Source: an uncultured delta proteobacterium (GTDB taxonomy: Bacteria; Myxococcota; Myxococcia; Myxococcales; Myxococcaceae). From it: a DNA stretch of 64,000 bases. The notes beneath the pieces are model-generated. The model was not told the origin of the DNA and searched no databases. It was given only the letters and a program-made list of their open reading frames with translations. The DNA lies in NCBI GenBank assembly GCA_963771175.1, contig CAVYSY010000033.1, positions 96,001-160,000 on the forward strand, written 5' to 3'. Positions 1 through 64,000 of this stretch are shown here, one piece after another (position 1 is the stretch's first letter; every line of letters begins with the position of its first letter). The position numbers and the translations under genes were made by a program.

Positions 1-120
1 GGCCCGGGGCCCTACCTGCGGCTCGCCCCGCACCTGCACGGCACGGATGGATTCTTCGGGGCCATCCTCGTGCGCGCGAAGTAGGGTTGAGGTTCCCCCC
101 CGCCCATTGGAGGGCACGGA

Positions 121-1881
121 ATGCCGGAAGCGGTCCACTATCGCGTCTCGATGCTCCGCCCGCACTCGCACCTCTTCGAGGTGGAGGCCACCTTCCCCGC
201 GGGCCCGGACACCCTCGATGCCCTGCTGCCGGTGTGGACGCCCGGCAGCTACCTCGTGCGCGAGTTCGCGCGCCACGTGCAGGAGGTGAGCGCCTCGGCG
301 GGAGGCGCTCACCTGCCCGTGCAGCGCGTGGACAAGCGCACCTGGCGCGTCCAGGCGCGGGGCCGCGCGGTGACGCTGCGCTACCGCGTCTACGCCAACG
401 AGCTCACCGTGCGCACCAGCCACCTGGACGGCACCCACGGCTACTTCAACGGCGCCACCCTCTTCCTCTACACCGAGGCCACGCGGGGCCAGGAGCACCA
501 CGTCACCGTGGAGGCCCCCGCGGGCTGGAGGCCCTTCGCCGCGCTGGAGCGCCGGGGCGAGGCCTTCGTCGCGAAGGACTACGACGAGCTGGTGGACAGC
601 CCCTTCGAGGTGGGGCCGCACACGCCCCACACCTTCACCGCCGCGGGCGTGCCGCACGAGGTGGTGGTGTGGGGGGACGCGGTGCCGGACGCGGGCCGGC
701 TGTGCTCGGACCTGCAGCGCATCTGCGAGACGGAGGCGAGGATGTTCGGCGGCCTGCCCATGTCCCGCTACCTCTTCCTCGTCTACCTCACGGACAAGGG
801 CCGCGGAGGGCTGGAGCACAAGGCGTCCACCTCGCTCCTCTTCCCGCGGGTGGGGCTGCAGAACTCGCGGGGCTGGGAGGACTTCCTCACCCTGGCCGCC
901 CACGAGTACTTCCACCTGTGGAACATCAAGCGGGTGAAACCGAAGGCGCTCGTCCCCTTCGACTACTCGCAGGAGAACTACACCTCGCTGCTGTGGGCCT
1001 TCGAGGGGGCCACGTCCTACTACGACAACCTCATCGTGCTGCGCGCGGGGTTGATGAGCGCGAGCCGCTACCTCACACGACAGGGCGAGACGCTCTCGGC
1101 GCTGCACGCCACCCCGGGCCGCAAGGTGCAGACGCTCGCCGAGGCGTCGCTGGTGAGTTGGGTGAAGCACTACCGCCCGGATGAGAACTCGCCCAACAGC
1201 GCCATCTCCTACTACCTCAAGGGCGAGGTGGTGGCCGTGCTGCTGGACCTGGAAATCCGCCGGGCCACCAACAACGCGCGCGGCCTGGACGACCTGATGC
1301 GCCTGCTGTGGCAGCGCCACGGCGACGAGTCCGGCGTGCCCGAGGACGGCGTGGAGGCGGCGGCCTCGGAGGTGGCGGGCAAGGACCTGAGCGCCTTCTT
1401 CGACCGGGCGGTGCGCAGCACGGAGGAGCTGGACTACTCCGTCTTCTGGCACGTGGGCCTGGAGGTGCACTTCCGCCCGCGTGAGTCCTCGAGCGACAAG
1501 GGCGGCAGCCCGGTGCGGACCAAGGGCGACGGCAAGCCGAAGGGCTGGCTGGGCGTCACCACCAAGGGGAGCGCCACCCTCGCCACGGTGGTGGACGGCT
1601 CGCCCGCCCAGGAGGCCGGGCTGTACGTGGACGACGATGTGGTGGCGCTCGACGGCTGGCGGGTGGACGGCGCGGGGCTGCTGGCCCGCTGCGACGACAA
1701 GTCCCCGGGCGACACGGTGCGCCTCACCGTGTTCCGCCGCGACCGACTGCTGGAGGTGCCGGTGACGCTCGGCCAGAAGCCCGCGGACGCGGCCTGGCTC
1801 GCGCGCGTGGAGAAGCCCACCGACGCACAGAAAGCGGCGTACCAGGCGTGGCTGGGCGCTCCCTGGGAGGAATCGGGGTAG
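121..1881 (+). CDS. M61 family (glycyl aminopeptidase-like) metallopeptidase with C-terminal PDZ domain
   Basis: 586-aa ORF; WTPGSY N-terminal motif, GGLEH, HEYFHLWN (HExxH), WAFEGATSYY, PDZ-like GSPAQEAGL. Confidence 0.92.
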   Translation: MPEAVHYRVSMLRPHSHLFEVEATFPAGPDTLDALLPVWTPGSYLVREFARHVQEVSASAGGAHLPVQRVDKRTWRVQARGRAVTLRYRVYANELTVRTSHLDGTHGYFNGATLFLYTEATRGQEHHVTVEAPAGWRPFAALERRGEAFVAKDYDELVDSPFEVGPHTPHTFTAAGVPHEVVVWGDAVPDAGRLCSDLQRICETEARMFGGLPMSRYLFLVYLTDKGRGGLEHKASTSLLFPRVGLQNSRGWEDFLTLAAHEYFHLWNIKRVKPKALVPFDYSQENYTSLLWAFEGATSYYDNLIVLRAGLMSASRYLTRQGETLSALHATPGRKVQTLAEASLVSWVKHYRPDENSPNSAISYYLKGEVVAVLLDLEIRRATNNARGLDDLMRLLWQRHGDESGVPEDGVEAAASEVAGKDLSAFFDRAVRSTEELDYSVFWHVGLEVHFRPRESSSDKGGSPVRTKGDGKPKGWLGVTTKGSATLATVVDGSPAQEAGLYVDDDVVALDGWRVDGAGLLARCDDKSPGDTVRLTVFRRDRLLEVPVTLGQKPADAAWLARVEKPTDAQKAAYQAWLGAPWEESG

Positions 1882-1903
1882 GCTGTGGCGCCAGAGGAGC
1901 CAC

Positions 1904-3361
1904 ATGAAGTCGAAACCTCTCGCCCGTTGCAAACGCCACCCTTCCGCCATCGCTGGCTGGCACTGTGACGGGTGTGGCGCCACGCTCTGCCCGGACTGCA
2001 TGGAGGCGCGACGGATGCAGACGGTGGACCTGCTCTCCTGTCGCGCGTGTGGCGGCCGGGCGGAGGCCATCATCGTCCACCGCTCCGAGCAGGCCTCGCT
2101 CGCCGATCGGCTGGGCAACGTCTGGCGCTATCCCTTCACCCAGCACGGACTGGCACTGGTGCTGGCGGTCGGGACGTTCCTGACCGTCTTCAGCTACCTG
2201 ACGCAGGCCGCGTTCATCCTGGGTCGGTGGTTCCCCGCCGCGCTCGGCGCCGGCATCTTCTGGGGCAGCTTCCTGGCCATCGTGCGCGCCAGTGCGCGAG
2301 GCGAGAACGACGTCCCCCTCCCGGAGTTCTCCGAGGTCGGCGCCGATTGGATCGCCCCGGCCCTACGAGGCCTGCTGGCCACCAGCGTGGTGTGGTTCCC
2401 CCTCGTGGCCTACCTCGTGCTCGTCGGCGGCTGGAACGTGCTCCAGTACGTGGACCGCCTGATGGAAGACCCCATGTTCTTCGCGACCGGGAAGTTCCAA
2501 TCCATCCCGGGGGAGCAACTGCTGAAGGACCCCGTCGCCTGGGTGATGGGAGTGGCCGGCCTCGTCTACCTGCCCATCGCGCTCGTGCTGGCGGCGACCG
2601 GCACGAGCCTGCTGGACATCCTCAACCCGCTGCGGGGCGTGCGCGCCATCCGGGCCCTCGGGCGGGACTACGGGGTGACGCTGGGCGCCCTGTTCACCCT
2701 GGGGCTCGTGTTCCTCGTCGTCCGCTTCGTCACCTCCGAAATCCGCGCGCTGGACCTCGGCATCGGAACGCGCTGGCCCGCGGAGGTCCTCGAGGTCTTC
2801 GTGCCCTTCATCATGGCGCGGGTGCTCGGGCTGCTCGTCTACACGCGCGGCGACGTGCTCGGGTACGGACCTCCGAGCGACTACCTCACGCCCGTGCTGC
2901 GGGATGCCACGCCGAGCACCTCGCTGCGCGGGGAGAGCCACCTGCCTCCCGCCCCGGAGGCGATGGGAGCCACCACCTCGGAGGCCCCCGCTCCCACCGA
3001 GCAGGTGCAGGCACTCGCCCGAGCGGTGGAGAAGCGCGACATCTCCCTGGCACTCGCGCTCTACCAGATGCTGGACGGCGTGCCCCCCTCCGCCATCGCC
3101 CCGGCGCTGCACCTCTTCGTCGGGCAGGCGTCGGCCACGGAGGGACAGTATGAGCTGGCCGTGCGCGCGCTGGAGTCCGCCGCCGACGTGGCCCCGGACG
3201 ACCCGATCGCCCCGCGCGCCCTCACCCTCCTGGCCCGCGTGCTCGGCGAACGAATGCAAGACGCGGCGCGCGCCGAGGACATCTACCGGTACATCGTCGA
3301 CCGGTACCCGGATACGGACGCTTCCCGCTTCGCCCAGGCCCGTCTTCCGCCCACCACCTGA
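1904..3361 (+). CDS. Membrane protein with N-terminal B-box-like Cys/His zinc module and C-terminal TPR-like helices
   Basis: CKRHP..CDGC..LCPDC..CRAC at N-terminus, several hydrophobic segments, TPR-like C-terminus ending YIVDRYPDT. Confidence 0.7.
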   Translation: MKSKPLARCKRHPSAIAGWHCDGCGATLCPDCMEARRMQTVDLLSCRACGGRAEAIIVHRSEQASLADRLGNVWRYPFTQHGLALVLAVGTFLTVFSYLTQAAFILGRWFPAALGAGIFWGSFLAIVRASARGENDVPLPEFSEVGADWIAPALRGLLATSVVWFPLVAYLVLVGGWNVLQYVDRLMEDPMFFATGKFQSIPGEQLLKDPVAWVMGVAGLVYLPIALVLAATGTSLLDILNPLRGVRAIRALGRDYGVTLGALFTLGLVFLVVRFVTSEIRALDLGIGTRWPAEVLEVFVPFIMARVLGLLVYTRGDVLGYGPPSDYLTPVLRDATPSTSLRGESHLPPAPEAMGATTSEAPAPTEQVQALARAVEKRDISLALALYQMLDGVPPSAIAPALHLFVGQASATEGQYELAVRALESAADVAPDDPIAPRALTLLARVLGERMQDAARAEDIYRYIVDRYPDTDASRFAQARLPPTT

Positions 3362-3405
3362 CACCCGGCATTGCCTCCGCGAGGGAGCGTGCGCAATCCC
3401 TCCGC

Positions 3406-3789
3406 ATGCTCCGGGCTCGCCAGTTGCTGCTCCTCCTCGGCCTCGTGCCGCTCGCCGCCTGTGATGGGGGCCTGAGGGTGAACCGCCAGGGCAATCCCTG
3501 CGTCGAGGACCTCGTCACCCTGCGGGTGGAGGTGGTGGACGCACAGGGCAGGGAGGTGAAGAACGCCACCGTCACCGCCACCCATGTGGACTCAGGGCGC
3601 ACCATCACCGGCATCACCAACGAGCGGGGCGTCACCACCTCGGTGAACGAGGACCTCGGCTCGGGCACGGTGCGAGTGTCGGCTACCGCCGGCTCCAAGG
3701 TGACCGCACCCACAGAAGTGGTCTGGACATGCGACGAGTGCCACTGCCACCCCGAGCCCTCCACGGTGCGGCTCCAGCTCAATCCGTAG
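3406..3789 (+). CDS. Small lipoprotein, carboxypeptidase-regulatory-like beta-sandwich domain
   Basis: Lipobox LAAC; VVDAQGREVKNATVT...GITNERG pattern. Confidence 0.7.
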   Translation: MLRARQLLLLLGLVPLAACDGGLRVNRQGNPCVEDLVTLRVEVVDAQGREVKNATVTATHVDSGRTITGITNERGVTTSVNEDLGSGTVRVSATAGSKVTAPTEVVWTCDECHCHPEPSTVRLQLNP

Positions 3790-3859
3790 GCCCCTCTGGC
3801 GGCCGGGCCTACAATCGGCGTTTGTCCGTCGGGGTCTGACTCGCTAGGTTGAGGTCGCC

Positions 3860-4721
3860 ATGTCGAGCGTGGAAGACCTCATCCAGAAGCCCCTCTCCGA
3901 GCTGACCGAGCACTTCATCACGCAGGCCCGCTCCGTGCCGGTGGGACTCCTGGAGGCGCTGGAGGCGGACCCTCGCCAGGGGGCGAAGACGCTCGCCCGC
4001 CGCATCCGCGCCCGGCAGGGGAAGAACCGCGCCGAGGGCCAGCGCCTGCGCAACCTGCTCCGGTTCGAGAACGAGTTGTGGGAGCAGGGCCACACCCACA
4101 TCGCCGGAGTGGACGAGGCAGGCAGGGGCCCGCTCGCCGGCCCGGTGGTCGCCGCGGCGGCCATCCTCCCCAAGGGCTGGAAGCTGGAGGGGCTGGACGA
4201 CTCGAAGAAGATCGCCGACGAGGAGCGCCGCGAGGAGCTGGCCGAGTCCATCAAGCGCGGGGCGGTGGCGTGGGCGGTGGGCATCGCCGAGGCGGAGGAG
4301 ATCGACCGGCTCAACATCCGCCGGGCGAGCCTGTTGGCCATGCACCGCGCGCTGCAGGCGCTGGGCATCCAGCCAGACTACGTGCTGCTGGACGCCTTCA
4401 CGATTCCCGAGTGCGAGCTGCCCCAGCGCGGCATCATCAAGGGAGACGCGCTCTCGCTGAGCATCGCCGCGGCGTCGGTGCTGGCGAAGACGACGAGGGA
4501 CAGACGGATGCGGGAGTTGGACGCGCAATACCCGGGCTACGGCCTCGCCGAGCACAAGGGCTACCCGACGGCCTCGCACGTGCAGGCCATCCGGGAGAAG
4601 GGCGTCCTGCCCATCCACCGCCGCAGCTTCGCGCCGGTGCGGGAGTGCCTCGGGCGCTCCGAGCCGGCCCCGGCCGGGCCCCTCCAGGGAGAGCTCTTCA
4701 CGAGGAACGAAGCGGACGTGA
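3860..4721 (+). CDS. rnhB: Ribonuclease HII (as assembled it reads through to 5347; see findings)
   Basis: GVDEAGRGPLAGPV, LDDSKK, KGDALSLSIAAASVLAK, HKGYPT, HRRSF motifs; C-terminal QGELF clamp-binding-like motif. Confidence 0.93.
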
Positions 4722-5347
4722 GCGCGGACAAGGACATCGACGGGTGGCTGGCCGAGAGGGGAATCACCTCGTCGGACTCGCGCGCCCGGGCCCGGAACGC
4801 GCTGGAGGCGGCGGGGCTCACCAGCTCTCGCAAGGTGCGCATCAGCGAGCCCAAGCTGCCCCGGGCCGAGCAGGTGCTGGCCGAGCGCTTCTTCCGGGTG
4901 TGCACCGCCACCGAGTGCCAGCAGGTGGCGCGAGCGAGCGGAAGGGAGCCGCTGCCGGTGGAGCCGCGCAGCCACTGTGAGCACTGCGGGGGCTCGAACA
5001 ACCGGCGCGCGGAGGTGGCCTTCCTGGAGGCGTGCCAGCGCCACGGGGTGAGCCGGGTGGTGGTGGTGGGCGGCTCGCCCTCGGTGCGCGAGGAGCTGGA
5101 GGAGAAGCTCGGCGGGCGCATCGAGCTGCGCATGGTGGACGGCACCGAGCGGCGCACGGCGGGCAAGGCGCAGAGTGACTTGGAGTGGGGAGACCTGGTG
5201 CTCGTGTGGGGCGCCACGGAGCTGCACCACAAGGTGAGCAGCCACTACACGACGCCGGGCACGCCCCACCGCCACAAGGTGGTGCACGTGGCCCGGCGGG
5301 GCGTGGCCGCGCTGCTCGAGGCGGGCATCACCCACCTCGAACGATGA
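4718..5347 (+). CDS. Hypothetical protein with Cys cluster and C-terminal DUF2325-like Rossmannoid region (in frame with rnhB as assembled)
   Basis: GTG at 4718 after GAGGA; CTATEC, CEHCGG, VVVVGGS, DLVLVWGATELHHKVS. Confidence 0.55.
   Translation: MSADKDIDGWLAERGITSSDSRARARNALEAAGLTSSRKVRISEPKLPRAEQVLAERFFRVCTATECQQVARASGREPLPVEPRSHCEHCGGSNNRRAEVAFLEACQRHGVSRVVVVGGSPSVREELEEKLGGRIELRMVDGTERRTAGKAQSDLEWGDLVLVWGATELHHKVSSHYTTPGTPHRHKVVHVARRGVAALLEAGITHLER
5279..5347 (+). repeat. Left direct repeat (att-like), 3' end of the gene ending at 5347
   Basis: GTGGTGCACGTGGCCCGG...CACCTCGA identical over 62 bp to 8322-8383, then ACGATGA vs GCGTTGA. Confidence 0.95.
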
Positions 5348-5421
5348 GTGAGTCGAGGAGTTACTCCTCATTTGACCAACCTGTCAGGTAACAATCCACT
5401 GACGCGTCAATAAGAATAGAC

Positions 5422-7080
5422 ATGTCACCTCCCTCGCCACTCACACGACGTCCCAGAGCGACCGCCTTTAGCATTGAGGATCTGCTGGACCACGTTCGAC
5501 AGGGGAGCATCCGCATCCCTGAGTTCCAGCGGGCTCTTAAATGGAAGGCCCGGGACGTCCATGAGTTACTGGACAGTGTCTACCGAGGCTATCCCATCGG
5601 AACCCTGCTCTTCTGGCAGCACGAGGCGCCCGCAGCCCACATCCAAATCGGCCCAGTTAAATTGGACGCCCCCAAAAAGGCCCAAGCGCTATGGGTCGTG
5701 GATGGCCAACAACGCATTACCGCACTCACTGGGGTGCTCCTTCACCCATCGCTCAATGGTGAAGGTGGCTACGATGACTTCGGACTCTACTTCGACCTAG
5801 AGAAGGAGGATTTCGTTCGGCCTACCCGCCGGGAGCGGCCGCCCGCCCATTGGCTGCCCATGAATGTAGTAGCGGACAGCGAGTTACTGCTCGGCTGGTT
5901 GGATCGCTATTCCGCTCGGGCAGAGCACCCCGAGCACACAAGGACGGCCATCAAACTCGGCAAGATGATCAGGGAGTATCAGGTACCGGCGTATATCGTC
6001 GAAGCCGATGCGGAGGAAACCCTTCGCATCATCTTCGAGCGACTGAACTCCACGGGCAAGGCACTTTCCAAGGCGGATGTGTTCCAATCGCTCCATGGAG
6101 GCTGGAGCCAAGAGCAGCCTTCGGATCTTCGCTCCATGTCCCGCAGCTTGGAGGAGATGGAATTTGGCACCATCGAAGAGGAATGGCTGCTCAAGGCCGT
6201 TCTCGCCATCAAAGGTCTCGACATCACCAGGGACTTTCGATCTCAACTCAAGGAAGGCCATGATTTGCCAGGTGCGCTCCGCCAAACGGAACGCGCGCTG
6301 CGCGATACAATCGTCTTCCTCAAACGGGATGCAGGAATTCCCCGCATCGAACTCTTGCCGTACAAGCTCCCCCTCGTCATCCTGGCGCGCTTCTTCCAGC
6401 TCAATCCCGAGCCTTCCGCACGCTCACGTGAGTTGCTTGCACGATGGCTCTGGCGTGGTGCCATCACCACCTTTCATAGGGGAGAGAGCATTCCCGCAGT
6501 CCGCAAGAGCCTGGCTGTCATCAGGCGGAATGAGGATGAGTCGATACAGGCATTGCTCGCCGAACTTCCCGAAGCACCCACCAGGGAACTGAACCTGCGC
6601 GACTACAATTTCCGTACTGCGGAAACCAAGCTGCAGGTCAACGCGATGCTCGCACTGCAACCGCGAGATCTCCAATCCGGCGAGCTCCTGGATGTCCCCG
6701 CTATCATTGGAACGCAAGGAGCTGCCGCACTACGCCTCATCATCACATCACCCCCGCGCCTGCGCCCTGATGAGGGTTCAGCCCGGCTCAAGAGATTGAT
6801 GCAGGGGCTCGCCAATCGGATGTTCCACCCGGCGATGCAGGAGCAGTCGTTGCTCACCGCGCTCGAGCACTCTCTCCATCCAGAGGTGCTCAACAGCCAT
6901 GGCATTCCCTTGCCTGCGTTCACGGCGCTCCAGCAAGGCGACAGGCTGGGATTTCTGACCCTCCGACAAAGATTCCTGGAGCGCCACGTAGACACCTTCC
7001 TGGACTTGAAAGCACGTTGGCTGGAATCGGTTCGCAGGCCGCTCCAGTCTCTGCTCATCCTCGACGACGAGGAGGCATGA
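5422..7080 (+). CDS. DUF262 (GmrSD/SspE-type ParB-like NTPase) domain protein
   Basis: IPEFQR, LLDSVYRGYPIGTLLFW, VVDGQQRITAL, IFERLNSTGKAL motifs; 552 aa. Confidence 0.9.
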   Translation: MSPPSPLTRRPRATAFSIEDLLDHVRQGSIRIPEFQRALKWKARDVHELLDSVYRGYPIGTLLFWQHEAPAAHIQIGPVKLDAPKKAQALWVVDGQQRITALTGVLLHPSLNGEGGYDDFGLYFDLEKEDFVRPTRRERPPAHWLPMNVVADSELLLGWLDRYSARAEHPEHTRTAIKLGKMIREYQVPAYIVEADAEETLRIIFERLNSTGKALSKADVFQSLHGGWSQEQPSDLRSMSRSLEEMEFGTIEEEWLLKAVLAIKGLDITRDFRSQLKEGHDLPGALRQTERALRDTIVFLKRDAGIPRIELLPYKLPLVILARFFQLNPEPSARSRELLARWLWRGAITTFHRGESIPAVRKSLAVIRRNEDESIQALLAELPEAPTRELNLRDYNFRTAETKLQVNAMLALQPRDLQSGELLDVPAIIGTQGAAALRLIITSPPRLRPDEGSARLKRLMQGLANRMFHPAMQEQSLLTALEHSLHPEVLNSHGIPLPAFTALQQGDRLGFLTLRQRFLERHVDTFLDLKARWLESVRRPLQSLLILDDEEA

Positions 7081-7081
7081 A

Positions 7082-8310
7082 ATGCAACTCCTGAGCAGAG
7101 AGGTTGGCATCCTCGATGTCCGGCTGGGCGACGTCCACGTTGGAACGCTGAATCTACTGGAAGATGAATATACGGAGTTCGTCATCTCCGAGGAGTACCG
7201 TCAGCGGTATCCGCGGCCCATTCTCGGACAGGCTTTTGAGGATGACCTCTCCCGGCGGCGTTCGAGCCGAATTCGCTTATTGCCATTCTTCTCGAACCTT
7301 CTCCCCAGAGGGACCCCTGCGAGAGCTCATCGCGGGGAAATTGGGCGTGCACCCTCAGAGGGAGTTTTTCCTCATCGCGCGGCTTGGTGAGGATCTTCCC
7401 GGTGCGGTCATCATTACCCCGACTGGTGTACTGAGAGGAGACGCCTCCGAGCCCCTGGTAGGACGTGAGGAAGAACCTGCGCCCCTGCGGGAACAACTCC
7501 GCTTCTCTCTGGCTGGCGTGCAACTCAAGTTCTCCATGTTGCGCCGGGATCGCGGCATGACGCTGCCCACGAGTGGTCGTGGTGGCGATTGGATTGTCAA
7601 GCTACCGGACAATCGCTACGACCTCGTACCAGAGAACGAATTCTCGATGATGAGCTGGGCACACGCCGCTGGCATCGACGTGCCCGAATTCCATCTGGAA
7701 AGGGTCACCGACCTCGAGGGCCTTCCCGAGGGCGTGATGCTACGTGAGGGAATGGCATTCGCCATCCGCCGCTTTGACCGCCCAGAGCCCGGCCGGCGTG
7801 TCCATATGGAGGACATGGCGCAGGTGCTCGGGCTCTACTCGGACGAGAAATACAAGAAATACAATTATGAGACGACTGCGAACGTGTTGCTCAACGTGGC
7901 CGGACTGGACACACTCCACGAGTTCCTTCGCCGGCTTGTCTTCATCATCGCCATTGGCAACGGGGATGCCCACCACAAGAATTGGTCCCTGCTTTACCCA
8001 GACGGCATCCACGCGACACTCTCGCCAGCATACGACCTTGGTCTCAACCATCCAGTACATGCCCAAGGAGACCCTGGCACTGAATCTCGCTCGCTCCAAA
8101 AGATTTGAGGATGTATCCCTTGAAGCGTTCGAACGGCTTGCGCGCAAACTGGGGCTGAGCGGCGACGAAGTACTTCCGATCGTGAGAGCAGCCGTGGAAG
8201 CCACGCTCGATTCCTGGGTCAGCCTACGCGGCGAACTCCCCATACCCGAGAGCTACAAACAACGTATTGAGGAGCACTGGAAGAAGGTGCCACTGCTCGG
8301 GATGCAGTAG
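7082..8310 (+). CDS. hipA: HipA-family Ser/Thr kinase toxin (N-terminal couple_hipA + HipA_C), two +1 frameshifts (~7305, ~8040)
   Basis: Joined frames give PFFSNLLPEG, GEDLPGAV, SLAGVQLK, WIVKLP, ENE, RRFDR, HMEDMAQ, GNGDAHHKN, LSPAYDL. Confidence 0.9.
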
Positions 8311-8321
8311 AGACCATGAAT

Positions 8322-8390
8322 GTGGTGCACGTGGCCCGGCGGGGCGTGGCCGCGCTGCTCGAGGCGGGCATCACCCACCTCGAGCGTTGA
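8322..8390 (+). repeat. Right direct repeat; displaced copy of gene 3' end (VVHVARRGVAALLEAGITHLER*)
   Basis: 69-bp copy of 5279-5347 with 2 synonymous mismatches. Confidence 0.95.
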
Positions 8391-8397
8391 GGGCTGG

Positions 8398-10365
<1,968 letters not shown>

Positions 10366-10429
10366 GATGGGGCTCCCTCCAGTACGACGACGTCAGAACC
10401 CCTGTTCTAGAAGCCCCTCGTGCTCCGTC

Positions 10430-10948
10430 TCAAGGAGCGGATTTGCACGGGGCCGAGTTCTGGACGGCTTGATAACGAACCCACAGTTCACAGGCGCATG
10501 CGGCGGACTGCGTGGGTCTCGGCTCATAGCGAACACGCAGCACACCATCGAATTCCGTGGCGCACTGTGTCGTGCCCTCGAGGTGAACCGTCACCTGGTC
10601 CACGATGCACTCGCGGCCGTTGGCGTTGAGCGAGGCATTGGTCAGGCTGCCGTCGAGCGTGAAGGCGTCACCGTCCTCCGCCGCCCCGTCGAGGAAGGAG
10701 CCCACGAGCTGCATCTCCATCAGCCCGTACTCCATGCGCAGCACCTCGCCGGAGATGTGCAGCTTTCCATCCCAGAGCGACTCGGGCGCGGACAGCAGGG
10801 CGCAGTCGTCGCGCAACACCTCCTGGGCGGTGAGCTCGTAGGGGCCCTCGTTCTGGATGTAGGCACGGGTGCAGCCTGCTCCGAGGGAGAGGAACAGGGT
10901 GGACATCAGGAGGGGGCGGGACAATCGGGTAGCGGCCACGGCTCGCAT
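10430..10948 (-). CDS. Hypothetical myxobacterial Cys-containing lipoprotein
   Basis: Signal peptide with LGAGC lipobox; start uncertain. Confidence 0.6.
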   Translation of the reverse strand: MRAVAATRLSRPLLMSTLFLSLGAGCTRAYIQNEGPYELTAQEVLRDDCALLSAPESLWDGKLHISGEVLRMEYGLMEMQLVGSFLDGAAEDGDAFTLDGSLTNASLNANGRECIVDQVTVHLEGTTQCATEFDGVLRVRYEPRPTQSAACACELWVRYQAVQNSAPCKSAP

Positions 10949-11013
10949 GGTAGCGGAGCAGGGGTACACGTGCCGAGTGCAACCGCGGGACCAGCGGCTA
11001 GACTGGCCCCTCT

Positions 11014-11436
11014 ATGGCCCCGTTCAAGAATCCCCTGCCCACCGTGGACTGCATCATCGAGCTGCCAGGGGAACGCGTCGTGCTGATCCGCCGCAAGAAC
11101 CCGCCGCTCGGCTGGGCGCTGCCCGGGGGCTTCGTGGACGAGGGCGAGCGGCTCGACCTGGCCGCGGTGCGCGAGGCCAAGGAGGAGACCGGACTGGACG
11201 TGGAGCTGGTGGAGCAGTTCTTCACCTACTCGGACCCGCGCAGGGATCCGCGCAAGCACACCCTCTCCACCGTCTTCATCGGCCGGGCCCAGGGTGAGCC
11301 CCAGGGCGCGGACGACGCGGCCGAGGCCCGGGTCTTCCCCCTGGATGCCCTGCCCCAGGAGCTGTGTTTCGACCACGGCACCATCCTCGCCGACTACCTG
11401 ACCTACAAGCGGACAGGGCAGCGGCGGAAGCTCTAG
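11014..11436 (+). CDS. NUDIX hydrolase
   Basis: Nudix box [32 protein letters not shown]. Confidence 0.92.
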
Positions 11437-11451
11437 GACAAGCGGCCCCGG

Positions 11452-12606
11452 ATGCACTACCTCCCCCTCCTCCTCGCCCTCGGCCTGCTCGTGGCACTGC
11501 ACGAGCTGGGACACCTCGTGGCCGCCCGGCTGCTGGGCGTGCATGTGTCCCGCTACACGCTCGGCTTCGGGCCGGCCGTGTTCACCTTCCGGCTCCGGGG
11601 GACGGACTACGTGCTCGGCGCCGTCCCGCTGGGGGGCTCGGCCCGCATCCACGGGATGAACCCCCACGAGCCGGGAGTGGACCCCGCGGACCCGACGAGC
11701 TTCGCGGCGCGGACGCCCTGGAAGCGGATGCTGGTGCTGCTGGCCGGGCCGCTGACCAACTGGCTGTTCGCGCTGGGCGTCCTCGTCGCGCTCTACACCT
11801 CGGGCACGCACGTGGTGGTGCCGCTCACCGTGGGCACCATCACCCCCGGCTCGGAGGCGGCGCGCGCGCAGTTGCTGCCGGGAGATCGCATCGTCAGCGT
11901 GGACGGCCGGCCGCTGGAGAACTGGTCGGAGTTCGTGGAGCTCATCGTCCAGAGCCCCGGCCACGAGCTGAAGCTGGGCATCGAGCGCCAGGAGGAGCCC
12001 CGGGAGGTGACGGTGCGGCCCCGTCCGGACGAGCGGGGCGAGGGGCGCATCGGGGTGAGCCAGCAGTACGTGTACCGCTCCCACGGTCTGGGCCAGGCGC
12101 TGATGCAGGCGGTGGCACACACGGGGAACCTCGTGGCCGAGGGCACCCGCCTGCTCGCGCGCCTGCTCCAGGGACGGCAGGGCGTCCTCGAGGCCAACCC
12201 GGCGGGGCTGGTGAAGCAGTCCTCGGGCGCGGCGGCCAGCGGCCTGGGGGCCTTCCTGCGCGTGCTGGTGAGCCTCTCGGTGGCACTCGCCTGCTTCCAC
12301 CTGCTGCCCCTGCCCTCGCTGGATGGAGGGCGGATGCTCTTCCTCCTCTTCGAGGCGGTGAGCCGCCGGAAGGTGCCGGCGCGCGTGGAGACGGTGGTGC
12401 ACGCGGTGGGCTTCCTCGCGCTGCTGTGGGTGGTGCTGACGGTGGCACTCGCGAACGTGCGCCAGCACCTGGCTCGCGGCGGCACCCTCCGCACTCCCGC
12501 CGCCCTCTCTCCCGACGGGGGCTCCACGAGTCCGACGAAGGCCACCGAGGCCCTGGACCCTCCGGACGGCGGCCTGCCCCAGTTGGCGGACGACCTCGGC
12601 GAGTGA
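11452..12606 (+). CDS. M50 family (RseP-like) intramembrane zinc protease with one PDZ
   Basis: HELGH, LLAGPLTN, LLPLPSLDGG. Confidence 0.88.
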   Translation: MHYLPLLLALGLLVALHELGHLVAARLLGVHVSRYTLGFGPAVFTFRLRGTDYVLGAVPLGGSARIHGMNPHEPGVDPADPTSFAARTPWKRMLVLLAGPLTNWLFALGVLVALYTSGTHVVVPLTVGTITPGSEAARAQLLPGDRIVSVDGRPLENWSEFVELIVQSPGHELKLGIERQEEPREVTVRPRPDERGEGRIGVSQQYVYRSHGLGQALMQAVAHTGNLVAEGTRLLARLLQGRQGVLEANPAGLVKQSSGAAASGLGAFLRVLVSLSVALACFHLLPLPSLDGGRMLFLLFEAVSRRKVPARVETVVHAVGFLALLWVVLTVALANVRQHLARGGTLRTPAALSPDGGSTSPTKATEALDPPDGGLPQLADDLGE

Positions 12607-12721
12607 GCGCCGGGCACGATGCGACGCTGGCCCTCCGGGCGACCGGGAATGCCCTCGGGGCAACGGACCCACGCCGGAAGGAGGCGCCAAGGCGATGGGA
12701 AGGCCCTATGCTCCACCCGGC

Positions 12722-13372
12722 ATGAGCACCAAGGCGAAGAACAACGGCCTCTTCTGCGAGCTCTACTGGGGCACCACCCTCAACGAGGCGTGGAGCTTCG
12801 ACCCGGAGCAACCGCGCGTGCTCGCCGCGCAGGAGGAAACGGCCCCCCTGCCCCTCTACGGCTTCACCCTGCCCGAGGAGCCCTACCTCCTCGCCGAGCG
12901 CACCGAGCACGGCTACCGCGTCTTCGTCCCCCCGGCGGCGCGCCTCGAGCGAAGCCGTCGCGGCGAGGCCTTCCGCGCCGTGCCCGAAGCGGAGCTGCAG
13001 CGCACCGGGGACCGCGCCTGGGTGGAGCTCACCCAGGATGACCGGCTGCGCCTCTCCGAGGGAGAGCTCTCCCTGCACCTCGCGCCCTCCGTGACAGGCA
13101 AGCGCACCTCGGGCCTGGGGCTGAAGGATTTCGGCTGGCTCGCGATGGTGTCGCTCCTCTTCCTCAGCCTGCCGGTGGGCTTCCTCCTCGCGGGGCCCAG
13201 TCCCGAGCGCATGGCCGAGTCCAACGCCCGTGCCCTGACCCAGGCGCGCGAGCGCGAGCAGGCCGAGCGCAAGCGGCTCGGGGTGGACACCCCCGCGCGC
13301 CCCATCTCCCCGGAGGAGTCGCGGCCCGACGCGGGCATGAAGACGCTGCCCGCCAACCTCGGCGTCCAGTGA
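12722..13372 (+). CDS. Hypothetical single-TM myxobacterial protein
   Basis: ORF with host codon usage; one hydrophobic segment WLAMVSLLFLSLPVGFLL. Confidence 0.65.
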   Translation: MSTKAKNNGLFCELYWGTTLNEAWSFDPEQPRVLAAQEETAPLPLYGFTLPEEPYLLAERTEHGYRVFVPPAARLERSRRGEAFRAVPEAELQRTGDRAWVELTQDDRLRLSEGELSLHLAPSVTGKRTSGLGLKDFGWLAMVSLLFLSLPVGFLLAGPSPERMAESNARALTQAREREQAERKRLGVDTPARPISPEESRPDAGMKTLPANLGVQ

Positions 13373-13375
13373 GGC

Positions 13376-14045
13376 TCAGGGCCCCAGGCCCACCCACACC
13401 TCGCCGTCCTCGTAGAACTCCTTCTTCCAGATGGGGACGTCCTGCTTGAGCCGCTCGATGGCGTGCTCGCAGCCGAGGAACGCCTCCTTGCGGTGGGGCG
13501 CGGCGGCGGCGATGACCACCGCCAGCTCACCCGGCAGCAGCGTCCCCACCCGGTGCACGATGGCCAGCCGCGTCCCGCTGAAGCGCTCGGCCACCTCGGC
13601 GCCAATCTCCGCCAGCTTCTTCTCCGCCATGGGCGGGATAGGCCTCGTACTCCAGCCTCAACACCCGCCGTCCGCGCGTCTGGTTGCGCACCGAGCCGGA
13701 GAAGGTGACGAGCCCGCCATAGGCCTCGCCGGCCACCGCCTCCACCACCTCCTCCAGCCGCAGCGGCCGGTCCACCACCCGGAACAGCCCGCCGCTGCCC
13801 CCGGCCACCGGTGGAATCAACGCCAGCTCCGCGCCCGGGGGCACCTCGGCGTCCGAGTCGGAGAACTCCTGGTTCACCGCCACCCGCAGGTGCGGCAGGA
13901 GCGGCGCGAGCGCCGGGTGACGCGTGGCCAGCAGGCGCAGCACATCCGTCACGCGCGCGCCCGGCGGCAGCTCCAACGACTCGCGAGGCAGTCCCACGCG
14001 CTCACGCGCCGCGGCGAAGTACAGGACGGTGATGGTGTCAGGCAC
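13376..14045 (-). CDS. moaDE: Molybdopterin synthase MoaD-MoaE fusion, frameshift ~13632
   Basis: VLYFAAARE...PPVAGG (MoaD) followed by LEYEAY, HRVGTL, IERLKQDVPIWKKE (MoaE). Confidence 0.88.
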
Positions 14046-14054
14046 GGACCCCTC

Positions 14055-15907
14055 TTAGCGCGACCGGAGCACCGTGCGCGCCCTGAAGCGACCGCCCCCC
14101 TGCTCGGGGTTGAAGTCGAGGAAGACGAGCTCGACGGGCGGCAACTGGTCCAACAGCGCATCCACCAGCGAGCGGGCCACGGGGAGCTGCTGCGAAGGCA
14201 CACCCGGCACCACCTGGGGCGCATCCAGCTCGGCGCGCAACTGCCCCACGTCCACCACGGCGGAGAGGTGCCCGGACTCGAAGGCATTGGCGCCGAAGCG
14301 CTCCCGCAGCGCCGAGCCCACGTCACCCGTGGCGCGACCCACCAGCGACTCGCCGCCGTGCATCGTCAATCGATCGGCCGTGACGGTGAACTCCACTGGC
14401 TGCTCCATCACCCGGGTGCGCAGGCGCGTGGCATCCGCGCCCTTCACCACCTCGAAGGGCTGCCCGCGCGCCTTCAGCCGCCCGGTGAGCCAGTCCACCA
14501 CCGGCTCGGAGCGGACGAGCCCCGCCTCGAAGAGCAGGGTGCCACGCGGATCCGGCCTCCGGCTGCCACGGATGAAGTTGCGGTAGAAGGCCGGCGCGTC
14601 GAAGTAGGCCAGCATCGTCACGTCTCCCCGCAGCGCGCCCAGCAGGCTGTCCGCGCCGGCCGCGTCGAAGCCCTGCTCCTCCAGACGCTGCAGCGTGCGC
14701 TGGCGGCGCTCCGAGTCAGGCGCGCCGAAGACGAGCTTCGCCAGCTCCTCGGGCGGAATGGACACCATCAACGCGGCGATGGGGCCCGCGGGCGCATTGC
14801 CCAGCAGCGCCGAGCCGGGCGCGCTCTTGCCCTGGAAGAGGTTCTGCTCCGAGGCCACCCAGCCCTCCAGCTCCGCCCCCCCTCCTCCGCCCGGAACGCC
14901 GCCCAGATGCCCCGGATGCCGGTGGCGGCGTCCTCGCCCACCGCACGCACGAAGACGTACACGTTGCCCGTGCCCACCTTCGGCCGCAGCTCGGTGAGCA
15001 GCGGCACCTCGGACAGCCCCGGGCCGCTCATCCCAATGATCCGCGCGCGAATGGCGTCCACCTGGGACGTCTCGTCCTGGCTCCGCTGGGGCCGCACATC
15101 CGCCCGCGCCTCGGCCGGCTCGTCCTCGGCCGGCTCGCCCTCCTCGGGCTCTCCGTCGCCCGTGTCCGACATCACGAGGTAGAGGTAGCCGCGGTCCGCG
15201 AAGAGCAGCAGCGGCGCCCCGTCCTCACCCCGAAGGTGGACGAGGCCCTCGGAGGGCTGGCGGTTCACCACGGTGGCCCCGCCGGACTCCAGCTCCCCCA
15301 CCACCGCGTCCAGCGCGGCCGGTTCATCCATCACACCCAGCAGCCCCACGGTGCCCTCGAAGCCGGGCAGCGAGAAGAAGCCCACGCCCTCCTCCAGGTC
15401 CACCAGTCGGGGCTCGCCCCTCATCTCCCGCAGCACGAGCGACAGCATCGGAGCCTCCTCCAGCGAGCTCCGCGCCTGCGCCTCGCCCACCAGCCGCGAG
15501 TAGAAGCCCAGCAGCGGCTCCACGTTGCCCCGGAGCTGGGGGAAGAAGACGGCCACCTCCGCGTCGGCGGGGATGGCGCGCAGCACCGGGCGCGGCACCA
15601 CCGTCACCCGGGCACTGGCCAGCACCTCATCCTTCTCCAGCGCGCGCACCGTGAAGGCGCCCGCGCGCGGAAAGGCATGGGACACCCGCGCGCCCTGCCG
15701 TGGCGGCGAGCCATCCCCGAAGTCCCACGTTACCACCGGCGCGTCCTTGGCCTCGGAGCCGAAGCCCACCGGCACGCCGGCCTCCACCGTGCGATCCTCC
15801 CCCGCCTCGGGTTTCACCATCCGTCGGCAACCGGGGCCCACAAGGACCACGGTCACCAGCCAGAAGGCGGTCAGCGCTCGAAGGGAAGGACGCACATGGG
15901 GTGTCAT
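14055..15907 (-). CDS. PKD-domain lipoprotein, frameshift ~14870
   Basis: Lipobox-like VGPGC; AGEDRTV and WDFGDGS PKD motif; two consecutive ORFs in different frames. Confidence 0.7.
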
Positions 15908-15914
15908 GTACGGT

Positions 15915-16631
15915 CTAGTAATCCAGCGATAGACCGAACATCCAGTACGAGTCCGAGAGATTGAAGCCCTCGCCCCCGAAGTTGTTCACTTTCGCGTACG
16001 TGTACTCGGCGAAGATATAACTGTGGTTGATGCCGAGGTCCGAGTCGAAGTCGCGCGCCAGCCGCGGCTCCAGCACGTCCAGCAGGAAGGACGCACCGGC
16101 CGCCACCTCCCAGCCAAACTTGTTGCCGCGCCCCTCCACGTCGCCGACCTGCTCGAGCTCACCGCCCTTGGTCACCCACCAGTGCGAGAAGACGAGCCCG
16201 GGCTTCACGTAGGGCACCAGGGGAATGCCCCAGCGCAAGGCGGGGTAGTCGAACCGGTAGACGGCGCGCAGGTGCACGGGCAGCACGTGGAAGCCCGTGC
16301 GCTCCCCGCTCGTGCCACCCTCGGGCAGCAACGCGGAGGCGTACTTCTCCGCGTAGCCGAGCGACAGGCTCACGCCCGCCGAGCCGATGCCCTGGTAGAA
16401 GAAGCGCTGCAGCTCCCCCTCGAAGAGGAGCAGATCGCTCTCCCCGAAGACCTTGGAGAAGGGCGTGTCGGTGAGCCCCTCCTCCTTGTCGAGCTGCGGC
16501 CGGTAACCACCGAGCCGAAACTCCACGGAGCCGCTGCGGGGCGACTGCATGGGCACATCGGACGCTTGCTGCGCCTCGCCGGGGAGGGCGGCGAGGAATG
16601 CCGCGACGCCGAGGGCTACTGCTCGAGCCAT
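15915..16631 (-). CDS. Outer-membrane beta-barrel protein (MXAN_2562-like)
   Basis: Signal peptide, amphipathic strands, C-terminal aromatic (FGLSLDY); adjacent to MYXO-CTERM gene. Confidence 0.75.
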   Translation of the reverse strand: MARAVALGVAAFLAALPGEAQQASDVPMQSPRSGSVEFRLGGYRPQLDKEEGLTDTPFSKVFGESDLLLFEGELQRFFYQGIGSAGVSLSLGYAEKYASALLPEGGTSGERTGFHVLPVHLRAVYRFDYPALRWGIPLVPYVKPGLVFSHWWVTKGGELEQVGDVEGRGNKFGWEVAAGASFLLDVLEPRLARDFDSDLGINHSYIFAEYTYAKVNNFGGEGFNLSDSYWMFGLSLDY

Positions 16632-17521
16632 GAACGATTTCTCCTTGAGAACAGCCAGAAACCCAGGACGGCCAGCACCGCGCCGCCCGCAACTCCGCCG
16701 CCCGCCGCGCCGCAGCCCGTCTCCTTGCCGCCGGCGTCCACGTACTCCTGCAGGAAGCCGTTGGTCTTGATGGGGGTGCCCTCCACGACCTCCGACTTGT
16801 CGCTCTCGTTGCCGGCCTCGTCGATGGCGGTGGCCGCGAGCTGGTACGTCACCCCGTTTTCCAGGCCCTCCACCTCGAAGTCCCCCTGCCCCACGCCCCG
16901 ATCCGGGCTCGTGACCGGGGTTCCGTCCGGCAGCGTCACGTACAACTTCACCTTGTTGCTCCCCGACGGCTCACTGACACGCACGCGCAGGGCCTCATCC
17001 AGCCCGCTCACCTCTTCGATGGTGGGCACGCCCGGCGGCAGCGCGTCGTAGGTGAGCTTCGCGGGCGACGCCTTCGACACCGAGTTGGCGCACGCCCCGG
17101 TGTACGCGTCCGCCGCCCTGGTGGAGGCACAGACCCGGAACTCCTGCTCGAAGCCCGAGGCACCGCATGTTCTCGTCCCGGCATCCGACGGGTCGGAGAA
17201 GGGCAGCGACGAGACGTCGAACTCGACAACCCCCGTCTTCGTCTGATTGAGGGTCGTCTGGGGCACGGGCGTCAGCGAGAAGCGCGACGTCTGTTGGGCG
17301 GCGGTCTCCTGGCACTCGGTGCCTTCGGTGACCCAGATGGCGAGATCCTGACAGGCAGCGGTCCCGGTGGATGTCCAGGTGACGAAGACTCGCTGATTGG
17401 CACAGTCCTCCGGAGAGACACTCCGCGTGTCCCCTCCGTTGGCGAACCGGAGATTCACCTGCACTTGTGCGGACGCCACGGTCGACACGAGCACGGCGGC
17501 GATAATGAGAAGGGTGCGCAT
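16616..17521 (-). CDS. Fibronectin type III domain, MYXO-CTERM-anchored surface protein (MXAN_2561-like)
   Basis: Signal peptide; GLENGVTYQLAATAIDEAGNES FnIII motif; C-terminal GCGAAGG-hydrophobic-RRNR. Confidence 0.78.
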   Translation of the reverse strand: MRTLLIIAAVLVSTVASAQVQVNLRFANGGDTRSVSPEDCANQRVFVTWTSTGTAACQDLAIWVTEGTECQETAAQQTSRFSLTPVPQTTLNQTKTGVVEFDVSSLPFSDPSDAGTRTCGASGFEQEFRVCASTRAADAYTGACANSVSKASPAKLTYDALPPGVPTIEEVSGLDEALRVRVSEPSGSNKVKLYVTLPDGTPVTSPDRGVGQGDFEVEGLENGVTYQLAATAIDEAGNESDKSEVVEGTPIKTNGFLQEYVDAGGKETGCGAAGGGVAGGAVLAVLGFWLFSRRNRSWLEQ

Positions 17522-17648
17522 GGGCGGGCAGGTAGGGTAGCAAGTCGGAGGCCAGGGGAAACCCGGCCCCGCTCCCTTGATTTCCGGGGGAAAGTGGCCC
17601 GGCTCCCGGTCAAATGGGCACGAGCGCCCCGGCGGCCTTGCCAAATTG

Positions 17649-18678
17649 TCAGGCGGGACGCTCGGCCAGCCGCAGGCCGGCCTCCACGAGGTTGAGGGCG
17701 GCGCCCCGGCCGGCGTTGTCCACCGCGGCGAAGAGGGTGAGCCACTCGGGGGACTGGGGGAAGGAGCGCAGGCGGCCCACGTGGACGGTGGGGTCGGCGG
17801 TGACGAGGCTCGTCATCGGGTAGACCTTCTCTCCGGGTGAATCCAGCACCTTGAGCGCGGGCGACGCCCTTGAGGGCGGCGCGCGCCTGGTCCACCGGGG
17901 CGGGCTTGCGCAGGCGCACATGGAGGCTCAGCCCGTGGCCGAAGAAGGTGGGCACCTGGACGGCGGTGCCGGCCACCACGGGCACCTCGCCCTTGGGGGC
18001 GAAGAGGCGCGCGGCCTCCAGCGTCCAGCCGGCCTCCTCCTCCGTCCAGGGCGAGTTGGCCATGAAGAGGCCCACCTGGGGCACCAGGTTGAAGCCCACG
18101 CGGTGGGGGAAGTGGTGCGCCTCGGGCTCGCGGCCGGAGAGCAGGGCCGCCGTCTGGGACTCCAGCTCCCGCAGGCCCTGCTGGCCCCCGGAGGACACGC
18201 CCATGAGGGCCGTCACCTGCACCTGGGCCACGCCGAAGGCCTGGCGCAGCGGCTCGAGCACCGTGACGAGGGCGGTCGTCACCGCCGAGGGCACGGACAC
18301 GATGCGGCCCTTGAAGGAGGCGTCCAGCACCTCGGAGTTGAAGCCGGGGAGCACCAGGGGGACGTTGCCGTCGGCGCGGAAGGCGAGGCTCGCGTCCACC
18401 ACCCAGGCCCCCGCCGCCTGGGCCGCCGGGGCGAGCCCGCGCGACACTTCCGGCGGCGTGGCGAGAATGACCAGGCCGATGCCCCGGAAGGACTCGGGGG
18501 TGGCCTTCTCCACCTCCAGGCTCTCCTCGCCGTACTCCAGCTCCTCCCCCGCGGAGCGCTCCGAGGCCAGCACGGAGAGACGCTCGGCGGGGAAGTCCCG
18601 GTCGAAGAGGGCGGAGAGCACCTCGCCGCCCACCACACCGGTAGCACCCACCACGGCGATTCGCAGGTTCTCGTTCAT
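17649..18678 (-). CDS. Aspartate-semialdehyde dehydrogenase-like (Usg-type) protein, frameshift ~17870
   Basis: VVGATGVVG, ASERSAG, VPTFFGHG, DNAGRGAALN; NPNC catalytic motif replaced by VPSA. Confidence 0.85.
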
Positions 18679-18717
18679 GGCGCGTCCTTTACCCCAGCAC
18701 CGGCCCGAGTGGTCCTC

Positions 18718-18793
18718 ACTTCTGGTCGACCAGAAGTCTGTCCCCCAATGGCTGTGGGACGACATGCGACATCACTTCTGGTGGCCAGAAGTG
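18718..18793. promoter_or_regulatory. Twin palindromes ACTTCTGG-N3/4-CCAGAAGT in a divergent intergenic region
   Basis: ACTTCTGGTCGACCAGAAGT at 18718-18737 and CACTTCTGGTGGCCAGAAGTG at 18773-18793. Confidence 0.6.
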
Positions 18794-18994
18794 GGCGCCG
18801 GAGCGGCTCGGAGCTGGAGACGTACGCTCGCCTGCCGGCTTTCCTTCAGGTTGCCAGGAAAGGAAGCAAGAGCAGCAAGCCGTGGACGGGTCCGAGTGCG
18901 CCCTCCGGTAGACTGGCACCGGAAGCACCGGCCACAGGGGGCCTTGGGAGCCACCTGCACGCACCTCCGCGAGGCCGAACGGTGACGCACATCG

Positions 18995-19534
18995 ATGTGG
19001 ACGCTCGTCTCGTTGTGGCTGGTGGCGCAGTTGCCGCCTGATGGCTCGGCGCAACTGAAGAAGGTGGACAGGCTGATGCCCGAGCTCCGGCGCATCGCGG
19101 CGGACCCGGCCGTGGTGCGCGAGGTGAAGCGGCAGAACGCGCAGCGCATCCGCCTGGACACCGTCCAGAAGCTGGACGCGGAGTGGAGCGCGACCCCGGC
19201 CCTCACCCCCCACAAGCGCAAGGTGCTGGGCAGCACGTGCACGCGTGCACTCGGCCGCGACCTCGAGCGCCTCGGACGGGTGGTGGCCGAGGCCTTCGTC
19301 ATGGACAACCAGGGCGCGCTCGTAGGCGCCACACGGCGTACCTCCGACTACTGGCAGGGCGACGAGGCCAAGTGGCGCGAGTCCTTCAAGGGAGGCCGGG
19401 GTGGGGAGCTGCGCGAGAAGCCCTTCTTCGACGAGTCCTCGCAGTCCTACGTCGTCCAGGTGTCCCTCCCAGTGAAGGACGGCGCCCGCGTCATCGGCGC
19501 CCTCACCGTGTCCGTCTCGCTGCTCGAGCTCTGA
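18995..19534 (+). CDS. Stand-alone periplasmic PDC/Cache sensor-domain protein
   Basis: Signal-like N-terminus; EAFVMDNQG, TSDYWQGDEAKW, FDESSQSYVVQVSLPV. Confidence 0.75.
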   Translation: MWTLVSLWLVAQLPPDGSAQLKKVDRLMPELRRIAADPAVVREVKRQNAQRIRLDTVQKLDAEWSATPALTPHKRKVLGSTCTRALGRDLERLGRVVAEAFVMDNQGALVGATRRTSDYWQGDEAKWRESFKGGRGGELREKPFFDESSQSYVVQVSLPVKDGARVIGALTVSVSLLEL

Positions 19535-19538
19535 AACC

Positions 19539-21440
19539 ATGAACCTCCCCTTCCTGGATGGCCTCAAGCTGCGGGGCCGCATCACCCTCTCCGTGGCCCT
19601 GCTGTCGGCCCTCTCCCTCCTGTCCCTCACGGCCCTGGGCCTGTCCTTCACCCGGCGCACGCTGTCGAGGCAGATCCACGCCACGCTCAAGGTGGAGGCC
19701 GAGGGCCTCAAGGACCTGGTGGAGCGGACCCTCGTCGAGCGCGAGGCGAGCGTGAAGAGCTGGTCCGAGGACGCCATCCTGCGCGGAGCGCTGCTCTTCG
19801 ACACGTACGACAAGAGCGACGCGGTGCTCGCGGGGCTGGCGAAGCGCCACCCCTCCATCAGCGGCTTCGTCCTCTTCGACGAGCAAGGTCGCGCCGTCTC
19901 CGCCAGCTCTCCAGCACTGCTCGAGACCTTCCGGGGCAAGGAGCGCGAGGTCCGCCAGACGACGTGGTACCTGGCGGCACGCGAGGATCGCTTCACCGCC
20001 GACTCGCTCTCCGCCGAGAAGGACCCCGCCTTCGGCCGAAGGGTGCTGCCGCTGGCGGCGCCGGTGCTGAGCCCGCTCAGTGGCGCCCGCATCGGCGTGC
20101 TGCTCGCCGCGTACGACTGGAGCCAGGTGGGCGACGTGGTGAAGGACGCGGTGCAGCGGGCCCACGAGCGCGCGCAGCGCAGCTTCGCCCTGGAGGTCCA
20201 CCGCGCGGACGGCACCCTCCTCTTCGACTCGCGCCCCGCCGATGCGCCGCCCATCACCCGGGCCGTGTCCGAGGAGGCCCTCAACGGCACGAAGCTGCGG
20301 GACGTGGGGGACGGCTGGCGCTTCGTGGCGAAGGTGGACGCGGCCGAGGCCTACGCCCCGGTGACACAGGCGGCCACGGGGGCGCTTCGGGCTGCTGGCC
20401 CTCTTCCTGGGACTGGCCGTGCTGGGCTCCTGGTGGCTGGCGCGGAGCATCTCCCGCCCCATCACCGCCCTGAGCGAGGCGGTGACGCACGTCGTTCAGG
20501 AGGGGGACTTCTCCCATCGCGTGGAGGTCACCAGCGGGGATGAGGTGGGCGATCTGGCCAGGGCCTTCACGCGGATGATGGAACATCTGCGCGAGAGCAC
20601 GCTCGGCATGCAGCAGGGCATGCGCCTGCTCACCGAGGCCATGTCCGAGCTGACCCAGGCGGCCGAGGTGCAGGAGCGCAACCTCTCGCGCCAGGCGGCC
20701 GCCATCCAGGAGACGCAGGTCACCGCGCAGGAGATCCAGCAGACGTCGCAGATGGCGGCGGATCGCTCCCAGTCCGTGATGGAGGTGGCCACCCGGGCCG
20801 AGGAGGTGGGCAGCGCGGGCGAGTTGAAGGTGGCCGCCACGTTCGAGGGCCTCAAGGAGCTGCACGCGAAGGTGGGCAAGCTGGCGAGCAACATCATCTC
20901 GCTCGGCGAGCGCACCCTGCAGATTGGCGACATCGCCCAGACGGTGAAGGACCTGGCGGACCAGTCGAACATGCTGGCGCTCAACGCGGCCATCGAGGCG
21001 GTGCGCTCGGGCGAGCACGGCAAGGGCTTCTCGCGTGGTGGCGCGGGAGATCCGCAGCCTGGCGGACCAGTCCATCGACTCCACCGAGCCGGGTGCGGGA
21101 AATCCTCGACGGCGTGCGTCAGTCCATCCAGTCCACGGTGGCGATGACGGAGAAGGGGCAGCGGCAGATGCAGGACGGGCTGGAGCAGGTGCGGGCCAGC
21201 GGCGAGAGCCTGCGGGAGCTGACGTCCATCATCCGGGACAACGCCGGAGCGGCGCGGCAGATTGCCGTCGCGGTGAACCAGCAGAACGCGGGCATCTCGC
21301 AGATCTTCACCGCGGTGACGGACCTGTCCGCGCTGATGGACGAGACGCTCCAGAGCCTCCAGGCCACCACCCGGGCCACGCGCACGCTGCGCGAGGCGGC
21401 CGAGCGCATGGAGACGGTGGCGCGCATCTACCGGGTGTAG
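19539..21440 (+). CDS. Methyl-accepting chemotaxis protein (Cache-HAMP-MCP), frameshifts ~20385, ~21035, ~21088
   Basis: TM-Cache-TM, HAMP ([10 protein letters not shown]), [32 protein letters not shown]. Confidence 0.9.
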
Positions 21441-21444
21441 CGCC

Positions 21445-22179
21445 TCAGTCCTCCTTGAGGCGAGCGGTGGGCGGAGGCCCGGGCAGCGGAGGGAACTTGG
21501 GGTTGCGCTCGGGCTCGGAGGCCCGGACGTAGTGCGGCTCCAGCGCGAAGACCGCCTCCAGGGACTGCTCCTCGGGGAAGCGCACCAGGTGCGCCAGCGC
21601 CACCGCCGAGGGGAAGGTGGGCGCGTCCAGCAGCCGAGAGGGTGCCACGCCGTGGGACTCCAGCGCGGCGCGGTAGTCGGTCAGGGCGGGGCCCAGGGCG
21701 AGCGCCTCGGGCTCGGCGGCCATGCGCGCGGCCACCTCCTCGGGGCTCATCGCCTCCTCGGGCCCGAGCGCCTCCACGCGCTGGCCCATGCGCCGGTAGC
21801 GCCCGAGGTAGAGGTCGTCCTTGCGCGCCACCGCGAGCGCGAAGAGGGGCGGTCCCTCGGGACCCTCCAGGGCCACGGCCGCGAGTGACGAGGCCCCGGC
21901 CACCTTGAGGCCCGCCGCGTACGCCAGCCCCTTCACGCAGGACAGGCCGATGCGCAGGCCGGTGAAGGAGCCGGGACCCAGGCCAATGGCCAGCCCCTCC
22001 AGCGACTTCAGCGCCACCCCGTGCCGCGCGAGCAGCTCGCCGACGACGCCGGGCAGCGCCTCGCTCTGCTTGCGGGGCGGGGCCACCACCAGGTGCTCGA
22101 GGACGCGCACGCCCTCCCCTTCCCGCTCCACGAGGGCCAGGGACAGTGTGAGGGTGGAGGAGTCGAGCGCGAGGAACAT
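21445..22179 (-). CDS. tsaB: tRNA t6A biosynthesis protein TsaB
   Basis: LALDSST, GPGSFTGLRIG, LEPHYVR. Confidence 0.92.
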   Translation of the reverse strand: MFLALDSSTLTLSLALVEREGEGVRVLEHLVVAPPRKQSEALPGVVGELLARHGVALKSLEGLAIGLGPGSFTGLRIGLSCVKGLAYAAGLKVAGASSLAAVALEGPEGPPLFALAVARKDDLYLGRYRRMGQRVEALGPEEAMSPEEVAARMAAEPEALALGPALTDYRAALESHGVAPSRLLDAPTFPSAVALAHLVRFPEEQSLEAVFALEPHYVRASEPERNPKFPPLPGPPPTARLKED

Positions 22180-22188
22180 GCGAGCCTT

Positions 22189-22662
22189 CTACCCCGCCAG
22201 CGGGCCGAAGGGGATGAAGAGGAAGGAGGTCCGGTCCGCGCAGCGGTAGAGGCGCACCCGGGCGAGCCCCTTGTCCAGCATGTCGAGCTGCTTCGCCGCG
22301 GCGAGCGACACGTCCACCACCCGGCCCTGGACGAAGGGCCCCCGGTCGTTGACGCGCACCTCCACCGAGCGCCCGTTCTCCATGTTCACCACCCGGAGGC
22401 AGGTGCCGAAGGGCTGCTTCTTGTGGGCGGCGGTGAGCTTCTTGGGATCGAACTTCTCGCCGCTGGCGGTGGGCCGGCCGGCCAGACCCGGGCCGTAGTA
22501 CGAGGCGAGCCCCTCCTCCAGGTACGCACGCGGCGGGGCCGGTTTCTCCTTCTCCGGCCGAGCCACCTCCCGGTCCTCGGCGGGAGTCGGCCGGGTGGCA
22601 CGCGGTGCACAGCCCGCCAACAGCCCCAGCCCCACTGTCACGCCCACGAGCAGCCGCCGCAT
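22189..22662 (-). CDS. rlpA: RlpA-family lytic transglycosylase lipoprotein
   Basis: LAGC lipobox; ASYYG, TASGE, TAAHK, VNDRGPF. Confidence 0.92.
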   Translation of the reverse strand: MRRLLVGVTVGLGLLAGCAPRATRPTPAEDREVARPEKEKPAPPRAYLEEGLASYYGPGLAGRPTASGEKFDPKKLTAAHKKQPFGTCLRVVNMENGRSVEVRVNDRGPFVQGRVVDVSLAAAKQLDMLDKGLARVRLYRCADRTSFLFIPFGPLAG

Positions 22663-22669
22663 CGCACCT

Positions 22670-24308
22670 CTAGCGGGTGATGTCGTTGAAGAGAGCCATC
22701 CCCATCAGCGCGAAGATGAGGATCAAACCCACCACGTTCGCCACCTCGCGTACCCGCAGGGAGATGGGACGGCGGCGGATGCCCTCCCAGAAGGCCGCCA
22801 GCAGGCCGAAGCCGTCGAGGATGGGGATGGGCAGCAGGTTCATCACCCCCAGGTTGATGGAGATGACCGCCATCAGGTTGAGGAAGTAGTCCAACCCCAG
22901 CTCCGCGCTCCTGGAGGCGAGCTGGTAGATCATCACCGGTCCGCCCAGCGTCTTCGTGGACACCTGCTGGGTAAGCAATCCCCCCAGGATCTTCACCGTC
23001 TGCCCGACGATCTTCGGGACGATGGTGAAGGACTCGCGCAGCGCCTCCAGGGGGCCGAGCTCCACCGTCACCTTGTCCACGGGCAGCAGCTCCGCCGAGG
23101 AGGGCATCCAGGGCGCCACGCCCAGCATGAGCGAGGAGGACTCCTGGCCCATCTCCACCTGGGTGGTGATCATGGCCTGGGCGAGTGTCTGGGAGTGCTC
23201 CTGCCCGTCCCGCGCCGAGCGCCAGGAGAGCTGGAAGGGCTGGTCCTTCAGCTTGCTGAGCTCGCCCATCAGCACGTTGAAGGAGCGCAGCGGCTGGCCC
23301 TGGAAGCCGATGAGCTTGTCCCCGGCGCGGATGCCGGCCTTGTCCGCCGCGCTGTTGGGGAGGACGGACACCACGTACATGTCCGAGGGCTCCGCCCCCA
23401 GGGCCGAGAAGCCGTCGCCGCCCGCGAGCTTCCGCACCGTCAGCTTCTCGATGGAGGGCACCCTGCCCCGCCACCGCACCGGCCTCCACCGGCTGCGAGC
23501 GCTGGACGATGACCTCCAGCGGCCCCTCCGGCAGCTTCGCCATCTCCTCGTGGAGGGCGGCCTCGTCGGGGATGTTCACCCCGTTGAGGGACAGGATGCG
23601 ATCGAAGCTCTTCAGGCCGGCCTGCTCGGCGGGCGAACCCGGCGCCACGCCTACCACCGCGGGCTTGCGCACGGGCTGGATGCCAATCTGCCCCCGCTCC
23701 ACCGAGTCCACCTGACTGGTCTCGACGATCTTCCGCGGCGTCACCTCGGCGATGCGCTGCTTGCCGTCACGCTCGACGGTGAGGGGGATGGGGCGCTCGA
23801 AGCGGCCGACGAAGGCCTCGCGCAGCTCCTCGAAGGTCTGCACCTTCTCCCCATCCACGGCGATGATGCGGTCTCCCGGGCGGATGCCAGCGGCGGCCGC
23901 GGGCATCTCCGGATCCACGTAGCCCACCCGGGTGGAGGTGGCCTCGTACGACCCCAGGAAGACGAAGAAGTAGATGAGGATGGGGAAGGCCAGGCTGAAG
24001 AACGGCCCGGCCCCCACGATGAGGGCCCGCTTCCAAGGCGTGGCGTTGAGGAAACCCCGCTGGGACTCCTCGGGGCTCAGCTCCTCATAGGGCGAGTCCC
24101 CGGCCATCTTCACGTAGCCGCCCAGGGGCAGCAGGGCCACCTGGTACTCCGTGTCCCCCTTGGTGAAGCCGAACAGCTTCGGTCCGAAGCCAATGGAGAA
24201 GCGGACGACCTTCACCCCGCAGGCCTTGGCCACGAGGAAATGGCCCAGCTCGTGGACGGTGATGAGGACGCCGAGCAGGATGACGAACAGACCGAGGCCT
24301 TGAAACAT
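22670..24308 (-). CDS. rseP: RIP metalloprotease RseP with multiple PDZ domains, frameshift ~23460
   Basis: HELGHF, LPLGGYVKM, NLLPIPILDG; follows uppS-cdsA. Confidence 0.92.
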
Positions 24309-24390
24309 GGTGCCAACACTAACCGTGGGGCCCATGTCCGACAATGCGCTTCGGGGCCCGTGGTCCGGGCGACCGGACAATCGGCGGTCG

Positions 24391-25214
<824 letters not shown>

Positions 25215-25218
<4 letters not shown>

Positions 25219-26012
25219 GCCTTGGCCCGCTGGGAGTCCTCCCGCATCAACTGCGCGGAAGTGAGGCCGAAACGTCGCTCGCGGTGCTGGTACTGCGCCA
25301 GGCAGCGAAGGAAGGCTTCGGTCCGGAAGTCCGGCCAGAGGACGTCGCTGAAACACAACTCCGCGTACGCCGTCTGCCAGAGGAGGAAGTTGGAGATGCG
25401 CTGCTCTCCGCTAGACCGCACCACCAGGTCCAGCGGGGGAAGGTCATGCGTCCAGAGGAAGGACTCGAAGCCCTTGGTGTCCAGTTGCGCGGGCGTCAAT
25501 TCGCCCTTGCTGACGGCCTCGGCCACCCGGCGCGCTGCCTGCACCATCTCCTCGCGCCCGCCGTAGGAGAGCGCCAGCGTCAGCACCATCCCCTTGTTGT
25601 TCGCCGAGTCCGCCCGGAGCCTGTCCAGCGGCTCCTTCACGAAGCGCGGCAGCTTCTCCACCTCGCCGATGGCGTTGAGCCGGATGCCGTTCTCCAGGAT
25701 CTCGGCGCGCTCGCTCTCGAGGTACTCGCGCAGCAGATCCATCAGCGCGGCCACCTCCTCGGCGGGACGGGACCAGTTCTGCGAGGAGAAGGCATAGAGG
25801 GTGAGGGCCTCCACTCCCACGCGCCGGGCGCAGCGAGTCACCTCGCGCACACTGGCGGAGCCCTCGCGATGACCCTCCTCGCGGGGCAGGCCACGCATCT
25901 CGGCCCACCGGCCGTTGCCATCCATGATGATACCCACGTGGCGTGGCAGGGGCCGTTCCTGGACGAGTCGCTCGAGGGCCGCGACAGAAGGAGGTGACGC
26001 AGGGCGTTCCAT
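25215..26012 (-). CDS. uppS: Undecaprenyl diphosphate synthase
   Basis: HVGIIMDGNGRWA, FSSQNWSRP, RSSGEQRISNFLLWQ. Confidence 0.95.
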
Positions 26013-26241
26013 GAGGCTGCGCAAGATAGAGGCACCACCGTGCCGCGTCCACGGGCGCGTGCAGGAGCGGTCGCCCCGGCGCCCCGAGCGGTCGCCACCC
26101 CGGGAGGAACGGCTCTCTCCGTGGGAGACCCGCTTCCCCACGCGGAGGCCACCTCAGGACAGCCACCCGCCCGCCCGGGACTGGCAGTGCGTGTCAGACC
26201 TACCCCGTCCCCAACTACCCAATGCCATGAGGAGGAAGAAT

Positions 26242-26259
26242 AGGAGCGGGCCCCGCTCC
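26242..26259. terminator. GC hairpin just downstream of the minus-strand kinase gene
   Basis: GGAGCGG-GCC-CCGCTCC, followed by a T-rich run on the minus strand. Confidence 0.4.
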
Positions 26260-26262
26260 GCA

Positions 26263-28031
26263 TCAGTCCTCGAGCAGGTTGTACTTGAACTGGTTGGACC
26301 GGCCGGCCTTCACCTCGACGGAGCGGGTGACGTCCTTGCCGAGCTCCTTATTGATGAGCTGCACGGTGTGGGAGCCGACCGTGACCTCGATGGGCGCCAG
26401 GGGCGTCTGACCGAGCGACTTCCCATCGAGCAGCACGGTGGCGTAAGGCCGGATGCGGAACTCCAGCACGGCCTTCTGGGCGGACCTGGGCTTCTGCACC
26501 CCGGTCTTCCCCCCCGGCGGGCGCGGGGACGGCTTCGGCGGCTGCGCGGCGGCGACGGGCTCCTTCGTGCCAGAGTCGGGCGCGTCCCCCTCCAGCGGCG
26601 TCCCGGGGAGCGCGGTCCCCGAGTCCTCCGTCCCCGGAGGCGTGGCGGCGGGCTGTACGCCCAGCGGCGGGGTCTCCACCGTCGGCTGGGGCGTCGACTT
26701 GATAATGATGGGCGCGGGAGGCGCCTGCGGCACGGAGTTGCTCCGGACGTAGACGACAGCCCCCGCCACGGCGAACAGCGAGACCCCGGCCAGGCCCGCC
26801 ACCAGGCCGGTGCGGCGCCTGGGCATGGCCTTGGCGAGGTCTTCCGCCTCGGTGCCCACCGCGGTCGCGGCGGGCCTGCCGCTGGAGGAGATGAGCGTGG
26901 GCGGCGCCGGCTCCGACGCGCTCGTATCGACCTCCGCCTCGGCGACACGCGTCGCGTTGTCCGCGCGCCCCTCAGCGGGCACCCGCGTCCCACCGCTCGA
27001 GCGGCTCGACGGGGCGGCGCCAGGCTCGGAGCCGTTGTTGGAGCGCATACCACTGCCGGTACCGGGCCGGCTCTTGGGGCCGCTGCCGGAGCCGGGCATG
27101 GACACATGCCCGCCCCCCTCGCCAGACACCTTGGCCACGAGCTGCGAGAGCTGGTAGGCGCCCACCGGCTCGCCGGTGGAGAGGATGAAGTGCTCCAGGT
27201 CCGCCTGGAAGGCGCGGCAGTCCGGGTAGCGGTGCTCGCGCTCCTTGGCCAGCGCTCGCTCGAGAATCTGCACCAGGGGCCCGGGCAGGTCCGACCGGCG
27301 CGACGCCGCGGGCACGAGCGGCTCGAACAGGATGGCCTGCATCATGCTCACGTCGGTGGTGGCGTCGAAGGGCTTCTGGCCGGTGAGCAGCTCGTAGAGC
27401 ACCACGCCCAGCGCGTAGACGTCCACGCGCCGATCGAGCGGCCGGGCCTGGAGCTGCTCCGGCGGCATGTAGGCGATCTTCCCCTTGATGAGGCCCGTCT
27501 GCGTCTTGTGGCTCTGGTTGGCGACCTTGGCGATGCCGAAGTCCACCACCTTCACCGCGCCCTGCCGCGACACCAGGATGTTGTCGGGGCTGATGTCGCG
27601 GTGGATGAGGCCCAGCGGCTCCCCGGTGTCCGGGTCCACGAAGTCGTGGGCGTAGGCCAGGCCCTCGCACGCCGAGGCGATGATTTTGGCGCAGGCGGCG
27701 GGCGGCAGCTCCACTCCCGCGCTGCGCGCCTTCTGGACAGGGTGCGCAGGTTGGGCCCGTCGATGTACTCCATCGCCAGGAAGTAGGCGCCCTCGGCCTC
27801 ACCGAAGTCGAAGATCTGCACGATGTTCGGGTGGTTGAGCTGCGCGGCCAGCCGCGCCTCGTCGAGGAACATCTCCACGAACTGCGGGTCCTCGGCCAGG
27901 TGCGGGAGGATGCGCTTGAGCACGAGGGTCTTTTCGAACCCCATGGGCCCGGCGGCCTTGGCGAGGTACACCTCGGCCATGCCTCCGGTGGCGAGCTTGT
28001 TGACGAGCTGGTACTTGCCGAGGTGACTCAA
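26263..28031 (-). CDS. Membrane Ser/Thr protein kinase with C-terminal PEGA domain, frameshift ~27730
   Basis: [31 protein letters not shown] segment; GQTPL PEGA motif. Confidence 0.9.
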
Positions 28032-28159
28032 GGACAGGTTCCTCCAGGTAGGCTGGGGACTCGGGCGCGCATCATAGCGGGGGCGGGCCATCCGACGCCT
28101 GCATCCCTCCGAAGGGAGTTTGACCCCGACGCGACAGGGTATCTAGGATCTCTGACTTG

Positions 28160-29308
28160 ATGCGTCCCAAGGTCATCGGTCCCTATCGCGTCCTCGAGAC
28201 GCTTGGAAGTGGCGGCATTGGGACCGTGTATCGGGCCCTTGACTCCCGGACCAACGATTCAGTGGCCCTGAAGCTGCTCTCCGGCGGTCCGGCGATGGAT
28301 TCTCGGGCCGCCAAGCGGCTGGTGCGCGAGTTCGACACCCTCGTGGACCTGTCCCATCCCAACGTGGTGAAGGTGTACGACACGGGCGTCTACCTGAGCT
28401 CGCCCTACCTCGTCATGGAGCTCATCGAGGGGCTGACGCTGCGCGACTACCTGTCGCTCAAGGGCGGGGACATGCACTCGCCCGCCAGCTCGTCCTCGGC
28501 CTCGGGGCGGTTCCGGCGCTCCGGGCTGGCGTCCTCGGAGGAGGCGGCCTCGGGGTCTGGCGAGGGGGACTCCCAGCTCTTCGACCTGTCGGCCTTCGCC
28601 GAGGAGGCGCCGAGCGAGGAGATGGCGTCGATGCGCTTCGGGACGTCCGGCTCGGCGGCGGTGCTGCCGGTGCCGATGGACCCGTGGCTGGGCTCGGACT
28701 CGGACGAGCTGGATCCGCAGGACTTCGAGCTGCCGTACGACGTGGCGGGGCCCGGGGCGGAGCCGGTGAAGCGGGAGACGGCGGCGCGGCTGGAGGAGCT
28801 GAACCGGCCCGAGCGGGTGTGTCGGTTGAAGGACACCCTGCTGCAGGTATGCGACGCGCTGGCCTACATCCACGCGCACGGGCTGGTGCACCGGGACTTG
28901 AAGCCCTCCAACATCATGGTGGACGAGGACCGTCAGGTGCGGCTGATGGACTTCGGCCTGGCGAAGTTCCTGGCGGACGACGCGGGAGTGACGCTGGACG
29001 GGCGCATGGTGGGGACGTTCCGCTACATGTCGCCGGAGCAGATTCTCGGGGAGCCCTTGGACGGACGGGCGGACCTGTACTGCCTGGGGGTCATCCTCTA
29101 CGAGTTGATGAGTGGTCGCCCACCTTTTGATGCGAAGTCCCCGGTGGACTTGTGGCACAAGGTGCTGGAAACCGAGCCACCGCCCCTGCTGGCCATCAAC
29201 CAGAGGGGGGATCCGCAGTTGGCCCGGGTGGCCCATCGCCTCATCCGAAAGGAGCCGGACGACCGGTTCCAGACGGCCGAGGAAGTGTACGAGGCACTCT
29301 CCGAGTGA
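28160..29308 (+). CDS. Cytoplasmic Ser/Thr protein kinase with long acidic insert
   Basis: [33 protein letters not shown]. Confidence 0.9.
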
Positions 29309-30261
29309 ACACGACCGGGACGACGACGACGCACACGCTGCAGGTGGAGGAGGGGAAGGCGGGACAGCGGGTGGACCTCTTCATTGGAGAGGCGCTGGGG
29401 CTGTCGCGAGCGAGGCTGAAGAAGCTCTTCGATTCGGGCGCGGTGAAGGTGGACGGCCGGGCGGCGAAGAAGGGCCTGCTGGTGGCGGTGGGGCAGCGGA
29501 TTACGGTGGTGGTACCGGAGGAGCGGCGCGAGGTCGTGCCGGAGCCGGAGGCGCCCCTGGTGGTGCTGCACGAGGACGAGACGCTGGTGTTCGTGGACAA
29601 GCCCGCGGGCCGGCCCTCGCACCCGCTGCAACCGGGAGAGACGGGGACGGTGGCGAACGCGCTGCTGGCGCGCTACCCCGAGTGCGCCCAGGCCTCGGAG
29701 GACGAGCGCGAGGGCGGGCTGTGCCACCGGCTGGACATCGAGACGTCCGGGGTGATGGCGGCGGCGCGCACGCGCGAGGCTTGGACGGCGGTGCGCGAGG
29801 CGTTCGGCAGTCGCGAGGTGGACAAGCGCTACTGGGCGCTGGTGACGGGGCCCCTGGCGGACGAGGGAGAGATCGATCTGCCGCTGCGCCACCACCCGAG
29901 GCACCCGGACCGGGTGGAGCCCGCGCTGGACGGAGGCGAGGGAGCGCGGGAGGCACTCTCGGAGTTCCGGGTGCTGGAGCGCTCGGGGGAGTACAGCCTG
30001 GTGGAGGTGCGCATCCACACCGGGGTGCTGCACCAGGTGCGCGCACACCTGGCGGCGGTAGGAGCGCCGCTGGTGGGAGACACGCTGTACGGGGGACGCG
30101 AGGAGCCGGGCCTGGGCCGCTTCTTCCTGCACGCGAAGGCGCTGGGCCTGACGCACCCGGTGACGAAGCAGCGGCTGCACGTGGAGAGCCCCCTGCCCCG
30201 GGAGCTACTCGAGGTGCTCGAGCGCCATGCCCTCCCCGTCCCCGCGGGGGCTACTCGCTGA
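29305..30261 (+). CDS. RluA/RluD-family pseudouridine synthase
   Basis: S4 domain; [28 protein letters not shown]. Confidence 0.92.
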
Positions 30262-30301
30262 GGAGTGAGCGTCAGAGGAGTCCACTACAGTGATTCCAGC
30301 G

Positions 30302-31516
30302 ATGCGGGCCATCATCCACGTGGACATGGACGCCTTCTATGCGTCCGTCGAGCAGCGGGACAACCCGGAGCTGCGGGGCAAGCCGTTGATTGTCGGCGGG
30401 GATGCAAGGCGCGGCGTGGTGGTCGCGGCGTCCTACGAGGTGCGCAAGTACGGTGTGCGGAGCGCCATGCCGATGGCGCGGGCCATCAAGCAGGCACCCC
30501 ACGCGGTGGTGGTGAAGCCACGCTTCAGCGCGTACAGCGAGGCGAGCGAGCAGGTGTTCTCCATCTTCGAGCGGTACACGCCGCTGATCGAGCCCCTGTC
30601 CCTGGACGAGGCCTTCCTGGACGTGACGGCCTCGGTGGGGCTGTTCGGGACGCCGGCGGACATCGCCCGGAGGATCCGCAAGGAGATCGCCTCGGAGACG
30701 GGCCTGCCGTCGTCGGCGGGGATCGCCTCGGTGAAGTTCGTGGCGAAGATCGCCTCGGACGTGGCGAAGCCGAACGGCCAGCGCGAGGTGCGCGCGGAGG
30801 AGACGGTGGCGTTCCTCGCGGGGCTGCCCGTGGGGCGGCTGTGGGGCGTGGGGCCGAAGACCGAGGAGGCACTGAAGAACGCGGGGGTGGTGACGATCGG
30901 CGACGTGGCGAGGAAGGACGCGGCGTGGATGGAGGCGCGCTGGGGCGCGAGCGGACGTCACCTGTGGGAGCTGGCGCAAGGCATCGACCCGCGCGAGGTG
31001 GTGCCGGACCGCGAGGCCAAGAGCGTGGGGGCCGAGGACACGTTCGACGAGGACCTGACGGGGCTGGAGGCGCTGAGCCCGCATGTGCATGCCCAGGCGC
31101 TCCGGGTGGGCCGCCGGCTCCGGAAGGCCGGGGTGAAGGGCCGGGTGGTGCAGCTCAAGTTGAAGTTCTCGGACTTCACGCTCATCACCCGGAGGCTCAC
31201 CCTGCCCTCGCCGACGGATGACGGACAGACCCTCTACCGGGTGGCGCGGGAGATGCTGGAGAAGGCCCACGAGGACAAGCCCATCCGGCTGACGGGAGTC
31301 TCCATGCAGGAGCTGGGTACGGAGAGCGCCGGGGCGCGACAGCTCGGGCTGTTCACGGAGCCGGAGAAGCCGAAGCGGAGCGACAAGCTGAACGCGGCGC
31401 TGGACCGGATCGCCGAGCGCTTCGGCTCGAAGGCGGTGATGACGGCGGACATCGCGGGAAGCGACGAAGCCGAGCCGGAACCCGAGCGCCCCAAGAAGCC
31501 CAAGCGCCCCAACTGA
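30302..31516 (+). CDS. dinB: DNA polymerase IV
   Basis: HVDMDAFYASVE, SLDEAFLD, QLGLF clamp motif. Confidence 0.95.
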   Translation: MRAIIHVDMDAFYASVEQRDNPELRGKPLIVGGDARRGVVVAASYEVRKYGVRSAMPMARAIKQAPHAVVVKPRFSAYSEASEQVFSIFERYTPLIEPLSLDEAFLDVTASVGLFGTPADIARRIRKEIASETGLPSSAGIASVKFVAKIASDVAKPNGQREVRAEETVAFLAGLPVGRLWGVGPKTEEALKNAGVVTIGDVARKDAAWMEARWGASGRHLWELAQGIDPREVVPDREAKSVGAEDTFDEDLTGLEALSPHVHAQALRVGRRLRKAGVKGRVVQLKLKFSDFTLITRRLTLPSPTDDGQTLYRVAREMLEKAHEDKPIRLTGVSMQELGTESAGARQLGLFTEPEKPKRSDKLNAALDRIAERFGSKAVMTADIAGSDEAEPEPERPKKPKRPN

Positions 31517-31542
31517 GGCTTCGCGCGCGAACGTCCCGACTG

Positions 31543-31573
31543 AACCCGCGCCCCCGGAGAGAGGGCACGGGTT
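31543..31573. terminator. Hairpin between convergent dinB and pcnB
   Basis: AACCCGCGCCC...GGGCACGGGTT inverted repeat. Confidence 0.4.
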
Positions 31574-31578
31574 GCGGG

Positions 31579-33327
31579 TCAACCCTCGTCGGACTCGGAA
31601 TCCGAGTCGGAGTCGGGGCCGAAATCGCCGCCCGACTCTCCATCCGCGGACTCGGAGCCGAAGTCGGACTCGTCACCGGAATCGCCGGAGTCGGAGTCAC
31701 CCGAGTCCCCCGCCTCACCGGCCTCGCCACTGGAGGCCTCGGCGCTGGCCGACGCGTTGGCGGTGGCACCCGCGCCCGCTCCCGGCTTGCGCCCACCCCG
31801 ACGCCGACGCCGCTTGCGCTTGCGGGGGCCCTCGCCCTCGGACGTGGCGCCCTCGGCCTTCACGGGAGGCAGCTCGCCGCGCTTCCACGCCTCGAGGGCC
31901 TCGCGGTGCTGGCCGGTGGCCTCGACGGAGATCTCGAAGACGACCAGCGCGTCGTTGAAGAGCGGGTGGCGGCGGAACGCCCCGGTGCGGCGGCGGCGCT
32001 CGCCGGTGAGGGTGCGCTGGGCGATGAGCAGCAGCCGGCAGCGCTCGGCGATGCGACGCGGCAGTCGCGCCGTCTGGACGAACTCGGCGAGCAGGTCCTC
32101 GATGCCCTGGGCCACGGAGGGACGGCCCGCCGGATCCTGCGGCTCGACGATGGGACCGGCCTGCGCGATGGGGACGAGCAGCGCGGCCAGCAGGATGGCG
32201 TCATCCAGCGGCTCCCCGGAGGAGACGCGCCGGTCGAGCGCCTCGGCGTAGGAGTAGAAGGTCTCCCGACCCTTGCGGCCGTTCTCCCTCAGGTAGGCGG
32301 CCACGGGCGGCAGCAGAATCTTCAGCGCGTCCAGCGCGGCGAGCAGCCGCAGACTGGGAGCCGCCACCCCGCCACGGATGAGGCGGAAGGTCTCCTCCAG
32401 GAGGCGCGCGGGGGCGCAGCGGGGCAGGTCCTCGACCGCCCCCTCCATGGCGGCGTAGGTGCGCGACTCGATGTCCAGGCCCAGCTTGGAGGCGAAACGC
32501 ACGGCGCGCAGGATGCGGACGGGATCCTCGCGCATGCGGATTTCCGGGTCGCCGATGGTCCGGATGTAGCGCTCGTCGAGGTCGCGCCGGCCGCGGACGT
32601 AGTCAATCACCCGGCCCTCGGCGACGTCGTAGAAGAGGCCGTTCATGGTGAAGTCGCGGCGACGGGCGTCCTGCTCGGCGGTGCCGAAGACGTTGTCGTG
32701 GGTGATGAGGAGGTCCTGCGCCGACTCCTGCGACCCCTCGACCTCGCCGCCCTCCTCACCGGTCTCCCCGTTCTCGGGAGCGCTCTCGCCATTGGAGGCG
32801 TCGAGCTCGGTGGGGTTGGCGCGGAAGGTGGAGACCTCGATGATCTTCCCGCCCTTGAAGTAGATGTGGGCGAGCCGGAAGCGCCGGCCGATGAGGCGGC
32901 AGTTGCGGAAGATGGCGCGCACCTCGCCGGGATGGGCGCTGGTGGCGATGTCGAAGTCCTTGGGCTTCTTGTCCAGCAGCAGGTCTCGCACACACCCACC
33001 CACGAAGTAGGCCTGGTGGCCGTGGGCGAGGAGGCGGTGGATGACCTTGAGGCCGTCCGGGTCGAGCTTGTCGGGGTCGATCTCCGCGGGCTCGCCAGAG
33101 GGGGTGGTGTCGGAAAGGAACTCGGTATCGGAGAGGGTGTCCTCGGAAAGTGTCTCCGAAAAAGCGGACATAGGGGCTTGGGTCTCCTCCGCGGGCTCGG
33201 GAACCGGCAGAACCTCGAGGGAGTCCAGGGACTCGGCCTCGGAGGCGACAACCTCGCGCGCGTCATCGGGCGCAGGCTGGAGCGTCGGTTCGCCGACAGG
33301 CGGCGTTTCAGTGGAGTCTCGCGTCAT
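31579..33327 (-). CDS. pcnB: Poly(A) polymerase PcnB
   Basis: VGGCVRDLLL, PKDFDIAT, IGRRFRLAH, DARRRDFT, EDPVRILRAVRF. Confidence 0.93.
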   Translation of the reverse strand: MTRDSTETPPVGEPTLQPAPDDAREVVASEAESLDSLEVLPVPEPAEETQAPMSAFSETLSEDTLSDTEFLSDTTPSGEPAEIDPDKLDPDGLKVIHRLLAHGHQAYFVGGCVRDLLLDKKPKDFDIATSAHPGEVRAIFRNCRLIGRRFRLAHIYFKGGKIIEVSTFRANPTELDASNGESAPENGETGEEGGEVEGSQESAQDLLITHDNVFGTAEQDARRRDFTMNGLFYDVAEGRVIDYVRGRRDLDERYIRTIGDPEIRMREDPVRILRAVRFASKLGLDIESRTYAAMEGAVEDLPRCAPARLLEETFRLIRGGVAAPSLRLLAALDALKILLPPVAAYLRENGRKGRETFYSYAEALDRRVSSGEPLDDAILLAALLVPIAQAGPIVEPQDPAGRPSVAQGIEDLLAEFVQTARLPRRIAERCRLLLIAQRTLTGERRRRTGAFRRHPLFNDALVVFEISVEATGQHREALEAWKRGELPPVKAEGATSEGEGPRKRKRRRRRGGRKPGAGAGATANASASAEASSGEAGEAGDSGDSDSGDSGDESDFGSESADGESGGDFGPDSDSDSESDEG

Positions 33328-33401
33328 CGCGGTTGACGCCCATGGGGGGCGATTCTAAGGGGCACGACCTATAGCGCATCCTCCCCGGAAGGGAGTAGCA
33401 C

Positions 33402-34421
33402 ATGAAGACATTGTTGACGGGAGCAACGGGGCTGGTGGGGGCCAACCTCGCCCACCTGCTGTGTGAGCAGGGGGAGCGCCCCCGCCTGCTCGTCCGGGAG
33501 CGGAGTGACCGCCGGGGCCTGCGCGGGCTGAGCTATGAAGAGGTGCTCGGCGACGTGCTGGATGCGGATTCCCTCCGGGGGGCGATGAAAGGGGTGGAGC
33601 GGGTCTACCACGTCGCGGGCGTCGTCCGGTTCGATCCCTTTACTCGGGAGGACGTCTCCCGCATCAACGCCCAGGGAACGCGAAACGTTCTAGAGGCGGC
33701 GAGGGGGGCGGGGGTGCGGCGGGTCGTGGTGGTGTCGAGCGTGGCGGCGGTCGGCCATGGGACGCTGGCCGAGCCGGCGACCGAGGAGAGCACGTACAAC
33801 TACGCCGGGGACAACCCGTACCACGAGTCCAAGCGGGAGGCGGAGCGGCTGGCGCTGGAGGCCTCGGGACCCACACTGGAAGTATTGGCGGGCAACCCGA
33901 GCTTCGTGATCGGCCCCTATGACGTGAGGCCGTCCACGGGGGACTTGCTGCTCTTCGTGGCGAAGGGGCTCGTGCAGGTCTACCCGAGCGGTGGGGTGAA
34001 CGTGGTGAACGCGCAGGATGTGGCGCGGGGGTTGCACCTCATCATGGAGAAGGGCCGCCCGGGGGAGCGCTACATCCTGGGTGGGGAGAACCTGACCTAC
34101 CGCGAGCTCCTGACCCTCTGCGCGGAGGAGGCGGGGGTGGCGCCGCCGAGGCTGCCGCTGCCGGACGTGGCGGTGAAGGCGCTGGGGAAGTTCGGGGACG
34201 TGGTGGGCCGGCTGTCCCCGGACCTGTTCAAGCACGTGAACACGGCGTTCCTGCAGGCGCTGCCGGTGCCGGCGTACCAGTCGTCGGGGAAGGCGATGCG
34301 GGAGCTGGGCTATCAACCGAGGCCGGTGCGGCTCGGCATCCGGGAGGCCCTGCGCTGGTTCCAGGAGGAGGGAATGCTCCCGAGGGACCGGCCCCTCACC
34401 CCCCGCGGCGTCGTAGGCTGA
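33402..34421 (+). CDS. NAD-dependent epimerase/dehydratase (HpnA/dihydroflavonol reductase-like)
   Basis: TGATGLVG, YHESK, GERYILGG. Confidence 0.88.
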   Translation: MKTLLTGATGLVGANLAHLLCEQGERPRLLVRERSDRRGLRGLSYEEVLGDVLDADSLRGAMKGVERVYHVAGVVRFDPFTREDVSRINAQGTRNVLEAARGAGVRRVVVVSSVAAVGHGTLAEPATEESTYNYAGDNPYHESKREAERLALEASGPTLEVLAGNPSFVIGPYDVRPSTGDLLLFVAKGLVQVYPSGGVNVVNAQDVARGLHLIMEKGRPGERYILGGENLTYRELLTLCAEEAGVAPPRLPLPDVAVKALGKFGDVVGRLSPDLFKHVNTAFLQALPVPAYQSSGKAMRELGYQPRPVRLGIREALRWFQEEGMLPRDRPLTPRGVVG

Positions 34422-34443
34422 ACCCCCTGGAGAACCAGACCCC

Positions 34444-34965
34444 ATGAGCTTCACCATCGCCATCGGCTCGACGAACCCGGCCAAGACGACAGCGGCGCGA
34501 GCCATCTGTGAGCGGGCCTTCCCCGGCTGCACCGTGGTGCCAGTCGACGTGCCCAGCGGAGTCCCCGAGCAACCCATCGGCGCCCAGCAGACCTCGACGG
34601 GAGCGCGCAACCGGGCCCGGGCGGCGCTGGCGGCCGTTGCGGGGGCGCGGATGGGCATGGGGTTGGAGGGGGGCGTGGACCCGGACGGCAGCCTCATCAA
34701 CTGCGTGGCCGTGGTGGAGGCCGAGGGCCGGGAGAACCTGACCTGGGGTGTGCGCTTCCCCCTCCCGCCGAGCGTCGTCGCCCGGGTGCTGAAGGGCGAG
34801 GAGCTCAGCGTGGTCATGGACCAGGTCACCGGCCGGACCGAGAGCAAGAAGCAGCTCGGAGCCGTGGGCATCCTCACCAACGGCCTCTTCACGCGCGCCG
34901 AGATGTGGCAGGGCCCGCTCGCCTGCGCGCTGATGCCCTTCCTGCACCCAGGGCTCTACCCCTAA
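34444..34965 (+). CDS. yjjX: Inosine/xanthosine triphosphatase (DUF84/YjjX)
   Basis: GSTNPAK, SGVPEQP, GARNRA, GLEGG, GAVGILT. Confidence 0.88.
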   Translation: MSFTIAIGSTNPAKTTAARAICERAFPGCTVVPVDVPSGVPEQPIGAQQTSTGARNRARAALAAVAGARMGMGLEGGVDPDGSLINCVAVVEAEGRENLTWGVRFPLPPSVVARVLKGEELSVVMDQVTGRTESKKQLGAVGILTNGLFTRAEMWQGPLACALMPFLHPGLYP

Positions 34966-35119
34966 CCCCCCCTTCAGGGAGCAGGGATTGACACTCCCGG
35001 CGGCTCCAAACGGTGCATCCGGTGGATGCGACCGGGGGTCTTGGGAGGTGGTTTGCCTGGAAGTGACTCCAGGCGTCTCGTGTACTACAGAGGCGCTTCC
35101 ACCCATTTGGAGGAACGAG

Positions 35120-35890
35120 ATGAGCCGATTCATTTGGTACGACCTGATGAGCTCCGACGTCGCGGGTGCGAAGGCTTTCTATTCGGACATCATCGGCTGG
35201 AGGACCGAGAAGTGGTCGGGCGGCGACTACGAGCTCCTGAAGGCCGGCGACAAAGGTGTCGGGGGCATCATGGCGCTGCCTGACGAGATGAAGCGTGCTG
35301 GCGTTCCGCAGCACTGGATGGGCTACGTCCACGTCGACGATGTCGATGCCATCGCGCAGAAGGCGCAGAAGATGGGCGGCAAGGTGATGGCGCCTCCCTC
35401 CGACATCCCCACCGTCGGCCGCTACGCCGTCCTCGCGGATCCGCAGGGTGCCGTGTTCGCCGTCTTCAAGCCGCAGCCCCGCGAAGGCGAGCAGCTCGCT
35501 CCTCGCGAGCAGCTCGGCAACTTCAGCTGGGCCGAGCTCAACACCACCGATTGGCAGAGCGCCTGGAAGTTCTACTCTGATCTCTTCGGCTGGAAGGCCA
35601 CCTCGTCCATGAACATGGGCCCCGAGTTCGGCGAGTACTTCATGTTCGGCACCGACCCCAAGCAGTCGATGGGCGGGATGTCGAACGCCGCCAACATGAT
35701 GAAGACCCCCGCTCACTGGCTGCACTACATCAACGTGAAGAACGCCGACGAGACCGCCAGGCGCATCACGGAGAAGGGCGGAAAGGTGCTCAACGGCCCG
35801 ATGGACATCCCCGGCGGAGACCGCATCGCCCAGTGCATGGATCCGCAGGGCGGTGTGTTCGCCATCTATTCGGCGGGTAAGCGCGCGTAG
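35120..35890 (+). CDS. VOC (glyoxalase/bleomycin resistance) family protein, two domains
   Basis: FIWYDL..FYSDIIGW, DPQGAVF; second repeat WAELNT..FYSDLFGW..DPQGGVF. Confidence 0.9.
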   Translation: MSRFIWYDLMSSDVAGAKAFYSDIIGWRTEKWSGGDYELLKAGDKGVGGIMALPDEMKRAGVPQHWMGYVHVDDVDAIAQKAQKMGGKVMAPPSDIPTVGRYAVLADPQGAVFAVFKPQPREGEQLAPREQLGNFSWAELNTTDWQSAWKFYSDLFGWKATSSMNMGPEFGEYFMFGTDPKQSMGGMSNAANMMKTPAHWLHYINVKNADETARRITEKGGKVLNGPMDIPGGDRIAQCMDPQGGVFAIYSAGKRA

Positions 35891-35992
35891 CGTTGCTTCG
35901 TGGGGAAGGTCGCCTCGTCGAGCAGACGCATCGCCCGCCTCGGGTCGGTGGACCCGAGGACGGGCGCCTACGCCATCAAACCGGGTCGGTCG

Positions 35993-36366
35993 CTAGCGCA
36001 GGAAGAGCTCCTCGCGGCTCGGTGCGTCGATGGGCAGCTCCTCGGCCGACAGGGTGTTCAGCGCGGGTGGACGGACGACGCTGACGCCCATCCACTGCTG
36101 GAGCTTGTCCAGGGCCAGGGTGCGCTCGGGCTCGGGGAGTTGGAGGATGGAGGAGCCGTGGTTGCCGCCGGGCACGAAGAGGCGCAGCGAGTCGTTGCGC
36201 TCGCGCACTTCGAAGGCGCCGGTGGACCAGGGGTCGTTCTCCCCGTAGATGAAGAGCAGGCGCTGGCCGTCGGTGCGCACCCAGCGCTCCACCTGGCGCA
36301 TGATGGCGTGGTCGAACGGCTTCTCCACCTCCAGGGGCGGGTAGTTCGTCACCGCGTCCTGGCGCG
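35993..36366 (-). pseudogene. 3' remnant of an S37 (PS-10)/S28-like serine aminopeptidase gene
   Basis: RLLFIYGENDPWS and PGGNHG motifs; 5' part absent, runs directly into the yjjX duplicate. Confidence 0.7.
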
Positions 36367-36882
36367 GACGAACCCGGCCAAGACGACAGCGGTGCGAGCC
36401 ATCTGTGAGCGGGCCTTCCCCGGCTGCACCGTGGTGCCAATCGACGTCCGAGCGGAGTCCCCGAGCAACCCATCGGCTCCGAGCAGACCTCGACGGGAGC
36501 GCGCAACCGGGCGCGGGCGGCGCTGGCGGCCGTTGCGGGGGCGCGGATGGGCATGGGGTTGGAGGGGGGCGTGGACCCGGACGGCAGCCTCATCAACTGC
36601 GTGGTCGTGGTGGAGGCCGGGGGCCAGGAGAACCTGACCTGGGGTGTGCGCTTCCCCCTCCCCCCGAGCGTCGTCGCCCGGGTGCTGAAGGGCGAGGAGC
36701 TGGGCCGGGTCATGGACCAGGTCTCCGGCCGGACCGAGAGCAAGAAGCAGCTCGGAGCCGTGGGCATCCTCACCAACGGCATCTTCACGCGCGCCGAGAT
36801 GTGGCAGGGCCCGCTCGCCTGCGCGCTGATGCCCTTCCTGCACCCGGGGCTCTACCCCGCGCACCGCTCCGAATCCGTTTGA
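36367..36882 (+). pseudogene. yjjX: 5'-truncated diverged second copy of yjjX
   Basis: 36367-36858 aligns by eye to 34470-34962 with about 18 differences including one indel; first 9 codons missing. Confidence 0.9.
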
Positions 36883-36886
36883 GGCC

Positions 36887-37222
36887 TCACCCCTCCAACC
36901 GGTGCTCGATGCGAATGAGCCGGACGCCCTTCGGCGTGCGCATGAGCGTGTCCCACCAGTCCGCCCCGTCATACCAATAGCGGATCTGCACCCCGAGCAC
37001 CCTCCCCTCCCGGAGCGCCTCCACGGCCTCGGCGAGCGGGACGGACTGCTCGGAGGCCATCGCCAGGGCTCCGCCCTTGAGCAGCACCTCCTTCACCACG
37101 GTGCAGCGCTGGATGTCCTGGAGGAGCTGCTCCAGCGTGTCCGAGTCGAGGATGGCGTCCTGCAACTGGGGAAGCGGGGTGTTCTCGGGAGCGGCATTCC
37201 CGAGGCGGAGAGCTGCTGTCAT
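36887..37222 (-). CDS. Hypothetical protein, last gene of nap operon
   Basis: 111 aa; ATGA overlap with upstream ferredoxin; GVQIRYWYDGADWWDTL. Confidence 0.75.
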   Translation of the reverse strand: MTAALRLGNAAPENTPLPQLQDAILDSDTLEQLLQDIQRCTVVKEVLLKGGALAMASEQSVPLAEAVEALREGRVLGVQIRYWYDGADWWDTLMRTPKGVRLIRIEHRLEG

Positions 37223-37800
37223 GAGACGGCGACCTGCTGGTGGGAGGGAAGGAACTCGAAGGCGTTGAGCGGGGCCGGGCACACCTGGACGCAGACGCCA
37301 CAGCCGTTGCACCGCTCCTCCACCACGCGGGGGCGCCCCAGCTCGATGACGATGGCGTTCTCGACGGGGCAGCGCTCGGAGCAGGTGCTGCAGAACGAGC
37401 CCTGCCAGGCGAGGCAGAGCTGGGGACGCACGCGAACGGTCATCCCCGGGACGGGAGCACCCATCGGAGCGCCGGGATTCGCGGAGGACGGACCCCCAGC
37501 GGGAGGCGCGAGCGGAGCCATTCCGATCCGGCTGACGCCGTCCTGGGGGACGACGAGCCCCTCTCGCAGGGAGAAGACCGGGATGCTGTTTCCAGTGGCC
37601 TCGCCCGCCTGCGAACGGGAGGAATAGAACGCCTCGAGGGAGAAGCCACCGCCCGCTGCGGGAGCAGGCGCGGGTGCGGGCTCGGACACAACGGGCGCGG
37701 GCGCGGGAGCACGAGTGGGCTCCGGCGAAGGCGCGGGCTCCTCCTTCTTGCGAAGGAACCCGAAGAGCGCCCGGCGGCTGATGGCGGCCCGCGAGCTCAC
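37219..37800 (-). CDS. 4Fe-4S ferredoxin-type protein (NapF/NapG-like)
   Basis: SRRALFGFL N-terminus; CLAWQGSFCSTCSERCP and CNGCGVCVQVCP; GTGA overlap with napB. Confidence 0.8.
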   Translation of the reverse strand: MSSRAAISRRALFGFLRKKEEPAPSPEPTRAPAPAPVVSEPAPAPAPAAGGGFSLEAFYSSRSQAGEATGNSIPVFSLREGLVVPQDGVSRIGMAPLAPPAGGPSSANPGAPMGAPVPGMTVRVRPQLCLAWQGSFCSTCSERCPVENAIVIELGRPRVVEERCNGCGVCVQVCPAPLNAFEFLPSHQQVAVS

Positions 37801-38594
37801 GGCTTCGCCTCCGTCGCCATGCCCGCCAGACCCGGCTCCCCTGCCCCACCGACGCGCTGGTCGAGCCGCGCCGAGGAACCATGGCACTGCTGGCAGTTCT
37901 GCCGCTCCGGGTGCGAGGTGCGCAGCCCGGGGAGCCCCTTGGGCCCGTGGCAGCTCGCGCAATCGGTCCGCATGTGCGTCGAGTGAGGCATGGTCGGCGG
38001 TGCGCCCGGCCACGCCCGCGCACCATTCCCGGCCGAGGCCAGCCCGACGAAGCCGTTGCCCGGCATGTCCTTGTACGGGGCCAGCGGGCGAGGCGAATCC
38101 CCCACCACATGGCACTGCGTGCAGCTCTGGTACGGCTCGTGGCTGATCTTCGGAGCCACCCGGTTGCCCAGCTTCATCCCCTCGCCGTGGCAGGCGAGAC
38201 AGCCGGGGACCTCGCGCTGGTCGATGTCGTGCGGAATGGTCGGCGGCGCCCCGTCATACGCGCGGTGGGTCTTCCGCTGGGCCACGGCCTGCGCGCGCTG
38301 CTCGGAGGTGGCCACCGGCAGGGGCTTCACCGGCAACTCCTCCTCCGACAGCGAGGCAATGGCCCCCTCGTACATCCGCGCGTTGTCTCCACGCCGCGCC
38401 TCGCGCAGCTCGCCGTAGCTCAGAGCACGCTCCGCCCGTTGCGCATGCGGATCCGAAGCCACCGGTCGCTCGGGCATCTCCGGCGCACGGACCCCCGCGA
38501 AGTACCCGGTGGCCGCGAGCGCCACCGCCACGGCGGCGCCCACGTGGAGCCAGCGAGCCGGGAGGCCACTCCCCTGTTCGCCCTCGGGGTTCAT
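37797..38594 (-). CDS. napB: NapB-type cytochrome c subunit, internally duplicated (4 CxxCH)
   Basis: [22 protein letters not shown] and [22 protein letters not shown]. Confidence 0.82.
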
Positions 38595-41044
38595 CCCTGC
38601 TTCTCCGCGACGAGCTCACGCCGGCGCACCCGGGCCGCGCACTTCTTGTAGTCCGGCTGCTTGGAGAACGGGTCGTGCGCGTCGAGCGTGAGCCCGTTGA
38701 TGAGCAGCCGCTCGTCGAAGAACGGGACGAACAGCGAGCCCGGCGGCGGGCTCGCCGCGACCGTCGATCCACACCGGCAGCTCGAGCTTCCCGCGCCGCG
38801 TCTCGAGCGTCACCGAGTTCGCCGTTGCCGCACGCCGAGCCGCCGCGCGTCGTCGCGGTTCATCTCGACGTAGGCCTGCGGCATCGCGCGCTGGAGCTGC
38901 GGGAATGCGCATCGTCATCGTGCCGGTGTGCCAGTGCTCGAGCACGCGGCCGGTGCAGAGCCAGAAGGGGATACTCGGCGTCGGGCGACTCGGGCGGCGG
39001 CTCGTAGGGGCTGGAACCAGATCTGCGCGCGGTCGTCCTTGGTGGTCGAGTGGTAGAACTGGATGTCGCGTGCCCTTCTTCACGTACGGGTCGTCGAAGC
39101 CGGAGAAGCGGAACCGCGTCTCGCGCCAGCGTGCCGTCCGGCTGCTGCACCACCGGCCAGCGCAGGCCGCGCGCCTTCACGTACTCCGCGTAGGGCGCGA
39201 GGTCCTTGTGCTTGATGCGGCGTGAACTTGCGGTACTCCTCGAAGAGGTGCTCGTCGACGTTGACGTCGTAGTAGTGGGCGAAGTCCCAGATGGGCACCG
39301 GCTTGCCGTCCTTGCCCTTCAGCGTCGAAGAGGAACCGGCCGTCCTTGTCCTTCATCCCCGCGATGCCCGAGCTCGAAGAGCCGGTGCGCGACGGCGATG
39401 ATCTGCCAGCAGTCGTCGCGCGCCTCGCCCGGGCGGCTCGACCATCTTGAACCACTGCTGCGTGCGGCGCTCGGAGTTGCCGAACATGCCGTTCTTCTCG
39501 ACCCACATGCGCCGACGGCAGGACGAGATCGGCCGATGCGCGTCGTCGCGGTCGGGTAGACGTCGGAGACGATGAGGAACTTGTCCGCGAGCTTGCGGCT
39601 CGGGATCGAACAGCTCGTGCAGTTGGGCAGCGACTGGCCGGGGTTGGTGACCTGCACCCAGATCGTGTCGATGTCGCCGCCCTGGTCCGTGGGCGTGGAG
39701 AAGCGCTTCCACATCTCGACGGTGTGGTAGCCGGGCTTGGCGTTGATGCGGCCCGCGGGGACGTTCCAGATCTCCTCGGCCTCCTCGCGGTGCTCGGCGT
39801 TGGCGACCACGCAGGCCGCCGGGGAGCGCGTGGGCGAGCGTGCCGACCTCGCGCACCGTGCCGCACGCGGAGGGCTGGCCGGTGAGGCTGGTCGGCGCGT
39901 CGCCCGGCTTGCCGAAGTGCCCGCTGAGCAGGTGGACGCCGTGGACGAGGTTGTTGATCGCCGTGCCGCGCGTGTGCTGGTTCATGCCCATGCACCACAG
40001 GCTGGTGATGCGCAGGTCGCGCCGGCCGAACAGCTCGGCGAGCATCGCGGATGTCCTTCGCCGGCGACGCCCGAGAGCTGCTCCACCTTCTCCGGGCGTG
40101 TACTCGGCGAGCAGCCTTCTTGTACTCGTCGAAGGTGATGGCCTTGCCCTCGAGCGTCGGCGGCTCGTCGGCGCGCGCGGAAGGCGCAGTGCTTCTCGAC
40201 GAAGTCCTTGTCGTAGGTGCCGTTCTCGACGCAGCAGGTGCGCGATGCCGCAGGCGATCGCGAGGTCGCGCGTGCGGCTTGAAGCGCGAGCACGTGATCG
40301 GCAGAACCCGCTGGTGCGCGTGCGGCGCGTGCCGATGTCGATGAGGGTGACCTTCTCGCCGCGCGAGCGCCGGTCGATGACGCGCGAGAACAGCACCGGG
40401 TGCATCTCGGCGGGGTTGTTGCCCCAGAGTGATGAGCACGTCGCACGTGTCGAGGTCGTCGTAGCAGCCGGCCGGCTCGTCGACGCCGTAGGTGGCGAGG
40501 AAGCCCGTCACCGCCGAGGACATGCAGAGCCGCGCGTTGGCGTCGATCTGGTTGGTCGCCGAGCCCGCCCTTGATGAACTTGTTGGCGGCGTAGCCCTCG
40601 GGGATCGTCCACTGGCCGCTGCCGTAGATGGCGAAGCCCGCGGGGTTCTTCATGCACGCGCTTGGCGATGATGTCGATCGCCTCGTCCCACGAGATGGGC
40701 TCGAGCTTGCCGTTCTTGCGCAGGAGCGGCGTGGTGCAGGCGATCCTCGCCGTAGAGCGCGAGGCCGACGTGGTAGCCCTTCACGCAGAGCAGGCCCTTG
40801 TTCACCTCGGCCTTCTGATCGCCCGCGATCGCGACGACCTTGCCGTCCTGCACGCCGACCTGGACGTGGCAGCCGGTGCCGCAGAACCGGCACGGCGCCT
40901 TGTTCCACGTGCACGCCGTCGCCGTGACGGGCGGCGGCCGACGGCGTCCGCGGCGGCCTCGTCCTGGCCGTAGCGCGAGCCGGCGCGGCCGCGACCGTCG
41001 CCGCCGCCATCGCCGAGCCGCTTGAGGAAGTCCCGGCGATCCAT
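38591..41044 (-). CDS. napA: Periplasmic nitrate reductase catalytic subunit, many frameshifts
   Basis: Joined frames give MDRRDFLK (Tat), [79 protein letters not shown]. Confidence 0.9.
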
Positions 41045-41049
41045 CAGCC

Positions 41050-41303
41050 TCAGCCCTCCTCGTGCTCTGAGAAGTCGATCCATCACCACGTCCACGAAGC
41101 GCACGCCGGCGGCTCCGTCAGCGCGACTCGCGCGAGCGCCTCGCCCTCCTGCGAGCGTCGCCGTCTCGGTCGACCACCGGCAGCCAGCGCTCCTCGCGCG
41201 TCGCCGCCCAGCGTGATGCGCGGGTCGCGAGCAGCTCCGAGGGCGCGCGAGCCTCAGCGCGGGTCACAGCGTCGAGGGTGACGACCAGGCCGCTGATCGG
41301 CAT
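41050..41303 (-). CDS. napD: NapD-like chaperone, frameshifted
   Basis: [10 protein letters not shown] start, WLPVV, RFVDVV near end; size and position directly upstream of napA. Confidence 0.65.
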
Positions 41304-41337
41304 GCGGGTCCGCCCGTCGCAGCACGCCCGCCCATGG

Positions 41338-41353
41338 AGCAAGAGGCGGACCA
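41338..41353 (-). promoter_or_regulatory. sigma54 (-24/-12) promoter for napDAB operon
   Basis: Minus strand TGGTCCGCCTCTTGCT matches TGGCACG-N4-TTGC(A/T); ~35 bp upstream of napD ATG. Confidence 0.65.
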
Positions 41354-41464
41354 CTCCGACGCGCCACCGGCATCCGGCACGCGTGACGCGCAAGTCTGCG
41401 CGCGACCGTGCATCGGCGATGCGCGGCATCGCCGCCTCGAGGCGTCGCGAGGCAGACGCGCGCG

Positions 41465-41480
41465 TGGCACGGACCCTGCT
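41465..41480 (+). promoter_or_regulatory. sigma54 (-24/-12) promoter for cytochrome c-ferredoxin-NrfD operon
   Basis: TGGCACGGACCCTGCT; ~35 bp upstream of ATG at 41516. Confidence 0.65.
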
Positions 41481-41515
41481 TTGCGCGATCCCCGTGGCGA
41501 GCCACCTCTCGATTC

Positions 41516-42125
41516 ATGCGCCCGTCGCTCGTCGCCGTCGCTGCTCGCCGCTCGGCGGATGCCGGCAGGACCAACCCGCGCGCTTCGCAGCCGGCCCCCG
41601 GGAGCGCCGACTGGCGACGACGGTCGATCCACGCAGCCGGCGAAGCTCACGCTCGGTCGAGACCGACCAGAAGGACGCGCTCGGCCGGCCCATCCGCGTC
41701 GCGTGCGTCACGCTGCCACTCGCTGCGCGACGCCGAAGCCCGCTGCCCCGACGGCCCGAGCGAACTGAAGGAGTTCCACCAGGGCCTCCGTTCAGCCACG
41801 GCGACGCTCGCCTGCGCGCGTGCCACGTCACCAGGCCGCGCAGCGCACGCACGCTCCACCTCGCCGACGGGCGAGCCGCTGCCGATGACGCGAGGCGATG
41901 ACGCTGTGCGCGCAGTGCCACGGGCCGCAGTTCCGCGACTACCAGCACGGCGCGCACGGCGGCATGAACGGCCACTGGGATCTCTCGCGAGGACGACCGC
42001 CGCGCAACCACTGCGTCGACTGCCACGATCCGCACGCGCCGAAGTTCGCGGCCGTCGCATCCGGTGCTGCCGCCGCGCGATCGCGGCCGCCGACGGCGAG
42101 CCGCCGAGCTCGGAGCGCACCATGA
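41516..42125 (+). CDS. Multiheme (probably tetraheme) cytochrome c, likely lipoprotein; frameshifted
   Basis: LGGC lipobox-like; intact CAQCH and CVDCH plus two indel-broken motifs (CVT-CH, CA--CH). Confidence 0.7.
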
Positions 42126-43046
42126 GTGACAAGGTCGACCGCCGCGCCGTGACGCTCAAGGTGCTCGGCGGCCACGCTCGGCGCCGGCGCCTTCGCGCTA
42201 CGCGATGGCGCCGCTCACGCGAGTGGACGCAGGACCTGACGCGTCGATGAGTTCCTCCAGAAGCACTACAAGGAGCTGACGCCGCGACGAGCTGGCGACG
42301 GTCCTCGCGCGACCTCGAGGCCGAGACGCGAAGACGAAGTACGGCCGCGACGTGACCATCCAGCGACCTGCCGCCGCGACGGAGGGCGTCGAGTTCGGCT
42401 ACGCGCTCAACCTGAGCGTCTGCATCGGCTGCCGCAAGTGCGCCGAGGCCTGCCACATCGAGAACAACCACGATCGCGCGCACCAACAACTCGTACATCC
42501 GCGTGCTCGAGATGGAGCAGGGCAGCTTCGACCTGGAGCACGGCAACGCGCACTACGACCACGCCGGTGCCCGCGCCGGGCAAGTACTACATGCCGGTGC
42601 AGTGCCAGCAGTGCGACAACGCGCCGTGCGTGAAGGTCTGCCCGGTCGCAGGCGACCTGGAAGGAGCCGGACGGCATCGTCGTCGTCGACTACAACTGGT
42701 GCATCGGCTGCCGCTACTGCGAGGCCGCGTGCCCGTACCACGCGCGGCGCTTCAACTGGACGAAGCCGGAGATCCCCGCCGACGAGATCAACCCCGACCA
42801 GGGCTACCTCTCGAACCGCATCCGCCCGCAGGGCGTGGTCGAGAAGTGCACCTTCTGCCTGCACCGCACGCGCGAGGGCCGGCTGCCCGGCGTGCCTCGA
42901 GGCGTGCCCGACCGGCGCGCGCGTGTTCGGCAACCTGCTCGATCCGAACAGCGAGATCCGCTGGGTGCTCGAGAACAAGCGCGTCTTCGTCCTCAAGGAG
43001 GAGCTCGGGACGCAGCCCGCGCTTCTTCTACTTCTTCGACAAGTGA
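42122..43046 (+). CDS. Tat-exported 4x[4Fe-4S] protein (DsrO/NrfC/PsrB family), frameshifted
   Basis: DRRAV Tat-like; CIGCRKCAEAC, CQQCDNAPCVKVCP, CIGCRYCEAACPY, VEKCTFC..ACLEACPTGAR. Confidence 0.88.
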
Positions 43047-44379
43047 GCCGGTCGCCATCGCACCGAGCATGCTCGCCGCAGTCACACGCGTCGAGCTACC
43101 CGCGCTTCCTGCGGCGGCTCGCTGCTGGCGCGCATCGACGGGAGCTGGCGCTTCTACGCCGTGGATGACGCGTGCTCACGGCGATCGCCCTGGTCGGGCG
43201 CCAACGCCTGGGCGCACCAGGTCGCGCGACGGCATGGCGCGTCACCGGCGATGACGCGACCACGTCTCGTGGGGGCTCTACATCGCCAACTTCACCTTCG
43301 GCGTCGGGCTCGCGGCCGGCGCGGTGATGATGGTCATCCCCGCCTACCTCTACGACGACCACGAGATGCACGACGTGGTGATCATCGGCGAGCTGCTCGC
43401 CGATCGCCGCGATCGTCATGTGCCTCGCTGTTCGTCGTGGTCGACATGGGCCGCCCCGATCGCTTCTGGCACCTCATGCCCGGCGATCGGCCGGTTCAAC
43501 TGGCCGATCTCGATGCTCACCTGGGACGTGATCGTGCTCAACGGCTATCTGCTCCTCAACCTGCACATCTGCGGCTACCTCGCTCTACATGCGCTTCCTC
43601 GGGCGCAAGCCCGAGCAAGCGCTGGTACCTGCCGTTCGTCTTCCTCTCGATCGTCTGGGCGATCTCGATCCACACCGTGACGGCGTTCCTCTACAGCGGG
43701 CTCGGCGGCCGGCCGTTCTGGAACTCGGCGCTGCTCGCGCCGCGGTTCATCGCGTCGGCGTTCGTCACCGGCCCCGCGTTCGTCATCGTGCTGCTGCAGG
43801 TCATCCGCCGCGTCACGGCGCTTCCGCGTCGGCGACGGGCCCGATCGCGCACGCTGACGTCGGTGCTCCGCGTGACGGTGCTCGCTCAACCTGTTCATGC
43901 TGGGCTCGGAGCTGTTCACCGCGCTTCTACACGGGCGGCGCGCACGCCACGCGCGGCGCGCTACCTGTTCTTCGGCTCGCACGGGCAGCACGCGCTCGTG
44001 CCGTGGATCTGGACGGCGATCGCGCTCAACGTCGCCTCGGCGGTCCTGCGTGCATCTGCCCGCGAGCCGCGCGCGACAGCTGCGGCTGCTCGACCTGGCG
44101 TGCGCGCTGCGCGTTCGCCGGCGTGTGGATCGAGAAGGGCATGGGCCTCATCATCCCCGGCTTCGTCCCGAGCACGCTGCACGAGGTCGTCGAGTACGTG
44201 CCCGAGCGCTCACCGAGTGGAAGGTGACCGCGGGCATCTGGGCCTTCGGGCTGATGGTGCTGACGGTCGCGGTGAAGGTCGCGCTGCCGGTGCTGAGTGG
44301 GCAGCTCGCCGCCTCGCATGCCGAGCACGCACCGGCCGGACATGGAGACACGGCCCCTGAATCAAAGCAGGCCGCGTAG
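43043..44379 (+). CDS. NrfD/PsrC-family membrane quinol-interacting subunit (DsrP-like), frameshifted; start approximate
   Basis: SWGLYIANFTF, DMGRPDRFWHL, SMLTWDVIVL, SIHTVTAFLYSG, RPFWNSALLAPRF, WIEKGMGLIIPGF. Confidence 0.85.
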
Positions 44380-44388
44380 GGTCACAAG

Positions 44389-44460
44389 ACGGACGCGAAC
44401 AACTGCGGCGCCTGCGGTGTGGTGTGCCCGAACGGGTGCGCCGACGGGAGCTGCCAGTGA
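44389..44460 (+). pseudogene. 3' remnant of a myxobacterial Cys-rich repeat protein
   Basis: TDANNCGACGVVCPNGCADGSCQ* with no start codon. Confidence 0.6.
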
Positions 44461-44506
44461 GCTGAACGGGGCCGGCGCCGGCTGCACGCGACGAGTCCCG
44501 GGAGAG

Positions 44507-45079
44507 CTACCAGCGCAGGACGAAGGTCGTCCGGCCCCGTTCGAGGTCGACGTCCCTCAAGCTGAGGCTCGCCGTCCCGGCGTGATTGGCCACGTCCACG
44601 AGCCCGAGGAGGGTGCTGCCGACCAGCAATGCGGTCGTGCCCGTGCGGTAGGTGCTGGCGGGGAAATCGCGCATCGTCAGGTGCGCGCATCGCTCGTCCA
44701 CGCATGTGTACGTGAGCTCGCCCGAGTCGCGCACGATGGATTCGCGCCCCCGCGGGGCGAACTTCAAGAGGGAATGCGGCGACAGCCCGGAGATGCGGAT
44801 CATCGCCTCGAGCGCCGCCTGGAACAGCGGTGTCTTGATCAGCCGGCGTCCGACCTTCCGGAACAGCGCCTGAAACGCCTCATCGCCCAGTTCGGCGCGC
44901 GTCGCTTCGGTGAGGGCGTTGTACGTCTCCTCGTCGAGCCACATGACGGGCAGCGCCTGTTCGATGTGCGTCCACGCCGGCCCGGTCCGGGCGCGGATGG
45001 CCGCGGTGACGTTGGGCGGCAGCGCCCTGAGCTCATCCATGATGTTGTGCGCGAAGCTGGCCTTGGTCTGAGGGCTCAT
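44507..45079 (-). CDS. Hypothetical protein (myxobacterial DUF2378/V4R-like fold suspected)
   Basis: 190-aa ORF MSPQTKASF..FVLRW with coding-like codon usage. Confidence 0.6.
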   Translation of the reverse strand: MSPQTKASFAHNIMDELRALPPNVTAAIRARTGPAWTHIEQALPVMWLDEETYNALTEATRAELGDEAFQALFRKVGRRLIKTPLFQAALEAMIRISGLSPHSLLKFAPRGRESIVRDSGELTYTCVDERCAHLTMRDFPASTYRTGTTALLVGSTLLGLVDVANHAGTASLSLRDVDLERGRTTFVLRW

Positions 45080-45409
45080 CGTTCCGCTCACCAGCCTGAC
45101 AGATTCGTTATGGCAAGTGCAGGGGGGGGAAGAGAGGCGGCGAACGTATAGAGGAGATGAAGCGGCCGGGCGGCCACGGGCGTGGAGGCCCAGTGGATTT
45201 TGAGCTTGCGGCCCTACCGGAAACGTTGGCGGCATCACCCTACTATCCACGTAACCGGGGCAAGCCCAGTAGCCCCGCGACAGTCTACGTGTTCCTCGCA
45301 AAGCAGGCTCTCTCATCGAGCTTGCTGTCGCCGATGATCAATCGGCAATCGGATTCGGGCGCCTTGAAATTCAGCGCCCGACCGCCATCAGAAGAACCTG
45401 AAGCAGGGC

Positions 45410-46187
45410 TCAACGCCTGTCTTCACTTCGTCGCCGAGGGAGGGGCACGGTTTCCGGGCAGTCCTCACGAAAAGCTATCGAAGTGGCTGATTGAGCACCG
45501 GGGCACCTGTAATTGCACTGCCACTCTTTGAGACCATCTTTTCGCACCCAGGAGTTCTTCGTGGTAAGCTGGCAAACACCCGGTTTTTCGAGTAAGCGGA
45601 TGGCCCTTTCCATCCCCGCGCGAAGTGACTTGTCCTGTTCCTGCTCCCAAGCCCGCTTCAGGAAGGGAATAGCTCCCGGATTACCGGTGCCCAGCATGAG
45701 ATACATCACCTCGTAGCGGAATTCCAAATTCCCCTCGATCAGCAATTTCTCTCCCATGACCCGGAGGGCCTCCTCTCTGAGAGGAGACCTTCTCCAGCTG
45801 TTTGAGCGCTTCAGCCACGGCATCCGGAGGCACACCTACATCCAACGCCAGTGCTCGCAGAACTGGAACGGAAGATGCCCCCTCCACGGCCGCGAATCCC
45901 TCGATGGCGGCAGCGAGTTCGAGCGCTTGGACGTAATCGGTGGTGTGTCGGTATTGCTCGATGACCTTGCGATAGAGCGGAAGCGCTTCACGCCCATGCT
46001 TCCGGATGAACCGCTCGACCGCCCCCTCGTCCGCGGTTTCTGGCAGATCCAGATACTTCGGCTGGCGTGCCTGCACCATCTGGGAGAACTCTCTCTTCAG
46101 ACAAGCAGTCCAGGAGAGAGCCAGCCCCAAGAGCAAGCCCAGTCGCACCGCTCCCCTGACGCTCCTTCGTGCCCATGCGCTCGACAT
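45410..46187 (-). CDS. HEAT-repeat lipoprotein with Cys-rich C-terminus, paralog 1 (frameshift ~45780)
   Basis: LSWTAC lipobox; GNPGAIPFLKRA HEAT-like; VCQL..CNYRCP..DCP; lower GC. Confidence 0.7.
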
Positions 46188-46364
46188 TCAGCCCCCTCTG
46201 GTATTCACCGGTGTTCATGAATCGTGACCTGCGCGCGCGAATGGAGGCCATGCTCGCCGCCGCGGCAGCGGTCGGAGGGTAGCTCGCCCAGGAACCGACA
46301 CGATCCTCGGTCTATCGGCCGCGCATCACAAGGGACGCCTGTGGACTCCTCCAAGGGGTCACCC

Positions 46365-47252
46365 ATGGAGCAATCGATGCAGACCCAGGCAAGGCGCTTG
46401 GTATCCCCCGAGCCAGAGTCCTCCGCGAGTCCAGTCCTGGCCGAATGCCCGCAACTGGAAGCCCTGACGGTGGAGTCGCTCATCGTGCCGATATTGCAGG
46501 CGCAGATCGAGGCGATCTGGCCGCAGGAAGTGGACCTCCTCCTGCGTTACCCGCTGCCCGCGCAGCCTGCCCTCCTCGACGTGGGCTGCGGCACGGGCGA
46601 GTTCATGGCCAGGCTCGCGGCGCTCTGGCCGGAGGCTCGCATCACGGGATTGGATCTCGCGCCCACGCTGCTGGACATCGCCCAGCGCCGCACCGCCTCC
46701 TCTGACCGCATCACCTACCGCCAGGGGAACGGGGCCCACCTGCCCTTCGAGGATGACTCGCTCGATGGCGTGTTCTGCCGGCACGTCTTGCAAGCCGTCA
46801 GCAGGCCCGAGCTCATCCTCGACGAGATGATCCGCGTCCTGAAGCCGGGCGGTGTGCTCCACCTCCTCGCGGAGGACTACGGCATGATCTACAGCTCCCG
46901 AGGCGACCCGGACCTGGACAGGCTGTGGCGGGAGGGCTGGATCGCAGCCGGAGAGAACAGCGGGATCGACCTGCGCATTGGCCGGAAGGTTCCCTCGATG
47001 CTCCTACACAGGCGGATGCGAGATGTCCGGATGAACTTCGCCCAGGTCGATTCCCTGCGCGTGAATCGGAGCACCCTCCGGAGGCTCTTCCAGCACTGGA
47101 AGGACTTCGCCAACGAATGGGTGGTCAAGAACTCCAGCCTGCCAGCGAAGGAGCTGAACGCACTCCATGATGACCTACTCGCCACGCTCGACACTCCCAA
47201 CGAGCAGGTCCTCTGGATGGTGCCCCTCATCTCCGCGGTGAAGCCCACGTGA
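46365..47252 (+). CDS. Class I SAM-dependent methyltransferase
   Basis: LLDVGCGTG, LPFEDDSLD, RVLKPGG. Confidence 0.9.
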   Translation: MEQSMQTQARRLVSPEPESSASPVLAECPQLEALTVESLIVPILQAQIEAIWPQEVDLLLRYPLPAQPALLDVGCGTGEFMARLAALWPEARITGLDLAPTLLDIAQRRTASSDRITYRQGNGAHLPFEDDSLDGVFCRHVLQAVSRPELILDEMIRVLKPGGVLHLLAEDYGMIYSSRGDPDLDRLWREGWIAAGENSGIDLRIGRKVPSMLLHRRMRDVRMNFAQVDSLRVNRSTLRRLFQHWKDFANEWVVKNSSLPAKELNALHDDLLATLDTPNEQVLWMVPLISAVKPT

Positions 47253-47284
47253 GTGAGGCTGTCACGGCGGAGTCGGACCTCCAC

Positions 47285-48269
47285 TCAGGGGGCGACGGAT
47301 GGGCCCTCGGCCCCGGACTGCTCGACACGCACCCGGGAGAAGTGGCGCACCGAGAGGATGGCGAGCACCACCAGTCCCGGGAAGAAGAGCAAGGAGCCCA
47401 CTTCACCGCCATCGGCGATGAACAGGAACCAGAACGTCAGTCCACCCGAGAGCCACAGTGGCAAGGAGCGAGGCACGGCCTGGCGCGTGCCGCCCCACAG
47501 CAGGACGAGCACGAGCAGGAACAACGCCACTGCGGCGAACGACGCGAGCGTCTGGTTCTGGCCCGCCACCTCGTAGCTGAAGCGGGTGACGGCGAGCGGG
47601 TTGTACTCGTTCTTGATGGTGCCCGCGAAGCGCTGGTCGGCGAGCACGTTGGTGTCCTGGCTGATGTAGCGGGACGACCACCCACCGAACTCGCGGCTCG
47701 CGCTCGTCCAGGGCAGCAGGAGTGAGAGCAGACACACGCCCGCCGCGCCCAGCACCAGCAGGAGCCGACCGCGCGGAACGGGAGGAGGCAGCCAGCCGGC
47801 GGACCTGCTCGACACCCAGGAGGACGGCGGCGGCGAGCCACAGTGGAGGCACCAACCCGCAGCCGAGCTGCAGCGCCGCATGCGCGCAGGTGAGCACGGT
47901 GAAGAGCAGAGGCACGAGCGGGTGCCGCGTCACCGAGGGAAGGCGATCCACCACCGGCCACCCGGGCTGTCCGGCCGCACGCCGCTCCTCGGCGAGGACC
48001 AGCACGGCACCGACCAACATCACCAGCGACCAGAGAAAGCCGATGCCCGTCACGGGCGGAATGACTGAAAGCCCGATGGCGAGGATGACCAGCAGGGCCC
48101 CGATCTGCGTCCACGAGCGACGCGGATGGGCGGAGGTGGACTGAGCAGGCTCGGCTGAAGCGGGCCAGGAGGCCTCTTTCGCCGACGGCATGAGTCGCCC
48201 ACCGCAGGAGGGACAGAAGGAGCGGAGGCTCCCGGAAGGGAGAGCCTGGCCACAGTGAGGGCAGGACAT
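47285..48269 (-). CDS. Zinc-ribbon membrane protein, frameshift ~47780
   Basis: CPHCG..FCPSCG followed by multiple TM segments across two frames. Confidence 0.65.
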
Positions 48270-48338
48270 GGGCCCCACTATAGCCACAGTGAAAGAAGAG
48301 GACCCGATGCATTGCCCAGGGACCTGGAGCCAGGGGGC

Positions 48339-49127
48339 TCAAGGCACCTTCTTCTTCACCCGGCGGCGGGGAAGGGGCTCAGTATCAGGACATTCTTCAC
48401 GTAATGACATTGCGTAGCCGGGTTGAGGGCCAGGGCACTCATAATTGCACCACCACTCGTCGCCATTCTTTGAATAAATCCCAAACGCCTTATCGCTAAG
48501 CTGACAAACATCTGGCTTTTGGAGCAGGCGAAGAACCCGCTCCATGCCCACACGAAGCGATTTATCCTGTTCCCTCGCCAAAGCCTGCGTAAGAAAGGGA
48601 ATAGCGCCCGGATTGCCGGTTTCCCTCATGAGAGAAACGATTCGGCGGCGACCGTTCACATCTTCTTCAGCCAGCAATCTCTCCCCCATAATCAGGATGG
48701 CATCGTCCCGAGAAAGATTCTCCAATTGCTCGAACACTGCTTCCATTGCGACTGCAGGCACACGTACATCCAGAGCCAACTCCCTTAGAACCGGCAGAGA
48801 AGAAGCCCCCTCCACAGCCGCGTATCCTTCGATGGCGGCAACGAGTTCGAGCAGTTCGATGGAGTCAGCGGTGTGCGCGAACTGCTCGATGATCTTGCGA
48901 TAGAGCGGAAGAGCCTCACGACCATGCCTCTGGATGAATCGCTCAACCGCTGCCTCATCCTCCACGACTGGCATATCCTCCAGCGTAGGCTGTCGTGCCT
49001 GCACTGCCCGAGAGAACTCTTTCTTCAGCGGCTGAACTGGCTGACAAGCGCTCCAGGAGAGCGTCAGGCCCAGGCACAGAAGCCGCCACACCCAGCCCAC
49101 GCCTCTCGTATGGACCCGTATCAGCAC
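48339..49127 (-). CDS. HEAT-repeat lipoprotein with Cys-rich C-terminus, paralog 2 (start uncertain)
   Basis: LSWSAC lipobox; clear similarity to 45410-46187; lower GC. Confidence 0.75.
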   Translation of the reverse strand: MLIRVHTRGVGWVWRLLCLGLTLSWSACQPVQPLKKEFSRAVQARQPTLEDMPVVEDEAAVERFIQRHGREALPLYRKIIEQFAHTADSIELLELVAAIEGYAAVEGASSLPVLRELALDVRVPAVAMEAVFEQLENLSRDDAILIMGERLLAEEDVNGRRRIVSLMRETGNPGAIPFLTQALAREQDKSLRVGMERVLRLLQKPDVCQLSDKAFGIYSKNGDEWWCNYECPGPQPGYAMSLREECPDTEPLPRRRVKKKVP

Positions 49128-49161
49128 CAGTCCCCCTGTCGTCGGACTTCAACCCTCTGAC

Positions 49162-49953
49162 TCAGCTCTCGCTCGACAGTCCCGGCAGCCGCGCCTTCAG
49201 CGAGGGCAGCACCACGCGGTCGTCCATCATCCGCTGGTCGAACACGAAGCTCTCCGTGGGCTCCACCTGCCATCGGCCGCCGTGCCGCTCGTTCAGCGCG
49301 CGGACGATCTCGTAGTAGGTCCACCGCTCGTTCGCATCGAGCATGTAGAGCCCCGGCTCCGCCCACGCGAGCGCCAGCAGCGCCCTCACGGTGTCATCGA
49401 GGAAGGAGCACGCTGGATACCACCGGGTGCTCGCCTCCACCCGGCCCCGCTCGCGCATCTGCGCCTCCAGCGAGGCCAACATGTTGTTGCCCGAGGGCTG
49501 GTCGTCGATCTGCCACCCCAGCCGCACCACGCGCGCCTCGGGGTTCTGGTGGAAGACCCGCTCCTCCGCGCGCCGCTTCTCGTACCCGTAGCCCGCGGGC
49601 GCCTCCGGCTCCGAGTCCACCGTGAAGGGCCCGGGCGCAGCGTTCGAGAACACCATCGCCGTGCTGGAGAAAACGAATCGCACGCCCTGCTGCCGGGTGA
49701 TCCACGCCAGCTCGCTGGTCCACTCGTAGTTGATGAGCCACGACTCGTTGGCCCGACCCGTGGGCCGTGACGCGGTGGCCAGGTGGAACAGCACGTCGGG
49801 TGCCACCGAGCGGACGAAGCCCTCCATCGCCCAGTAGTCATCCACCGGCACACTGTTGCGATCCCAGCAGGCCACCTCGACACCGTGGCGCCGGAGGTAC
49901 TCGCACAGTCGGGCGCCAATCGTGCCGTTCGCACCCGTGACGATGGCTCTCAT
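49162..49953 (-). CDS. RmlD-like SDR / sugar-nucleotide-binding oxidoreductase
   Basis: MRAIVTGANGTIG, SSTAMVF, YGYEK (YxxxK). Confidence 0.82.
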   Translation of the reverse strand: MRAIVTGANGTIGARLCEYLRRHGVEVACWDRNSVPVDDYWAMEGFVRSVAPDVLFHLATASRPTGRANESWLINYEWTSELAWITRQQGVRFVFSSTAMVFSNAAPGPFTVDSEPEAPAGYGYEKRRAEERVFHQNPEARVVRLGWQIDDQPSGNNMLASLEAQMRERGRVEASTRWYPACSFLDDTVRALLALAWAEPGLYMLDANERWTYYEIVRALNERHGGRWQVEPTESFVFDQRMMDDRVVLPSLKARLPGLSSES

Positions 49954-49987
49954 TTCCGTGTCTCCACTCGTCCCGGCACCGCGCTCC

Positions 49988-51025
49988 CTATTGCGTCTTC
50001 CGCCCCTTGTGCGTCCGCGGGAGCGCGTGGTGGATGAGTCCCAGGTAGTCCACCGCCTGCACCGGCGGCGGCGGCGGCGGCGTCCCCAGCGCGGCGAGCC
50101 GCTTGGTGAACGCCGAGATGATGTCCGGCATCGGCCGCAGCGCCTGGATGAGCGCGTTGGGCCCCTCCAGCGCCTGCAGCAGCGCCGCCGCGGCCTGCTG
50201 CAGCGGAAAGCCCCGGCGCAGCAGATCCTGGAGCGAGTTCGACAGCGTGATGATGTTGTGCCCCGCCGTCTGCACCATCTCCACGGCGATCTTGATGACC
50301 TGCGGCGCCGACAGGTGGCCATCGGCCATCAGCACGAGCGCGGCCTGGAAGTAGTTGAAGATGGGCACCACGCGCGGGCCGTAGTTCGAGAAGTGCGCCG
50401 GCGGCGTCAGCTTGTCCAGGTGGATGAAGATGCGCCGCACCGGGTCCGACACCGGAATCTTCTTCCACGCGGACAGCACCCGCTCGGCCTCGTCCGGGTA
50501 CACCCCGGCCGTGTCGAGGATCTGCTTCAGCACCCGCTCGTCCACGCGCCCGGCGATCATGTCCGCGAAGAGCGAGTAGATGAAGGCGTCCGCCTCGGCA
50601 TCATCGCCGAAGAGCACCTCCTCGGACTCCACGGGCGCGTTGGCGCGGCTCTCCAGGATGGCGGGCAGCTTGTAGCCGACCTGCCCGCGCAGCGCCCGGA
50701 AGCGCCCGCGCATCAGGTTGCCCACGTTGTCCTTGAGGACGAACTCGTCCCACACCACCCCGTCCAGCTTGAGCTTCTCCTCCAGCACCGAGCGCATCTG
50801 CTTGGGGCTGCCGGAGACGATGCACAGCCGCGTGTCCCCGTTGGCCGCCAGCTCGCGGATGAGCGCGGACGCACCGGGCACCGCCTGCTTCTCGTGCGCC
50901 TTCTGGAAGGCCGTCCGCAGCAGGTCCCGCAGCGAGTCGAACTCCGTCTGCAGGTACGTCTTGTCCAGGTCCCAGCGGTAGATGCGTCGCGGGGGCCTGG
51001 GATCGATGCGATCCGGCAGGCTCAC
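49988..51025 (-). CDS. HAD-superfamily protein, App1/lipin-like phosphatidate phosphatase domain
   Basis: WDLDKT (DxDxT), IVSGSP, FGDDAEAD; GTGA overlap with plsX. Confidence 0.65.
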   Translation of the reverse strand: MSLPDRIDPRPPRRIYRWDLDKTYLQTEFDSLRDLLRTAFQKAHEKQAVPGASALIRELAANGDTRLCIVSGSPKQMRSVLEEKLKLDGVVWDEFVLKDNVGNLMRGRFRALRGQVGYKLPAILESRANAPVESEEVLFGDDAEADAFIYSLFADMIAGRVDERVLKQILDTAGVYPDEAERVLSAWKKIPVSDPVRRIFIHLDKLTPPAHFSNYGPRVVPIFNYFQAALVLMADGHLSAPQVIKIAVEMVQTAGHNIITLSNSLQDLLRRGFPLQQAAAALLQALEGPNALIQALRPMPDIISAFTKRLAALGTPPPPPPVQAVDYLGLIHHALPRTHKGRKTQ

Positions 51026-52050
51026 CGCGCCAGACCCTGCTGGATGGCATTGCCGAGGTCGTGCGCCACCGCCTTGGCGGCCACCTTCCCGGCATTGGCG
51101 ATGGCCCTCGCCTTGGAGCGGCCGTGGGCCTTGATGAAGATGCGATCGAACCCGAGCACCGGTGCTCCCCCGTACTGCTCCCAGTCGGTGATGTCCTTGA
51201 TGCGCTGGATGCCACCGGACAGCATGGCGATCCCCGCGCGCCAGCGCAGGCTCTCCTTGTACGCGTACTGGGCCAGCTCCACCACCGTGTCGTGCACGCC
51301 CTCGAGCATCTTCAAGCACACGTTGCCGACGAAGCCGTCCGTCACCACCACGTCCGCCGTACCCTTGGGGATGTCCACGCCCTCCACGTTCCCGATGAAC
51401 TGGAGCCCCGGCATGCTCACGAGCTTCTCGTGGGCCTCCACCACCTGGCGCGGTCCCTTGTTGGGCTCGGTGCCGTTGGACAGCAGCGCCACCCGGGGGT
51501 TGTCGTTCTTGGAGATGATGCGCGCGTACGCCGCCCCCATCACCGCGAACGTCATCAGGTCCTCCGCGGTGGCCTCCACCGTGGCCCCCACGTCGAGGAT
51601 GAGCGAGAACGGATCCTCGTTCACCCCGCGCCGGGCCCGCGTGGGGTACACGGCCGCCAGGGCCGCGCGCCGCACGCCCGGCAGGAGCTGGAAGTGCCGC
51701 GCGCACGAGAGCACGCAGGCTCCCGTGTTGCCGGCGGACACCAGCGCGTCCGCCTCGCCCTCGGCCACGAGCCGCGCCGCCACCGACACCGACGCGTCAT
51801 GCTTGCGCGCCAGGGCCTCGCCGGGCTTCTCGTCCATGCCGACGAACTCGGAGGCATGCTGCACCGAGATGCGCTCGCCGTTGTGCTTCGTCTCGGCGAG
51901 CGCGTCGTCGATGACGGCCCTGTCCCCCACCAGCAGGGTGTGGATGTGCGGTGATTCCAACGAGAGCTGCGCGGCCCCCCTGATTACCTCCGCGGGGCCG
52001 TGGTCGCTCCCCATCACGTCGAACGCAATGGTGATGAGCTTGGTGGCCAT
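51022..52050 (-). CDS. plsX: Phosphate acyltransferase PlsX
   Basis: IAFDVMGSD, SAGNTGA, LDVGAT, GNVEG, VVTDGFVGNV, GGAPVLG, KAHGRS. Confidence 0.92.
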   Translation of the reverse strand: MATKLITIAFDVMGSDHGPAEVIRGAAQLSLESPHIHTLLVGDRAVIDDALAETKHNGERISVQHASEFVGMDEKPGEALARKHDASVSVAARLVAEGEADALVSAGNTGACVLSCARHFQLLPGVRRAALAAVYPTRARRGVNEDPFSLILDVGATVEATAEDLMTFAVMGAAYARIISKNDNPRVALLSNGTEPNKGPRQVVEAHEKLVSMPGLQFIGNVEGVDIPKGTADVVVTDGFVGNVCLKMLEGVHDTVVELAQYAYKESLRWRAGIAMLSGGIQRIKDITDWEQYGGAPVLGFDRIFIKAHGRSKARAIANAGKVAAKAVAHDLGNAIQQGLAR

Positions 52051-52136
52051 GACGGAACCATCCTACAGGTTTATGAAATGCGAGGGGGCCGGACCCACGT
52101 GGATCCAGCCCCCGGTGAACGAACCAACAGACAGTC

Positions 52137-54174
52137 TCAGTTGTTCTCGCTCGCCTGGATCGTCCGGTTGGCGGTGTCGCGCTGGATGCAGCCCTTGGTG
52201 AGCGTGTACTGGTAGGTGCCCAGCTCGTCGCGCCAGTACTCGCCCTCGTACGGCCAGTAGAGCTGGTCATCCGCCACGGCGACCGAGTACTTGTACTTCT
52301 TGACGACGGAGACCTGGCCGCCCGCCTTGAGCTGCTCCTCGAGGAAGTCCTTCTCCTTGGAGACCGTCTCGAACTTGATGCGCAGGCCGTTGGCCAGGAG
52401 CTGCTTGAGGGCCGCGAGCTCCGTCTCCAGCTTGCCCTTGGCCATGATGCCGGCCTTGTCGATGAGGCTGGTGCGCTGCTGCTTCAGGCCGTCCAGGAGC
52501 TGCTTGGACAGCTCGGAGTAGCGGAAGGTGTCGGCCTTCTCGGAGAAGGCGTCCATCTCGCCCTCCAGCTCGAGGATGGACTCGTTCGTCTTCTTCAGGT
52601 CCTGATCCGTGAGGGCGAGGCGGAGGATGCGCTCGAGGATGACGTCCGTCTCGGCCTTCTCCAGGCCCTCCTTGTTCTTCTTCTGCACGTCGGCGAGCAC
52701 GCCGTAGTACTCGCTGGCCGCGAGCTCCTTCTTCGTAATCAGCTCGAGCTGATCATGAACGGGCAGGTAGGTGCGCTCGAAGTCCTGGAGGATGAGGCTG
52801 GACTCGCGGTAGCGGCAGTTCTCGTAATAGATGACCGCCTTGAGGATGAGCGCCTCGGGGAAGTACTCCTCACGGAAGAAGGGCGAGGACAGGGTGATGA
52901 GGTTGCCGAGCGCCTGCTCGTACTGGCCCACGCGGTAGTTGGCCCAGCTCGACTCGAACATGGACTCCAGCCACTGCGAGGTGCCGCGCTCCACCTTGTT
53001 GAAGTAGAAGAGCGCGTAGCGGTTCTGCTGCATGCCGTAGTGGGTGCGGGCCAGCTGCATGAAGGCCAGCTCGCGCAGCTTCTGGTTCACCGCGGCCTGC
53101 TCGGCGTCCAGGCCCCCCGAGGTGCGGGTGACGCGGACGATCTCCTTCATGGCCTCGATGGCGCCCACGGTGTTGATGTCCGTGCGCTTCGCGGCGGCGC
53201 TCGTGGCCCGGTTGCCGGAGCGGAAGAAGGACAGGCCCTCGAGGTACTTGGCGCGAGCGTAGAAGACGTCCGTCTTCGGGATGAGCAGCGTGAGCCGCTT
53301 CACCTCGTTGAAGCTCTTGTCCGCGTCCTCCTGACGGCCCACCTGGTCCAGCGCCTTGCCACGCACGAAGTGGTAGCGGGCCAGCAGGTAGTGGAACTCG
53401 GTGCGGAAGCGCTCGGGGAACTCCTGGTTCGCGTACTTGGCGATCTCATCCAGGATGACGGTCTCGTTCTTCGTCTTGCGGCTGATGAAGAAGAGCCACT
53501 CGAGGCTGGTGCGGAAGAACTTCGTCTCCGGACCGACGGCGAGGATCTTCGAGAACTCACCCAGCGACGAGTGGTACAGGCCCATGCGGTAGAGGGCCTT
53601 GGCCAGCACGTAGCGAGCCTCCAGGTGGAGGCCGGCGAGCTTGGCGTCCTGGAGCATCTCGAAGGAGCTCATCGCCGCCTTCTCGTACTCCTCGTTCTTG
53701 AAGAGCGGAGATGGCCACGTCCAGGCGCTGGCGATCACCGCTCTTGCCGGACACGTCCACCGCGTCGAAGGACATGGTGGGCGCGGCCTTGGGCGCGCTG
53801 GGGGTCTCCGCCGTCAGATCCAACCCCATGCCCATGGAGGGGGTGGACTCCGGCTGGGACGCCGGGGCGGCGGGAGTGCTCGCCGCCGTCCCCGTGTCGG
53901 CCGGGGTGGTGGCGGGAATGGTCGTGGGGAGAATGGAAGAAGAGCTCGCGTCCGCGCCCGCGGGGGCCTCGGTCGAGTCCTCGGACTCGTCCTCGACGGG
54001 CTGGGCGGCCGTGGGCTTCTTGCCACGCGACGGCTTGCGGGTGGGCTTCTTCTTCTTCTTCTTGGACGGCTGGGAGATGTCCAGACCCTCGAAGCTCTGG
54101 GCGGGCGAGGGGTTCGCCCACGCCAGCGTGAGCCCGAGGACGGAGAGGCAGAGCGGCCGGAGCAGACGTTTCAT
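52137..54174 (-). CDS. gltC: Gliding motility TPR protein GltC, frameshift ~53710
   Basis: Signal peptide, low-complexity linker, TPRs, C-terminal YWPYEGEYWRDELG; cluster position. Confidence 0.85.
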
Positions 54175-54986
54175 GACTCAGGGTGGACGGTAGGGAAGAA
54201 GAAGGAGACACCCAGCTCGAACAGGAGCTGGTTGCGGAGCATCTGGGACGGATTCACGGCCTTCTCGACGTAGATGAGGTCGCGGAACTCGGTGCGAACC
54301 GTCATCCAGCGATTGACGAAGAAGCGCATGCCCACGCCGACGTTGCCGCCCATGGTGAGCTGCGCAGACTGGTCGGGCCCGCGGTACTGCACCGCGGTGG
54401 CGCCGCCGACGCCGTACAGGTCGAAGTGGAGGAACTGCTCGGCCAGCAGGGAGATCTTCCCGTAGATGGGGGCCCACTGGACGTCCAGTCCGCCGATCAG
54501 CCGGATCTCCCCGGGCGCCGAGCGCGCGCGCAGCTCCTCGACGGTGGGCAGGCGGCAACCGCGGGTGGTGCTCCCGCCCGTGCCCTCGGTGAAGGTGCAG
54601 ATCTGCGCCGTCCCGGACACCGTGGGGATGGAGTAGCCGGCGCGCAGGCTCACGCCCAGCGTCTCGAAGGGGTGGTAGGTGAGCGTGCCCCCGAAGATGT
54701 ACTTCGAGAAGAAGGCATCCGTGAGGGACAGGGTGGCCGAGGGGCTGAACTCGAAGCGGCCCTTCTTGAGGAAGAGGTGGCCGGAGACGGGATGCACGCG
54801 CTCGCGCAGGGGCCCGAGGCGATCCTTGTCCACCTCGGACACGTCACCGGCCTCCTGCTCGGAGCCACCGGAGGTGGAGGGAGCGGGCTTCGCGGCGGGC
54901 GCGGGCGCGGGCGCCGACTCCTGGGCCAGGGCCAGCGCGGGCACCAGACAGAGCGCGAGCAACAGGCGACGGGCGGCGGTCTTCAT
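54171..54986 (-). CDS. gltA: Gliding motility outer-membrane beta-barrel GltA
   Basis: LKKGRFE, WAPIYGK, HFDLY, ELGVSFFFP; A vs B assigned from remembered M. xanthus gene order. Confidence 0.75.
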   Translation of the reverse strand: MKTAARRLLLALCLVPALALAQESAPAPAPAAKPAPSTSGGSEQEAGDVSEVDKDRLGPLRERVHPVSGHLFLKKGRFEFSPSATLSLTDAFFSKYIFGGTLTYHPFETLGVSLRAGYSIPTVSGTAQICTFTEGTGGSTTRGCRLPTVEELRARSAPGEIRLIGGLDVQWAPIYGKISLLAEQFLHFDLYGVGGATAVQYRGPDQSAQLTMGGNVGVGMRFFVNRWMTVRTEFRDLIYVEKAVNPSQMLRNQLLFELGVSFFFPTVHPES

Positions 54987-55822
54987 TCGGCCTCCCGACC
55001 CGTCGACTTCAGCGGGAAGAAGATGGAGATACCGGCATTGAGGGTCATGATGTTCTGGGTGGCGCCCTTGCTGGTGTTGAGCGGCTGGTCCACGTAGGTC
55101 GTGTTGATGAGCGCCACGTTCACCGCGAGGAAGTCACGGGCCACGAAGCGCAGGCCCAGGCCGAGATCGGTGGCGAGGCTGGGACCACGGGTCTCCACCT
55201 CGGACGTCAGGGGATTGAGCGTCTTGTTACTCGACGTCTCGGTGTTCATCACACCCATGCCGCCCAGCAGGTAGGCGTCGAAGTGGAGGATGGAGTTGAG
55301 GAAGGCCACCTTGCCGTAGAGCGGGCTCCACTCCACGTCGCCCATGGCCGACCACTGGGGCACCGAGTGGTAGATGCGGCTCTGGAAGGTGCGCTTGGCG
55401 ATGCGCACGTCGTCCGAGGACACCACCTCCATCACCGACACACGCGCGGCGACGGCCAGGGTGTCCGCCAGGAAGTACGCCCCACGCACCGAGGCGCCCA
55501 CCTTCGAGTAGTAGGGATCGTTGACCGACAGGGTGACGAAGGGCGCCAGCTCGAAGCGGCCCTTCTTGAGGTACACCTTGCGCTGCACGCTCTTGACGCG
55601 ATCGTCGAGCGTGACGTCGCGCTCGGCCGGCGCGAGCGGCTCGGCGGGGGGTGGCTCCGCCTCCGTGGAGGGCAGCGGGGGCGGCTCCTCCGCGGGCGGC
55701 TCCGAGGCAGTCTCGGTTTCTTCCTGGGGCTTGCTCAGATCGAGTCCGAGCCCCGTGTCTTGGGCAAGTGCTGGCACTGGCGCGAGGCACAGCGCGAGCA
55801 GAATGGCCTGGAGGCGTTTCAC
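54983..55822 (-). CDS. gltB: Gliding motility outer-membrane beta-barrel GltB
   Basis: Paralog of neighbour (LKKGRFE, WSPLYGK, HFDAY); adjacent to cglC. Confidence 0.75.
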   Translation of the reverse strand: MKRLQAILLALCLAPVPALAQDTGLGLDLSKPQEETETASEPPAEEPPPLPSTEAEPPPAEPLAPAERDVTLDDRVKSVQRKVYLKKGRFELAPFVTLSVNDPYYSKVGASVRGAYFLADTLAVAARVSVMEVVSSDDVRIAKRTFQSRIYHSVPQWSAMGDVEWSPLYGKVAFLNSILHFDAYLLGGMGVMNTETSSNKTLNPLTSEVETRGPSLATDLGLGLRFVARDFLAVNVALINTTYVDQPLNTSKGATQNIMTLNAGISIFFPLKSTGREAE

Positions 55823-56099
55823 TTCCGGAAGCTCCGTGGTTGGGGCATCCGCCCACCGATGCAATCGGAATCGGAGGCTGAGGCAGATGCGCATCCTATC
55901 TGTCCCGCTCGGGGCCCATCAACCGATCAAAGCTCGCCTGCTCCCTCTGGAGGCTCGCGCGTATGCCCCCCCGGTATTGTTGCAGAGAGAGCACCCGAGC
56001 CCCTCGCAGCCAGAGCATCCGTGCGACCACGGTACGGTTGGCAGGGAGAGGCGCTGTGCTACGGTGGCCGCCCACATGCGACTCAAGAGGTGTACGTCG

Positions 56100-56588
56100 A
56101 TGTCTTCGCGTCTGGCCCTGTTGGTGAGCGCCGCCCTGCTGTTCGGCGGGTGCAAGGAGACCTCCGATATCGGTAAGCCGTGTCTGTTGGTAAAGCGGGG
56201 AGAAGACGCCAAGGGCGCGACCATTGCCGTGCCCGTCACCCGGGCCGACTTGAAGGACGGTCAGGACTTCGTTTCCTTCGGCTCGCTGGACTGCGAGGAT
56301 CTGGTCTGCGTGCTGGATGCCGACACGCCCGTCGAGGCCGCCGAGAACGGGCAGATCAAGGGCTACTGCAGCAAGGCGTGCAAGGTGGAGACGCTGGACA
56401 CCTGCGCCGTCACCGACCCGGATGCGACGGAGGCCGTGAAGGCCCGCATGGCCTGCCGCCCCCTGCTGTTGGATCAGCAGGCGCTGGAGGACCTGAAGGC
56501 CAACGACCCGGCCACCTACCGCGCGACGTTCGGCGACAACACTTCGCCGTACTTCTGCGCCGCCGAGCCGCCCCCGGCCACCAACTGA
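56100..56588 (+). CDS. cglC: Gliding motility lipoprotein CglC (AgmO/GltK)
   Basis: LFGGC lipobox; IGKPC, CEDLVCV, GYCSKAC, PYFCA; divergent from gltB. Confidence 0.82.
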   Translation: MSSRLALLVSAALLFGGCKETSDIGKPCLLVKRGEDAKGATIAVPVTRADLKDGQDFVSFGSLDCEDLVCVLDADTPVEAAENGQIKGYCSKACKVETLDTCAVTDPDATEAVKARMACRPLLLDQQALEDLKANDPATYRATFGDNTSPYFCAAEPPPATN

Positions 56589-56672
56589 CGTAAACCCGAC
56601 GCGCGAAGACGTAGAACTTTTTCGCGCGCCGGACGTAGACAGCAGGGCCCTCGCCGCAAGGAGCTCTCTGTC

Positions 56673-58073
56673 ATGAACAAGACGGTCGCCTTCATCTCCC
56701 TGGCCGCCGGACTCGCCCTCACCGCCCTGGTGCTGGGCCTGCCCCATGTGGCGCCGCCGCATCCCGCCGAGCCCCACCCCGCCACTCCCCCGGCCACAGC
56801 GACGAACGGCTCGCTCTCCATGACGAGCCGGCTGTCGCACCCCTACATCACCCCGGGCACCACGGACCTCTTCGTCACGGTGGATCTCACCGGCGCGCAG
56901 GTGCCGGGCGCCAAGCGCACCCCGGTGAACCTGGCGGTGGTCATCGACCGCTCGGGCTCGATGAGCGGCTACAAGCTGCAACAGGCGAAGCAGGCCGCGC
57001 GCCACCTGGTCGGGCTGCTGGGTCCGGAGGACCGGCTGGCCATCGTGCACTACGGCTCGGACGTGAAGAGCCTGCCGAGTCTGCCGGCCACGCCCGCCAA
57101 CCGCGAGCGGATGCTCCAGTATGTCGAGGGCATCTGGGACGACGGCGGCACCAACATCGGCGCGGGGTTGCACGCGGGCCGCTCGCACGTGGTGGCCGCG
57201 CGCGGGAACTACTCGGTCAACCGCATCATCCTGCTGAGCGATGGCCAGCCCACCGAGGGCATCACCGATGATGCCGGCCTCACCGAGGTGGTGAAGAGCA
57301 TCCGCGCCGAGGGCATTACCGTGAGCTCCATCGGCGTGGGCACGGACTTCAACGAGGACCTGATGCAGGGCTTCGCCGAGTACGGGGCGGGCGCGTACGG
57401 CTTCCTGGAGGACGCGGGACAGCTCGCCACGCTCTTCCAGAAGGACCTGCAGCAGGCGGCCACCAGCGTGGCGCGCAACGTGGAGCTGTCCTTCGAGCTG
57501 CCCGAGGGCGTGACGCTGGGCGAGGTGCTGGGCTACCGCGCACACCAGGCGGGGCGCACGGTGCGGGTGCCGCTGCCGGACTTCTCCGCGGGCCAGGTGG
57601 AGCGCGTGGTGGCGCGGCTCACGGTGGTGGGCTCGAAGCCGGGCAGCGCGGTGGACGTCACGGGGCTGAAGCTGGCGTACACGGACCTGCTGAAGGACGC
57701 GGCGGTGCAGAGTGGGGCCAGCCTGTCGGCGATGGTGACGGAGCAGCGCGAGGAGATGCTGGCGCGGCAGGACAAGGACGCCACGGTGTACGCCACGCGC
57801 GCGCTGAGCGCGAAGAACCTGAAGCTCGCCGCCGAGGCCCTGCGCGAGGGCCGCAAGGAGGAGGCCAAGGGGTATGTGATGCAGAACCAGGCCCTCTTCG
57901 AGCAGGCCGGCGCGGTGGCCAGCCCCGCGGCGGTGGCCGAGGACCTCGCCGAGCAGAAGGCCGTCCTCCAGGACTACGAGCAGGCGGACAGCGACGAGGC
58001 GGTGGGCACGGCGGTGAAGCGCTCGAAGGCCAAGGCGATGAAGAGCTTCGGCAAGCTCGGCTCCACCTACTGA
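56673..58073 (+). CDS. VWA domain protein (YfbK-like)
   Basis: DRSGSMSG MIDAS, GGTN, LLSDGQP. Confidence 0.88.
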   Translation: MNKTVAFISLAAGLALTALVLGLPHVAPPHPAEPHPATPPATATNGSLSMTSRLSHPYITPGTTDLFVTVDLTGAQVPGAKRTPVNLAVVIDRSGSMSGYKLQQAKQAARHLVGLLGPEDRLAIVHYGSDVKSLPSLPATPANRERMLQYVEGIWDDGGTNIGAGLHAGRSHVVAARGNYSVNRIILLSDGQPTEGITDDAGLTEVVKSIRAEGITVSSIGVGTDFNEDLMQGFAEYGAGAYGFLEDAGQLATLFQKDLQQAATSVARNVELSFELPEGVTLGEVLGYRAHQAGRTVRVPLPDFSAGQVERVVARLTVVGSKPGSAVDVTGLKLAYTDLLKDAAVQSGASLSAMVTEQREEMLARQDKDATVYATRALSAKNLKLAAEALREGRKEEAKGYVMQNQALFEQAGAVASPAAVAEDLAEQKAVLQDYEQADSDEAVGTAVKRSKAKAMKSFGKLGSTY

Positions 58074-58202
58074 CCCACATCCCCTCCCCTGCCCCCTTGC
58101 CCGCCGGTCCACACTTCCGTGTTGACCGGCGGAATCGCCCCGCCCTATCTCCGCGTTCCTCGTTCCTCCTGGCACCACCAGGAGGACGCACCGGAGGCGA
58201 GC

Positions 58203-58697
58203 TTGAGCGCGGACACACCGTGGGTGGGCGTCATCATGGGGGGCAAGAGTGACCTGGAGCACCTGCGCCCCGGAATCGACGTGCTGAAGGAGCTGGCCAT
58301 TCCGCATGAGGTGCGGGTGGTGTCGGCCCATCGCACGCCGGACTGGATGATGCAGTACGCGGAGACGGCGGAGGCCCGCGGGCTGTCCGTCATCATCGCG
58401 GCGGCGGGAGGCGCGGCCCACCTGCCGGGCATGGTGGCGAGCAAGACGCTGCTGCCGGTGCTCGGCGTGCCCATCCCCGCCACCGTGCTCAACGGCTTCG
58501 ACGCGCTCATGTCCATCGTCCAGATGCCCAAGGGCGTGCCCGTGGGCACCATGGCCATCGGCAAGCCGGGCGCCATCAACGCCGCCCTGTACGCCGCCTC
58601 CATCCTGTCGCTCAAGTATCCGGAGCTGCGCCCGCGGCTGGCCGCCTGGCGTCAGGCCCGCACCGACGAAGTGCTTCGAGACAGGGAGCTCTCATGA
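58203..58697 (+). CDS. purE: N5-CAIR mutase
   Basis: [34 protein letters not shown]. Confidence 0.95.
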
Positions 58698-59836
58698 ACA
58701 AGAAGACCATTCTCCCGGGCGGCACGCTCGGCATCCTCGGTGGCGGGCAGCTCGGCCGGATGATGGCGCAGGCCGCGCGCACGCTCGGCTACCAGGTGCA
58801 GGCGTTGGATCCGGACCCCGCCTGCTCCTCCCGCTTCGTGGTGGACCAGTGCTACACGGCCGACTTCGGCAACGTGGAGCAGGCCACCCGGCTCGCCCGA
58901 TCGAGCGACGTGGTGACGCTGGAGATCGAGAAGATTCCGCTGACCACCCTGCGCGCGGTGGAGACCCACGCGCCGATGCGGCCGGGCCCCTCGGTGCTCG
59001 AGGTGGTGCAGCACCGCGGGCGTCAGCGGGCATGGCTGGCGAAGCACGGCTTCCCCCAGGGACCGTGGAGGCAGGCGGACTCCGAGGAGGCGCTGGCCGC
59101 GGCGGTCACCGAGCTGGGCGGGCGCTGCTTCGTGAAGTCCTGCGAGGGTGGCTATGACGGCCGGGGCCAGTACCAGGTGAAGTCGGCCGCCGAGGCCCCT
59201 CAGGCCTGGCGCGAGCTGGGTCAGCAGTCGGTGGTGGTGGAGGCCGCGCTGGACCTGGAGTCCGAGCTGTCCGTGCTGGTGGCGCGCGCGCCCAATGGTG
59301 AGACGGCGGTGTACCCGCCGGCCTACAACCACCACGAGGAGCGGATCCTCGACTGGTCCCTGCTGCCGGGACAGGTGCCGCCCCAGGTGGTTTCCCAGGC
59401 GACGGAGATCGCCCGCACCATGTCGGCGGCGCTGAGCGTCGAGGGCCTGCTGGTGGTGGAGCTGTTCCTGCTGAAGGACGGACGGCTGCTGGTGAACGAG
59501 CTGGCGCCGCGCCCGCACAACAGCTTCCACGCCACGGAGGTGGCGTGCCTCACCAGCCAGTTCGAGCAGGCGGTGCGCGCGGTGTGCAACCTGCCGCTGG
59601 GCTCGGTGGAGGTGGTGCGGCCAGCGGCCATCGTCAACCTGCTGGGCGACCTGTGGCTGCGCGAGGGCGGACCGAAGTTCGAGCACGTTCTCGCCATGCC
59701 GGGCGTGCGGCTGCACCTCTACGGCAAGCGCGAGGCGCGCAAGGGCCGGAAGATGGGGCACCTGTCCGCCGTGGGCCACACGCCCGAGGAAGCCGTGGCC
59801 CGCGTCAAGGCCGCCCGCGCGGCGCTGGGGGCGTGA
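58694..59836 (+). CDS. purK: N5-CAIR synthase
   Basis: [40 protein letters not shown]. Confidence 0.95.
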
Positions 59837-59840
59837 GACC

Positions 59841-60317
59841 GTGAAGACGAACGCGGCCCGGCTGCTCGATACGCTCGGCGTCCGCTACGAGCTGCGCGAC
59901 TACGACGTGGACCCGGAGGACCTGTCCGCCGAGACGGTGGCCGCCAAGGTGGGCATGCCCCCGGAGCAGGTCTTCAAGACGCTCGTGGCGCGCGGGGACA
60001 GGACCGGCGTGCTCATGGCCGTGGTGCCGGGCAACGGGGAGCTGGACCTCAAGGCGCTCGCGAGGCTGAGCGGCGACCGGAAGGTGGACACCGTGCCACT
60101 CAAGGAGCTCCAGCCGCTGACGGGCTACATCCGCGGCGGCGTCACGGCCATCGGGGGCAAGAAGGACTACCCCGTGTTCGTGGACGAGACGCTCGAGCTG
60201 TTCGACGTCGTCGCCGTGTCCGCGGGAGTGCGGGGGACGCAGCTCGTCCTCGCCCCCGCGGACTACCTGCGCGTCACCAAGGGCAAGGTGGGGCCCATCT
60301 CGCGCGACAAGGCATAG
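59841..60317 (+). CDS. ybaK: Cys-tRNA(Pro) deacylase
   Basis: [26 protein letters not shown]. Confidence 0.92.
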
Positions 60318-60320
60318 GGC

Positions 60321-61337
60321 TCACTCCGGGACGAGCAGCACCTTCCCGGAGGTCATGTCCTCCGCCGCCAGCTTCACCGCTTCCTTCGCCTTCCCCAGCC
60401 CCAGCCGAGTCCGCACCGGCGTCTCCATCTCGCGCCCGAAGAGCGACGGCACGCCCATGAGCGCCCGGAGTTGCTTGGGGCCGAAGCGGCCCTGGAGGAA
60501 CCAGTCCGCCAGCCAGAAGCCCTCCACCCGCTTGCGCTCGAAGATGAGCGCTCCCGCGGGGACGTCGCACGGCGCGTCCGACAGCGCGCCATACACCGTC
60601 ACGCACCCGCCCGAGGGCATGGCCCGCAGGAGCTGCCCCGTCATCGCCCCCGCCACCGCGTCGAAGGCCAGCGTCACGCCCAGCCGGTGGAACAGCTCGC
60701 GCAGCCGCTCGTCGAAGCCCGGCTCGCTGCTGTTCACCACGTGCTCCGCTCCCAGCCTGCGCAGCAGCTCCGCCTGCTCCTGGCGACGCACCACGTTCAC
60801 CAGGGGAATGCGCTCGCGCTGCGACAGCTTCAGCATCATCCGCCCCAGCGAGCTCGCCGCCGCCGTCTGCGCCACCGCGCGGTGCTTGCCCCCCCGCGCC
60901 TGGTCCATCAACACCCAGGCCGTGAACGGGTTGACGAAGAGCGTCGCCCCCTGCTCGTCGCTGATGTGCTCGCGCAGGGGCAGGCAGTGCCCCCACGGCA
61001 CCCGGACGTACTCCGCCCACGACCCGTCCCCCTGCACCGGGGCCCCGAACCCCACCCGCCGGCCCACCAGCAGGCGCCCGGCGAGGCCTCCCGCCGCCAC
61101 CACCGTGCCGCTCCCCTCGAAGCCCGGCACCGTGGGCAGCGCCTTCTTCAGCCCGTAGGCGCCTCGCAGGAACATCAGGTCCGAGGGGTTGATGGGTGCC
61201 GCCGCCAGTCGCACCAGCACCTCGCTCGGGCCCGGCTTCGGCACCGGGCGCTCCTCCACCTTCAGCGACTCCGGCCGCCCGTCGTATGCCGTGAGGACGA
61301 CCGCACGCATCGTCTCGGGGATGCTCGGTTGATTCAT
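60321..61337 (-). CDS. MDR-family (zinc-binding dehydrogenase/quinone oxidoreductase-like) protein
   Basis: [27 protein letters not shown]. Confidence 0.88.
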
Positions 61338-61571
61338 GAATCGAATCCTACCGCCCCCCCTCACGTGGCCCTCGAAATTCTCGCCCGCTCCGAGAACAGG
61401 TCTCCGAGGAGAGGCGCGCGAGCACCTTCCTCTTCGAGCACCTGGGTGTCACCTGGGCAACAGTGCCCCCTCCCTCGTGAGCCCTTGTCAGGCCCTCCAG
61501 TCAGGCACCAAGATGTCCGCCCCTCCTCGCGCCACGCCCCGCCGGGCCGCTGGATGGCACCCCTGCTCCGC

Positions 61572-63357
61572 ATGCCACTGACACCATTCGAGACCCCGTA
61601 TCTGTTCTTCACTGGCAAGGGAGGGGTGGGCAAGACATCGCTCGCATGCGCGACAGCCATCCATCTGGCGGATGCGGGCAGACGCGTGCTGCTCGTCAGC
61701 ACGGACCCGGCCTCCAACCTGGATGAGATGCTGGGCGTTGAGCTGTCGCGCCAGCCGAGGGCCATTCTCGGGTGTCCCGGGCCTGATGGCGCTCAACATC
61801 GACCCCGAGGCCGCCGCCGAGGCCTACCGGGAGCGTGTCATCGCCCCCTACCGCGGGCAGGTTCCCGAGAAGGAGGTGGAGAAGATTCGCGAGGAGCTGT
61901 CCGGCGCCTGCACCACCGAGATCGCCGCGTTCGACGAATTCGCGGGGCTCCTCGAAGAGACGTGGCGCCAACAATTCGACCACGTGGTGTTCGACACGGC
62001 CCCGACAGGACACACCCTGCGGTTGCTCAGCCTGCCCCGGGCCTGGACCCATTTCCTCGACAACAACACCCGTGGCGCCTCCTGCCTCGGACCCCACTCG
62101 GGGCTCACGATGCAGCGGGATCGCTTCGCCGCGGCCCTCGCCGCCCTCTCCGATCCCCACCTCACGACAGTCGTGCTCTGCACGCGGCCGGAGCGGGCGG
62201 CACTCCAGGAGGCGGAACGAACCTCCAGCGAGTTACGCGCCCTGGGGCTGGCCCACCAGCGACTGATCATCAACGGTGTCTTCCGGGCGACGAACCCGTC
62301 CGATCCCGTCGCCCTGGCCATCGAGGACCGGGAGAGGCAGGCACTCGCGCGGATGCCGCCAGCGCTCCATTCGCTCCCCACTGAAGAGGTGCCGCTGCGG
62401 GCCTTCAACATGCTCGGCATCGAACGCCTCCGGGCCTTGCTCGACTCCACGCAGCCGCCTCTCGGCGCCGGGCTCCCGGAGCTACCGCCCCTCCCCACGC
62501 GCTCGCTCTCCGGGCTCATCGACGAGCTCGCCGCGCCCGGCCATGGGCTCATCCTCGTCATGGGCAAGGGCGGCGTCGGAAAGACCACGCTCGCCTGCGC
62601 CATCGCCGCGGAGCTCGCCACCCGAGGCCACCACGTCCACCTGAGCACCACGGATCCTGCGGCCCATGTCGCCTCGACCCTCGCGGGCACCCTTCCGAAC
62701 CTCGAGGTGAGCCGGATCGATCCACGCGCCGAGACCCAGGCCTATATCGAGAAGACCCTGCGCCGCCGTGAAGCGGAGCTGGATGAGGAGGGCCGCGCGC
62801 TCCTGCTGGAGGACCTGGCCTCCCCCTGCACCGAGGAGGTCGCTGTCTTCCACGCATTCTCCCACCTCGTCTCCGAGGCACGCTCCTCGTTCGTGGTGCT
62901 CGATACGGCCCCGACGGGCCACACACTCCTCCTGCTCGACGCCACCGGTGCCTACCACCGGCAGATGACGCGCACCCTGCGGCCAGAACATGGGAGGCTG
63001 ATCACACCGCTCATGCGCCTGCAAGACCCGGCCTACACCCGCCTCCTCCTGGTCGCGCTCCCCGAGACGACTCCCGTCTCGGAGGCCGCGCACCTGCAAG
63101 AGGATCTCCGCCGCGCGGGCATCGAACCCTGGGCATGGCTCATCAACAACAGCCTGCTCGCCACGGGCAGCGAGGATCCCCTCCTGCGCGAGCGGATGAG
63201 GGCCGAGGTCGAGCAGGTGGTCCGGGTGGCGCGCGACCAGGCCCGGCGCGTCGTGCTCGTCCCGTGGATGGCCGAGGAGCCCACGGGGTTGGAGCGGCTC
63301 CACGCACTCGTGGACCACGGAGCCCCGGGCAAGCCGCAGCCCCTTCAGAGCCCGTGA
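61572..63357 (+). CDS. arsA: Arsenical pump-driving ATPase ArsA, frameshift ~61760
   Basis: Two GKGGVGKT and two DTAPTGH motifs; metalloid-site Cys in SGACTTE, GASCLGP, SPCTEE. Confidence 0.92.
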
Positions 63358-63394
63358 AGCGGAGGGGCTCGTGACCGGCTCCCGGGCCGGCGCG

Positions 63395-64000
63395 TCAGAA
63401 CGCGAGGACCACTCGCCCCTCGAGCTCGCCGGACTTCATCCGCGCGAAGATGTCATTGATGGACTCCAGCGGCGCCTGGGTGAAGGTGGTTCGGACCTTG
63501 CCCTCCGCCCCGAACTGGAGCGCCTCGGCGAGATCGGCGCGCGAGCCCACGATGGAGCCCCGGATCGTCAACCGCTTGAGCACCACGTCGAAGATGTGCG
63601 CGGTGAAGTCGCCCGGAGGCAGACCGACCAGCACCACCGTGCCCCGCCGACGTACCATGCCAACGGCCTGGGAGAAGGCCTGTGGAGAGACGGCCGTGAC
63701 GAGCACCGCGTGAGCACCGCCGAGCTCGTTCGCCACCCGGGCCACGGGGTCCTCCTGCCGCGCGTTGATGGTGAGCTCGGCGCCCAGGCGACGGGCCAGG
63801 GCCAGCTTGCCGTCGGCGACATCCACCGCGGCCACGTGCAGTCCCATGGCCCGGGCGTACTGCACCGCCATGTGGCCCAGCCCGCCGATGCCGGAGATGA
63901 CGACCCACTGGCCCGGCCGCGCCTCCGTCTCCTTGAGCCCCTTGTAGACGGTGACTCCCGCGCAGAGCAGGGGCGCCCCCTCGGCGAAGCCCACTCCCTT
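63395..64000 (-). CDS. adhP: Zinc alcohol dehydrogenase (AdhP-type), truncated by window end
   Basis: APLLCAGVTVYKGLK, GIGGLGH, IRGSIVG, GRVV. Confidence 0.88.
   Translation of the reverse strand, partial: KGVGFAEGAPLLCAGVTVYKGLKETEARPGQWVVISGIGGLGHMAVQYARAMGLHVAAVDVADGKLALARRLGAELTINARQEDPVARVANELGGAHAVLVTAVSPQAFSQAVGMVRRRGTVVLVGLPPGDFTAHIFDVVLKRLTIRGSIVGSRADLAEALQFGAEGKVRTTFTQAPLESINDIFARMKSGELEGRVVLAF

Follow-up and report, generated by a model that had tools for sequence, protein, structure and literature searches.

Genes of the nap locus

Pfam searches with 88 stop-to-stop fragments of the window, i.e. the whole 64 kb stretch of soil myxobacterial DNA analysed here, located a cluster of nap genes and three further genes, here called the triad, at positions 36887-44379. 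The genes listed by the first-pass annotation are all present at these coordinates in the back-to-back arrangement it described, which was confirmed by orthologue mapping. The minus strand carries, in the order of transcription, a small open reading frame in the position of napD, napA, a gene for a double NapB with four haems, one for a NapF-like ferredoxin and a conserved unknown gene (Unk). The products of the triad, on the plus strand, are a cytochrome with four haems, an FeS protein resembling DsrO and an NrfD protein resembling DsrP. Matches to Molybdop_Fe4S4, Molybdopterin and Molydop_binding were spread over several frames of the minus strand, which also gave NapB and Fer4 hits, and those to a multihaem cytochrome family, Fer4_11 and NrfD over several frames of the plus strand. 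Gene boundaries in the window were mapped from the intact orthologue in a complete genome of the same genus (locus L004). A near-full-length match to this 7.5 kb stretch, with 82-87% identity, was found in 14 of 17 same-genus genomes; another (G012) has the cluster in pieces, and G007 (73% complete) and G010 gave weak matches only. The NapC/NirT family matched none of the 88 window fragments in Pfam, which bears out the earlier observation that napC and napH are missing from the cluster.

The napA gene (38591-41044, minus strand) contains 35 indels of a length that is not a multiple of three. Its intact orthologue encodes a protein of 806 amino acids with a Tat signal, which scores somewhat below the cut-offs of two NCBI equivalog models (868 bits vs 904 for NF010055, 849 vs 931 for the other) and aligns over its full length to the solved NapA structures 3ML1, 1OGY and 2NYA with ca. 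50% identity, including the motif with the Mo-ligand cysteine. The small open reading frame at 41050-41317 (minus strand, 9 such indels, 86 amino acids in relatives) is conserved: relatives and most of the related loci have it immediately before the start of napA. It matched no Pfam or NCBIfam family, and E. coli NapD as query gave no match in 80 related loci; its position and size are what suggest a putative NapD.

The three remaining minus-strand genes are intact. The double NapB (37797-38594) is a membrane-anchored four-haem cytochrome composed of two tandem NapB-like dihaem repeats behind an N-terminal hydrophobic anchor. It scores 35.9 bits with the Pfam NapB family (cut-off 25.1) and matches the solved NapB chain 3ML1_B weakly (E 0.009). 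Four CxxCH motifs occur in 63 of 63 loci with a coverage of at least 60%, and both repeats are conserved in an alignment of 27 sequences. The NapF/NapG-family ferredoxin (37219-37800) is a short form with 8 cysteines in two [4Fe-4S] motifs, while long forms with 16 cysteines are found in other phyla. The protein matches Fer4 families in Pfam and showed blastp identities of 35% to residues 129-207 of E. coli NapG and 34% to residues 102-164 of E. coli NapF. Its N-terminus has a twin-arginine motif that is not followed by a hydrophobic stretch, as in E. coli NapF and unlike NapG. Thus, the ferredoxin noticed earlier in the operon is indeed present, but to judge by its NapF-like N-terminus it is probably a cytoplasmic maturation factor that stands outside the electron path. 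Unk (36887-37222), the last gene of the nap operon, encodes a conserved protein of 111 amino acids that lacks a signal peptide. In tblastn searches, 58 of the 80 related loci have it next to the genes for NapB-like, NapA and the triad. Pfam and NCBIfam gave no match for Unk and Atlas yielded hypothetical clusters only; in an AF2 model (pLDDT 88.3) the protein folds as a small alpha/beta sandwich, for which fold comparison gave no clear match.

On the plus strand, the four-haem c-type cytochrome gene (41494-42129, 20 indels of the same kind) has an orthologue that belongs to the Cytochrome_C7 and Paired_CXXCH families. The protein carries a lipoprotein-like signal in Archangium, and its four CxxCH motifs are present in 73 of 73 loci and invariant in a 30-sequence alignment. 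The Tat-exported FeS protein of the DsrO/NrfC/PsrB type (42122-43046, 14 indels) has 16 cysteines in four [4Fe-4S] motifs and a Fer4_11 match, with PsrB (2VPW_B, E 2e-38) and ArrB (6CZ7_B) as the closest solved chains. The third protein (43050-44379, 22 indels, 422 amino acids in relatives) is an integral membrane protein of the Pfam NrfD family with about 10 hydrophobic segments by hydropathy, and its closest solved chain is ActC (6F0K_C, E 3.5e-10). The earlier designation of these two proteins as DsrO- and DsrP-like agrees with the NCBI models, since the DsrP model NF045798 was passed with 425 bits (cut-off 350) and the DsrO model NF045797 was nearly reached (183 bits, cut-off 200).

A motif resembling a sigma-54-type -24/-12 promoter is located at 41465-41480 (plus strand) and lies 14 nt ahead of the mapped cytochrome start. 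The pattern TGGCAC-N5-YTGCW has this single match in the window, where 0.14 would be expected, and it is conserved in 10 of 10 sequences of the genus whereas the surrounding spacer varies. In genome G060 the triad is followed by genes for a sigma-54 activator and a histidine kinase. The motif may act as the promoter of the cytochrome gene.

Frameshifts in the deposited sequence

The frameshifts noticed in the first-pass annotation are real in the deposited sequence. Non-triplet indel runs number 100 in napA, the NapD-position frame, the cytochrome, dsrO-like and dsrP-like genes and zero in the NapB-like, ferredoxin and Unk genes. They are confined to 38.6-44.4 kb of the window, with a sharp boundary near 38.6 kb. 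In nine relatives, napA, the NapD-position frame, the cytochrome gene and the dsrO-like gene have no such indels. The cluster could be dead in this strain, with napD, napA and the triad as decaying pseudogenes, and genome G012 of the same genus truly has pieces of the cluster only. However, the broken genes contain 134 inserted letters vs 36 missing ones, mostly single C or G (111 of the 134 insertions are G or C), and large deletions are absent, whereas bacterial pseudogenes usually shrink. Private substitutions at sites that are otherwise invariant in the genus amount to 56-131 per kb in the broken genes vs 7.7 in the clean NapB-like gene of the same operon; they are distributed across all codon positions and unusually rich in C/G swaps. 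Near-identical environmental contigs from the public runs X1, X17, X2 and X3 (three studies), possibly of other strains, do not have the extra letters at the 12 places listed from a comparison that comprises 119 others, and the X1 contigs differ from the window by ca. 1% in the clean flanks and ca. 10% inside the patch.

The same type of damage occurs elsewhere in the assembly, which is 81.7% complete. Close orthologues of long open reading frames were split across frames in 28 of 87 cases, the queries being taken from 20 places of a complete relative and possibly including some antisense shadow frames, and a second copy of nrfA is broken into four parts. A genome-wide frame-switch metric flagged 500 of 4888 bins vs 8 of 200 in a clean control, a value only 2.5-fold higher. 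Because the indels are private, absent from relatives and run contigs, and matched by similar breaks in about one third of the genes sampled elsewhere, these data argue strongly, though short of proof, that the organism itself very probably has an intact cluster and that the frameshifts are errors of a patchy, low-quality assembly; genuine decay is quite improbable.

Distribution of the NapA-triad pairing

The co-occurrence of napA with the triad, which the first-pass annotation proposed to survey, is strongly positive. Among the best 80 of 554 DsrP-like relatives, taken with one genome per species, 73 have a NapA gene (at least 60% identity) beside the triad. In each of the other seven loci, the contig stops no more than 3.5 kb from the triad in at least one direction. 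According to the record titles, the 80 loci belong to Myxococcota, Planctomycetota and Verrucomicrobiota, with one each from Methylomirabilota and Sumerlaeia. The gene order is divergent, as in the window, in 63 of the 73 NapA-triad loci and co-directional in 10, in the order cytochrome, dsrO-like, dsrP-like, napD-like, napA, napB-like, ferredoxin and Unk. In the four co-directional loci with a NapD-like match, the DsrP-like and NapD-like genes are contiguous: they overlap slightly or lie up to 18 nt apart. All eight of 301 Myxococcota genomes with a NapA of at least 70% identity carry a DsrP-like gene on the same contig, no more than 3.5 kb away, and in 251 Planctomycetota genomes the module lies within 3.5 kb in 20 of the 22 that possess a NapA of at least 58% identity. 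In a NapA tree, obtained by a quick search with only five outgroups, all 31 NapAs linked to a triad group in a single clade with an SH-aLRT of 100 on a long stem, separate from NapAs linked to NapGH/C, Rieske/cytochrome b or nrfHA.

More distant triads are found without Nap. In one sister family, 39 of 39 sampled genomes carry the module with ca. 47% identity and 10 of the 39 have a NapA-like gene, which is not adjacent to the module in the seven genomes compared by eye. One genome (G198) has the triad with a monohaem cytochrome and another (G121) has it beside giant multihaem cytochromes. Among 47 module-bearing Planctomycetota genomes, 25 have no adjoining NapA match, seven of them at 55-61% identity. 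Since such triads stand without Nap, the family as a whole is a predicted modular quinol-to-periplasm unit and not specific for Nap.

Electron supply to NapA

The search for other donors gave a mixed outcome: no napH above the cut-off was detected in the source genome or four complete relatives, but members of the NapC/NrfH family do exist there, as nrfH next to nrfA. In the 80 loci, tblastn found no match to E. coli NapH and one to E. coli NapC, with 27% identity and at a distance of 6 kb. The NrfH proteins, present in one to two copies per genome, score 161 bits vs an equivalog cut-off of 134. It is conceivable that such a NapC/NirT-family cytochrome, encoded with nrfA, feeds Nap while the triad serves another acceptor, and sister-family genome G198 indeed has a NapA-like gene in one operon with nrfH and nrfA. 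That NapA, however, is of a different clade, nrfHA and nap are separated by over 200 kb or lie on different contigs here, and the linkage of the triad to NapA is conserved, so that we regard an NrfH donor as improbable. Unlikely, though less far-fetched, is a role of the triad as a quinol:periplasmic-cytochrome oxidoreductase of general use, supplying a pool of acceptors, with the nap adjacency due to co-regulation or co-transfer and other donors possible. The occurrence of distant triads with other cytochromes or in genomes without a triad-type NapA fits this role, and a cable-bacteria paper leaves the function of a homologous locus open in its account of it (PMC13047784). Against it, almost every locus with at least 60% identity shows the adjacency (the other seven loci being undecidable), which outlasts a change in gene order with abutting genes, the NapH and NapC searches left one weak NapC-family match, and the triad-linked NapAs form their own clade.

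The scores just below the NapA cut-offs and the long stem of the clade could also point to an enzyme for the reduction or oxidation of some compound other than nitrate. We consider this very improbable in view of the full-length similarity to solved NapAB-type enzymes, the conserved Cys-containing motif and the NapB-type partner. Furthermore, the planctomycete Lacipirellula parvula PX69, reported to have NapA, an NrfD-like membrane subunit and an FeS subunit encoded in one operon that may be of the triad type, is described as positive for nitrate reduction (PMC6995999). Nine new myxobacterial strains including an Archangium that may or may not carry the cluster are listed as negative in the API nitrate reduction test (PMC10435759). 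Taken together, we think it likely that the locus encodes a complete Nap system of a distinct type, in which the DsrOP-like triad replaces NapC/NapGH as electron donor and the frameshifts are assembly errors.

The system shares with classical Nap (NapAB with NapC and/or NapGH, e.g. E. coli napFDAGHBC) a NapA that is exported by Tat and contains the Mo-ligand Cys motif, and it likewise combines this enzyme with a NapB-type haem partner, a ferredoxin of NapF-like character and a small open reading frame in NapD position. It differs by the absence of NapC and NapH, as in 79 to 80 of the 80 related loci, by the duplicated and membrane-anchored NapB, by the extra Unk gene and by a quinol-oxidising module of the NrfD type. 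To our knowledge, reviews of Nap list NapC and NapGH only.

The triad resembles several known modules. By description, it is similar to the DsrOhPh-tetrahaem locus of cable bacteria, some Desulfobulbales and Gamma- and Betaproteobacteria, which comprises a four-haem cytochrome and DsrO and DsrP homologues apart from dsrMK and also occurs in organisms that do not metabolise sulfur. The authors speculate that it may transfer electrons from quinol to the periplasm; their description assigns no function and gives no link to nap, and the cable-bacterial loci have an additional small TMH1 gene (PMC13047784). A multihaem/4Fe4S/NrfD cluster adjoining nap is mentioned for the planctomycete MAGs OFTM8 and OFTM33 (PMC10732223), the contigs of which are two of our 80 loci (L063 and L084) and carry the full gene set. 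This report and that on L. parvula contain one-sentence mentions that, as far as these go, include no survey, test or claim of NapC/NapGH replacement. With E. coli NrfBCD and alternative complex III (ActABC), the triad shares a general plan, in which an NrfD-type subunit free of cofactors holds the quinol site and an FeS subunit and multihaem cytochrome lead to a periplasmic acceptor, and ActC is the solved chain closest to the DsrP-like protein. Nevertheless, the NrfB and NrfC models gave only 25 bits (cut-off 184) and 120 bits (cut-off 378), and the triad lacks the molybdopterin-like ActB domain and ActDEF. A nap cluster without NapC that encodes another quinol-oxidising complex is described for Caldithrix abyssi (PMC5317091); there the module is a Rieske/cytochrome b complex, unlike the NrfD type found here, and the NapA is of a different clade. 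Myxococcota genome G120 has this Rieske/cytochrome b layout.

The DsrO and DsrP scores relate the triad to DsrJOP of the DsrMKJOP complex. According to the preprint on its cryo-EM structure, menadiol is bound in DsrP less than 8 Å from a DsrO cluster, with the quinol site at the periplasmic side and a path by which protons reach the periplasm (bioRxiv 10.64898/2026.08.25.746951). In contrast to DsrMKJOP, the window locus has no DsrM or DsrK, its cytochrome is a four-haem protein and not DsrJ, and electrons would remain periplasmic rather than cross to cytoplasmic DsrK; dsrA was not found in five genomes of the genus. In the proposed electron path, menaquinol would be oxidised in the cofactor-free DsrP-like subunit near the periplasmic face, and electrons would pass through the DsrO-like FeS chain, the four-haem cytochrome and the double NapB to NapA, which would reduce nitrate to nitrite. 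NapD, the NapF-like ferredoxin and perhaps Unk would serve NapA maturation in the cytoplasm, and NrfHA encoded elsewhere in the genome could convert nitrite to ammonium. The first-pass annotation considered the module possibly energy-conserving. This is not favoured, because quinol site and proton path are both periplasmic in DsrMKJOP, and a DsrP-type arrangement with a periplasmic acceptor would be electroneutral. The pairing of NapA and triad is strongly conserved across several phyla, from which it follows that the triad, standing in for NapC or NapGH, is probably a third way of feeding electrons to Nap.

Gene content of the divergent nap cluster

A Pfam search was performed on 88 stop-to-stop fragments from the 35.9-45.5 kb region of the window, which spans C33:96001-160000 of an assembly (G000) of 9.8 Mb in 58 contigs with 70% G+C and 81.7% completeness. 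On the minus strand the domains Molybdop_Fe4S4, Molybdopterin and Molydop_binding were found in several frames, together with a NapB-family cytochrome (PF03892, 35.9 bits against a cut-off of 25.1) and a 4Fe-4S ferredoxin, while the plus strand gave a multihaem cytochrome, Fer4_11 and NrfD, also in several frames. A search of 40 relatives yielded a near-full-length DNA match to the 7.5 kb stretch, with 82-87% identity, in 14 of the 17 same-genus genomes; the exceptions are G012, where the cluster is in pieces, and G007 (73% complete) and G010, which gave weak matches only. The copy in a complete same-genus genome (locus L004) consists of eight clean ORFs, and its mapping onto the window returned exactly the span 36887-44379 that the first-pass annotation had assigned to the system. 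TIGR02265/DUF2378 genes neighbor the cluster, which fits the Myxococcota. For wider comparison, one genome per species was searched with an alignment of nine DsrP-like sequences, and the best 80 of 554 relatives, with 60-95% identity, were used.

The napA gene (38591..41044, minus strand) corresponds to a protein of 806 amino acids with a Tat signal in L004. The intact orthologue matches PF10518, PF04879, PF00384 and PF01568, representing the Tat signal, an N-terminal [4Fe-4S] domain and then the molybdopterin domains, and aligns over its full length to the solved NapAB-type structures 3ML1, 1OGY and 2NYA (E about 1e-205). A cysteine-containing motif of the orthologue aligns with the same motif of 3ML1 and 1OGY, and its cysteine is presumably the Mo ligand; the window copy is frameshifted at this position. 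Both curated equivalog models score just under their cut-offs (NF010055, 868.1 vs 904; TIGR01706, 848.6 vs 930.55), which indicates a divergent NapA clade.

The other minus-strand products are smaller. The NapB-like cytochrome (270 amino acids in L004) has an N-terminal hydrophobic anchor followed by two tandem NapB-type dihaem repeats with four CxxCH motifs in total, and this double NapB with its four motifs was found in all 63 loci with enough coverage among the best 80 of 554 relatives. The ORF at the napD position (86 amino acids) fits NapD in position and size; it has no Pfam or NCBIfam match, and E. coli NapD matches none of the best 80 of 554 loci. The ferredoxin (about 173 amino acids, Fer4 families) belongs to the NapF/NapG family, with 35% identity to residues 129-207 of E. 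coli NapG and 34% to residues 102-164 of NapF. It thus resembles the NapG C-terminus, but its N-terminus is NapF-style: behind the twin-arginine motif comes a polar stretch, the pattern of E. coli NapF, where NapG has a hydrophobic region. Eight cysteines are present in the forms from Archangium and Verrucomicrobiota and 16 in those of other phyla. We infer that this ferredoxin is a cytoplasmic maturation factor. The last ORF, here called Unk (111 amino acids), lacks a signal peptide and is conserved across phyla; it has no Pfam or NCBIfam family, and its Atlas matches are hypothetical clusters only. Its structure model is confident (pLDDT 88.3), but no fold match is prominent: the best Foldseek hit has E 0.066, and the best VIA hits (Z up to 7.0) are unrelated small alpha/beta proteins in the commonplace range of that method.

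The plus-strand triad begins with the cytochrome gene (41494..42129), which encodes a four-haem protein of 206 amino acids in L004 with a lipoprotein-like signal in Archangium; its four CxxCH motifs were found in 73 of 73 loci among the best 80 of 554 relatives. It is followed by the dsrO-like gene (42122..43046), for an FeS protein of 301 amino acids with a Tat signal and 16 cysteines, and by the dsrP-like gene (43050..44379), for an NrfD protein of 422 amino acids with about ten hydrophobic segments. With curated models, the DsrP-like protein scores 425 bits, over the DsrP cut-off of 350, and the DsrO-like protein 183 bits, under the DsrO cut-off of 200. A promoter-like sigma-54-type -24/-12 motif is located at 41465-41480 on the plus strand, 14 nt upstream of the cytochrome gene; the window holds no second match (0.14 expected), and 10 of 10 genus sequences retain the motif. 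In another genome, G060, genes for a histidine kinase and a sigma-54 activator come after the triad.

Elsewhere in the window, a 493-bp segment of a DUF84 NTPase gene is present twice (34470-34962 and 36367-36858) with 96.3% identity. Frameshifts are present in the copy adjoining the nap operon and absent from the second, intact one, and the contig of a relative is arranged otherwise near the repeat (joint 36858 to 36000); the repeat may be a genuine duplication or may have arisen in assembly. The segment 6001-8000 has a G+C fraction of 0.59 as compared to about 0.70 and possesses no stable coding frame: the frame switches 15 times, and GC3 peaks at 0.71.

Frameshifts and uncorrected sequence

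The first-pass annotation had pointed out that genuine frameshifts would mean a dead cluster. Because plain tblastn of intact orthologues reads through frames and hides frameshifts, the window was aligned as DNA with nine relatives. Runs of indels with a length not divisible by three numbered 35 in napA, 9 in the ORF at the napD position, 20 in the cytochrome gene, 14 in the dsrO-like gene and 22 in the dsrP-like gene, against none in the first four of these genes in the nine relatives and two compensating ones in the dsrP-like gene of a single relative (L005). The NapB-like, ferredoxin and Unk genes of the window have none. The damaged stretch extends from about 38.6 to 44.3 kb, with 134 letters inserted vs 36 missing; the inserted letters, of which 62 are G and 49 C, are mostly single bases outside homopolymers. 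Private substitutions at sites invariant in the relatives amount to 56-131 per kb in the five broken genes vs 7.7 in the clean NapB-like gene. They fall on all three codon positions and are dominated by C/G swaps (61 of 106 in napA). Among the relatives L002, L005 and L009, such substitutions occur at 0-28 per kb and mostly at third codon positions.

We consider genuine gene decay very improbable, given the near absence of such indels in the relatives, the sequencing-run contigs that lack the insertions and the broken orthologues found throughout the genome. Contigs of four public runs from three studies are without the inserted letter at 12 of the 12 places listed (119 further differences fall outside this list), although these runs may not derive from the source strain. 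Between the window and the contigs of one run, X1, the difference is about 1% in the clean flanks (4/323 and 5/751 letters) and reaches about 10% within the patch (60 letters and 9 gaps in 641). Of 87 close orthologues, sampled as long ORFs from 20 places of a complete relative, so that some queries may be antisense shadow frames, 53 are intact in the assembly, 28 are spread over more than one frame, and partial matches make up the other 6. The contig of the window also holds a second copy of nrfA, which lies in four pieces (C33:358637-359641). The patch is also flagged by a GC3 frame-switch metric, which marks 500 of 4888 two-kb bins vs 8 of 200 in a clean control, a 2.5-fold enrichment; this metric is weak alone, and the orthologue test was used instead. 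We conclude that the patch is uncorrected sequence, an assembly artefact rather than gene decay. The assembly carries patches of this kind, and apparent pseudogenes in it are therefore to be distrusted.

The cluster of G012, a species of the same genus, is a separate case: at G012:C108:7667-11366 the dsrP-like gene and the distal nap genes are kept and napA is present in fragments only, which looks like genuine decay in that species.

Linkage of the triad to NapA

The records of the best 80 of 554 relatives name the Myxococcota (Archangium, Sorangium including So ce56, Polyangiaceae, Sandaracinaceae and Lujinxingia), the Planctomycetota and the Verrucomicrobiota, with one member each of the Methylomirabilota and Sumerlaeia. 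Using tblastn with the L004 proteins, a NapA of at least 60% identity was found to adjoin the triad in 73 of these 80 loci, and all six core genes are present in 58 of them. The gene order is divergent as in the window in 63 of the 73 and co-directional in 10. In the four co-directional loci with a NapD-like match, the DsrP-like gene abuts the NapD-like one, with a spacing from a small overlap to an 18 nt gap. Each of the seven loci without NapA is cut off by a contig end within 3.5 kb of the triad, on one side or both.

Starting from NapA gives the same picture. In an even sample of 301 Myxococcota genomes, NapA of at least 70% identity occurs in eight, namely six Myxococcaceae and two of other families, one of the latter with a co-directional arrangement in a 47% G+C genome; the DsrP-like gene is within 3.5 kb in 8 of 8. 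Among 251 Planctomycetota genomes, 20 of the 22 with NapA of at least 58% identity have a DsrP-like gene within 3.5 kb; of the two exceptions, one carries the pair on separate contigs and the other lacks a DsrP-like match. The co-occurrence of napA with the triad, which had been put forward for a survey of other genomes, is thus borne out. A quick tree search, with five outgroups (E. coli NapA plus four NapA-type proteins from other contexts in Myxococcota), placed 31 of 31 triad-linked NapAs in a single clade (SH-aLRT 100). The cluster is real and conserved.

The triad also occurs without nap. In one sister family (f7), it is present at about 47% identity in 39 of 39 sampled genomes, of which 10 have a NapA-like gene; a comparison by eye of their places in seven of these showed them to be non-adjacent. 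Of the 47 Planctomycetota genomes that carry the module, 25 lack a NapA match beside it. The complete, Anaeromyxobacter-like genome G198 carries the triad away from nap, with a gene for a monohaem cbb3-type cytochrome c behind it (G198:C1:1630000-1649000), and a Tat NapA-like gene in an nrfH-nrfA-x-napA operon in which x encodes a protein of 164 amino acids with no assigned function (G198:C1:1042000-1061000); this operon is a different Nap wiring. In G121 the triad adjoins giant multihaem cytochromes of 784 and 970 amino acids and an EB_dh-domain protein (G121:C15:479000-497000), a setting suggestive of a connection with extracellular electron transfer. Another Nap arrangement, in the Myxococcota genome G120, combines a Rieske protein, cytochrome b, a 572-amino acid multihaem cytochrome and NapA in one array (G120:C1:4735000-4754000), a Nap supply that resembles that of Caldithrix. 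Since the triad is also found away from Nap, it appears to be a modular quinol-to-periplasm unit of which one subfamily accompanies a single NapA clade. In the same family as the window, a 2.7 Mb genome (G092:C57) harbors a divergent NapA-like gene, of 40% identity, with moeA, mobA, a PF09655 'nitrate reductase-associated' gene and a cytochrome gene.

Electron supply to Nap and nitrate reduction

Nap usually receives its electrons from NapC or NapGH. That neither napC nor napH is visible in the cluster, as had been noted from the sequence, agrees with the searches: none of the 88 fragments matches the NapC/NirT family (PF03264), and NapH (TIGR02163), like NarG, NirK and DsrA, is not over its cut-off in five genomes of the genus. 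By tblastn against the best 80 of 554 loci, E. coli NapH matches none, and NapC matches one, at 27% identity and 6 kb off. The first-pass annotation had also called for a check of the genome for napC, nrfH and nrfA. Here nrfH and nrfA are present, while the NapC/NirT-family matches in G000 and four complete relatives lie far from nap and turn out to be nrfH (161 bits, cut-off 134) adjoining nrfA-like genes. This gene set predicts reduction of nitrate to nitrite and on to ammonium.

Other NrfD-containing complexes differ from the triad in composition. Unlike in DsrMKJOP, it is not flanked by dsrMK(J), and the dsrA model TIGR02064 has no match in the five genomes of the genus; by analogy, the triad probably acts like DsrOP outside any Dsr pathway. 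Alternative complex III has an ActB molybdopterin-like domain that is missing here, the FeS protein of 301 amino acids having Fer4 domains only, and no ActD, ActE or ActF follows the triad, the next gene encoding a DUF2378 protein on the opposite strand. The NrfB and NrfC models score far lower than their cut-offs (NF008659, 25 bits vs 184; TIGR03149, 119.8 vs 377.6), and the cytochrome has four haems as compared to the pentahaem NrfB. In architecture and haem counts the triad agrees with the three-gene 'DsrOhPh-tetrahaem' locus described in 2026 from cable bacteria and others, where a four-haem cytochrome and DsrO and DsrP homologues likewise occur apart from dsrMK and the function was left open in the sections available (PMC13047784). 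The accessible parts of the cable-bacteria papers make no mention of a nap link (PMC13047784, PMC10926707), and our literature searches on Nap with NrfD or DsrOP gave no description of the module as a Nap donor. The Nap-triad arrangement has already been glimpsed in passing: single sentences mention a module of this kind, probably the same, beside nap in Lacipirellula parvula PX69, a strain that scores positive for nitrate reduction by API (PMC6995999), and one beside nap in the metagenome-assembled genomes OFTM8 and OFTM33 (PMC10732223), which correspond to two of our loci (L063 and L084).

The cluster qualifies as a well-supported candidate for a third way of supplying Nap with electrons. 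In the cryo-EM structure of DsrMKJOP, menadiol is bound in DsrP on the periplasmic side, closer than 8 A to a DsrO cluster, and a proton path leads to the periplasm (bioRxiv 10.64898/2026.08.25.746951). By analogy, menaquinol would be oxidized in the DsrP-like subunit, and electrons would pass via the DsrO-like protein and the four-haem cytochrome to the double NapB and NapA, a path proposed at every step from homology and gene context. Proton release and proton uptake would then both take place on one side of the membrane, which makes the step electroneutral unless the subunit also pumps. Energy conservation by the module, which the first-pass annotation had considered in likening it to DsrJOP or alternative complex III as quinol dehydrogenase of Nap, is for this reason not favored. 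We regard as unlikely the combined proposal that a separate Nap class, distinguished by a NapA clade of its own, a double NapB and a new accessory protein, relies on a dedicated DsrOP-type module as its sole quinol dehydrogenase in nrfA-bearing 'aerobic' soil guilds of Myxococcota, Planctomycetota and Verrucomicrobiota, and that proton translocation, unlike with NapC, renders periplasmic nitrate reduction energy-conserving there.

Evidence on the physiology of the hosts points both ways. Nine new myxobacterial strains, including an Archangium, are recorded as nitrate-reduction negative on API strips (PMC10435759), which counts against physiological activity of the cluster. In support of ecological relevance, nrfA amplicon surveys name Myxococcota, Planctomycetota and Verrucomicrobiota as ammonifiers, with Archangium, Polyangium, Sorangium, Planctomycetota and Opitutaceae mentioned repeatedly (PMC11219630; bioRxiv 10.1101/2024.11.04.621907). 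If true, a third, NrfD-type donor would change the reading of nap clusters in soil and sediment metagenomes, the more so as it is conserved along with a separate NapA clade across Myxococcota, Planctomycetota and Verrucomicrobiota, and the 'DsrOP homologue plus tetrahaem' module, to which the 2026 papers assign no function, would gain its first physiological role. For the genome described here, the combination of Nap and NrfHA predicts that nitrate is reduced to ammonium, in a genus that is regarded as aerobic.
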